A stretch of 64,000 bases of DNA from Tubiluchus corallicola (taxonomy: Eukaryota; Animalia; Priapulida). The stretch is from NCBI GenBank assembly GCA_030141605.1, contig JAQGDQ010002375.1, positions 124,001 through 188,000 on the forward strand, read 5' to 3'. The notes under the pieces are model-generated. The model ran no database searches, had not been told where the DNA came from, and saw only the letters and a program-made list of their open reading frames with translations. Shown here piece after piece: positions 1 to 64,000 of the stretch. The position numbers and the translations under genes are program-made. Position 1 is the stretch's first letter, and each line of letters begins with the position of its first letter.

Positions 1-518
1 AGGAGAAAGAAACACATTGAGAGAGACGGAAGGAAAGAGAGATTTACGTACTAAAATTATGTACTGCACATTAAATTAACATTAAATTACTTTGTTATTG
101 TTACAGAACTGACCTGATTTTTCATTTTAAACATTTTCTTTTGAGGATATGACCCTGACAGTTGATTAAATAGTTTAAAGTAAGTAAACTTTCTTTAGAA
201 TTCGGTGCGCATTCGGTAACCGTATGGAATAAAAAGCTGAGCGAGCAGCCACATCAAATATTTATCGAGGCTAAGCTGCATGAAGGAACGCGCAGCCATA
301 AAAACAAATTAATGTTTAGTGGACTGCCACATAAAATTTAGCCAAATTTAGTTTTTGTATAACATGGATTATGGACCTGGAATAGTATAGTGTATACGTA
401 GCATAGCGTCATAGTTGAATTGTAAATATTTTTGTGAAAGGTTATAACATTGCTTGTAATTTTGTTTTAAAATTTTTCAGTTCCAGGATGTAATTATTAT
501 AAATTTAAAAAAATGAGC

Positions 519-573
519 TGTGTGTGTGTGTGTGTGTGTGTGCGTGCGTGCGTGCGTGTGTGCGTGCGTGTGT
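519..573. repeat. (TG)n/(TGCG)n compound microsatellite
   Basis: Seen directly. Confidence 0.95.
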
Positions 574-2420
574 ACATACACATATATGTAACTGACATCG
601 TTATGCATATTAAATACTATACGTATATGTAACTACCTTAAATTTGTGTTTATGTATACTTACGTTATGCCATTTGGTTTACACATCGAAGTTTGGTGCC
701 CTATCTTTAGTTTAAATAACTGAATTTAACTTGTATCATTCTATTGTCACTAACGTGGTATATGTTTTTATAGCGTTATATATGTATGTATTTACATCTT
801 TGTAAACAGTGTATGTATTGTGTGAATTGTAATTGTAAATACTCAATGAAAGTGTTAAATATGTTAAATAACAATGATAACTTACAAGTACACTGTAAAT
901 TCAAATGTATGACTGGCTAAGTGACTACAGCTCCGCTAATTATTAGTTTTAATTTGTTATTAGCGTGTAGAAAGAGAAACTTTTTCGTAAAAGAATATTG
1001 GTACAAAAATGTTCAATTTCGTAAGCCCCTAGGGAATCCTAAACAGGCTCTCATAAACGACATCGTTTAATATCATTCATAAATTTCTATACCATTCAGT
1101 TAGGAAACAATGTTTTGTTTTGTGTCTAACCACTAATGGTATGTTGGGGAAATTTTACGTCATTTTTACCACAAAAAAGGTGCCGTTACACAGTGCCATG
1201 CTTTCAAAGTAGAGTTAACTCAAGCTATCCGCACCTTCGCAATAACATCTTAGCGGTATTCTAACTCCCGGTTCTACCATGGGCCATGGTTTTACTACTT
1301 TGCTGTATTTGCGCATGGAATTAAAAGAATGCTGGCCACTTTCAAACCGTTTTACTTGGATTTAGCCCCAGGGGTTGAATTTAGTTACTACTGTACACAT
1401 TACAGCCATACCAAAGTAGTGATAGACAGGATTTCTGCTAATAACAAATATTTCAGGTCACTAGAGAATTTAATAATACATAATTCATTTTAACGCGCGA
1501 CAAATTAGAAAAATACATGAAAACTTGAGAAAAAAAGTTTCCAAATTACAATTTTCATTATATTTTGCCATTAAAAATTAAGTAGGCCATTGTGTGGGAC
1601 TATGGTTAACTGTGAAGAATTAACTTCAGATACATAAACTTTCCGTAAAACAGAGTCAACATTAAGTTGCTAACTTTCCCTAAAACGGAGTTAACAATAA
1701 GTTTCTGACCCTACAATAATTTCAATATTATTGTATATTATATACGTTGAACCCTGCAATATATTAAGCAATAATAATCGTAAATATTACTAATGATTAA
1801 GCGCTAACTAAATGTGAACATTTAAGTTACACACCAGTAACTACCACTATCAATAATCTGATATCTACTAGTGACGCGCTTCATAGAAACGTTTTGTAGA
1901 ACATTCACGCACGAACGTATCAACAGTGGAGTTGAATTATGTTGACAAGCACAAGATCGTTAATATAAAAGGCTAATTTTATGACAAAACGTTACATTAA
2001 ACTACATCACACGAGGAGCCGAGCAGCATAGCAAGCAACAGACTTGACCTTCGCTGGAATTTTTCCTCCGCGCAAAAACTAGCAGTGCCTTGACCGTCCG
2101 GAACGAAGAATGCTGTTTAAGACTACATTCTTATGTTTCGTAACTCTTAAATATCATCTATTTATACATAACCAATCTTAACTATACGTAATAAAAGAAC
2201 TGCGTACACGTGTAATCGTGTTTTCGTGAGTTCTGAGATGTACATGCAAGCAACCCACAAAACCCCTGACATAGAGCCGCCCTGCGCGCGAATTCATACA
2301 GTGACACCTGTCAAACCAAATTAAGGCGTCACAAAACTGAAACGTTGATGATTTAGAAGTCATGGGCTCAGGGTAGCAAATAATTAGTATGTTTTAAAGG
2401 TAAAAGTCTTGCTCTGACTT

Positions 2421-2830
2421 ACAGTAGTGCCCAATTTATAGCACTTAGTGATGATACGTGTCTTGCTACAACTGTTCAAAACTTGCAAATGTTGCATTCG
2501 GAACGTCAAAAGAACTTGACAAAAAAACAGTAGTGCCAATTTATAGTACTTTGTGATACGTATCTTGCTACAACTGTTAAAAACTTGCAAATGTTGCATT
2601 CGGAACGTCAAAAAACTTCACAAAAAACAGTAGTGCCCAATTTATAATACTTTGTGATAAATGTTTTACTATAACTGTTCAAAACTTGCAAATGTTGCAT
2701 TCAGAACGTCAAAAAAACTTGACAAAAAACAGTAGTGCCAATTTATAGTACTTTGTGATACATGTCTTACTATAACTGTTCAAACTTGCAAATGCTGCAT
2801 TCAGAACGTCAAAAAAACTTGACAAAAGAA
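2421..2830. repeat. Tandem repeat, ~100-bp unit, ~4 copies
   Basis: CAGTAGTGCC(C)AATTTATA...AAAACTTGCAAATGTTGCATTC(G/A)GAACGTCAAAA recurs near 2422, 2528, 2628 and 2730. Confidence 0.92.
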
Positions 2831-2855
2831 CAAAAGTTATCGCCAGTGCAAATCT

Positions 2856-2927
2856 GAGGTTTGAGGTTAGGGTTGGTTCAGGGTTAAGGTTAGGCTTGGG
2901 CCAGGGTTGGGATTAGGATTAGGGTTA
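2856..2927 (+). repeat. Degenerate interstitial telomere-like (TTAGGG)n tract
   Basis: About 12 hexamer variants, e.g. TGAGGT TAGGGT CAGGGT TAGGAT TAGGGTTAG. Confidence 0.75.
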
Positions 2928-3754
2928 GTACATTTAAATTGTGCGGGAAATTGTAAACTCCTTCCAAACCTTCACTAAAGAAGGCATTCTTAAAAGCATG
3001 TACAGATTAGTACACTCTGTTAACTTGTGATATGTAGTTTAATTATCCACCGACGTTATATGTACTGTCAAAAATGACTGTCAAATATACAATTTTTCTA
3101 TACATAAAATCCATTTCCTTTCGAATGCTAAGGCAATTAACACACAACTAAAATATTATTACCATCTATTAGTTAAAAACGTTTTCAATAAAGTAAATTT
3201 ATAATGTATGTTCTAGAAATTTGCAGAGCAAGTGTGCGTGCTGGTGATAGTTTTAACTACTTCCATTAAGTACGAGCACTGTGCTGGTACTGTCGCCATA
3301 TTTTATGACCAAGTCAATTATAGGCCATAAATTTAATATTAACGCTTCACACAGAAATCCACTTTTGACCTAGTTAAGCGTGTCTTGTGGTTCCTATGCA
3401 TGCACCGCAGGAACCAGTAGTTTTACTGCATCATGGTTCGACACCTATACTGCTTAAATTGCTTAATTTGCATTTGTCATCTGAGCCAGCAGTTATTTTC
3501 ACATTGTTAGCTTGTTTTTTTATTGAGTGTCAACTACCATTCACCATTGTAAGTGCTTGGCCACGAAAGTTAAGCAGTGTTAAGCCTACTTACTAAATGG
3601 CAGGGTGACAATCGGTAAGACTATGCAATTAAGCATTACTAGAATGCCTTACTTGCAGTGGGCCAAACTGAATATTTACCTGATGACGGGACAGTTATAA
3701 AATTAGTTACAAATCCTCAAAACACAAAAATACATCACAGAAGATTCATGATCT

Positions 3755-3763
3755 ATAATAATA

Positions 3764-3846
<83 letters not shown>

Positions 3847-3880
3847 AATAATAATAATAATAATACTAATAACAATAATC
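3755..3880. repeat. (AAT)n(GAT)n(AAT)n microsatellite
   Basis: Seen directly; source of the poly-D/N ORF 3658-3990. Confidence 0.97.
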
Positions 3881-4112
3881 TTTATTTAATATTGGCTTTC
3901 AGTTCAAAAGACAACACGAGCCTTGCCAAGAGGCTTTTATTATCAACTGTAAATAAGAAGCTTCACCCAGATAACAGAGCTTATTATTAGCCAGTTTTAC
4001 GCCAGGCAGGGCAACAGCAGGTATTTTTAAAGTCCATGAACTGACAAGGCCGCGGTATGGAACTCACGACCTCCCAAACAGACGCGCTATCGATCACACT
4101 ACACGACTGGAC
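3880..4112 (-). mobile_element. Degenerate tRNA-derived SINE
   Basis: Shares CCAGGCAG(G/A)GCAACAGCAGGTA...AACTCACGACCTCCCA with 18290-18552; B-box-like GGGAGGTCGTGAGTTC on minus strand. Confidence 0.7.
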
Positions 4113-5249
4113 GCCTAAGCATTTTGATTTATTTTGCCTCCAATTTTCAAACTAATACAAGAATTTTTTGACAAGATGTGAATGAAACAACTAAGGCCTA
4201 GTAGTCTATGCTGCAAACGTACCTATCTAGAAACCTATACATTTATTTTACTTGTTCGTTACAGAGTTATAGACAAACACACAAATTTCTTCGATAAGAC
4301 CTGAATGCAAGTGACGTCTCAAAATAAAGTGGTAGCCTATTAATGTTAATTTCTGTATAGGACGAATTTTTTTTCTTAAACTGCAATTTTTTATTTTATT
4401 TTTTTTTATTCTTTAATTCAGCTCCTAGACAGTCTTACAAAAATACAATTTAGAAAAACTGAAAAGACAAAGTAGTTAAGATATTTACGTAAGTGACATA
4501 CATTAAAAGAACATTAAAATGTTATTCCAGTGGGCAAAAAATTTGGAACACAAAAACATCACTATGTTTTAAGAAACCATTAGAATAGTTTAAAATACGG
4601 CAACTAAGTTATACGAACAACATGTGTACAACATAATGCAAGTAAGAATCGCAAGCTTTCCTGTAGGCACTAATTTTTCAAGTACAGTAGTGACTACTAC
4701 TTGTAATTAACTATTTATTTATATGAAAGCGTATTTATGATTTTTCACTTACATTACATATAACGTCTTGACGGTATCACTACATTTCTTCACACAATCT
4801 GGCATGCGTGACCTTCGCAAAGACCCTACCACGAAGTATAGATTTCTATCTTGAAAGCATGAAAAGTACATGCAAAAAAATCGATAATTCTCTGCAGGTG
4901 TTTGCTCTACAGATGTGTTTTTTTCTGTAAACTCAATGGAAAACCCATCACTGCTATGCAAATAAGCTTAAACAGATTACAGGAAGTAACAATGCTCCGA
5001 ATTGGGCACTGCACGATCTGAGACTATCGAACAGTCGAAATCTGCACAAAGTAATATACAATATTCGCTTCTCTAGCCATAATTTAACAATACACTCACA
5101 CATCATATGCTTAATCTAGCAACGTAATAAAGGTTACGCTTTCATAACATTAATGATTTATAATCTTATTTAATGATGGTACAAACCCACTGTTAATTTA
5201 ACTTTGAAACCAAACGTTGAAGAACGGGAAATGTAAAAAAGTTAGAACA

Positions 5250-5325
5250 TAGCCTGAATTTGAACCAGGGAGCTTTTGCTTACAAGACAGACGCCGCAGC
5301 CACGAGACTGCCACGTTCCCCAGTG
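5250..5325 (-). mobile_element. tRNA-like SINE head remnant
   Basis: Minus strand CGTGGCAGTCTCGTGGCTGCGGCG...CCTGGTTCAAATTCAGGC gives A-box/B-box-like motifs. Confidence 0.45.
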
Positions 5326-8300
5326 ATCTCGACAGTCTAAAGTTTATCCCTAATAGTTGGCCAACCACTTTCTTTAAATATAAATCAAGAATTCATCATC
5401 GTCATCATCATCATCATCATCAACATCATCAGTTTTATCATTTCAACGCTACATTGCACACTTTAAAGACATTCTAGCTAGTCAGATTAGCTTTAATTGT
5501 GACTCATTTTCCGCCTGAACCGCCCCGTACTTAATTATGAATTTGTACCATCACTTGTCCATCCTTTACCACATGCATCGCAGCTTCCAAAAATCAAAAT
5601 AATCCTTCGTTCTAGGACTCTCTTTGCTCTTCAAACTTCAAGACAGGTTAAATTAAAAAATACTTGTTCAGCATGACGTAAATGCTTTGAAAAACTGGTT
5701 TTGCTCAGCGAAGATGAATTAACTTATGCGTGAATTCCGTAAACAGAGTGGTCAGGAAGAATACTTGTGTTACTAGTGTATGAATGAACAAACAGACGGC
5801 GAGCGCGCAATAATATTTAACTTTTAAAACTTGAACTTTTCTATAGACGTGTAAAATGTGAAGGAGAGGTTAAAGGAAGGCAAAATTAATCCGAGGTTAA
5901 TAAAAAATACCATAATCAATATTTTGTTTACAATGCTTTTTTAAGATTTTGACAAAAGTGAGATTTTTTAGGTAGACATGTATATACATTTTAACCGATA
6001 TCCTTTCTGTTTTAAAGTCTTTGTTAAGGATTCCATGTCTGTTAAATCCTCAATGGAAAGTTCATGTTGAACACAGTACCATGGTAATAGCAGAAATATG
6101 AACAAGCACACCCCAAGCATGATGGATTTCATACACGTCATGGTTCGAAATTTGAAGATAATTGTTTAAACCAGTAAATCACCTTGGCAGTTGGCACTCG
6201 TTGAAGTTTGCTCATTTCTTGTTCTACACAGCCATAAATTAGCAAGAACGACTAAACTTAAACATGTTCAGAAAAGCACGCAATTGCTTTTCGGCTCGTA
6301 CAAGAAATTTTTCATCTCCACAGATAATTGCGTTCAAAGGGCTATGAAATATGACATGTCACTCGCAAATCAGGCAAACTGCTGACCGAGTTTCAGCACC
6401 CACTAAGCACTGGCGGCTTACTAGTCATCAAAGCACTCGCGGGACAAAGCTATACAGGCAAAGATTAGGTCACAGGCGAAACTGAAAGCATCTTCCACAA
6501 CCTATGCATCACTTAAACTTGTATATATTCTCTACGCATAAATGAACGCATATAATATATGAACTTTTTAGCAACATTCGCAGGTGTATCTGCGTCCTCC
6601 CTCAACGACTTAAAAAGCCAGAGGCAACAAGGCAGACGAAACAACCAAGAAGCTGTTTTGTGGAGGTCATTTATCTGCTGTTTCGTGGAGGGCATCCATC
6701 TATTTACTATTAACAATTAATCCGTTTTTTAACTTCAGTTAAGTTAAAGATGCACATCATGCTACTGCTCTAGTCCAACATCAGAACAAACTGTCAATAA
6801 CTTCCACGTAGTTTTGTAATCGTTATGATTTTTGGGCTTGAACATTCTAGCCAAGGTTGCCGACGCCACTACCGCCACTGCTGCTGTTGCCACCGCCGCC
6901 GCCATTGCCGTTGTCGTTGTTGCTGCTGCTGTTATTTTTCTTGTCACTGTTGTCTTTCCTGCTGTTGCTAACAGTTGTTTCTGCTACTAGTTGTTGTTGT
7001 TGTTGTTGATATTACTACTGCAGCGGCTCCCGTTACTTATTATTTTGGTGTGGTAGCAGTGGTGCAGGCGCTAGTGGCAGTGGTAATGGTAACTGTGGCT
7101 GTGATTGTTGTTATTGCTATTGTAATAGAAGTAGTCGTTGTAGTTATGCAACTAACAATAGTAGTAGTCAAAGTCGTCCCTGGGGTCGTTGCTGTTGCCG
7201 GTGCCAATTATGCGTTCCTGGAATTTCCACTTGTGATCTTGGAGTTTAACTAATGTGACATAAGATATCCCAACATAAGCTGAACACGTTCTATTTTACA
7301 AGATAAATATTTATAAACAGTATTTAGTTTGCAGCAACGGTCAACAAAAACATGTGATTCACAAGATATCCGTTATGAAAATGAAGTCCATCATTACACC
7401 ACTGTCCTTCAAACCCACCCAAGAAGTGTACAGCTACTTGTTTGCTAGTTACTGTGAAAGTATAATTTATAAAATCCTGACTTAGGAGATTTTATTAACT
7501 GCTATCTCCTAATTAACCGCTAAACTTACTTTTGCACTTTTATGCTACTTATTTTAAAAATTGTCTCACAAGCCAAAACTGTAATAGTTAAGCTTACTGA
7601 ATGTACAGGGAGTTATGACACCTGAACCCACTGGTTTCATATATTCTATTTATATTTATAACCTCCAATAGTTTTTCATAATGAATCACATTAATTTTAG
7701 TTTCCATTTGTTTTTAACTTTTTGCAACTTATGCGTCATCCGCATTCTCTCTGAATTTTAGTTTTATTACTTCACTTAGTTGTATTTGTTTGTTTTTTAT
7801 TACTTTTCTTCATCCACGTCTCAATGTTCCTTTAATTAGTTTTGTATTTTAACATTAGTATTTGTTTTTAATTTATGATTACATTTTTGTCCGTTGACTG
7901 TTGTCTACATTTACTGTACGGTTTAATTATGATTGAAAGACTGACTGAATGGCTGACTGACTGATACATTATTTTTTATTATAATTATTATCATCGCTAT
8001 AGCCATCGTTATCATTGGCATCACGTTTAACGAATTTTTCATTTGCTTGTGTACATTATAGCCACTGTATAGTGTACATTTATCCTAAGTAATAACACCC
8101 GTGAAATAAGTTTTTAGCATCATTTAATTTATATAGCTATAAACGTAACTTAATTACTGTTCTAAATTGTTATGAAATGTAGGATATGTAGCCAAACTCA
8201 CTCAAAACATTTAAAAAGTATTACGTCAGTCAAAGTTATGTTTGACTATACTGTACAATAGCTTTAAAGCCTCTGGGTTACATAAAATATTATATGATGT

Positions 8301-11300
8301 TATACAAGACGCATCCATAATGCAGTCGTCTAAGTATACATAATTATTTTCTAATGTTTGACCCAGTATATTTCTGCATGTCTATGTACATACACTGAAT
8401 AGATGATTGTGTTTTGTAACTCGGTATTCAGTAATGAATCATGTTCGGCAGCAGCTGTGTTAAAAGAATTTGGTATACTCCTGGGATACTAGAATTACAG
8501 TGTCGCGAGCAACGTGGGTGTGTGTGGGTGCAATATCCTTCCCTCAAGGCCCAGGAGCAGAAAAGGTTAAAATTACACAACCTACAATTATTAAACTTAA
8601 ATGGCTTCATTTAAATTTAACAGTTAAACAATCGGTGTTGTTTTTAAGAATTTGATAATGTCACAACATCACAGATATACAAGTAATCAAGTAAAGAATC
8701 ATTTGAAGGTACTGTAGATGAAAAAAATACTAGTAAAAATTACTAAATTTGTATACGCAGAAGAGTCAAAGGTGCCTTTAAGAGGCTTTGTTTAAGCCGC
8801 ATCAAAAGAAATTTATTAAAATTGGCAATTGATCAACGCATTATGCCTAACCAAACCGGCAAGAAAAAGGCGTACGTTAAACACCTGTAAAACACATGCC
8901 AGCAAAAAAGTAAAATTACAAGACAGCTGCTACTATAGTACACAAAATTTGATTCAACAAAAATGATACAAACTGAAAAAGTTTTTCATATCTCTAGACC
9001 CGGCTAAAGTTTCCATGCAGAACTATTTAACAATTCACCCCATTATTAGCATTGACTCCGCAAGGCTTTTTTAAAGAGTTGCAAAACTGAATTGAGAACT
9101 GCCATGTTTACTAAGGGATTAAAGCTTAACATGACCTAACACAATGATTTGTACACGTGAGTCAGCAATTCAATTGCACAATCACTTCAGCTTTCTGCTG
9201 CACTGTACAATAATATTGAACAGAATTCTATAATACACTAACTCAAGAAAAGGAATAATTATATCGGTATTTAGTCTTATAGTACAGGTAATGGCGTCAC
9301 TGAGTTTTTCAGCCTTGTTTTGTTTAACTTTAACTTGCCTAGAAAATTAATCTACCGTTAACATAAAGCAACGATAAAAATTAAATTCTCACAGGGAGCG
9401 AATAATTGGCACATTTTGTGGACGAAGCTTTGCTTTAATTAAACTGTGACGACGAAAACGATAATATGTATACTACTGCAGCTCTCAACTTGGGACACAA
9501 TGATGATTCTTAAACAAAAAGTTTAAAGTACAGCCTGTCTTCTCTCTTCTGACCATGAAGGTTAAAGAAAACTAAAAAAAATTATTCCGGTCCAAGCATA
9601 TCATCGCTTCAGAGTCGCAAACCGCTTTGTAAACTGTCCTCCACAGTATCAATGCGACATAAGGTGCGTGCCACTATTGATCAATAATAGATAATGCGCG
9701 GCCATTCCACGAAGTATTCATTAAATTATAAATCAAGGCACTTAACACTCTATTAGCAACATCCTGTTATCGACATGAAACTTATTCTGTCGGCGAAGAT
9801 CGTTATGCAGGCAAAGCAAATCATTATTGCAAATTCTAATAAATGACGACATTCTATGGGATTACGAATATAACAAACAAGCACTTTTGACTTAACCGAA
9901 AAACAAAACCCGCCTCACAACCTCAAACCTGAGCTTGCGCGTATTCGAAGAAAATCCGGTAATTTAAAAACAATTTGCAGGATTGGCAGTCGTTTTTGCG
10001 TACAACACAAAAATCTATCATTCAAATTCACGGAGCGCATAAGACAAACTACAAAATATTGTAACGTTTGCCAAAATGTAGTGCGCTTGTGAGTTTACTG
10101 ACCATAAGAGTAAAGAATACTGTACATTATCCATTCAGTTAAAGTCTGTGAATAGGTTCAAAGATCCATTAGAAAACTTTATGCTTTCCTTTAAAAAAAT
10201 TATAAGTAGACGGAGAACTTAGTTTACAAAAGTGGCAGGTGATTATTATTATGACGTCATTGTCATGTACCAGTTCTTAGATTCTAAATTAAAGTTGCAG
10301 TTTTATAGATCAAAATTTATTTTTAATATTAAGCTGATTTTAACTAGTTTGAGAAATTATGTGCTTTCACTGTTTTACCATGTTCTTCGTGCAGTGTTTT
10401 AACTTGACTGTCACAATTTCCCTACGTATCTAAAAAGTTAGTTTTAGACGACTTATCATATCTGCATATCATGACACCTTACCAATACGTTAATATACCA
10501 GTTAGCTACATCATCGCTATTCGTAATCGTAAGTTGTTAAAATAACAGCCTGTATCTAGATTATTTTGTTGGAAGCTCAAGAACCTCACCAAGTCACCAA
10601 GTCTTTGGACTTTCCCAATGCTCAGTACAAGGACAATGTCAGTCACCAAGTGTCAGATAAATTAGAGATGAGGAGTACGCTACGCAAACTTCAACCGTAC
10701 AAAGCCAACACTGACCCATAATACCTGCGCCTTTCCGTGAAAATGAGTCCACTTCCATTTTCAAGGTCCAGTCTAACGGCCAATTATTGACCAAGTAAAT
10801 ACGAACCCCCTGAGAGGGTTAATTATAAGCAACAATAGAGAGTGCAGACTTACAGACTCCAGAAAACGCAAAGTGCACAAAGTCCAATTACAAGAGCACT
10901 TATACATGTGCTCTTAGAGGTCGCTGCACTGAGAAGAAATGACGTACATTTGTCTGCTGAAGTGAAAATTAAAACGACAAAGGTAAGTGATCAAGTTAGC
11001 CGGGGAAAATCTACATAAACGAGACATTAAACAGCACCTCACCCGTCCAGCTAAATCACAATTCTAAGCAGTAGTATTCTAGTTTTACAAGACTTAATTT
11101 CACTTAAGCATTCAAATACAGGACCACCAAGAGAATTTTTGAGCCTCGCCCCCAAGGCAAAGGGAAACTTGCCCCCCCCCTCCAATTCTCCAAATAATGA
11201 TACTCAAATTAAGTCCACCACGGTGTGTAATAAACAAGGAATCCGTATAACAAAAATGAATTGTGGTTTAGAAAACAGCTTAAATTCAGTAGCTGGCAAG

Positions 11301-14300
11301 GTAAAAATCCAGGTAAAAATGGCACAGAAAAAATGACACACTTACTAAAATATGACTTTAGGGTTAGGATTACCGTGGGAGATAATTATTTTTGTTATGC
11401 TTTGACGCAGTTTGTTTGTTTAATGTTTGTTTGGTTGTTTTTGTCTATTATGGCAGTAAGCCTGTTATGCAACAACTACTTAATAGAGTTCCATGAAAGT
11501 TTCGAGAAGGGTGTATTGGGTACAAAAATGGGAATCCTTTTGCAAAACTTGACTGAACACCACATACAAAAAACACTTCGTGAATGCCCGAGAGAGATGT
11601 TTAGTACTTCTTTTTTGTTATCTACACCAAGGGCAAACAATATAGTACGAATTATTTCCAGTTCCATTTCGAGAAATTTTCGCCTGTGTAATGCCGTCTA
11701 TAACCTTGGCTTATTAATGTACATAGCCTTACAAAGTGACTTGGTATGTAAATACACACGTATATATTTGTCATTATATAATTATAAATGTATATAATAA
11801 ACAAATATTTTGTGAGACTTTTGCTAGTCTATGATAATACTAACACAGGCACATTATTGTATGTTTGCTTGTTTATCTTTGTGTTAAACTTTTTTTTAAT
11901 CAAAAGATTCGGCTTTGGCAGAGATCTACTGCCTACTGAGTGCATTCTAGTTTTATTACGAAAATTTTTCCATTTGTGCCATTTTTTCCTACATTCGTAC
12001 AGATAGTACATCAACTTACCATCTGTACAAGCTGTACATACAACTGCACAATTAAAACAACATGCTGTACAAGTGTTGCCTAAACGACACACCACAAAGA
12101 ATGCAGACAACTGAACTGGCTTGACCAGTCCTACTATGTAGGTTTGTACACAGCTGCTACACCATTAAGTAAATCAAGGTCAGTGACAGAGCTTAAGGTA
12201 GATTTTTGCTGTTAATTTTCTGGTTACGAATACAATTAAATAAAACCATGAAAGTAACTGACAATCCGTTTGAACTTTAAATGGTAAACACTCGACACTT
12301 TTTTTCTTTTGTTAATTTCCAGGACCATTGTACTAATGAGGATTGGGAAAACTATACTTACTTTGTGCCAAAGCGATCAGAATGAAAAAACAGGAAAACT
12401 TGTAGACGTGGATCAACCTCATCTTGTTTAGAAAACACTGATAGTTAAACTGTTTAATTTGCACATTTCCATTAAATGGCATATAATAGCGCCCTATGTT
12501 ACTCCAGAACTACACTTGTTAACTGGCTGTAAACTATATAACAACACAAACGTACGTAATACTCAAATAAATCGATAAACAATCTTGCGAAATTTGACAA
12601 TGACTGAATAATATAACTTAGGCAGGCCTTCGACTTCAGTTTTCAGGCCGCCTGTGAAATAATCACCCAAATAACCTGCGAGTTCTCACCACAACAACGA
12701 AACAATTTTTCATGAGTAAAATACCACACGATGGAACAATCTAGTCCAGTTTAGCTCACAAATTTGTCGTGGATGCCAATTATTACTAAACGTATTACAT
12801 GATGTAGTCTCATCCAAAGCTGACTACTGCCAGAAGTTGCCAATATTATATGTGCACTAAAAACTTTCTGCAATGATTTCACACTGAATAAATCACTACT
12901 AGCAACTCTGCGTCTAGATTCCTTAATTTGCACTGCACAGCGAGCATTTACCTTTACGTATCGTAAGCCGCGCAACAGGTAGTTCTCAGTTGAGCCAGTT
13001 CACAGCCTTGTTCGCTTACACTGAGCTGACAAAACTCAATCAACAGAAATTATGAAATGACAGAGTGGCGCCTGTATCTTCGCCTTTCTCGCGTCAAATA
13101 ATTGCCTTCTTGGTAGATTTAATCTTCATCTTGTATTAACTCGGTTTTCGCGACGACAGCATGTTGCCACCGAACTGTGACAGACTAAGAAGATATGCTA
13201 GCTCAACGGAGAGAGAAACATAAAAGCTGTCTAGGTTAGAAACAACTGTTTACACAACACCCACGCCTGCAGCCTACTGACACTGTGGCGCCACACAGTA
13301 GTCACAAGAAACACCAAAACAATTGGTTATACAAAGTTTAATAATGTTTGTTTGCATCACTATTTTTTAAATTAAGAGACATTTTAAATCTCTTGCAAAG
13401 CGCTCTTTAAATTTCTTGCAAAGCGCTCTATGCGATAACAACAGCATTTGCAAGTTTTAAATTAATGTACACCCTTGAACTGTAATGTAATTTTTCAAGC
13501 AAATGTACCTACTGTATATCATGGAGTTGGTGCTTAAAATTAATTATTGTGGAGTTGAGAAGAATGGAAAAATATTTTTTATTTGGATATGTAAAAACAT
13601 AATGTTATTTCCATTACAGACCAAGTGTGATTAGTAATTAAATAAATATTTCCATTATAATTCAAGGGTGTAAATTAATTTAAAACTTGCAAGTGCTGTT
13701 CCACTCTGCACTACTCCACAATAATAAATTTTAAGTACCAACTCCATGATAAACCTTATGATCAGACAGTCACCTTACCATTTACTAATCAGCTATAGTA
13801 CTGTTTAACTTCACTGCCAAGCACACATCATAAACAATCAAGTTCGGTTTTTGCCACTAAAATAATTTTCAAGCAGATGTATCTACTGTAGGTGCCTATG
13901 ACGTATAAGTACAAAAAGGTATTCTTCAATAATGCCAAGCGAAATTCATTGGCCCATTGTCAGGATTCTTTGATTTCAACATTACCTTTGTATGTTTGCT
14001 TCAGTTAGTAATTTAAACGCAAGTAGTCTAGGCCAGTTGGCCTAAACCTGGCCATTTTAAATGCGATTGTGCAATGCTGAAACTGAGTAGTCAGCGTGTT
14101 ACTGAGGGTGTAATAACCACGGTTATGCCATTATTATTTAATAAAGAAATTTTGACAGCTCCTTTGCAGTAGATTTGTTGTTGTGTGTAATACAAACAAG
14201 AATGAAAGATTAAGAACGTAGTAAGTGCATATATCATTAGATTTTCCTTTTGAGTACAAAACTGTACATTCAGATCACAGATGTTTATATGCTATGTTCA

Positions 14301-14909
14301 TAACGTCCTTTCATATGACAGCATCCAGGAAAAGAGCAAGCTGCGAAAATTACAGAAAAGCAAAACATTTTGACTTCAAGTTTTTTGTTTATTTTTGTTA
14401 AGTAAAATACCTCATCATCGCATAATTTAGATAATCAACATTGAAATAAAATTATATAAATTACTTCTTTTTACAAAAAAGAAAATGGTTCAATTTTACA
14501 TGAGAGTCTTACAAGTGTTAACAAGCAGATAGACATTTGCAAAAGTGAAAAACGTAAAACAGCGAATAATTTACAGCCTAATTTCTATCTTCGCTTCATT
14601 ACAACTGCCTGATTAGTGATTACTGCTCACAACAATACATAAACAATAAAATTTTAATGAAGCTGGATAAGACAATAATTATAACACTTGACAAAAACAA
14701 GACTCCTTGGCACACTGGTTGCTAACACTGACAAAGTTTTTTCATCAAGAAATTTTCAAACTCCAACAGTTTCCTCGTGTAAATCAGATTATTATTCAAA
14801 AGGCTAAATTTTGTTTTAACAAACACAAGAGAAAAAGTGTAAGGGCAGGATAGAAATTTGGATTTGACAAAGGACCTTTTCACTACAAAAGCCAAAGTCA
14901 AACATTTTA

Positions 14910-15447
14910 CCGTATTTTCCCATGTATAAGAGACCCCTTCAATTTTTAGGCAAAAATTCTGGAAAAAGTTTTTTGGTAATGAATAACTTTATTCATCATA
15001 GAATTCCTCATCACTCTCATCAAATGCTTGTATTGCTTACAACCGCTTCATAGTCGAACGCGACACGCCTTGCTTAGGCTGACTCATCTCGTTGACCTCT
15101 GCCGACGTATCAATGACGTCGACGGGCATGCAGAGAGCTTATGCAGATGCGTTGATTGGCTGCAGAACAGTCGATTTCTCTCCAATACCAAAGAGACATT
15201 TAAAAAAATAATAACTTACCCGGTACATTAATTTTATCATTAGAATTTAGCCATGGAGAAGATTTATTGAAAGGAAACTATAATTATTCGAAATAAAACA
15301 GTTGTAGAGCACTTATTTCTTTAAAATCATTAGTGTCACAATTTATGCATCTTATTGAAAAGACTTACTCCCATGTATAAGAGACCCCCTATTTTTAAAG
15401 TGAAAATTCTGAGCAAAAAAGGGTCTCTTATACACGGGAAAATACGG
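14910..15447. mobile_element. Tc1/mariner/pogo-type MITE
   Basis: TIRs CCGTATTTTCCCATGTATAAGAGACCC / GGGTCTCTTATACACGGGAAAATACGG, TA on both flanks (14908-9, 15448-9), and an internal subterminal copy at ~15371. Confidence 0.88.
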
Positions 15448-15449
15448 TA

Positions 15450-15618
15450 AGTAGCATTTACCTGGCATCCAGAATGCGTGTGCATTGGGCGGATGCGGAA
15501 TAGATAAAATCGGTTTATATCGTTTTCAATGCACTCGTCTATCAGACCTGATTTTTTATTCTGCAGGTAGATAATGCATAAAGCATAGGCATTCCGGATG
15601 CTAGGTAAGCACCACTTT
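15450..15618. mobile_element. Small foldback element/MITE
   Basis: TTACCTGGCATCCAGAATGC is inverted to GCATTCCGGATGCTAGGTAA; the interior is also imperfectly palindromic. Confidence 0.6.
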
Positions 15619-17198
15619 AAGCTACTAAACGATTAATTTAGCATTAAGTCAGACTTTAAAAGCCTGCCAAACCTTCCTACTTTCATACTAGACATCAGTA
15701 TAATTAGAATTACATAAAAATTTATTTGTGTGACTATTTTGTATATTAGAGAATTGTCAACTTAGGTACAAAACATAAGTTTGTATCTAAATTGCACAAA
15801 CAAAACAGATTTCCTAAATTACAATGATAGAGACATAGAGAAATATATGCTATGTACTTACATTAATACTAGTTTGTGAAAATTTTGCCGAATCAGGATC
15901 TCTTGAAAAAAAGCTGTTCTCTCACACATTTTACAATATAAAAATTTCAATGTTTTACTTCTTAAAATTAGAAGCTAAGAAACATATCATAACATCTTAC
16001 TTAAAATGGTTTATTTTAACTGATCTACAATCATCTACACATCTGTACATTTTATATTTACAAAATAAAATTTACAGAATACCTTGGAATTTAATTAAAT
16101 ATTGTCTATTGTTATCAATATATACATGATAATGAGTAGCACTCAGTGCACAATTGTAGAAAAGCACGATTCACGACTATATATGCAACCCGTTTTGTAA
16201 TGAAACTGGGTGAACGAAATACTGTTAAAATTTTATCAGCACCAAGAAATTTTGATGTAAACTCATAAATTTACATCTAACTTTTTACATTTGTCGTCAG
16301 TGGGACTCTGAGTTTCTCCTACATTGGTTTTGCCATTCGCCATATTGGAAAATTTTACAAAGCGCTAGCGAATTGCAGAATGCAAGACGCTTGCATAGCT
16401 TCATTATTAGACCTTCCACGTACTATCTCTTCGACTGAATGAACAAAAAACTGAACTTGGACTGACCAGGTTTCTTCCAATATAGGCAACAAGCTGTTTC
16501 CAGACGTCATTCTCATTAAGCGACACTTGCCAATATACACTTTGATATTAACATTCTGAATACAAATCAGCACAGTATCGTTAGAGAACTACTTTGTTAA
16601 ATGTTGTTCCACAGAGATTCTCAGGTAAATTGATCTCCCTATGAGTCACATGAGTGAAACTGGAATAACATTCATTTAGGTGTCTCAATGTTTGTGCCCG
16701 GTCATTCAGATCAGCTAAATTCTACGCTCAAGAGATATTCAACCTGTAAATGTGATCAAATATAAAAAGTGCATCTCACATATAAGAACAACTTTATTCA
16801 GTTTTAATAAATAGTGATAAAACATACTTTATAAGTGCACTTTCAAGCAAAGTGTTTTCAAAGGCGCTGTACAGTGAAATGTCATAGTTACAGATTCACA
16901 ATTAGAAAAATATAACACTAATAAAATTTTGAAAAAATCCAGTGATACATCCAAACTAACTAATGCACAAATGCTGTAGTTGTGCAGTTTTCCAGCTTCC
17001 ATAGCTAATCTGTTCTCAACACAAAAACACTAGAACTACTTAATACTCTCGACATTTTAATTTTTTTTCATTTTGATAAGACATGAGATTTATCACTGTG
17101 AAACGTAAACAGCAGTAATTAATAAGCTACTACTAACATTTAAACCAGACTAGTAAATAACCTGATCATATTCTGGCAAATTTTACCCGTTATCACTG

Positions 17199-17286
17199 CT
17201 ACCGCTTCTTTAGTTCCTCATCCAGCCATTCCATGTTTTGCTCACCTAGACGTGACAGCAACTTTGAAAGTGCTATGTTGTACGGC
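17199..17286 (-). CDS. NDST: NDST last coding exon ([28 protein letters not shown])
   Basis: TTTCAG acceptor, phase 2; resembles the NDST C-terminal N..LSKLL..LG...P.WL..L pattern; TAG at 17201-17199. Confidence 0.9.
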
Positions 17287-20200
17287 CTGAAATAAATGCA
17301 GCAACAATCAACTTCTGAGAAACACTAACTCAACTTACACAAACAACTAAATCATCATCCAAGTGCTCATTTGTCTGTTTGTTACACTTATGCTTGTCAA
17401 TTCGTAACTTCATTACCATAGATAATAGTTTTTGGATATTGGTAAAAAAAAATGTGTTAAAAGCACAGTCAAGGCTCTTGGAAAGTTAAGCTTATTTTAA
17501 TATTTAAGAAAAATGCTAGAAAATTGCATCAGCAAAATTTTGATGACAGCCTCGTGTAATTAGTAAAATCAATTTAAAATCGTGATCACTTCACACTTAT
17601 GTGGGCTCACTTAGGACCAAAAGTGATGTAATTCGGTTACCAGGCAATATAAACGCCTATCCCCAGATGTTTGAACAAACATCTTGCAGCTGCGGTTACT
17701 ATTATCAACTATAAACAATCCAAAACGTTAAATGAGAGATTATTAATATCATTTTTTTGCTGTTAATAAATCCCATTGCCTCTTATTCAAAGAAAACCAA
17801 TTACTGATAATAATACAATAATCTTCAACTCAGCTAGTTAATGCCGACAATGTAAAAGAAGGATTATTCTAACAACCTAAAACTGAGCTCTACAAGCTAG
17901 GTAACACACCCGGCACCTACTATATGATCGCAGGCTCGCAGAATTTCATGCTTATCTGCAATTAGAATATACATAGTACTTATGCATTTTAAGATATATA
18001 TCTACGGATTAAAACTATGTAAGAACTCAGAAGTTGTTGCTACGTAATCCGATGACTAATTTTCACATAAACACAATTAAACAGAAAAATTTAATCAACT
18101 AGAATAGTGGAACTTCTGAGTGAACTGCAGAAGTTTTGTTATGCCTTTTGCACTGTCCACCTGCTTATATTATTTTTTTCAAATATGCCCACAACAAGGA
18201 TAAGAATGATTTAAATTTCTTTCGGACTTCTGAGCAAGGCATTTTATATGTGTATATTATGAGGTAATTTCAATATTTTTAATTGTATATATAATAATAA
18301 TCTTTATTTAAAGATGGCTATTGGGTGACCAATTAACATTAGCTCGAAGAATTATTATCACCGGTTGTAAATAGCACCTACAACTACATAACAGAGACTA
18401 TTATTACCCCACTTTTACCCTAAATACCATGCACCAGGCAGAGCAACAGCAGGTACCACTTTTAAAGATTTAGGTATGGCCCGGCCGCTGTATCAAACTC
18501 ACGACCTCCCAGACAGAAAATGGACACGTTACCACTAGCTAAACTGTCTGGTCAAAACTCCTTTGATGCCCACTCATTCAAAACACTTTATACCACTAAA
18601 CAATGACATTTGATTCATCCAGTAAGCAGTACAATACAATCAGACAACCAGCGCATGCAATTCACAGCAGATCTATGACCAGTTACGCAAAAAAATCAGT
18701 TAAAGACAGTTTGCCATATCTTCTGAGAACTGAGAATTACAAATAACTATACTAACAAAAGTTCAACCATCGAATTACCAGTTATTTTAAGCTTTGCATT
18801 CAAATACATTCATGTCTTTGGTATAGGGTGGCACAGCTCGGTGGTAGCGTGCTCGTTTCGCACCAGGGAGGTCGCAGGTTCAACTCCCAACCGAGTCATA
18901 CCAAGGACTTAAAAAATGGTACCACTGGTTCTTCGACCAAGCACACGGAATTATCGAAGTAACATGGGGTACTAATAATCAGGACCACCTTAGAAATAAG
19001 TATTGAGTTACTTAAGGTGTTATACCTGGAATAAGTCCTGAACGAAATTATTATTGTCATTATTATAAATACAGGCCCTACAAATTTCTAGGAAGCTAGC
19101 ATATAGTTCAGAATATATCACAGAACATATTGTAATTTACGTTTCAGTATACTTCAATATATCGTATCATTACCTATAATAATTAGACAAGAATTTTTCT
19201 GCACGTTGTTCCATGGGCGGATACATGCGACCCTTGCTCCGCCCAAGACATTTTGTATGGTCATCATGTACCACCTGACAGTAAAACCCCTTCTTTGGAT
19301 CATACCTATAATTAACAACAAAACACACACACCTGTAATTAACAATAAAACACACACACCTATTAATTAACAACAAACACACACATTGATTGAATAGGTA
19401 TAATCTGTTCCTAAACATCTGCTAAATTGGTGCTTTAGCTACTGAATGTTAGTTTTTGGAAAAAATGGTTTGTCGGCGGAAAAGCTAGTATTACTTACTA
19501 CTCATATACTAATATACATACTTGAGGTATTTCTCATAAGAAAAATATGGCTTGGTTTTCAAGAAGCGCTGCACTCGCTCCATGCTTCGAACTGGGTTAA
19601 CTTTTAACTGCTCCCCGTCCAAAATCAGCAACTACAAAAACAAAAATACGTCACTAAAATAGGCAATATACAATTCTCTTTGGTAAAAAAGCACAGAAAT
19701 TATCTATAGAATATCACAAATACTTAAAATGAATGTTGCAAAACTATAGGCTTTCAATCATAACGTTTATTTTATGCCTTTTACAGTACAGTATGGTGAC
19801 AGATGCCTTTTTTAGCTTTGCCGACATTATTTCTTTGACTGCGAAAAGCTTCAGTGAAAATATTTAATTTATAATAATTATTTTGAATAATATTAATGAT
19901 TTTACTTTCAGTGTACATTTTCAACAGGTGCCAAAAACCTAGAGCAGAAAATTATGTATGTGCGTGCCTATCAAATAGAAATTGTTGTTATCCAATTATT
20001 TTTGAGATAATTCCACATCCAAAGCAAAATAGCGTAAATATTAAATCATCAAAGAAGCAAACGACCAGACAAAAAAGAATTTAAAAATTATTCATCAATT
20101 ACCAGGTAGTAGGCATACTATTAAAATTGAGGCAATGGTCACACACTACCCTTTAATAGGCACAGTTTAAACAAAATTATTAATTCTTTTACCATGTAAC

Positions 20201-23200
20201 TCAACCTAAAGCCAGAAAAACACTAAACAGAAAACAAGAAATTTGGCATCCATGTGCGCTAGAAAAAAATAAAAAACAGAAACGGACAACAAAAATATTG
20301 TTTTGTGGAACCTTTTCTACAACAAGCACTGCTTGATTAGCGAAACAGAAAGAAGTGTTTGCCTAACATGAAAACTGTTGTTCAATAAAACACTAAGCAA
20401 CTGCAATGCGACAGCCAACCAATGACGAGTTACGCGTGATTGAAAAAAAATAGCAGCTTGTATTGTGGCTACTATAAAATTCAATTTTATGTATGTTTTT
20501 CTCTCTCGTGTACGAGGAGATGAATATCTGCACACGTGTGCAGCACAGAAAACACAAAAGAACCGCAAAACAAGTTGAAATAAATTTGACTGGCATTCTA
20601 TGGCTGGTACAGAAACAAAGCTACACTCAGACTACACTAAGCTTAAGCTAAATTCTCAACTGACAGAAGCAGCTATGAGGTTACTTACCTGATGAGGTGG
20701 ATAATAAGCCAGCCAACGTTCTAGATGTTGTGCGTACATTCCCGGACCTAGACAACGATTGCGAAGATCGCGTACAACTCTGGATGCTGTTTCATCAGCT
20801 GACACAATGGTGTAGAAAGAGTTGTTTAATGCAACGGGATCGCTGTGAGCTCTTTGGTGCTGTAGAAAGAAAGTATCGTACTTGATGTAATGTTGCATTA
20901 ACTCTTTCCTAACATACAAATTGTTTTGGCAGTGGTGTATAAAACAATCGATAATCTTCATTTTGTGCCACAAGAGATAAAAGTAATTTTTTGAAAGAGA
21001 ATTTGATTTCTAGTGCTGCACATGTTTATAAAAAATCCGAAGGAAATTTTTCTGATAATCCAAATCCCTCACCAAATCCAGTTAGTGTCCGTTTCTGCTA
21101 AAAGTTATACAGCGCTCTTTTCTGGGCAAATAGTTAAAAAACTCACTTAAATCAGATAAGCAATGCAGCTTTACAGCTGTTCAATACATCTGTACAGCTG
21201 CAGATATTAACTTACTATGAAATTCACAATGCAAGTGAACAGAACGACGACGAATTAGCAGTTATTGTGCAGTAAGTGAAAAACACATTTTCTGCCAGCC
21301 TGCTACTACAAATACTGTGCAATAAGTTAAATAAATCATTGCTATTCCAAGCAGAAAACTCAAAATAAGAAAATACTGCATGAAAAAAGTTGTTTTTACA
21401 TTGAATACTTATACGTTGGCAACACATTGCCCAAGTTTTCTAGCAGTAGGAAGCTGCAGTATAATGTTTTCACTTTCACCATCACTAGTAAAACACAGGT
21501 ATAACAGGTAAATGGCTATACTGGTCAGAAAATAGACAAATTAGTACTGCTTGTTCTGCTTGTAACCCTAATCCTAGACCTAACTCTAACCCTAACGAAA
21601 TTTTTTTATGTAATACCTACAATTATTAAAGAAATTTAATACATGCCTGGCATGTCTAGTCAGTGATTTAATAAAAAACTGAATACGAATTAGCATACAA
21701 CTATATTTAATAAACGATATAAATTGATACTAGAAATATTTCAGATACATTAATCAGCACTAAGCAAAAAAACTACAAACTTTTCAAATCAATAGACACC
21801 ATTTACACCACATCTGGAAACCTGAGTGCACTTCGGCTTTCAGGTGTTTTTCCTCTACCATTTAACTCAGTCTGGGATGGCCAGATGTACAGCACCACAT
21901 GAATAACAATAAGCAATGAATGACAATAAAATGAAAACAATGCACGTTACCTGCAGTCACTTGAATGTACATACCTGGTACCAAGAGTAAGCTCTTCTAG
22001 CTGGATTGATGAGTATTGTGATTATCTTAGCATGAGGTAACAATGCGTAAGCCCGACTAGGCACGATGTCTTTATCGAAATATGTAGCGCTTTTCTCAAA
22101 CAAATAAATGTGTGGTGTTGAGTTGATCTGCGGAGAAGGAAAGTTGTCCATGTACCTGTTAAAAGTAAAAAACAGGAGAAAATGAAAAAAAGAGAAACAA
22201 ATAAAAATGCACTGTTACCTGAGTACAAAGTAATCAGCACGTGTAGCACCAACAACTTTGGAGATAAGGCTTTTGAAAATAAAACTAAAACACTCAATGA
22301 ATATACAGCAATAAGAAACGTGAGGCTTTTATGAAGCTTAACAACCCATGAACTATTATTCAAATTTACCAATTATTACAAATTCCAAAAGAATGAATTT
22401 CTTTTCACTGGAGAAGCCATATGTCTTGGTAAAGAACTTTAAATATTTAAAGTTGGATTAAATCAGTATAGCACTAGCAAGGATTTTAAGATGTTAAAGA
22501 AGCATTCCATTTTAAAATGAAATATTCCCATTAATCCATTAATTCTATAAATGTTTGAGGTACAATTTTTGCAGATGTATTAGCTTAAAAACCATTGCTA
22601 CTATACCAAAGAATAAGCAAAAGCAAACAGTTTGCTTCACATGTACTGAAAAGGTTTTTTATTGCACAAGGTGACATAACACTATCATGACCCGAGTTTC
22701 TATAATTGGGCATAAACGGCAAATATCTATAACAAGTAAATGTCTAGTTCAGGTGGTTAATAATAATTAGTGTGTGGCACATCACATCACATGACAACAT
22801 TAAATTCTATTGCAACAAAGATTACAGAAATGTTTATTTTAGGGGGCATAATCTTTGACTTTAAAAATTCCCAAAATGCACTGGTTTTTGAAGTTTGCAC
22901 AACTAAATGTTTAATCATTTCAGTAAAACGCAAAACAAATTATAATTTTGTTGGTGTCAAATAGTGCTGGGTCTGATTAATCAATTAAATCAATTATAAA
23001 TCGATTTGGGCTTTGTTTCTGATCCTCAATGATTTTTCCAGTAGTAGATGCCTATCGATTATATTATCAATTGATCATGTTCAACTTATTTTTTTGGAAA
23101 ATTTACAAAAATCGTACGATAAATACAATCATCATTGCAGTATAATCAAGTAATATGGTACTTGAAAAGTGATTATAATCGGTTATCAAATCGGTATTTG

Positions 23201-26200
23201 TATCTCATTATGAGAATGAACCACTTTTCCACCACTAGTGTGAACACTAATACTTTAATTAATAACAGAATTATTGCAAAATGTGCCTATTATGAAGTAT
23301 CTATTATGCAAAAGTGTGCCTTTAAGCAGTATCAGAAAAGGGGAGGAAGGGGAGGGAACCTACCAGTCTATGCCTTTATAGTAATTATTGCCATTGAAGA
23401 ACTGCACTTCCTCAAATGATGGAGTTATGAAATTGCTAAAGATCAAAGGATGCATGGAGAGGAATGTATAGAGTGCTGTGGTCCCTGTCTTCTGTGGCCC
23501 AATCACAAGAAACCTGGGTAACCTGGTACACGTCTTGTTTTTCGCCCAAATGGCTAGGTGTCGCTTGTCATCACAGGGATTCTATAAGATAAATTACAGA
23601 TGTCACAGCTACAATACTGACAGCAAAGATCATGTAAGGGTATCATTATAAATGGCTTTGATTTATTGGCTGTATTTAAAGAAAATTGAAACAATACATA
23701 CGTGAACAGCTGAAATCTTATAACGTTACTAAGTGATTGACTAACTGGTCTATAATAAAAAGCCTATATGAAAGCCTCTCACGTGAAGGCAGTCACGGTA
23801 TTAAAAATCAATAAGAAATGTAACATAACTTCATATATTGGTGGTAAAACAGGAAGTAAAACGTGCAAGGAAAAAGATGGCAAAAATTAGTTGGGGGCGG
23901 ATAATATAAGGATATGATAGATGAGATACTGAAGTGGATGATTAATGATACTCAGATATCGGCATACAAGATAAGGGTCTACGGATTTAGTAAGGCTGAA
24001 TAGTGTTTTATGGTGCACTAAAAGCTCTTGTGCTTAAAAATGGCTTTAGAACTACAAAGACTGACATAAACATTGCAAATAAAATATCGGTTAGTGACAC
24101 CTATAAAACATTTAGAGAAAAAAATGTTTCAAAAACTAGAAAGATTCGATAACATAAAAAATTGGGGACTGCGGTAAATTGCAAAAATGTTTACAGTAGT
24201 GCAAAGAAATTGATGTGAGTTGCAAAAACATAAGATATCAAACATAAACATAAACAAACACTATTAAAAAGTATCAGCTACATCAGGGTCATTACATTCT
24301 ATTGAATTTCTGGATATAGTTCAGGCCTCCATGAACAAAAATAACCTGCATTAGTTACAACGTCAATAACAAAGGTTGTTTCTTTATGCAAGGGAATATA
24401 AAATAAGTATTAATAAATTACGATATCCATTTTAGTTCAACTGCAGGAGCGAATACTAAATCAGAAATAAGATGTTGCCCCACTAAAAAATCAACCCCCA
24501 CATGTCCATACCCCACCTACGGTCTGCTCTTGAACGCACCTGCCATACAGGATCCTCCTCATCTGGAAACATTCTGAAGTATCTATCAGCTAGCTTAACA
24601 GGAGATTCAGACAACAGCTGCAGATTCGTCCAGCATTGAGTAAACTTGATGACGTTCTCAAACGTGTAAAGAGCGAGTCGATCATTGCCGTAGTTGGACA
24701 AGTGTGTCATGAAGATGTTAATCTGTATGTGAAAAAAATCAGCTTACATGTTTACCACTACATAAAACATCTACACGACATCAGTTACAACCAGTGTTAT
24801 GTAGTAATGAGTAACTTTGCTTTTTTAAAAATCAGTATTTTTACAGTAACACAGATGTCACTTCAGTCCTCAATGCACATTTTGCTCAAAGAACTGGCTA
24901 ACGCTATTTTCTATGTTCACTTGGTTAGTGAGGTCATTTTTGTGGCTATGCAAGAAAAAAGAATGCCTGCAATTTCTTTAAATATGCAGTTTAAAATGGA
25001 ACTTTCAAATTAAACCAGTTAAAATGCATTCAGAATTAGAAACTTGGTATTTTTTTAGCTCTATGAAGGTTAGTGGTTTGAAGAAATAGGAAAAACATAA
25101 AATAATGTTAAGAAAGCAGTAGTGACTAATAGAAAAAGCAATATGTAAAGAGCGACTTGTTGTATTTTTTCGATCAAAAAACACATTAACATTTGCATTG
25201 CACTAACATGTTAACTAACAATTTACTTAACAAATAACAAAGGTACTAGTAACAAACCCAAAATCGAGTAAATAACAATGATAAATGACGTAAACTGAAG
25301 GTGGCATTCAGAGTACAAAGATAATATACACACTCAATGTATCTGATTCATTTTTATATAAAAGAAAGGGGCTGTTTCACCAGTTTACATCAATGTTAGT
25401 CACTATGTTCAAGACAGCACTAACTTTTCGTCCATCACATTATTTTCAGGTGAAATTTATGCAACAAAAAAATCCACCGATTTAGGTTTCAATTTGCCAC
25501 AATGTATTGATGATTTAAACATGACCTGGCAAATGAGTCTAGAAAACATTACACAGTTGAAAGACAGTTATAAATTCACAATATAAAACTACTTCTCAAC
25601 TCTCAATATTGCTTCCAGAGCATGCAGCACAACTGAAGGATAACTATGCAACTGTAAAAACGATTTGCAGGTTTGTCCACACAGAAACATTGCCCCAACA
25701 CCCAACAAACTTGTAAACCTTTATCCTGGGTAGAGGCATTTGTAAAGGTCCACGTTATCATTTAACATCGTTTCCCTCTTTCCAACGAGCTATAAATTTC
25801 CCTCCAAAACTCCGAACAAGTAACGATAAAGCATTTTTCTACACAGCATTCCTCTAGGAATGGCAGGTAAAAAATCTCCAAAACTGGCCATTTTATGCTT
25901 TTATTCACTACTGCAATGCTGCATAAAAAAATGCTCTAGCGGCACCTGGCGAGGGTCTTGGAGGGAAATTTATAGCTCTTAGGAAGGAGGAAAAATGCAG
26001 CTACACTGCGATGTGGCTCTCTATTACAAATGCCTCTAATAGGATGAAGGATCACCAGTTAATATGGGGGAACATTTTTTCTAGATGGCCCTGTATGACA
26101 ATGACAACTTGTTTCCTTCGTTCTTGAAAGGTCATCGTTTTCAAGCGGAAAAACAATATTTCAGTTGACAAATTTTCATTGTAAGCGGATTTGTCGCAAC

Positions 26201-28229
26201 AGCTCCCAGTGACAGAATTTATTCCCAGAGTTCGAAAATGAAAACATTTCACAGCTCTTTGCAATCAATAATACATACAGGATTATTGAGTATTGTCTGG
26301 AAGAGTTCACCACCGTGAATACTGGCTTGTAGTTTGTGCTTTCCTCCAGGATACCGATCCAGGAAAACCGTGTGTGTAAACAATCCACATAGTTGCCGGG
26401 GTAACACCTGTAAGTAAGTAATTAACTAACTAATGTAGACAAATTAGCTCTGCTGTAAGCAATAACATCAGTTGGGAAGATAAGTCTGAATGCTAAAGAA
26501 GCTCGTCACACTAAAGCAGAGACTTTTCACTTTTCTGGAGTAAAGAACTCAATAATATTACTGTAAGGAAAGAATTAAATAGTGTAAGAATTTTGAATCT
26601 GCAAGGGAGATGTGATGAGAATTTTTTATTTTTACACAGCTATAATATTTTACATAAAACACATTATAAATAATGTAAATTGCAGTAAACTCGAGAAAGG
26701 GCATGCTAAATCGTTGTACAAAAGCAAAATGCTAAAAACAAAAAACAGCGGTATTTACCACTAAACTTCAATATCCATTTTCTACATTTGGCTGTAGATT
26801 AAACTACACCTATAACTGCGAGTGAGTGTGAACATCATACAAAGTGATTAATCTACGTTACTAATGTCGTAGATGTTCTTAAGCAGGGTTAACATTACAT
26901 TGATGAATGTACAAGAATAATGAAACTGAAACTCAGCCACTACATCCTTGAAGCCTCGCTAAAATTCTTACAGACTTATGAAGCTAAGAGGCTCTTACTC
27001 GTTTGTACAGAAAAACTTTGTTTAACTTTTCATTACTAAATTTAGTTCATATCACTCACAAATGCATAAAGCTATTATGCAGAATGCCAAGAGTACATGC
27101 ATAAGGCTTTCAAAAAAAGCAAAAATCACCCCACCTTAATGCCTCTATGTATGAAGCCTCTACGAGCCCTCGCAGGGTGAAGATGAGGATATTCTTCCGT
27201 GCTTGTCACTTGCACACCCCAAATCTGCAAGCGAAAGAAACGAATCTTTATATTTATATCCATTCATCAGCTTGTAAACTTGATCATTAAAGGAAACTGA
27301 GTTGATTTTCCATAGCCTACCCCAATTTGAAGTATTGTAAAAATGTACATTTTAACACCAATAATACTACAAAAGCACATCACAAACAAACACATCTGAA
27401 TCTGAATTGAGATGTACTGCACGTTTTTTGTGCAATGCATTTCCAAAATGCAGGCGCTACTGCCCATCTAACTAATGAATGGTGCAATGCATGCAACAGC
27501 GAAAAACTAGAAGTGCGAATGCGAACTTACGTTTGTGTGGTAATAATTTCTTCATGTAAATCATTCTTGAAAAAATAGCAAGTTCCTTTCAATATTTTAA
27601 AGACTAGATTGTTTTGACCTACAGTTTAAGATATGTCCACTTTTCCCTTAAGTTTATACGCCTAATATGCACTGTAATGTAGTACATACACATGAGACAC
27701 TATTACAGCCATTCAAAAAATGTGGCAGTTCAAAAAATCCTTGTTTGGCTTTTTAGATAGTACGTAAGTAAACAGACTGAAAAAATGAAACGAAAGTAAT
27801 AACAAAACAATAGGAATAAACTGCAAGTCTGGCTCATGATCCAGGCTTAGTTACTTGCATTGTTTTTCACATGTCACTAATTTCACTCCATTAATTACCT
27901 TCTTCCATGCATCGTACAACGGTTCATGCACGGGGTACACGCCAGAATGATGTGGTGCTACTGAATATCCTGTCTGTGCACTTATGTTATGTTTCTAAAT
28001 TAAAAATAACATAAATTATAACCAGTAGATCAATGCATTATTTAAAAATACATGTAGTAATGTAATGCTATTTTTAAAGTAAAAATGAAACAATCAGTTA
28101 CTGGAAAGCCATTACAATCCAAATATTCTGGAAAAATATAATAAATGGTAGAATAATGTAGCATATTTATTATATTTACTTTTTCTATGTTATACTTCAA
28201 AATGAGTAAGAGGTATCACACATAACTAA

Positions 28230-28270
<41 letters not shown>

Positions 28271-31200
28271 TTAAAAGTCAAATGTTTATTATGAAATAGT
28301 CAAGCTAATATTATTACTACACTTGCAGAAAAAGAATCTTATCATATCTAGTCAACTATGCCAGCTAACCGACTAACATGAAGTGAAAGAATATCTAACG
28401 GCATAAAAGCCCAGGTGCCGAGATGTTCTCACCTTTGCGAACGCCACATTCAAGTTCATCTCGTTTTCCAAGCTCTCCCTTGTAAGGATCTGATGTGGCT
28501 GACTGTGGCTCCACATGTGGCCAAACCAAGAAAACTTCGACGAGTGTGCTAATAATAATTGGAGAAATAAAAAATATAACTAACCGCTGCCAAGGAAAGA
28601 TTAACAGGCATGGTAATTAGACAAATTTGGTTCTTTGTTTTCATTGTGTCATTGTTTCTTCTTTCATTGTTTTGCTGTTCAGTTTGCCTGCAAACTCGTG
28701 TGCTTCTGTGGTAGAAGGATTTTGAGGAAAGACAAGGATGTTTTCCAGAAATGGTACAGGAACAAGGCCAGGTTAGTTATATAAATAAAGTAAAAATACC
28801 TACCTTTTAAGAGCTAATTACAGTCGCATGAGTTTCAATGCTTCATCTTTGCTTCCCAAAGCATTTTTGTTCTATCTTATATATATAGATACTTTTACGT
28901 ATCTCGTTATACATATTACAGTATTACTAGTACTATTTATAGTGTCGTTGTTGCTATATAAAAAAATTATTTATAGGTACTAACAGAATCTATTTTAGCT
29001 ATAACATTTACTTGTGCCTACATACTGCAAAACTTGGCTACAACTTAGTAATTAGTATCAGAACATATTTTCTACTAGTTGAGGAAATGCAAAAAATGAT
29101 CCTAAGCATTCACTTGGTTTTAGTTCAATTCAAAGAACTAATAAGTAAAATAAACAAAATTGATTGACCAAACTTGCTTAAAAAATAATGCATTTCAATG
29201 AAACAAAAAGTCAAATGCATAGTCTAGTTTGAAATAAAAAATGAAAAAATTAATCAATTGTCAAATTTTAGGAAGAAGACTTTGAGAAAAATGTGAGCCA
29301 ACCAAGATTTGTACCCAGTACCTTGAGGTTTCTGGGAACACTGCATGAATTTTTCTATTATTTACCAGAACTCAAAATTAAAATGCACTATTCTCTTCCA
29401 AAACAAAATTGTGATTTTTAATCGTGACCTGAAGGCAATAAATTAGCACTTTAATATTTTGGAACCACGTAATGAGTGTTAGATGCAAATAAACTCTAGC
29501 CACTGTTTACATTAGTTAGGCTAAATGTCCATTATGGAAAATTTCAGTTAACATGTGTATTTGGCACAATAGCAGAATAGCAAAAACAATACTGCATGCC
29601 AATGATTACAAGAAAGCAAAGTTAGCAAACAACTTTATATTTTTTCATTTTGTGATCAGAAATTAGACCCGGTGTGAAAGCTGTTTCATCACTTTCATGC
29701 TAGAAACAAATGTATAAATTACACATCTAAGGTTGTTACAAAAATTAGCAGTAAAGCCAAGTAGTTCAATTATATTTTGAATATAGTAATTTACAGTCAT
29801 TCCCTATCCAAAGTTACTTAACTTAACTAGTCTTTGTATGGTTTGCAACAGTTCATACATGACGTCTAGCCGCCAATTCACACACAATAAATGGCTTAGT
29901 TGTTTGGGGAACTAACTATAAATTATTAATATGTACTTACATTGTAATGGGCTTCTAAAAGCTTCTCATGCAGAAATTTGTACTTTAATGCATTTCCTTC
30001 AGCATAAAGTGCTGTAATACGGAATGGAGTAAAGAAAAAACCAAATCTACATAATCTAGTTCGAATAAACTTACCTTGGCCAACGAAGTCTAGGGTGGAT
30101 ATTTGGTAAATAAAAATTACGTTCGAATTAGTACGTACCTAACGCCAAGTCGCCAATGCTAACTAGTAAAACCATACTGGATGCTGACAAAGTAACTATG
30201 CCAATATCTGCCACCAAAGCTATCTTAGCTCTAAAAAGCTAACTGAGAGTGCTGCCACCTGTAATACCTGTGCAAACTGCAGATTCTTCTTCATGTGAAT
30301 TTGGAGGGTGGAGGATTCAAGGGAGTGGGGTTTGTAATGACTCCACATGTGCGGAAACCACGTGAAGTGATCTTTATGATCTGTAAAAAAACCTCCAGCA
30401 GTTCAGGTTCCGTATTGTTTACAAATTAGTTTTAATTATCTCATAATTGCGACTGGTTAAAGTAAGGCTTAATGAAATGAACCAGAATTTAAAGCAGAGG
30501 CACTAAGGCAAGTTGTCAAGGGAATTTTTATTATCACGCCTTAACTACACCCTTCAGATGATACTCAAACAGTCAATGTATTAGCTGGCTCTCTCTGTTA
30601 CGATGTCATAGTCCAAATAATCCAAATAACAGCAGATCCAAATATTACGCTAAAAACTCAAAATTATTATATTTTTAAAACCAAACTTGACTGACATAAA
30701 AATTGTGAAAAGCCAAGACTGAACTCAAGTTTGTAACAAGGACTTTCGTTTACATCCATCATCATCTCATAAGCAACGAGTCAGGACTGCGGAGTCGGTA
30801 CATCAAACTTCTGACTCTGGCTCTGACTCCGACTCCTAGAATTTTAGAAGATCCAACTCCGACTCTGACTCCAGCTCCTAAAATTTTAGATTCAACTCTG
30901 ACTCCGACTCCAACTCGTAAAATTTTAGGAACCCCAACTCCTGCCTTTAAGTAATAGTTTGTAGCACTCTCAATATTTAGATATAGTGTCATTTTGTCAC
31001 TACTTCTTATACTCGAAAAACAATCTAGCTGCATAGACACCAATGCAAAAGCATCCCAAAATGGGACGTTATGCATAAATTCGTTCAAAGTCCAAAGTAA
31101 CTGGAGTTTGAGTTTGTTTATTTTCTACTGATTATTCCAATTCTTCTAACAATAAGTATACTCAGGACTCCTGACTCCTGTCTTAACTTTTAACAACTGC

Positions 31201-33759
31201 AACTCCGACTCCTTTAGCACTGCTGCCTCCAACTCCACAGCCCTGCCGACAGTCCTGATTTTTTCGCATTCGCTTTCCGTTGACCGATTTTGTATTCGAG
31301 TACTACGGCTTGGAGAACATCACTTTGTCACCAATTCTCTTCATTTTTTGCACTGCTAATACTTAGGCAACTGGGCAATCAATGATAAAAGTATTAAGGA
31401 ATTGTTGAGGTTTCCAGGCTGTCTATTTGTTAAACTGAGTGAAATGTCCATTTGCTAAATCATGAGCAGTATCAAATTAGCAAAAATGTTAAAGTTGAAA
31501 AAACATCCAAAAATAGAGTGCTCAATCAACAACAACAGTTTTGCAACATGTTGTAATTAATGCTACATTATTGTTGTAGTTTATGATTATTTATGTTTAA
31601 AAAACATCGAATTCTGGCTTGAGATATTAACTAATCATAATGCTGATATATTGTTTTAAGTGGGCTAGCCCTCGTGACCTCGTCTCCATAACTTAAGCAA
31701 TATAAGAACACACGCTTAAAGTAACAGCTTTGCGAAAATTGCTACTTATAATAAACAGAGCAATTTGCAGCTCAAACCATAATGAAAACAGCAATAAAAA
31801 CTCAATAAAATTTGCTTTTGTACAAGGTAAACACTGGAAAGTATATGACCAAGCTTAACTATTCAAGGAACAGCTGTTAAAGTTTAGATGCAATATAACA
31901 GGGCTCACTTAAACAAGCTAGTAAAACTGTTAGCTTAAACATTTAAAGCATTCAAGCAGATTGAGCCAAACATTTTTTTAAATACCCTCAAAAAAAGAAA
32001 AATAGTAATTGATTTGCAAGCTGTAGCTTTTAAGTTGAAAAAATGTAAAATGTGCAAAAACAAAGAAGGAAAGACTCACGTTACGCCTACATCTACATAC
32101 AATATGGTAATTCATGGGACCATTAAGTTTAACATGTCTTAATTTTTTAATTCAAATTACTATTTAAATTCATCTTCTGCTGGGCATGACTTGTGTAAAA
32201 TCTTATGCTGATGTGGAGATCAATAAAAATTCATGCAGATCTCGGCTTATTACAATGTCATGCCAAATTACCAACCCAGAGTAACTGAAATAGAGCTCTT
32301 CTGCTTTTTTTCAGGGTTTTTAGACACACGATGCAGCAGCACAGATTTTGTGCAGGTTGCCAGTCTTCTGCTGTAGGTTTAAATAAGCAAGACACCTTGT
32401 CTAGCATTAACTGGCTTTCAAACCTAGCTTCCCTGTTGAAGTAAAATTTTACCTACTATTCTTTCATAAATAAACTGAATATTCAGAGTAAAATCAATGC
32501 TGTACGATGATTTTTATATAGCACATTCATTATACCTATTTTCTGAATTGTATTATAATCACAAAACATATTATCATAATTGATGATCCTAATAAATAAT
32601 GAGTTAAATTCGCTGGTAAATCAAATCCTACCTATTAATTCATCATCTCCTCGATTCTCCTCCTCGGTACCGGCATGAAAATATTTCCCAGAGAAACCCA
32701 AGTTGAACGTGAAACCGGGAACTCTCTGGCGTATTCTTTCTTGGGTGTCAACCAAAGCCTTAAGAGAAGCAAAAAATACTCGTATTAAAGTGAAAAATAG
32801 CCTAATAGGCTTTTCTTAAGTGGGAAATGAAAGTTTGGTTGAAAAATATGAACACAAACAATGTGAAAAATATCAATGCTGTTCATGTTTTTAAAAATAA
32901 CTAGTCAATTATTCACTAACACCTGAAAGCTCTTCATTTAAATTTAAGAATTTCAGGATTTGCTATGGCTAAACACTGAAACTGATAACTAGTGAAACTT
33001 AAGCTATACTGTCAAAAATGTTATTGGATAAGTGGCTATTTTAGTAATTCATTTTAAATGAGGCATAATTTCATATTAGTTTCAGTCATTAAATTGAAAT
33101 ATAAAAAAATAGCATGTTTCGGTGGTTTTACACGTTTGCCCAAATTAGTAGATAATGTTACAAAAAGCAAAGCACACGGGTTCAAAATGAATGCAGCAAA
33201 ACGCCAATTTGAAAGTTAATTTACTGACTGCAAACCCTAATGTAGGCAAGGAGGGAACCCACAAAGGCCTGGTTAATTTTTAATCCGTCACCATGGCAAC
33301 AAAAACTACCAAACAACCGCCGGCTGTGTTGTCAGATGAAATTAATCAATTGCTGGTTATTATTTAATATCGGGAAGCAGAAAGAAAAGCATGATGAATT
33401 TACATGCACGCTAATTAGCATACGCTAATGAGCCAGTGAATTATCCTATTCTGAACGCAATGCTATGCAAGATTCTATTCAATCTTTTCCAGATGGTTTT
33501 ACCTAAAGCACAGAAACACTAGTGTTTTGAATAACTAACTGTTAAAACGTTTGAACAACTAAATTTTTATCTAAGCTTTTTTCTATTTAGTAGACTCAGT
33601 ATTTTCAATGAGGCAATAATGCCTACAAATCTGGGACACTTACATTTTAAATTTTGGGGTTTTACTCTCTAAAAAATATTCCGGGACCTGCACAAAGAAG
33701 AGAATGTTCTGTACAAAAAAATAACACGATCACAAATTCCACGTTTAATAATATTAAAC

Positions 33760-33790
<31 letters not shown>

Positions 33791-36344
33791 TCCATTCAAC
33801 TAAAGCGGTAATTGAACATTAGAAATATATTCCCAGACAGCTATGCATCACATCACAATATTAAATCAAATATTGCACTCTGCATGCTGTGCTGTATTCC
33901 AAAAAAACTATTCACGCTTAACAGTTCTGCAATTCTAATCCAAGTTTCTAACATTACTTTTCCGGATTGCCACTGCATTTTAAATTACGGACATTCGAAA
34001 GCAATAACCATTTTGCCGGTCGATGTAGTTTACGAAAACAGCCGATAACGACGTTGTGGCTGCAGAAATGATGAAAGCGAGGAAAATTAATTGAGCATCA
34101 GCCATAAACTGATGAAAATATCAGAAAAATTGCCGTGTGACGTAAATGCTAAAGTCTGATAGCTTACATTCGGGTAATTTGAGTGGACTGCAAATGAAAA
34201 ATCATTTACCAATTTAGGTCTGGAATCTCAAAATTAATTTTTTAGTTTCCATCAAATTGTGCAGTCAAGCATTGTGAAACATTGGTAGCAATATTGACTA
34301 AGCTTTGCTTTAGGGGTAAAAAATTAAATAACATACATGAGAAAGCTTACATGGAACTACTGAATTTGGTTTGTCAACCATAAGGGATGAAGTCTGGACA
34401 ACCTTGACTACTGGGAAATACAGTGGCCAAGTTATCTAAGGCATATGCCTCATAAGTAGAATGTCGCTGGTTCAAATCCAGACTGTATTCCAACTTTTGC
34501 AGATTTCCTATTTTTCTAGATTGATCAAAATCTAATCTTAAAATTTAGTTTAATAGTAATCTTGGCATTACAATTATACTAACTGAGTTTAAATAACATT
34601 CACTGTCTACATGTAATTGTAATGTCTGACAGTTTGGACATCAAAATTCCATTTAAAAATGAAATTTACGAAATAAGAAAGATCAATTCGCCAAAAACAT
34701 GTATGTATCGTGCAGCATTCTGAATCCAACTGATACTAACCCGTACATCACTGGAGGTCATTCTCACTCCTTTCTCGCCAACAAAAATGTCGTCTACATC
34801 AACCAAGATGTATCTGAAACAATTACATGCAGGATTAATTTTTAGCACATCCTTACATTTACTGTAAGATAGTAACACTGTACACTAATGGCGCGTTCAG
34901 ACTAGTGAGTTTTCTGTCGCGATTTTTCTCTCTAACATCAAACTCGCAAATGTGAACTATCGAGCTACTATTTGCAAGTTATTTTAAACTCACTGACAGT
35001 TGCTGCGAGTTGATTTCCAGCAAGCTCCTGCCAGGTGTGAATGCCTCGGTGACTGTCAACTCGCGCTTACTCTCGGAGAGTAGCTCACAGCAAGTTTTGT
35101 TCTCTAAACTGAATACGCTTGCGAGTTACTTGAAGAGTTTTTTGGTGAGTTAACTAGACAAGAAAACTCGCTAGTCTGAATACACCATGAGAAATTCTTG
35201 TATACCTACAGTATATGCCACATATCAGTCACCAAGTCATGGAACTTTTCAACTTCCAATTGAACTTTTCAATTTCAAATTTTATAACTAATTTTGTCCA
35301 ATTGCCAGTTGGCTCCAGTCACAGAAATTTGAATGTGGCAGCTCATAACTACAGTACAGTACAGAAACAAATATTCATTTTAAAGTAATATCCTTTGCAA
35401 AAAGTCAGTCTCTGTTTAGCAGGATTTTCTTACCTGACAAATGGTGTTGACAGCTTTCCGTGCGACAAATAAGAAATTGCATCTAGAAATATTGGGCGAT
35501 GGAGCCAAAACTTGAAACCCTGCCCAAAAAAGATCCTACGCACACCGTCGAAGAATCCTTTGTCTTCTAACACTGTAGTCAAAAGTTCTTCAGTGCCATC
35601 AGTGTCCACATAGTGCTTAGAACGAGCAAATGCCACTGGCTCAAATGTCGAGTGATTAGTTTTGAAGACCGTCCACCTCCCGTGTTCGGGAATGGACCCA
35701 TGCTGAACTTCACCAGCACGCGTAATTCGCAGCACTTGTGAAAATGTGTTCAGCTCATAATCTCGAATAGGAACGTTCGTGTATACAGATAATGGATAGC
35801 CACGCAGTCGTGATCCGATAATTGTTTGCTCCCGATATGGGGCAAAATACAGGATACCTACATCATAATCTAGGCAATATTTATCTAACAAGTCTCTATT
35901 CCACTTATTCAAGCTAAAATAATGGTCCATGTTTTCAAACACAATAACAGCATATCTGCCTTTGTCTAAGTTAGTTAATACTGGCAAACTTTTACCCGCG
36001 ACATCCATCTTAAAGCGGAAACGATTCCACTCCAGTATCATCTTGATCTCCTGACCGAGCGAAGAGAGTGGAGTCTCTGTAAACACGAGCACTTTCGCAT
36101 CCACCCTCAGTTTGGCATTCGAATGGTGAGAGTTTGGCGGACGGGTTGACATCTGCGGACTGGTATTGCATTTGAATGTGGCTTCTAAGGGCACACGATT
36201 CCGAGATGTTTGGTAGATCAGCACCGCTGGCAGCACTGTGCTTAATATAAGCACAAGCACTACTGCCCCCTTGAGGGTAAAATGTTTGGTGATACGGCGA
36301 CATGTCATCTTCAACTGCAAACAACCGGGTATTCGACAGAACAT
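17199..36344 (-). CDS. NDST: Bifunctional heparan sulfate N-deacetylase/N-sulfotransferase (NDST/sulfateless orthologue); 14 coding exon positions, exon 4 in two alternative copies; ~873 aa (4A) or ~874 aa (4B)
   Basis: Exons join in frame with GT-AG introns: 35434-36344, 34741-34813, 32632-32758, [30268-30380 or 28433-28548], 27899-27994, 27135-27224, 26279-26407, 24540-24722, 23364-23581, 21975-22155, 20689-20859, 19522-19631, 19174-19305, 17199-17286. Summed lengths are 2622/2625 nt, both divisible by 3. NDST motifs occur in the expected order: N-terminal [36 protein letters not shown], VLPRQxCGLFTH, [47 protein letters not shown]. Confidence 0.96.
18290..18552 (-). mobile_element. tRNA-derived SINE, minus strand
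   Basis: Minus strand: A-box-like TAGCTAGTGGTAACG, GGGAGGTCGTGAGTTTGATAC, core CCATACCTAAATCTTTAAAAGTGGTACC, AATAAAG(ATT)n tail. Confidence 0.75.
18826..19065 (+). mobile_element. tRNA-derived SINE, plus strand (core resembles the MetaSINE domain as I recall it)
   Basis: A-box region GGCACAGCTCGGTGGTAGCG, B-box GGTTCAACTCC, core GAGTCATACCAAGGACTTAAAAAATGGTACC, (ATT)n-like tail. Confidence 0.8.
19174..19305 (-). CDS. NDST: NDST coding exon 13 ([10 protein letters not shown]...[28 protein letters not shown])
   Basis: 132 nt, TTATAG acceptor (two further in-frame acceptors 27 and 54 nt upstream), AG|GTAATG donor, phase 2-2. Confidence 0.93.
19305..19386. repeat. Three tandem 27-bp copies of the exon 13 splice acceptor
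   Basis: Minus strand TGTGTGTGTTTT(G/A)TTGTTAATTA(T/C)AG|G repeated, with exon starts at 19305, 19332 and 19359. Confidence 0.9.
19522..19631 (-). CDS. NDST: NDST coding exon 12 ([37 protein letters not shown])
   Basis: 110 nt, TTTTTGTAG acceptor, AA|GTATGT donor, phase 0 to 2. Confidence 0.93.
20689..20859 (-). CDS. NDST: NDST coding exon 11 ([11 protein letters not shown]...[23 protein letters not shown])
   Basis: 171 nt, TTTCTACAG acceptor, CAG|GTAAGT donor. Confidence 0.95.
21975..22155 (-). CDS. NDST: NDST coding exon 10 (YMDNFP...FEKSATYF...[12 protein letters not shown]); 3'-phosphate-binding motif
   Basis: 181 nt, TTAACAG acceptor, CAG|GTATGT donor, phase 2 to 0. Confidence 0.95.
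22962..23237. mobile_element. hAT-like MITE, degenerate
   Basis: Ends TAGTGCTGG / CCACCACTA, subterminal AATCG/CGATT repeats, flanks GTGTCAAA vs GTGTGAAC (6/8 match). Confidence 0.5.
23364..23581 (-). CDS. NDST: NDST coding exon 9 ([12 protein letters not shown]...[17 protein letters not shown]...[18 protein letters not shown]); start of sulfotransferase domain, 5'-PAPS-binding loop
   Basis: 218 nt, TTATAG acceptor, TG|GTAGGT donor, phase 0 to 2. Confidence 0.95.
24540..24722 (-). CDS. NDST: NDST coding exon 8 ([21 protein letters not shown]...EEDPVWQ)
   Basis: 183 nt, ATACAG acceptor, CAG|GTGCGT donor; overlaps ORF 24483-24710. Confidence 0.95.
25719..26050. mobile_element. Foldback MITE (long imperfect palindrome)
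   Basis: TAGAGGCATTTGTAA / TTACAAATGCCTCTA and GAGCTATAAATTTCCCTCCAA / TTGGAGGGAAATTTATAGCTC are nested inverted pairs. Confidence 0.8.
26279..26407 (-). CDS. NDST: NDST coding exon 7 ([43 protein letters not shown])
   Basis: 129 nt, TTACAG acceptor, GTATGT donor, phase 0-0. Confidence 0.95.
27135..27224 (-). CDS. NDST: NDST coding exon 6 ([30 protein letters not shown])
   Basis: 90 nt, TTGCAG acceptor, AAG|GTGGGG donor, phase 0-0. Confidence 0.95.
27899..27994 (-). CDS. NDST: NDST coding exon 5 ([32 protein letters not shown])
   Basis: 96 nt, TTTAG acceptor, AAG|GTAATT donor, phase 0-0. Confidence 0.95.
28433..28548 (-). CDS. NDST: NDST coding exon 4B, alternative ([39 protein letters not shown])
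   Basis: 116 nt, acceptor ATTATTAG after a T-rich tract, donor AAG|GTGAGA; phase 1 to 0; no stops; WFGHMWSH motif. Confidence 0.9.
30268..30380 (-). CDS. NDST: NDST coding exon 4A, alternative ([38 protein letters not shown])
   Basis: 113 nt, acceptor TTTTTTACAG, donor CAG|GTATTA; phase 1 to 0; no stops; WFPHMWSH motif. Confidence 0.88.
30782..31245. mobile_element. hAT-like non-autonomous element with (GACTCC)n subterminal repeats
   Basis: Ends CAGGACTGCGGAGTCGG / CCAACTCCACAGCCCTG; many ACTCCG/ACTCTG hexamers; source of ORF 30762-31088. Confidence 0.7.
32632..32758 (-). CDS. NDST: NDST coding exon 3 ([42 protein letters not shown])
   Basis: 127 nt, acceptor CTCTTAAG, donor G|GTAGGA; phase 0 to 1; conserved [10 protein letters not shown] motif. 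Confidence 0.94.
34417..34490 (+). pseudogene. tRNA-like element with CAT anticodon (tRNA pseudogene or SINE head)
   Basis: Acceptor stem AATACAG/CTGTATT, D-stem GCC/GGC, loop CTCATAA, T-arm CTGG-TTCAAAT-CCAG, then TTTT. It lacks the D-loop GG and has stem mismatches. Confidence 0.6.
34741..34813 (-). CDS. NDST: NDST coding exon 2 ([25 protein letters not shown])
   Basis: Acceptor TTTCAG, donor GTTAGT; phase 2 to 0; deacetylase DxDD motif. Confidence 0.95.
34888..35188. mobile_element. MITE with PIF/Harbinger-like TIRs
   Basis: ATGGCGCGTTCAGACTAGTGAGTTTTCT is inverted to AGAAAACTCGCTAGTCTGAATACACCAT. Confidence 0.75.
35434..36344 (-). CDS. NDST: NDST coding exon 1 (cytoplasmic tail, type II TM anchor, N-terminal domain)
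   Basis: ORF 35430-36359. First in-frame ATG at 36344 (MFCRIPG...), alternative ATG at 36308. Hydrophobic [19 protein letters not shown]; [10 protein letters not shown] and [10 protein letters not shown] motifs. Donor AG|GTAAGA (phase 2). Exon extends 5' as UTR to acceptor TTTTTTCAG, exon start 36537. Confidence 0.93.
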
Positions 36345-37604
36345 TGTGCAAGCTACCAAATTTCACATATTATAAAAATTTCAAACTCTTTTATGTTACA
36401 TATTTTAGTCGCAATTTACCAGAAGAAAGTACACAAGTTTACACAAGTATAATTCAACCACAGTCTATGACGTAAGATGACTTTGCCAAACACATGGTTA
36501 ATGCTTCAGTTCACTGTAAGGCATCCGGTGAGATTTTCTGAAAAAATAAGCAGAAACGTTTGTTAATAACTTTCTAAATTACATACGGCTGCCTGCATCA
36601 AGCACTGTATTCAATTCAATTCAATTCACTTTATCTGGCAATAAATGCAAAGTAGTTTTACAGAGTATTCATAAGTCGTCAAGTCGGTAATAAAACAAAT
36701 AGTTACAATGATTAATTCAAACAACAGTAAATGCTCTGGCGACCTAGGAAGCGAACTTCTGTAAGGCCATCAGTGTTAAAGACAATAGCAATGCAAACAT
36801 TTTCCATAAAAACATGTGCAAACTCATTATGAAACTAAGAGTACAGATCAGTAAATTTACTCAAATACTAAAGCAATTTGTGTGAAAGCACTGTTCTCAT
36901 CAAAGTTCGATAAGTTCTTTGGCTACTTAACTTGCATAAATTCTAAATAACTGTGTGTTTTCACTGTGTTTATTACTGTATTTTCCTTTACTTGAAAAAT
37001 AGGCTAGGCTCTTGAAACATAATGCAGTAAAACAAAATAGTATAATATAACCAAATAAACGAATATGAATCCGGAAACTGCTAAGCAAACAAAAAAATAT
37101 TTTCCCATCTAATGTGGCTAGTACCGTCTTTGATGCCTAAACTTTAAAAGTATCTTGCAACTTAAACTGCCGTTTTTAAATGAAATCTTTGACGCAATTA
37201 TACGAAAATTCACAAGCATCTATGTCCACAACAGATTCACTGTCTCTTGACATTTCTAAAGTTAATTTAAACAGGATTTCTTGCGATTCATAAAGCTTCC
37301 CTGAACTTTCTAGCAAGTCTTCTAAAATAAATCACGTCACGCCACCAACAGGGATAATCTAATCGCACTTTTAGAAAAAAAACTACACAAGCTTTCCGCA
37401 CACACAGAGGAAAACAGTTTTCTCTCTGTTCAAAAGTAAGCAAGCTGTCAAGGATGGTGATGAGTTACACCAGCATAAAATAAAGAAAGCATGGTTGCCT
37501 GAAAACAGGATGATTTTTCACATCCTACCCACTCTGAAGTGCAGTAAAAAGTACACATTTTAACACCAATAATACTGCAAATGCATTTCTAATAATTAAA
37601 CAAT

Positions 37605-38095
37605 AGATTAAAATCTTAGTTAACGGCGAGAAAGCCTAACCAATGATGACATCACAAATGAACATAATTTTCAACAGCAAAAAAATTCCAAGAGTGTGTT
37701 GCACGTGTTTGCAAACGCGAAAATTGAAGTACACTGCTACTGAACAACATTCAATGTGTTATACTGAAACTCGGCAGAGTTTAATATAAAAATTCAAATT
37801 TAAAATTTACCGCTGTCATGCACAAGCTGTTGAAAGCGCGCAATTCTTCACAAACGAACATCTTTGAACTGAGAGGTACAGCATCTGTTTTTAGTTACGT
37901 GTTTCTGAAGGAGCTAGTTCCCATCTAACTAACGAAAAACATGTAACAGCGAAGAACTAGCTGCCAACGCGAAATTGCGTTTGTGTGGTGATAATTGGTC
38001 ATTCTTGAAAAAAAAAACAGTATGTTCCCTTTCAATGTTTTAAAGAGTAAACTGTTTTGACCTAGGGTTTAAGAATGGGACCGGTTTTCCTTTAA
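37605..38095. mobile_element. Dispersed repeat (non-autonomous DNA element); related copies at ~53870-54250 and ~27495-27651
   Basis: GACATCACAA(A/G)TGAACATAATTTTCAACAGCA is shared with 53917+. CGTTTGTGTGGT...TCATTCTTGAAAAAA...TGTTTTGACCTA...TTTTCC(C/T)TTAA is shared with 27530+. Confidence 0.75.
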
Positions 38096-38882
38096 TTGCA
38101 TTTCGTAATTATAAGAACTTCTAAGCTTTTGCGCATACGCGAGTTTGCAGATTACATTCGATCTTCGGTGATATTAACAGCTGCGCGCCCAAACTAATTA
38201 AAAATATGAAATCAGACGCATCTGGAACATAAAAATATCTTAAAGCGCCGACACGTAACCGACGTTTATCGTCCGAATTTTGTTGACCAATAAAATCATG
38301 TGTCACGGTAAACCAGCCAGTATCCCCAATGAAAATGTAGTGTTATACCTGTGACAAGGACATAAATTTCTGTTAGTAATTTTTGTGAGCTCATTAAAAT
38401 GGTTATCAACAGTGACCCTGCATGGAAAAATGAAACAAACAATTATTATCAATCATTTCCAAATTGTAATTGTGAAACCAAGAAATTGAAAAAGTTGAAA
38501 CAATGGCTTCAAGCACCATCTGTCACTAGTTTTAAATCGTGTTTCAGGAGTACCATAAGTCCATAACCGATTCTATTCTAGGGATCAATTCTAGGTCCCT
38601 GTGACTTTAAAAATGACTCTGATGTACGGTATACTTATACTTAAATTTTTTTGTTTCCGGGCGTTTTTCGTACTTGGTGTGAGTAGCTTTTAATATTTCT
38701 TTTTTTGTAGTTGCGTGTATTTACTAGAGTTAGTATTTTTTGCGTTTGGGTAGGTTTAGGGATTTGGCTTTTTAGTGTATTTCGTGGCAATTTTAGTTGA
38801 AATAAAAGGTGAATTGAACTGAATTCGATTGAATGGTAAGACTGTAAGGTTTTCAGGGAAGAAAGTCAGCTAATCAGGCGAG

Positions 38883-38918
<36 letters not shown>

Positions 38919-39943
38919 CGAAACACACAATAAAAAAGACAAGCCATCATATTCATACGTATTTAGACTGTAAAGAAGCCCTTTCTGTCTGAGACACTCA
39001 GTCAAGCTCCATCTGGAGAAGTAAACTAAAATTTTGTGAAAAATAATATCGACAAAAATTACATTTTCCCATGTCCACTACGCCTCTAAGAAATCGGAAA
39101 CAATCACATGTGTATAACATGATGCAAAACTTTCAATAACACCAGCACCACTTCCCGAATCCAACTTTTGTTGCACGGCCGCCTAGCTAGACACAAACTC
39201 CATTAGATAGTAGATACCTCTATCACTGGTTTACATTACCTCTTGCTGTATCCAGGCTGATTTAGCGTTATAAACACCGCTCAACTAGCTGACTCAGATA
39301 AGATCAAACCTGGCCAAGAAAATATTACAGACATTTGAACAGTAAACGGATAGTGATAGTTCCGCAGGCAAAATATTTATGCTATTAACATTAGCCATGG
39401 GGTTAGAAAGTCTGGCAAGAGCAGCAGCTGCTTCAGAAATGTTCCCAGGGAAAAACGGAAACTTGCCGCTCCTGTTTTTTATTACGGGAAGAGATGAAGT
39501 CTATACTGAAGTTCAACCATTGCTGTAAGATAGTGAAATGTATATATTTATCTCCTCTTTTGCAAATTAAACTAACCTGTGCTCTTTATTGTTCGGTTTT
39601 ACCTTTTGTATAGTCTAATATTATTTTATTTATTTTTACATAATATTACGTACATTTATTTGAAATAAATTTTCGAATAAATAAAGAAATGAATAAGTAC
39701 TCACTGCAACCTTTGAGTACTTTGTGATTGCAACATGTTAATAAATTCTACATGCTTAATTAATTGCTTATTATTGAAAATATGATGAAATTACCACGCA
39801 CAGAATATTCATACTCCACATAAAACTGTACTAACTGGTAAATAGTATTCAAGACTGGTTCAATGTTCTAAATGTTCCATTTCACCAGCATTTTCGTGTT
39901 GTTTGCACGGCCGCCTGAGACAGCTAGACACAGAAAATTTTAT

Positions 39944-40032
39944 TACTACTACGACTACGACGACTGCCACTGCTACTGCTACTGCTACTGCTACTGCTAC
40001 TGCTACTGCTACTGCTACTGCTACTGCTACTG

Positions 40033-40110
<78 letters not shown>
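39944..40110. repeat. (CTACTG)n/(CTA)n microsatellite
   Basis: Seen directly; source of the poly-Y/C and poly-T/A ORFs. Confidence 0.97.
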
Positions 40111-40111
<1 letters not shown>

Positions 40112-43100
40112 ATTTTCACTTTATAAAAGACCCAAACGCACAAAGTACATATTGTACAAAGGGGTAATTAACAAACACACGTTCAACGTTACTGCATTCA
40201 TTTGTTTTTGTTCTGAAGTGGAAAAAAGCAACTGCGGACTCTGATAGGTTGGTAGGTAATGGAATAAACACGAAAAATTACATTCTAGAAGTAATAATTA
40301 GCAATGGGAGTGTATTTTAACGAAACATGGCCATATCTTACACATCAGTATAAATAACAGATTATAAAATATATCGTCATTTCGTAATTCGTATTGATTT
40401 TGTTTTTGCACATAAGACGAACGCCCGCAGACGGACGCAATGAAATATTTACAATATTCGCGTTACACACATACTTTAAGCATTATATAAGTGCAACTGC
40501 TAGTCATGCTGCATAATTTATATATAACTTGGGGATTCCTCAGCTAAGTGTTGTCGGCTTCTTCTGCGTGACAAATGACTTCAGCTGAGGTGTACGCAGC
40601 TGTAGTTCAAGTACTTGGCTTCATCTACATTCTCAACACTCGCTTATGGCTAAAATTAAGTCTACCACGCGTGTTTAATTGACTGCACAAACACTTTTTA
40701 AAAGATCACTTTTTCCTTTAAGTCATTCACAAAAGCCACAGAAAATGCAGTTCTAAATTGCGAGTAAATCTAGACGTTATATACAGCACCATCACACATA
40801 CATACAATACTGAAACTTTCTCTCATCATTATGGGCTGCACAATGCAAAAAATGTTGACAAATAAATTTGTATATTTTCATTATGTACGCAATTTTCAAA
40901 AAACATGAGTTTGGGTTCTCCAAAGCTACTAACCTGACTGTAAAGTCTTTTTGTGTCAATATTAATTATTAGTAAACTAGACAATTAAAAACACGTGCAC
41001 AAAACGAATCAATGCTCGGCGTTCGAAAATACCGAATAATCGGGCGGACATTCATTCAGCCAAACAGTAACTATTTTTCGTGATTACCTACACGCAAAAC
41101 TATCCCAATTTCGCATCCTACGCGTCCCAGGACAATTTCTGTCAGCTTGCTAACAAACCAGAAACAGAACTTTAAATGTAATTCTGTCATTGTCATTACT
41201 AATCTTATCAAATCACTTCGAACGACCTACAAATGACACTTTACAAATGACGAATTAGCGTTAATAACGTTACATTCTTTCTACAACGAAGAATTCGTTG
41301 TTCAAATTACGCCAACCCAGTAATACACGCGCAAAAATATGTGCGTTTCTGCAATTAACGATAATAATAGAGCAATAATTCTCGTTTGGCTTCCAGAGTT
41401 GCCGCTCAATAATTTACTGCTCAGGAGATGAACAGACGTGGTACGAGGAAATCAGAAAATGTATGTGGTTGCTTAATCCATCAGTGTATACACTGTCCAA
41501 GGCTGATTGATAACACATTAAAACTGTTGCCACACATTAATCACAGCCATACTGATAACAGTGCACACAACCAAAGCCAGAATTGTTGTAAAAACTAAAA
41601 TTACCAAATTACGAAGTAAAAAATGACTGTAGGTCATCCGCCAAAAAACAATAATAAAAAGTTAAAATAATTTTTTTACCATTTTTATTGATATTTTTGT
41701 TAATTTTATTACCATCATTACTTCATACTTTGCATGTTTATACTCAGCATAAACTTATCGCTTTAATTCTGTTTATACACGTATATGCATATTTTGGCTA
41801 TGTATCACTATAGTACTATGTAATTCTTTTCCTTTGACCTCCATCATGATAGGGGTTTATCACGTTAGCTTGTCTCCATTTTGTGTATTTCTGAGGGGTC
41901 ATGATTCGCAAACCAAAACACGTGTTTTTAAGGTATCCATAAACAGGGCAATTTTATTAAAATTGTATAAACAATTCAATTCAATTTCAATTCTATTTCA
42001 GACATTAGTTGCACACAATAAATGATAAAAGATAAATAAGAGTTAGTAGATAAAGCTCATTAATAAATTAAAAAAAAATATGTACAAAGGTGAAGCTAAC
42101 ACATAGTACATAGCACATTTAAGTACGTAGAGTTCTGATATACAAGAAATGTACATATAATATGTCACTCTATCTACTGTAAGGTTTAGAAGTACGCTAT
42201 ATATCAGACAACCTGAAACATCTCTGATAGGTATTATCGCACATTTCAAGGCGCGATTTTAAGAAAAATGGACATTTCCTTAGCAGCACACGATAAGTTG
42301 ATCACGATCTCCAAACAAACCGAGGACTTCAGAAAAATGCAGTGACTCTACAAACTCGTATCCTTCGAATTCATACAATAAAATAACGCCATTTTTAAAA
42401 TATTTTAAATGCAGTAAGCCAATACCACTTCTGAATTAAGCCACAGAGAATTCAACAACTTCGAAGTGAACAGCATCGTTTCCTACTGTCAACATTTAGA
42501 AGTTTAGGACATTATTTACGCGCTCGATGTCGTAAATAAACTTTGTTTTGTTTACTAATCGGCGTAAAACAAGCGTGTAACGCCTGACGCCACTACGTGG
42601 GGGCGCTTACTGCGTATTTTCTTTCACAAAGTAGTTTATTTGCGTTCAAAGCAGTTAGCTAAACGTAATGCGCTTAGCAAGGAAAATTGCTGGCATATGT
42701 CTGACGCAGAGGACGTAGCTACACCATGGTTTGATAAGCCTACAACTTGGTTAAAATTAAACATCCTAATGTTAAATGTTAAAGACCAGATTTTTCTTAA
42801 GTTCATAAACTCACGTTTTGCCTACGGAAGCACTTCATCTACCGTGCAAAATGCACCAAATTTATAAGAACATACAAAAGAAATATTACTCATCTGTTCT
42901 CCACTGAATACACACGTCTATAAATTCCGGTTGTGCCCACTTGAAAGCACAACGTTTTATGATGATTACAGTCAATAATCCCTGTAAGCAGACTGACTGC
43001 AGTCAATGCGGATTAAACTTTAATCGCCATGAAGGCAAAACACATTCAAACAGAAACTGGTAGAGACGCGAGAAACTAAAAGAGGGGAGAGAGGAACCAA

Positions 43101-46100
43101 GGAATATTTAAAAGTATTATCACATAGCCCACCAATACTAATACAGGTAGCTAAATCCATTGAAAAAAGGATAAGCATAAACTACCCTCTAACATACAAA
43201 AGGAATTAACTCCAACTCAACCTAACTCATTTTCATTTATAAAAGTGATGTACTACAGTGTAACAATAAAAGCAAACTTGTATACATTTTGAAGAGAATT
43301 TTTGGTTCTTAAATGCTGCACGTTTTAGAGGCGTTTTATAGATTATAAATAGACGTGTTAGAAATAGATTTTAGGGTGTAAGCGCATTAGTGGTACAATT
43401 TAACTGCTTCCGTTCAAGAAACATAAAATAGTTTTATTGCACGTACACAAACACGTGATTAAGACGCAGTTCATGAAAAATAATCTGTGCCAATCAATTA
43501 CGTCATAAAAAACAGAAGAAAGATAACTAAACTTAAGTTACTTATAAATGATTTTTTTACATATTTTTTAAGATGACGTTTCAACTGCTCTCTAGCAAAT
43601 GTCGTTTCACTCAGGGTGAGGATTAGGGTTAGGGTTATTCCTTTTTTACTGAGACTTTTTCCTGTGATTTTTTTTTACATGTGACTTAAGTTACCTGAAT
43701 TCTAAGAAAGAATTTAACACGTGCTGTATTTGACATCCACACAAAGCCTATAGAAGTGACTCGCATCATATGCTTGTAAAAATTTCATCACATGTAGATG
43801 TTAAGAACAACAAGAAAGATATTTTTCACTAGAAAGGAAAAAAATCTTATGACGAATAACCAGGACTTTTGATATATTAAATAAAATGCAGTTGGACGAT
43901 TTATAACATACAACATGACGCGTTATAAAATTTCGTATCAGCGCGAACGCAAAAACTGCGCAACAATCGTTAATAAAACATTATTATGGACTTTCGTGGT
44001 TTCATCGAAATTTTATGACAGGAGGAAGGAGAGAGGTTATTGTTGAGAGGATTTTCAAAGTGCTTCAGCAAATAATTAACGTGGAACAAAATCTAGTCTG
44101 CGTATGTGCCTATCTATACTCTGTACAGAGTATCTAATGTTTACAACTGTTAAACTTAAGGCAAACAAACACTGACAAGACGATACAGTGAGTAAACACG
44201 CCCTGTCAGCATTAATTAGATACAGAAGCTCACAGTTACCAATTGCTGTAAAATCTGCTGCTGTGACTTCCCTTCGCAAACAGAGAACTCGAGAACACAT
44301 GGTGCAGCTTAGCCAGAAATGGTGATGACGATGACGACGACAATGACGATGGTAACGACGATGGTAATGCCGATTATAACGAAGAAGACCGAGATTTTGA
44401 CGATAATTATGATTTCTTTTACCATGATAATTATGGTAATGATTACAATGACGATCACAATGATGATGCTGATAAAGTATAATCATCTTTAATACGTTAC
44501 AAAACGTTACATTAATTTGCGGCCTATGTTTTGCAAGTAATGTTACAAATCTGCTATAGAATTTCGCGAATAAAACGTATTCGCTACTATCCGCACAAAA
44601 CAAAACCCCAAAGCGAGAATAAATATTTTTCCAGGTTTTCGCAGCCTCGCCGGTATTATGTGCGAAGTGTTTGCTGACTGCAACGAGTTCGTATAGAGTT
44701 TTAATTCACATGGAAAGTAAAAACAAACGTCTCCACTTGCCAATGACCTTACATTCTTTTGGCTTAAAGGACTCCCACGGGTTTCAATGATTGTTCAAGT
44801 ACCCCAGCAGCGTGTTTTATAAAATTGATGTTTACAGTTTGGCTAAACAGTTCGTAATAATTGATGACACAAACAAGCAATATCAATACTGTAAAAATAA
44901 TATTAGCTACATTACATTATTGATGTACAATTGTAGTCGACTTATGACGCTCACTGATGCAGTGATTACGTGCTGATGTACTAAAGTAACGTTAGTTTCA
45001 TACATGGCACATCACGACGTTCACTGAGGCATTAAAGTAACATTATTGTATTGCTGTAGAAAATCACGTTGTACATTATAGCAATAATAATCTACTGGTG
45101 CACTAGACTAACATTACTGTATTGTTGTAGAATCAGCACAAAATTGTTGTTCAAAATAGTATTGCTACTTTTCACTGCATCGATAATGTTAAATTGGCAT
45201 ACCTTTTTTTTCTAAGACTAGCTGATAAGAATTTAAAGTTCATCTCAATTAGAAATGAGTAGTAAATCGTAAACGCAGACTATGAACAAATTTGCAAGAG
45301 GAAAATTTTTGAATACTCACAGTTTTGTACCTTTAGCGTGGGAATAATTACTACAGGCTCAGCCAAGGAGACAGTTTTCTCAGTGATCAAATCAATAAGA
45401 AATCTTACTCAAATTTCCCATAACGGAAAACACACAAATTCTAATGCACGCGCGTTTTCTCAATAAATATCATCGCAAATTGAAATTCCGCGTTTTACTT
45501 CCAACATTTCATTGGCTTTCACGGAAAGCCTATTACCAGGCAGTACGTTTTTGTTCGAAACCTCCTTTCGCATTAAACCGTCATATCATCTAATTCTGAC
45601 GTTATTTCAGGCGCACAAAAGCCAGTTTTCAGACGAAATCTGACAGCTCATTCAAGACGCGGCGGTATTTTCATTTCATACAAGAGAATATTTCCGCGGA
45701 TTTCTTACGCGATTATACAAGACACTGGATTCAGACAATAGAAAACCGATGACATTACACAGACAAATACAGCGGTAAATACGAAACGAACACGAAACTG
45801 GACGGCTAAAACAAAAACATGTGATCGAAATTCGATAATGGATCTATAATAAGTCATTTTACCTTTGAAAATCAAAGCAAGCGTATACCAGGGGACACAG
45901 ACAAGTTGCTGACATACATGCGATCCAATATGCGTACCTACACAATCACTGCGATTTCAAATTTCAGCAACACGCTTTATAACACGGCGCAATTGCTGAT
46001 TTTATTTATTTCTAAATGCCACGTGCACTTAATCATGCCATCAAAGAACAGACTGCACGGTACCAATAACCAATCACTGTCAATAAACACCTGCGTAGTG

Positions 46101-46544
46101 AGGGAATATGTCTGTCTGCTGTCTACCATACAGCTGACTGATTGGCAGCACAAACACACAACAGCTGCAGATTACAGCCACTCATTGCAACTCAAATTAG
46201 AAAGGGTTAAACCTGATCAGAATACATGTAGACGTGAACACGGCACCATATGACGGCTAACAGTAGCCACAAGTATTCAAAAGAATTCTTCCCCAATAAT
46301 ACCAGTTCTCAGGGAAAGAACCTGTACTTACACAACGAGCTAAAAACTTCTTTTGTGTATTTCACCCACAAGTATGTACACAGAACAAATGCCAAGTATG
46401 AGATTAACCTTGATAAAGAATAAGACCTCACTCACAGATAATCACCGCTAAGAAGCTGCGATTAAAGTAGAAGAGAAAGAGAATTCTAAAGTATGCCTCA
46501 AAAAACTTTCAATACAAAGTTATATTACTTTGCATTATGCTTAC

Positions 46545-46800
46545 CTGTTGAAAGGCATGTGTAACTGAAAATTAAATTTCTTATTCAGTGCTCAAGAATG
46601 TTAACCAGTGATCAAAAAACGTCACTGATTCACACATTATTACTCTTGCTGACAAGATTAAATAATTTATGCTTTTGTCTAGTTAATTAGGCGCGCGCTG
46701 CGAATGCCCTTATTACTTTTCGAAACTTTAAGCAATGTTATTTAAATTTATTTCAAACGACTTACCGCCAAAATGGCTGTGTCTAACGATCATCGCGGGA
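46545..46800 (-). promoter_or_regulatory. Putative promoter-proximal non-coding exons of NDST (first exon ending 46766; second 46545-46678)
   Basis: On minus strand CAGCCATTTTGGCG|GTAAGT is a YY1-like motif directly followed by a consensus donor. An 87-nt intron ends at CTAATTAACTAG, and the next donor is CAG|GTAAGC at 46544. Linkage to NDST is inferred. Confidence 0.4.
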
Positions 46801-47286
46801 GTTTAAATTTACAAGTTTTACAGCGTTGCTGCCAATACAAGCTCTGAGCGCAATAAGGCAGTACGCACGTGATGCCAGAATTTCAAGACAGTTTTTAGCT
46901 TTATGTGATAATAGTGTTTTTCTTGTACTTTAAGCAGTCAACGGCACAACTTCACTTATTTGACTGATGAAAATCGCGTAAATCTAATACATGAATAAAA
47001 CGTTGAATACTCTTTATAGGTTTCACAGTAGATTATTTATTTGTATAGATCACCAGGGGCAGTGTAACCATACCACTTAAAATGTGAGAGAGCTCTGGTG
47101 AGACTTGTCATCTTTAGCATGAAATGAATAAATAAAATGCTGAATGCCGTTTTATGGTCTCAAAATAAATTATTTATTTTTTCAGAAGACTATAAAGGGC
47201 ATTCAAGGTTTTAATGATGCTAAAGATGACTAGTCTCAAGACAACTTTATTGTGTGTTACTGTATGCTTCGCTCTTTCTCTCTCTG

Positions 47287-47319
<33 letters not shown>

Positions 47320-47509
47320 CTCTCCCTCTCTCTTTCTTATTTTAAATCTGAACAGTTCCGTTTTAACGAATTAAACCGACATTGATAGATGTTTAACTTC
47401 TCAGGTTCAGTTCTCAAAAAGAATATCTGAATAGAATAACACATATGTATAATATAAATCCACGCTAGTAATAGCAAAAAAACTAAGGCAAAGTTTATTA
47501 TACTACCAT

Positions 47510-47881
47510 CAGGGCCGGACTATGACCTTTTAGGGCCCCTAGCTAATAAAATTAAGGGACCCGTCAGGCGGAGCCACTCTCCGACTCGCCTGCACCGGTC
47601 TTAAATTTTTTTACTCATGATATATTTTAGCGACAATTATATAGACGGAAGTAAACTTATTGCAACTTCTTTAAATAAACTAAAATGGCTATCTACTGTT
47701 TGTCAATAAAAATATTCTTTAAGAAATACAAATATTTTACTATTTATTGAACACCAAATTAGCACATATTTCAATGCAGCCATAGTGAAAAAATTTTTCC
47801 CAAGTGTTACCTAAGCCTGAGGCCCTTCAAGCTTGAGGTGCTCTAGGAAGGAATACTAGCCTATAAGACAACTCGGCTCTG
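47510..47881 (+). mobile_element. hAT-type MITE with 8-bp TSD
   Basis: Ends CAGGGCCGG / TCGGCTCTG; perfect TSD ACTACCAT at 47502-47509 and 47882-47889. Confidence 0.88.
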
Positions 47882-48338
47882 ACTACCATTGGAATAGCGT
47901 AACTTCGAAAAGCTATGACGTCCATAATTTGAATAAGCATTCAGAATTCAAAAAGACAAAGACCCGAATCCACGATCTAGAATCTAAATTCACTATAATC
48001 TATAACAAAAGAAACTGTGAATCTTGGCAAATAAATTGCTAAACGCTGCATAAAAACGATTAATGAAAACAGCAAAATTTTTCAAACTTTAACGTGCAGC
48101 AACATAGTTAAATACTAGCCAAACCAATTAATAATTAAGCGAGTAAATCTTCATATTTCAAGTTCAGCATCCACTAATTAATGCAAGTTCTGCACTAATT
48201 AAATGTCAGTCGCTAATTAATGTTGAATTTTAAATTACCGATTTTTCACTGTCACCGTGATAATAAATGCCAATTTACCCAAAGCTGCATTTAAATTGGA
48301 TTATGATTAACAAAAGATGGCTTCTTAGGTCCAGGCAA

Positions 48339-48642
48339 GTTATATGTAAGTAAAGAGATCAAGATCTGGACGAGCAAATTCCGCTCTCGGGGGCTGCAGT
48401 GAAGGCATCAACAGATTAAATTGGTTTATTAAAAGTTGAAAATTAGTAAGACCCAAGATATATGTATAATAGTGATATAGGTAGTTATATGTAAGTAAAT
48501 GGATCAAGATTACAATAATTTTTTTTTTCAGTTAACGATTTCGGGTGCTGCAGTGAAGGCATCAAGATATCAACAGACTAAATTGGTTTATTAAAAGTTG
48601 AAAATCAGTAAGACCGAAGATATATGTATAATAGTGAGATAG
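48339..48642. repeat. Local tandem duplication (~145-160 bp x2)
   Basis: AGTTATATGTAAGTAAA...GCTGCAGTGAAGGCATCAA...TAAATTGGTTTATTAAAAGTTGAAAAT...AAGATATATGTATAATAGTGA occurs twice. Confidence 0.9.
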
Positions 48643-48745
48643 CATAGTTACTGTTTGAGTTGTTTTTCGTTGTTTGGGTGCTAACAAAGTGAAGGCTTGT
48701 AAAATCGCGCTTATTTTCAGGGTTTGTTGTCAATGCTGATCACAC

Positions 48746-50169
48746 AGCAAATCGCTTAAAGGCAGATCTTAGAATAATTGAAAACTGGGCCAAACGTTGG
48801 TTGGTTAAATTTAATCTTAATAAGACCGAAGTCATGCTTTTCTCCCGTAAATCCAATGCTCCTCAATATCCTACTCTATATTTATCTAATACTCACTGAA
48901 AACTGTAAATGTTCACAAACATTTAGGTATCCATCTTACATCTGACCTGAATTGGAACTATCACGTCTCAAAAATGGTAGACAAAGCATTTTTAAAGCTA
49001 AACAACTTTCGACGCGTGTCAGTTAATATGCCCAGAGCTACGCGTGAACGATTATTCATTACGACTATTCTCCCTGCCATCGAATATGGTAACGTAGTAT
49101 GGTCAGGATGCAGTGAAAACAGTATACGTTTGTTAGAAAATATTCAGCTAACTGCTGCTAGAATCTGTTCTGGCGATATGTTTCGATCTTCCCCTGCAAG
49201 TATCTTGTCTGATAGCGGCTACACTAAATTAGTGACACGCTTCCATTATCATCGCCTATGTCCTTTTTTCAAAATAATCAATGACTTACTTAGTGCCCCA
49301 CTATTTAAGTGCAATTCTGCCGCCAAAGGTAAACGAAGTTACCCCCTATTATATACGCAGTGGTACTAAATACAGAAATTTTAATTGCCGTTCTGTTAGC
49401 TGTGAAAAATCGTTTTTCATATCGACCATTAACATGTGGAACAACTTACCACAGAACATTCGTGAAATTACATCCATTTCACAGTTCAAACAAGAGCTCA
49501 AATCTCATTTAAGTTTTTCGTTGCGTAAGAAACATTTTTCATTTGGTAAAGCTCCAATATCAGTGCATCATACGCGCATGAGAATCGGATTTTCTCAGCT
49601 AAACTATGACCTTTTCTCTAAAGGCTGTAAAGATAATAACGGTAATCCAATATTGCCGAATTGTAACTGTGGATTTCGATTTGAGTCTGTTGAACACTTT
49701 TTGTTGCCCTGCCCATTGCATCAACTAGCTATGGTAGTTATGTTTGATAAATTTAATGCAATACTTCTGCCCGAAAGCCTTAATATAGCTGCCTTAGGAA
49801 AAATGATCTGTTGAAGTTGTTATTATTCGGAAAAGACGAATTTAACTATGTTACTAACTGTAAAATATTCCAATGTATACATGACTTTATATTACGTACT
49901 AAACGCTTCCAGTAGTTTCTAACTCATATAAAATGCATCGTTCTTAAATAATCGTACATTAATATTTACTAACCGTCATTTTCTACTAATGTCTAATGTA
50001 TCACTGTAGTAAAACTTTAGTATACTAAAGCATACTAAAAACTAAGTATAGTCTATTCTTACTGTAAATGTTCTTGTAAACAATGTATAAAGTCTGTTGT
50101 GGTGAGGATCCTAAATCATGTTGTACAAACTGTCTGATCCAATCCTAAATAAATTATGTTTAAACTAAC
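48746..50169 (+). mobile_element. 5'-truncated non-LTR retrotransposon (CR1/L2-group LINE): ORF2 C-terminal half with frameshifts, plus 3' UTR
   Basis: Translates as DLRIIENWAKRWLVKFNLNKT, HKHLGIHLTSDLNWNYHV, ILPAIEYGNVVW, SFFISTINMWNNLP, RMRIGFSQLN and a CCHC finger CNCG..ESVEHFLLPC. AATAAA near 50148. Direct repeat GCTGATCACAC on both flanks. Confidence 0.92.
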
Positions 50170-51139
50170 GCTGATCACACTGGTTGGTCCACATAACAGA
50201 TGCGTGAATCAGAAACCACTATTCTCATGATTCTTTTGCTTTGTGCAGAATTTTTTTTAGGTAATTTGTTGTCAAAGACAGTACAGCTAGAAGGAGGGCA
50301 CTCAATAGAGGTGCAGACCGACGGATTCACGCACGGTCACCATTGGGAAAATTTATTATTTCGATACTTTTGATATTGCGGCCTTGACCTTTGACCTTTA
50401 CAACAAAATGTAAGGATTTACGGGTCCTTTCTTCTGCGATATTTGAACCTGTACAATGGGAGAGGGGAAAATCACTTAATAAGTAGTAAAACTGTAATTT
50501 AAACCAATAAAGTCGTGTTTAAATTAAAAAGATGAATATCAAAAGCATTGCTCGATTTGTCACATTCAAACGCCCCCCTCAGACCAACTCTCCCTGCATG
50601 GCTAAATGCACTCTTGATCGTTTCAGTGTGCTATTATTGAACTAGTGACATCAGGTCAAGGAACTTAACTTCATTACATGTAGAAAAGCACACATCAAAC
50701 CAGCTGCCTATTTAGCTTAGCTGTTTTTACGCATTTGTGTTTAGATAAACTGCCCTTCAGAACTTTCCTCCCCGCACATGATCAAAACTGCGTACAAATT
50801 AGATTTCCGCGCTTCTCTGAGAGACGTTTCGCAGAAACCGCTGAAAACGATTCGACCGGGATTTAGTCGAGCCACAAAAATCCACTTTTATGCCGAAACT
50901 TCACTGTTCATCAAATGAATCATCTGGGATGCGCTAACGGAGAGAAATATGATGTGCGCTGCGTGGAATATATTCGCCATAATTTACACTTAAAAGCACT
51001 TAGCATCTCTATAGTAGCTGTATAAACTTTGGTTTATATAGATTACAAACGGCGGCTGCACGCTACAATGTTACTGCATTATATAATCAATATCATAATA
51101 GCATACTGGAATTTGCATCCTCGTGTCTGTCTGTCTGTA

Positions 51140-52536
51140 TGTCCGCAATATCAGTCAAAGATATACTGTGTGTCCGCAATAGCAGTCAAAGATACTGTGT
51201 GCCCGCAGTATCAGTCAAAGGTACTGTGTGCCTGCAGTATCAGTCAAAGGTACTGTGTGCCCGCAGTATCAGTCAAAGATACTGTGTGTCCGCAATAGCA
51301 GTCAAAGGTACTATGTGCCTGCAGTATCAGTCAAAGGTACTGTGTGCCCGCAATATCAGTCAAAGGTACTGTGTGCCTGCAGTATCAGTCAAAGGTACTG
51401 TGTGCCTGCAGTATCAGTCAAAGGTACTGTGTGTCCGCAATAGCAGTCAAAGGTACTATGTGCCTGCAGTATCAGTCAAAGGTACTGTGTGTCCGCAATA
51501 TCAATCAGAGGTACTGTGTGCCTGCAGTATCAGTCAAAGGTACTGTGTGCCTGCAGTATCAGTCAAAGGTACTGTGTGCCCGCAGTATCAGTCAAAGGTA
51601 CTGTGTGTCCGCAGTATCAGTCAAAGGTACTGTGTGCCTGCAGTATCAGTCAAAGGTACTGTGTGTCCGCAGTATCAGTCAAAGATACTGTGTGTCCGCA
51701 ATAGCAGTCAAAGGTACTGTGTGTCCGCAATATCAGTCAATGATAATGCAAGTCATGTCCGCAGTATCAGTCAAAGGTACTGTGTGCCTGCAGTATCAGT
51801 CAAAGGTACTGTGTGCCCGCAGTATCAGTCAAAGGTACTGTGTGCCTGCAGTATCAGTCAAAGGTACTGTGTGTCCGCAATAGCAGTCAAAGGTACTATG
51901 TGCCTGCAGTATCAGTCAAAGGTACTGTGTGTCCGCAATATCAATCAGAGGTACTGTGTGCCTGCAGTATCAGTCAAAGGTACTGTGTGTCCGCAATATC
52001 AATCAGAGGTACTGTGTGCCTGCAGTATCAGTCAAAGGTACTGTGTGCCTGCAGTATCAGTCAAAGGTACTGTGTGCCTGCAGTATCAGTCAAAGGTACT
52101 GTGTGCCTGCAGTATCAGTCAAAGGTACTGTGTGTCCGCAATAGCAGTCAAAGGCACTATGTGCCTGCAGTATCAGTCAAAGGTACTGTGTGTCCGCAAT
52201 ATCAATCAGAGGTACTGTGTGCCTGCAGTATCAGTCAAAGGTACTGTGTGCCTGCAGTATCAGTCAAAGGTACTGTGTGTCCGCAATATCAATCAGAGGT
52301 ACTGTGTGCCTGCAGTATCAGTCAAAGGTACTGTGTGTCCGCAATAGCAGTCAAAGATACTGTGTGTCCGCAATAGCAGTCAAAGGTACTGTATGTCATG
52401 TCCGCAGTATCAGTCAAAGGTACTGTGTGCCTGCAGTATCAGTCAAAGGTACTGTGTGCCCGCAGTATCAGTCAAAGATACTGTGTGCCCGCAGTATCAG
52501 TCAAAGATACTGTGTGCCCGCAGTATCAGTCAAAGG
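51140..52536. repeat. Minisatellite of 29/31-bp units (GCAGTATCAGTCAAAGGTACTGTGTGCCT and variants), roughly 45 copies
   Basis: Seen directly; variant units (CAATAGCAG, CAATATCAATCAGAG) recur in patterns. Confidence 0.97.
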
Positions 52537-52741
52537 AACACCGATCTCGCCTGCTATAAAGATATCCAGTCAAACGAAATCCAAGTACGGTTTTATCATC
52601 CGGTCTCCACGTAATTTCTGCAGAGTATTAAATTTTTTAAGTTTCAACTTTAAACGTCACAGTTTCAACTTCACTTGAAAAATTTAAAATTATTTTTTCA
52701 CATTTGCGCGAGCCCAGGTGAATTTTCCGGCCTAATATATG

Positions 52742-53097
52742 CAGGGTTGGATTGCCCTATGAGCTAGTACAGGTGCAGCCTAGGGCCCCCAAACTTGGAG
52801 ACCCCTACTCTGCATTACTGAATAATTCATAACTTAAAATAAAATTTCAACTTTAAAAAAGAGACCAGGAAGTCTGAAAATCTAATTTTAAAGTTGCTCC
52901 TCAAGTGGGATAAAGGATCCTTGTTTGAGGCCCTTGATTATTTGAGATACGGGCCCCTCTTTAAAGCTCTTTATTTGAAATATGGAGCCCACAACTATGC
53001 AAATGTTGATAAAATATATCTCAAGAGAAAATATTCGATCTGTGGGACCCATAATTTCATTAGCCTAGAGGCCCCAAAAGGTTATAATCCGGCCCTG
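52742..53097 (-). mobile_element. hAT-type MITE related to 47510-47881, opposite orientation
   Basis: Ends CAGGGTTGGATT / AATCCGGCCCTG. The right end CTAGAGGCCCCAAAAGGTTATAATCCGGCCCTG is the near reverse complement of 47510-47542. AATATATG flanks both sides (right offset by 1). Confidence 0.8.
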
Positions 53098-55708
53098 AAA
53101 TATATGACCAATATTTAGTAGGGTGTAGGGTGCAAATTCAGATAAATCTCTTAATCCAGCCTGAAGGAGGTAAATAATCAAGAGCAATACGACAGACGAA
53201 CTTTGATAGTAACTTCAAAATTAGAAATTCTTAGAAAAATTATTTCTAAATGGTAAGCTAGTGCTGTACGAAAAACTCTTCCAAGTTCCAAATAGCTTTA
53301 TAGTAAAACTAAACACCTACTTTCAATTATAATAGAGCAAAAATATATTTACTACAATCACCAACCACTAGGAGCAAAGATGTCCCTCTACTGAAGGCCC
53401 TCTTAAGTGTGCACGCCACTATATTTACAATGTTCCTATAAACGAGTAAAACCAATATCTTATTATGCACAATCGTAATGTCGCCCTGGAAAGCATTTTT
53501 ACGTCCCTAGAGGTACAAAATGAAGCTAAAATTGATGTTGTTGTTTGAAATAGCATGACAGGTTGCCAGTAATTAGTTTTTGTAAGCCTGGCGTGTGCAA
53601 GTGGACCTGAATGAATTTAAACGACGAATAAGCACGCAACATTCCGTGTTGCAAAATAATAACTCAAACTCAAGCAGTTTGCTGTTGATGCAGTTTAACA
53701 AGATAAATGATTTAAGTGAAGTTGTTTCAATGACGCCGTTTATACTGAGCCATTATACACTTAAACGAGAACAGGATGATTTTTCATATTATACTCTATT
53801 TTGAAGTACGGCATAAAGTATACATTTTATGACCCATAATAATGCCAAAGCGTTTCTGATAATTAAGTGATAGGTTAAAAACTTAATTAATGGCGGGCGA
53901 GCCCAAATAGTGACGGACATCACAAGTGAACATAATTTTCAACAGCACAAACATTCCACGAGCGTGTTGCACGTGTCTGCGAAAGCGAAATACAGTACTA
54001 CTGTAAAACATTCAGTGTGATACACAAAAATTCGGAAAACTTAAAGTTTAAAATTCAAATTTCAAATTTACCACAGTACTCACGCGTGATCTCTCGAACG
54101 CATGCAGTACGTCTCAACAGAACACGTCTGTGCTGTGAGGTAGAGCACCTGTTTTTGGTACAACGCTTAAAACGCAAGATAAAACGCAATTAGATATATT
54201 TTGAAAGCTTCTTTGCTTCGTATGTTTGTCTGACACCGAGGTTTAAGATGGTCTCCAGTTAATGTATATTACCGTGCGATTTGATTCTAAACCGACAGGC
54301 TGAATTTTGATCTAGCATATTTCTAGTTCTTACAACTACAGCATGCCACAGCTAGTCAGCTTCAAGTCCATCCGTTTAATAAAAGACATTTATCATTACA
54401 ATTTGATTGTTCCCATTCTTCTTTTCTTTTTTGAATAGTAAATTTTGAGCTAATGCTTCCAAAATTGAAAATATTCTCCAATACACTTAAAAACATATTA
54501 CTATAACTACACAAGAACAAGTAACTTGCAAAGTGTTCGAATAAAAATATGGTTGAGGTTGACACATTAATTTAAAAAGTCTGAGGTTGCATTACTACCT
54601 GGACAAGTCAAAACTTACAAGATAAAACTTATGCACAGATAGACCAGATGAAGTATCGAACACCATGCACATTCTGTCCAAACATCAAGTTCATGTTCAT
54701 GTAACCTCTTTATAGAATAGAAACCGACCAAGACCTTCAGTGTTCAGATTACGAAATCCTAAAAGTATTTCACGCTTACTATAACTCAATCACACGGGCT
54801 TCAATTACGCTGAATTATACAGTGACTAGATAGACTGCAGCTCATTTCAGAAGAATGATGAATTATTATCCGACTTGTGGACTGATTAAATCCAGGAAGG
54901 CGTCTCCTTGTCGGCCAGCAATCGATTACTTTTGATTAATACAAACTAGATTACAACAGGCCTGCATTAAAAAGCAAGATTTAACCCTCAAACACCAAAC
55001 CAGAAGAGTACATGCTGTGCGAGAAAAAGCTCTTTTTCTTTAACACATTACTATCAGTTGACCTAGGCCTAACATTCAACTGTATTATCAATTCATCCAC
55101 TTACGTTATTCGTGGTTATAATAAGCTAAATTTTTGATTATTTTGTAGTTACATCCTGGTGCAAGGGCGTTGCTGGTATTCGTTCAATTCTGCACGATCG
55201 CATGTGCACTATGTCACTACGTGCACGTTTTCTGCGTTTCAAATTTCAGAGGTTTATAACAATTTTATGTGCATTTTATATCTGAACGATAAATTTAACC
55301 CATCGGCACCAAAACCGGAGTCAACAACTTCCACACACAAGTTTTTTTTTTGCTCATTTGAGTTTGGTTGGTACCACTGGTTACATTAATTGCAGCAGAA
55401 TATAAACTTTGCAAGCTTCATAGCACCTGTTGTACTGTAGATGGACCTTCGTTTAACAAAAAACATTAAATTAACAACGAAGGGCATTAAAAACGTTACA
55501 GTTAAATATACAGGCTGTCAAAATATTAAATTTGTATTGAATGCTAGCATGAGTGCCCGAGAAGAGCATGCCTTTTTGCACTGAACAGTGTTCTACTTGA
55601 CGAGCAAGTCACCTCTGACAGATCATCAATTTCCTGGAAAATGATAAAACAGCAAGGTTATGACAGGGAAAATAAGAGTGCAAAAACTCCATCAAACCCT
55701 ATAGACCC

Positions 55709-56100
55709 GAATTCAGGTAAAAAATTCTCAGATAAAAAAGTCATAGGAAAAAAGATATAATTAATTTTGGCTAGGGTTAGGGGTTTTTCCTGTAACTTCT
55801 TTTCCTAGCTAAATTTGTGACTTCTTTCCATGACTTTTTTCCTATGACTTCATTACCACTCACCTGTTTATGCAGTTTTTGCTTTCTAAAATCTATATTC
55901 TACAACCACAACATTTTGTAGAATGATCATAGTAATTAATTATTATGTTTATTGTTTGTCACGTTGTGATGCAAATGTCACACTTTCAATATGCAGTAGC
56001 GAATCCAGGTAAACACGTCACAGGTAAAAAAGTCACAGAAAAAAGTCACAGAAAAAACTGAAAGGTGACTTTTCTGTGACTTTCTTTTCATGTGAATTTA
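55709..56100. mobile_element. Two adjacent short palindromic elements with AAAAAGTCACAG/TGACTTTT repeats
   Basis: GAATTCAGGTAAAAAA..AAAAAAGTCATAGG...TAGGGTTAGGG...CCTATGACTT at 55709-55860, and GAATCCAGGTAAA...AAAAGTCACAGAAAA...TTTTCTGTGACTTT at 56001-56100. Confidence 0.6.
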
Positions 56101-58199
56101 GTACCAGTCACAGCAATAGCAATATAACTGTGGACAGATATCATTTGAATAAATGGCTGATCGCTAGAAACGTTGAGCTGAATGTACATCTAAATGTGGA
56201 ACGTAGTCAAAACACCGATTTAGAGCAAAATAAAATTGTCTGCTGGCTAGCTACAGAAATGACTAAAAGATCTGCTGGTGAGACAGCATTTCTGGGAAGT
56301 ACCATTTGAATTTCCATTGCTTTAGATAAATAAGTAAAAGTTCAACACAAATCTAATCGTGCCATTTAGAAATGTGTAAACCAACAAACTTGAAATCATT
56401 TCAGTCAACAAAGGAATTCACTTGATACGCAATTTCAATGAGATGAAATCTGATCCAAAAAACACTAACCGATCCTCAGAAATTGCTTCCACATAACTCA
56501 AAACGTTTGTACAAAAACGTATGAAAACCGAAGAACAGCAAAATTGTCTCGTTTTCTGACAATCGACATTTACAAATCATTGATCAATGCCTTTATCTTA
56601 CAATAGCCGTCAGCCCTGAAGATGTGATTTGTGGATGAATAATGAAAGCGTAGTCAGCTGCACAGTACAAGTGTGGTCTAATTTCACCAGGATTATGTTT
56701 GACTACACTGCTCATACAACTCGTCAGGAAAACAGTGAATGCAATTCCCATCATGAATATGATTGCATGGATGATGTCATCTTATTCAATATTGACATAA
56801 TCAATGGTGGCAATCATCTAGTCGGTTTGGTTTGCTGTTGATAATCGTTATATTGCATTTCCGCCTCCGCTGTTAGGGAAGTTTCACCTCTCGTGCTAGG
56901 CTTACATGCAGGGAGTTCTTTGTCATTGCATTTTGTTGGCGACCCAATGCACATCCGCTTTCTGCAAAATTTTGCAAACTTTTATCGAAGTTATGGTTTC
57001 GGTGGTATTTTTGCAACTTTTCAACTTTGCCTTGGTGAAGATGGAGTAACACCTCTGACATACTAACTATTAAAGACTGCAATTGTGTTAATACGCTTCT
57101 ATATTTCTTTATACTTTCATTCATACGTGTTTTAAAGAAATGTATCCAAACGTTCAAGAGCGAGAAGTTTTAAAACATGGTCCATAATCTCCAGCAGTTA
57201 GGAAACGTTGATGAATTTCAGTTTCAATGCAAAGCCGTTAACCGCTGCTTCTTCAGTTTTTGAAAGATTCGATTTGGGAAATTAAGAATTCCAACACAGT
57301 TCCACCTCTTCTGTTGGGGCTTGCATCCGCTGGTCATGTCATGTCATGAACGTTGCTAATGTCTGTGTCACACTACAGAAGACATTTTGTAAAATCTGTT
57401 CCAACATAAATTGGAAGTGCTTGTCACTAGTTTCCAAACACATAAAACGACTTGTAAAATCTTATTCCCAATATAAATTTACGAAAGTCATTTGATATTG
57501 GAAGGGTTTGTCCGTATAGTTAATGTGTGGTGAAAATCTTACTTATTCTGCATCACAAATAAAAATGATATCTAATACGAAATGTTGTGAGGATTTGTGA
57601 GATGTATCCGGTAGGTCGGGTAACAGTACAAGCAAGAATTTTCCACGATCAGTATTAGAAAAAAGTAAAAAATCAGAAACGAATACGTGGAATAGAAAAC
57701 TAATGGCTATAATTAGAATCTACAACAGAAAACTATTTTGCAAACAGCACACACAGCCAGTGTCATGTAATTTGCTGATGCAATAGCACACATACGATAA
57801 GTTGAAATTCTGGAAATTTCATGCGTTGATCACCACCGCATTCCAGTGACGTAACTGATGCGGTATCCGAGGAAACAAACAACAGCGAAATTAGTCCCGC
57901 TGATAATCGCATTTATCACTAAGCGATTTTATATGTTTCTGCCAGGAGAAATGACCAAGTGTGATCTATAGAATAAGACAAACAAGAAAGAAGGAAGCAG
58001 AGCAATTTGACCATGCAAATTAAAAAAAACAGGAGAGAGGGTAAGGGACGACACACAGAGGGCGGGTGAGAACCAGAAAGAGAGAGAAAAAGAGAGAGAA
58101 TGGGAACGAGTGAGAGAGATTTCTGATATTCTACTTACAGCCAACTTCAGCTCTGGGTCTTTCAGCAGGATAAGTCACTGATCTTCAAAATGGTCCCAA

Positions 58200-58900
58200 T
58201 TACAATCAGTTGGAAGTCTCTCTCATCACACACCAACAGCCTATTTACACACCAGCATGCATTTCATTCTGTCAGAAGCAGAAGTTCAGTGCGTAATCAC
58301 GTGCAGCATAGTGGGGAATGAATGAGAGTCGTAATGAAGCCCAGCGCTCTCCACTCCTCGCTGGTGCTGCTTATTGATTGATTATTACATTAACCGCTCA
58401 CTGCTTGGACGCCAACTTTGGACGAATCACCTCGAAAACCAGGCGCCAGTCGGACAGCAGCATCCAAAACTTCGGCACGGCATGTGTATCGTTGCTTGCA
58501 TTGTTGACGCAGCTATTTCCAATTAATATAGACTCCCTCACAATTCATGGTTCCGTTTCCGTTTGTAATGCGTCTCTTGTTTCTACTATTTTCCGATGCT
58601 CAAAAAAGATTCTGAATTTAAGGAAGGCACATGTACTTTAGGCACGTCTACTTCAGCTGATTCTATCCATTTCAAGCAAATGTACTGCCCACTCATTTCA
58701 AATCTTTCCGCTGCTCTTAAATAGCATTCGTCGAACATTTCTGCAGTCAGCAAATGCTTCCGAAGACCTCCCCTTTCAGCTCTTCACTCTTAAGCAATTT
58801 TATCACTCGTCTATTGTTGGAAAGCTTTTAGAGATGAAAAGCACTAATTAGAGATTGAGACTGGAAAAGCGCCAGACACGACCGAAATAACAACATCACT
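58200..58900 (+). mobile_element. Possible highly decayed hAT transposase relic
   Basis: ITLTAHCLDANF (58381+) resembles the hAT/ZBED LTAHWxDxxF motif; a weak LLES.LEMK similarity lies near 58815. Many stops. Confidence 0.3.
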
Positions 58901-61399
58901 TAACTTCCTCAATCAAATTGCTGTAGTCTTCATCTTCAAACTGCTAACGTATAAGCAAGAGCAAAAAACGAGTGATCTGGAAATACCGATTTTTTATAGA
59001 CAAGTATAATTGTACAAACATTATGTTTGTTTAGTTATCTATTTAACTATTATTTCTGAATTTAATTATTTAACTATTTATCGGAAGAATAGACGTTTTA
59101 GTTAAGTCATATTATATTGATTTAAAAAAACTTTAATTCGTTTTTTAAACATGCAAGGACCTTATCCAAGCAGATGTTTCGTCCTCCCGTGCTGCTAAAC
59201 GTATATTTTTCTTATAGACAGAAAACAAACTTACACGGCAGACACAGTTTGTTTCTACACAGACAAGTTCAGGCACAAAAATCCTATTTTGCAATTTGCA
59301 ACCTCACAAATATGTACAATCATGCTTTGCACATATACTGTGTACTCTCACTTATCACCCATAAGAGTATTTTTCTTTTGAGGTTAGCAATTATAGAATA
59401 AAATAGGCCTGCTGACTCACAAATATATTAGCACGATTTTCATTTCTATGCAAAATTCGAACGGTGACTATTCAATGATCTTTATACATTTAGCATGATT
59501 GACTGAACAAAAGTTGATTTAGCCACAAGGCTTAACTCAAGAAATGAAAATTAAGACAATTCGTTGTATCATCTATTACTACCGTTTCCATTCATGTTCC
59601 CGCTCAATCCAAGCCGGTTTTTATTTTTATTATAAAAAAAATAAGCGTTGCGTTAGTACCTGGGCACTTTACATCACAGCGCAGAAGCAACTGCCAAATC
59701 GGTCGCCCAATGGCGCCACACTGATTGTCGAAGCAATCAATCATATTAATGGGCAAGACTCTAATCTTCAATAGAGGTACATCTATTGTGTAATTCTCAT
59801 TATGCATTATGTACCCTGACAATAATTGGTACTCAGATATTACCAAATGCACGCATGCCTTACGCATTGCTACATACCTTACACTAAATGCATTCTGCCT
59901 TAATTACGAAATTAAAAAAAAGAAATGAAATTAAAAATTAATTTAGTTTAGTTTGAATATTAGCCTTAAGATACTTTTTAGGTACTACATTAACAAGTAC
60001 AGGTCGACATTACAGTGACTACAAATGTTTTTTGGTCAACTAACTCGACCAAAGGACCTGGACCAAGGGACCTGACCTAGATCACTACTCATCTGAGTGT
60101 TATTATTGTTGTTGTTCTTATTGCATTGTCAACTGCTCTCCTACGTATAAAACACGCTGCATCAGAAAGAAAAATGGCATCTGGAAAGCGTTTAGCAAAT
60201 TCTATGCAAACAGCAAATACTTCTGAATCACCGCAAGCATGAAATGGAGTTTAGGAACTAATACCAACTACAAAATATATTATCCGTAGCCCATTCGGGG
60301 CGACAAATTATAAAAATACATTTATGAGCAAATACATTTTAATAAAAAATTGTTTCCTGAGAATAAGAATCTTAATATTTTGAGTATTTCCTTTTCAGTG
60401 ATGCGTGCAGTTCTTGTGAATCTCAAGAGCATTCGTCAATACGCGTCCTCTATGTCATCACGGTCACCACAATCACCTTTACGAGAAGACAAAAACTACA
60501 AGTATCAGCCAGAAATAAACCCTTTTCCATACTAACTCATTAGAGGACACCTTGATAAAAGCTGCTGACAAATCAAACTATGCACAGATTACAACATCAA
60601 TATTTCAGCCCAAAACATTCGATTCCCAGCGAATTTCAGCTGAACGTTTACAAGCTTCGCATTAAAACAAACAATCGTCATACATACTCCTGCTGACCCT
60701 GATCACAATCAAAACAGTTTTATCTAGTAATTGAAAAATCACAAAGCAGCAGGTAATTTAACGCTTTTCTCAGTTTAGGATACCTCAGATGAAGAAAACA
60801 ATAACTGACCGGCCAGGATTTTTTTTACCCAAAACTAAGCAGTCAGACAGGTCTTCAAACAAGTAGCAGTATCTCACAACACTACCAGATTTGACGTGAG
60901 AGAATCCCTGTATTCCTGATAATGCAAGCATTTCAGAAATCTCTCACTAATTTCATTTTCATTTTTCTTTGCAGCTAACTGACCAAAAGCATTTGTCTTG
61001 TGGTAAGTTCTTGGACAATAGTTGATAATTTTTTGGACTTACCATTTTTTTATGATGTCACACTGTTTCTTTAGAAAACTGTAAATTTATCTCTGCATTG
61101 ATTTAGAAAATGTGTGATGCGTGGATATACATATGTCAAAATCACTGCACGAGATTTATGAAGCCAAGTCTGAAGCCACTGGGACTCTCTGGAAATTGTC
61201 ATTTGGCTTCTGGTACAATTCTTATTGATTTTTAATGTATTTTTAAAAATAACAAGGAACTTTTGAAAGGCACCCTAAAACGCAATGTGATTTTGATAAT
61301 ACAGCAAATTTACTTATATACTTGGCAGCAAAATTATCATTAACGTTTCGCACCCCAAAAGATTCAATCCATCTACGGGTAATAGGCCACCCTAGTGGT

Positions 61400-61800
61400 G
61401 GCTTTAACAAGCACAGATTGCATTAGGAATGCATCTAGGGCAGACCCTTGTGGCACAGCATCGCTTTATAATCGAATTGGACAAAACTCATCTCGCCACC
61501 ATCTAAATGTAATAAGAACATAATACGAATGATGGCGAGCAACCATTAGCGCAACCTATGCAGGAAGTCAAACAATAATGAAAATTCTGAAGGTAAAAGC
61601 CGAGTAGCTTACTAATTCACCGAAGTCAGACAATTAATATATAACGCAAAGCATAAACTTGCAGAAAAAATATCTGTAGACCATTTATTCTTGGCTGCGG
61701 CGAAAAGTTCCTTGTTATCAGAGGCATATCCGAGGTCACGGCCAATTATTTTTAGATTTCCTTCATTTCGCTATATTTCCTTCAAAAGAATCAATAAATC
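61400..61800 (-). mobile_element. Decayed LINE reverse transcriptase relic
   Basis: Minus strand near 61430-61465 reads DAVPQGSALDAFL (cf. GVPQGSxLxPxLF); STDIF upstream near 61670-61683. Confidence 0.5.
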
Positions 61801-62880
61801 GTGCATAACTAGTAACCTTGCAATCAAGCTAATGCACATTTAATTAATGAAGTGGATTTTAAGCCAGGAATCTTTGAGCTACCCACTGGATCACTTAGGC
61901 GCAAAATTAATTAGAATAACTTACTAATTAGTCTACTGAGGATAAACTAGCACTTGAAATGGAGGAAGTTGGCGAGAGCTCTATTAGTATTGCATCAAAT
62001 CCTGTCTTCATTAGTTGAAAGGTGCAGAGCGATCTCATACATCAAGCACATAATTCAAAAGTTGCTAGTCCAAATCTAGTTTCAATAAGACTATAGCTGG
62101 ATTCAAAAATTTAAAGAACTATTGAACTGTCCCGTTATTAATTTTCAAAAATCTTGCAATTGAGATTACGACCAACTAAGCCTAGGAAGTGCCTAACATT
62201 TATTTATGACTTCTAACCTTATTTTGATTTGGTACTTTATATACATAGATGCTGTTAGCTGGACTAAATGTTGTGTCCTTCAAAGAGTTTAATTATCATT
62301 ACTAATTGCATTGTATAAGTTTACTAATTGCATTTTATAACTAATTAGAAGCCATACGTGGCAGATACAATAAAACATGCATATACACAAAAAATGAATG
62401 ATGTTGCAAGTGACTGCAGAATTGTAAGTTCCACTAAAAATATCAGCACTTGATCAACCGATTATGTATGTTTTTGTAGTGTTCGTGGACGTTGTCATTA
62501 CAGCACAAACAACGAATAGCTTTGATCTATAAAGGTTCATCACCCAGGTTATTTTGGGAGCTACTGTCCGAATATACAAGAAAGCATGAAATTATTTCGG
62601 AATAGTAGCGTTGTGCAAACAGATATAAATGGTGACTTGATGCACACGTTCGATAACCATTTGTAAAAGGCAGTGTTGACACAAGCAGAACTCTGTGTTT
62701 ACCACAGATCTGTGCAGTGCTACATAATGGTGCAGAAATGGAAGGGTAAATCAATCGTTTCATTGAAGAAGCTACAAAAGGAAACTATGTAATGTACCAC
62801 ATACAAATAAATCATTTCTGTGCCAGACTCAATAATACTGAGCACTGTTATGGTTAACTGCAACATAAGAACAAAATTTA

Positions 62881-63045
62881 GCTAAAAGGGAACTGGAACT
62901 GCAGATATTTCAAAATGCCCTGGAGAATAACCACTTGACTCAGCTCATCAACTAGCCAACTAGAGAGAACAACATTAGCGACCTAATCATAACGAGTAAT
63001 CCAGACTTAATCAATCGAGCAGAGGCAAGCAATCCTTTCTCGGCA
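62881..63045 (+). mobile_element. Decayed LINE APE-endonuclease fragment (CR1-like)
   Basis: Reads NALENNHLTQLIN*PTRENNISDLIITSNPDLI, matching the LxQxVxxPTRxxNxLDLxxTxxP motif. Confidence 0.65.
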
Positions 63046-63619
63046 CAGATGTCTACTTAAACTTGATACAAACTAGAATCTACTAGTTGACAATGTTCCT
63101 GACAACATCAGAAACTGAAGATTTTTACAATTAATAGCTAAAGAATTAGGCCTTGAAAAGATGCCAACTTTTTATTGAAAGTTATAATGAAATCGCAACT
63201 TGTGACTTTTCGATCCGTGAATAAAAGAACAACCGATCTCCTACCATCATACCATTCAATTCATCTCATTGAGACCCAAAGTTTATTTGACATGCTACAA
63301 GCTTCAGTCGACACTGGAATGCATTTGTCTCTCTGATCGCTATTTTGCCCCTTGTGGGATTAGAGATATCAATTTTGCTTAACTTATACCAATTAATTTG
63401 TTTCACTGAGACCCTTCATTTGACATACTACAAGTTACTATTCTTAAAGACTGGAAAAACATCTGTGCCAACCTGCCCATTTTCAACTTTGGCTGCTAGT
63501 GAAAATTTTTTCACTATCCAAATGGCCCATATTTGCCGTACAAAAAAACTTAGCTTAGGCCCATTTAGTCACGTACCAAAAACAGTAGGAGAGAGGGCCT
63601 GACAAAAAACTTACATATA

Positions 63620-64000
63620 TCTACTGTCCTTGACCCTTACACCCTAGGTCACCAAGCAGTGTTCAGTTGTCTGAGCCCATGCCCCAGATATCTACCTACA
63701 AATTTCATTTAGTTTCCTAATTATTAACAAGCCCTGTTTTAACACTTATGCCCATGTCATGTGACCTGGCCACATCCACTTTCTTAGTGCATATCTACCT
63801 CTTCTTAGATATCCATACATGCAAAAACAGTCTCCTAATATAAAAACAGCTTAGTGACAAAGTCATTTGCAGTACTTTGCTGTGACCTTTGACCCAGAGG
63901 TCGCCTTTCCTATACTATTCTCTGAGCACCTAACTCAAGCGTCTACCCTGCAAATTTTGTTATATGTCTTATGCTTATGGAGTTACAGACATAGATAGCC
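63620..64000. repeat. Probable interspersed repeat with TGACC(T)TTGACC motifs
   Basis: Recurrent TTGACCC/GTGACCTTTGACCC/GGTCA and CTAC..CAAATTT segments; similar motif at ~50385. Confidence 0.4.

Follow-up and report, generated by a model that had tools for sequence, protein, structure and literature searches.

Can one gene for the heparan sulfate enzyme NDST carry two versions of its own deacetylase metal site? The question is raised by a locus of the priapulid Tubiluchus corallicola, in which two homologous exons, 4A and 4B, stand in tandem between coding exons 3 and 5 of an NDST gene. The window referred to below is the whole stretch of 64,000 nucleotides that was analysed. NDST determines which parts of heparan sulfate are modified and to what extent, and the control of clustering by its deacetylase is described as poorly understood in the passages of the human NDST1 structure paper used here (PMC10864358). 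In our reading, 4A and 4B are probably mutually exclusive exons that arose from an early protostome duplication, and they would yield two enzymes that differ beside the metal site.

The NDST gene

The NDST gene is intact on the minus strand. Its ATG is at 36344 and its stop at 17199, and it has 14 coding positions with canonical splice sites, of which position 4 is occupied twice, by 4A and by 4B. Coding exon 1 (35434..36344) holds a hydrophobic, anchor-like stretch and the HSNSD_N domain. Coding exon 2 (34741..34813, 73 nt) carries a D-V-D-D motif that by homology would supply the catalytic base and the metal Asp (human D319/D320). Coding exon 3 (32632..32758, 127 nt) provides the donor that is common to 4A or 4B, and an intron of 2251 nt leads from it to 4A, the upstream copy (30268..30380, 113 nt). 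A second intron of 1719 nt (28549..30267) separates 4A from 4B, the downstream copy (28433..28548, 116 nt), and a third of 438 nt leads from 4B to the common acceptor of coding exon 5 (27899..27994, 96 nt). Coding exons 6 to 14 (17199..27224) encode the remaining deacetylase domain with an M-T-H motif, then the sulfotransferase domain up to the stop. In transcript order these are exon 6 (27224-27135), 7 (26407-26279), 8 (24722-24540), 9 (23581-23364), 10 (22155-21975), 11 (20859-20689), 12 (19631-19522), 13 (19305-19174) and 14 (17286-17199), all on the minus strand.

The domain order HSNSD_N, HSNSD-CE, sulfotransferase is complete, as seen from Pfam matches (PF25119 and PF12062) and from collinear tblastn matches along four homologues. 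The catalytic residues are all present: D-V-D-D at 309, a His pair in each alternative exon, M-T-H at 518, and K-T-G-T-T, the PAPS-binding Lys motif, at 605. The product is predicted to be a full-length enzyme with the catalytic residue set and with deacetylase and N-sulfotransferase activity on heparosan. It is at most 63% identical to any protein compared. Human NDST1 has the same domains in the structures described (PDB 8CD0, 8CCY, 8CHS and 9F6Z; PMC10864358). The equivalents of its H389 and H393 lie in the duplicated exon, and those of D319/D320 and H529 in exons that both isoforms share.

Exons 4A and 4B and their predicted splicing

Each of the two exons is flanked by AG on the 5′ side and GT on the 3′ side, has a length of 2 mod 3, is entered in phase 1 and left in phase 0, and is free of stops. 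The coordinates, lengths, splice sites and phases given in the initial annotation were reproduced exactly, and its count of 16-17 shared residues corresponds to two alignments over 37 residues, which give 17 and 16 identities. Each exon alone passes the 25-bit cut-off of the Pfam HSNSD-CE profile (PF12062), with 33.8 and 36.9 bits at profile positions 71-107. Both align with human NDST1 residues 383-416, and the two His are 389 and 393. A six-frame profile scan of the 64-kb window recovered the two copies at 57.7 and 46.5 bits and found no third, the next best match scoring 4.9.

Spliced in silico, the transcript with 4A alone encodes 873 amino acids and that with 4B alone 874. Joining both exons leads to a stop at codon 439, and joining neither to a stop at codon 373, which bears out the earlier claim that including both or neither shifts the frame. 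The last junction lies more than 1,300 nt downstream of either stop. Tandem homologous mutually exclusive exons (MXEs) are generally recognised as adjacent homologous exons of similar length with canonical splice sites and equal phases, which preserve the frame singly and are non-productive when both or neither are included. The 4A/4B pair has every one of these properties.

The reading frame itself would be the simplest way to enforce the exclusion: either exon alone is in frame, and the wrong products would be lost by nonsense-mediated decay. Two other mechanisms were considered. Steric exclusion is ruled out by the 1719-nt intron between the copies. In MXE clusters of the docking/selector type, one intronic element pairs with sites that flank each exon. 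A candidate element of this kind, at about 29927-29955 in the intron between 4A and 4B, paired with 32249-32270 and 28104-28125 no better than dinucleotide shuffles. The longest common perfect core is 8 nt, and 488 of 500 shuffles reach at least 8; the best energy of -21.3 lies inside the range of 20 shuffles (-25.0 to -18.9), in a test of a single sequence. It is very likely that both exons are used in this animal and that double inclusion and skipping would be removed by nonsense-mediated decay, not by steric exclusion or detectable RNA pairing.

A candidate hairpin of -15.8 kcal/mol may span the 4B acceptor.

The same exon in other animals

Both exons recur in other animals, as isoform pairs in three phyla and as tandem copies in Sepia and Owenia. 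Three protein searches and subsequent look-ups covered 30 clusters of relatives. In 4 of the 30, amounting to six gene-species pairs, the RefSeq isoforms X1 and X2 come from one gene and are alike except within this exon. The differences number 19 in Lingula anatina (columns 393-428) and 18 in Lineus longissimus; in the horseshoe crabs Limulus polyphemus and Tachypleus they number 15 each for paralogue 1 and 19 each for paralogue 2. RefSeq isoform models generally rest on transcript evidence. The exon-4 swap is thus annotated as isoforms in three phyla, represented by Lingula, Lineus and the horseshoe crabs. Between Limulus and Tachypleus each version of the exon is kept, with 2, 1, 2 and 0 differences out of 38 residues, against 4.1-7.0% elsewhere. 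Two further clusters, of Sepia pharaonis (P0147) and Owenia fusiformis (P0381), contain tandem read-through models with both copies, and Owenia has another model that carries the second copy alone. In all six animals the swapped or tandem exon is known from automatic annotation only, where the isoform pairs stand unremarked.

The other 24 of the 30 clusters have one exon version only among the members listed, a reading that covers 15 listed members in each of the clusters of 17, 31 and 193. They include all the insect, spider, scorpion, mite, millipede, gastropod, bivalve and hemichordate clusters, as well as Capitella, Tubulanus, Nymphon, the third Limulus paralogue and one further cluster. 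In gene models the absence of a second copy is weak evidence of loss, and genomic DNA is stronger. Among 36 metagenome loci, one (L029) has two copies. Five others of the 36, which include both flanking exons, hold a single copy with the same borders, four of them insect- or crustacean-like and one bivalve-like (L004, L006, L007, L008 and L010). The L029 copies, at 1072-1185 and 2413-2501, are 1.3 kb apart, and in the first the frame is interrupted by a stop between the codons of the two His. This stop reflects decay or an assembly error, and it suggests that copies can decay.

Among the 150 representative proteins listed, P0429 is the sole one with two exon copies in a read-through frame. They are about 20 codons apart, a spacing that could be short enough for steric exclusion there. 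The full-length Logan protein P0391 carries a single copy. In the fish loci L015, L018 and L020-L023 the exon lacks its 5′ intron; it starts about 13 codons earlier and has only the 3′ border in common.

Two minor observations were made among these sequences. In the bivalve-like loci L009 (about 2594-2677) and L010 (about 2863-2928) the beginning of the next exon is partly repeated, with a frameshift, about 100 nt upstream of its intact version. P0110, an NDST labelled as Sphagnum, falls into one group with Capitella, an annelid, and two other rows at a support of 99, and is likely to be animal contamination.

The metal site and possible catalytic differences

The HxxxH motif of both exons had been equated with the metal pair H389/H393 of human NDST1. 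This identification holds, both in the alignment to the human protein and in the ligand roles reported. In the passages of PMC10864358 used here, H389 and H393 bind the metal together with D320, the H389A and H393A changes abolish turnover, and D319/D320 are the catalytic base and the metal Asp.

The site had also been called NodB/CE4-like. Deacetylases of the CE4/NodB type have a His-His-Asp metal triad in a distorted barrel, and loops around the site set the deacetylation pattern, as described by a subsite capping model (PMC5855634). The NDST triad is indeed CE4-like, but the motif is H-M-W-x-H and departs from the H(S/T)xxH consensus given in that part of the source, with Met after the first His in both 4A and 4B; NDST is not classed as CE4. 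By analogy, we infer that the swapped loop may correspond to the CE4 capping loop.

In the model of a Limulus isoform the exon comprises the end of a helix, a strand (390-393), the His loop and a further helix (407-423), with pLDDT 83-95. The swapped exon may thus be a self-contained strand-loop-helix module of the deacetylase barrel. Transferred to the window, 4A, with Pro before its first His, would form the strand, the His-x3-His loop and the next helix, and 4B, with Gly in the same place, is its homologue. Both versions have the same metal ligands and core residues, and the neighbours of both His differ in every pair examined. With the ligands fixed, these neighbours (human 388, 392, 394-395 and the loop 398-404) would reshape the deacetylase cleft. 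The isoforms would then differ in rate or in their tolerance of an already sulfated chain, and hence in the length and spacing of N-sulfated domains by tissue or stage. We lean towards this proposal, that constant metal ligands in altered surroundings may give isoforms that differ catalytically and in their N-sulfated domains.

In all 7 pairs the first, or Pro-like, class is no less basic than its partner, and in 5 it is strictly more basic, a comparison that is partly circular in that an acidic residue helped to assign the class. Such a difference would suit different affinities for a polyanion. Single residues serve less well to tell the classes apart. The P/G difference before the motif and the YK/SQ difference after it, both singled out in the initial annotation, are not universal class markers, the residues before the first His being G/G in Lineus, D/G in Lingula and P/P in P0429. 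The N-glycan sequon was also tried as a class marker and does not hold across pairs.

A different account is that both isoforms are made and are catalytically near-equivalent. The swap would then be regulatory, and would act on enzyme level via splicing and decay, on stability, on glycosylation, or on partners such as EXT or the other NDST protomer. The identity of all metal ligands and core residues suits this account, as does the position of the cleft loops named in the passages of PMC10864358 used here (D319-V332, C486-G512 and T528-L538), all of which lie outside the swapped exon. Much of the variation between versions also falls in the helix after the His loop. It fits poorly with the changes next to both His in every pair, and with the separate conservation of both versions between the two horseshoe crab genera. 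Glycosylation can be read in both directions: the human N401 glycan site falls within the exon and the Sepia copies differ in their sequon, but the sequon is absent from both window exons and its state is equal in the two copies in 8 of 9 pairs. We regard near-equivalence as rather unlikely, and retain the proposal that the isoforms would differ in catalysis.

Vertebrates diversify NDST by means of four paralogues, according to the part of PMC10864358 consulted. In all the vertebrate rows compared, each gene has a single version of the segment, against two in the window gene. The exon swap had been likened to these paralogues, an analogy that two results weaken. Vertebrate NDST1-4 are nearly identical across this segment, and their differences in activity are therefore unlikely to arise here. 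Horseshoe crabs have the swap in each of two paralogues, which means that it does not merely take the place of additional genes.

Natural pairs of isoforms that differ in one 38-residue strand-loop-helix module around the metal site, on an identical background, offer a clean test of the role of the module. If the patterning proposal is true, they are also ready-made chimeras for studying what sets the length of N-sulfated domains.

Origin of the duplication

A tree built without the exon, by a quick method, places the window NDST among the protostomes, outside the arthropod and spiralian clades sampled. The exon itself is too short for a firm phylogeny: trees of its 38 columns with 18 and 52 rows are mostly unresolved. 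We consider it quite likely, from the comparisons below, that there was a single old duplication, in early protostomes, and that insects, spiders and many molluscs afterwards lost one copy. A single origin is likely, not shown, because the alignment has only 38 columns.

Approximately unbiased (AU) tests were run on 14 exon segments of these 38 columns under the LG and WAG models, after removal of the Tachypleus rows, which nearly duplicate those of Limulus. Separate duplication in every lineage is rejected, modestly, with p 0.031 (LG) and 0.013 (WAG). The tree with a single ancient pair of classes is not rejected (p 0.60 and 0.51), in a comparison that favours it to some extent, as the class labels of Lingula, Lineus and the horseshoe crabs were set by sequence likeness instead of copy order. 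Three further trees are not rejected under LG and WAG respectively: one with three classes (p 0.21 and 0.24), one with a pair private to the window animal (p 0.35 and 0.48), and one with pairs private to each horseshoe crab paralogue (p 0.16 and 0.14).

Alternatively, the exons could be real alternatives of repeated origin, through independent duplication in a few protostome lineages or through homogenisation of old copies. Several results are in keeping with this. The distribution is patchy (6 of 30 clusters), the free trees unite both Owenia copies, and under WAG the Lineus copies too, and the pair private to the window animal is among the trees not rejected. The single-copy loci share the exon borders, and the substrate for duplication is thus widespread. 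Beyond the rejection of the tree in which every pair is independent, three observations speak for common descent. In all five cases of known copy order (the window, Sepia, Owenia, P0429 and L029), Pro precedes the first His of the first copy, and four of the five second copies have another residue there. The nearest sequence to window 4B is a horseshoe crab exon (61% identity), against 43% to 4A. The pair is also retained in two horseshoe crab paralogues. Repeated origin thus seems unlikely to us, and we return to a single old duplication.

If the origin was indeed single, this is a very old splicing switch at a catalytic site, absent from the fly models checked, and the one-exon NDST annotations of invertebrates may be incomplete.

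The second copy of Owenia resembles the mollusc type and the first copy of Sepia, which hints at three exon classes, an arrangement that the AU tests neither reject nor favour.

A wider scenario can be offered tentatively, as a possibility short of an even chance. The protostome ancestor may have evolved a splicing switch in the active-site module of the NDST deacetylase, giving enzymes with different chain patterning. The switch would have been kept in brachiopods, nemerteans, annelids, cephalopods, horseshoe crabs and the window animal, and would have gone unnoticed through its loss in insects. Three exon classes may originally have made up the cluster, with different losses in different lineages.

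Constraint on the two copies

Synonymous sites between 4A and 4B are saturated (pS 0.95), against a pN of 0.39. Among 50 homologous segments, 10 positions reach a conservation of 98% or more, and both exons retain every one of them. When 20% of sites are substituted at random, the conserved residues and the open frame survive in 37 (4A) and 29 (4B) of 20,000 trials. These results suggest that 4A and 4B are old and both constrained, and they back the initial view of an old duplication with purifying selection on both copies.

One of the window copies could nevertheless be a relic that is rarely or never spliced, most plausibly the faster-evolving 4A. This is the more divergent copy: it has the longest branch in the exon tree, and its profile score of 52.3 bits falls just below the leave-one-out range of 14 others (52.7-76.1). 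Its acceptor, with 10 of 17 pyrimidines, is at the bottom of the range for the gene (10-15), and the homologous first copy in L029 bears a stop. However, 4A has kept its invariant residues, its frame and both splice sites, and random substitution at just 10% of sites leaves these intact in only 667 of 20,000 trials, a measure that a very recent loss of use would escape. A relic is therefore improbable, and we continue to take both copies as constrained.

The introns around 4A and 4B have no meaningful similarity, the best blastn match being the exon core itself, and the pair is therefore neither a recent duplication nor an assembly artefact. An artefact of assembly or a duplicated haplotype, which was already thought unlikely in the initial annotation, is effectively refuted by the synonymous saturation, the unrelated flanking introns and the same arrangement in other phyla.

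Comparison with known systems

Old, patchily lost clusters of homologous MXEs are known as such. In the account of muscle myosin heavy chain in PMC3912159, as far as it was used here, old tandem MXE clusters persist in some protostomes and have disappeared from others through independent losses, and multiple genes and MXEs can coexist. The NDST swap involves a different protein, and carries the catalytic metal ligands of a glycan-modifying enzyme. In general, the differences between homologous MXEs cluster at functional sites, and the MXE-MOD survey counts 9 events that touch catalytic residues, according to the sections of PMC7954323 consulted. As in those events, the NDST swap keeps the fold and exchanges residues near a functional site; unlike in the events as described there, the catalytic residues of NDST stay constant.

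An entry for NDST, sfl, hst-1 or heparan was not found in the 6 supplement files of PMC7954323, a survey whose full list sits on a website, nor an NDST entry in the one supplement file of PMC8373072. A description of the NDST exon swap was not found in the literature searched, which took in few subscription journals, bioRxiv supplements or web databases of MXEs. The NDST exon pair is apparently undescribed. Alternative RNA processing of the orthologous gene is known from Drosophila sulfateless (sfl), where, in the part of PMC7318944 used here, a 37-bp exon of the 5′ UTR distinguishes the RA and RB transcripts, and the coding content of circSfl is limited to the N-terminus. In the Drosophila cluster of 31 members, the 15 that were listed have one version of the swapped exon.

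Other features of the window

Two further features lie within NDST introns. A tRNA-Met(CAT)-like sequence at 34417-34491 on the plus strand, opposite to the gene, is in the intron between coding exons 2 and 3; with an Rfam score of 41.9 bits, it may be a pseudogene or come from a repeat. The intron upstream of 4A contains a 39-bp tandem repeat and a 26-nt inverted repeat at 30770-31211, perhaps a small mobile element.

Two overlapping open frames at 48890-49814 on the plus strand have no Pfam match at E 0.01. We take them to resemble the end of a LINE reverse transcriptase. A 29-bp minisatellite of about 48 copies at 51135-52536 creates the long repetitive open frames at 51004-52678.
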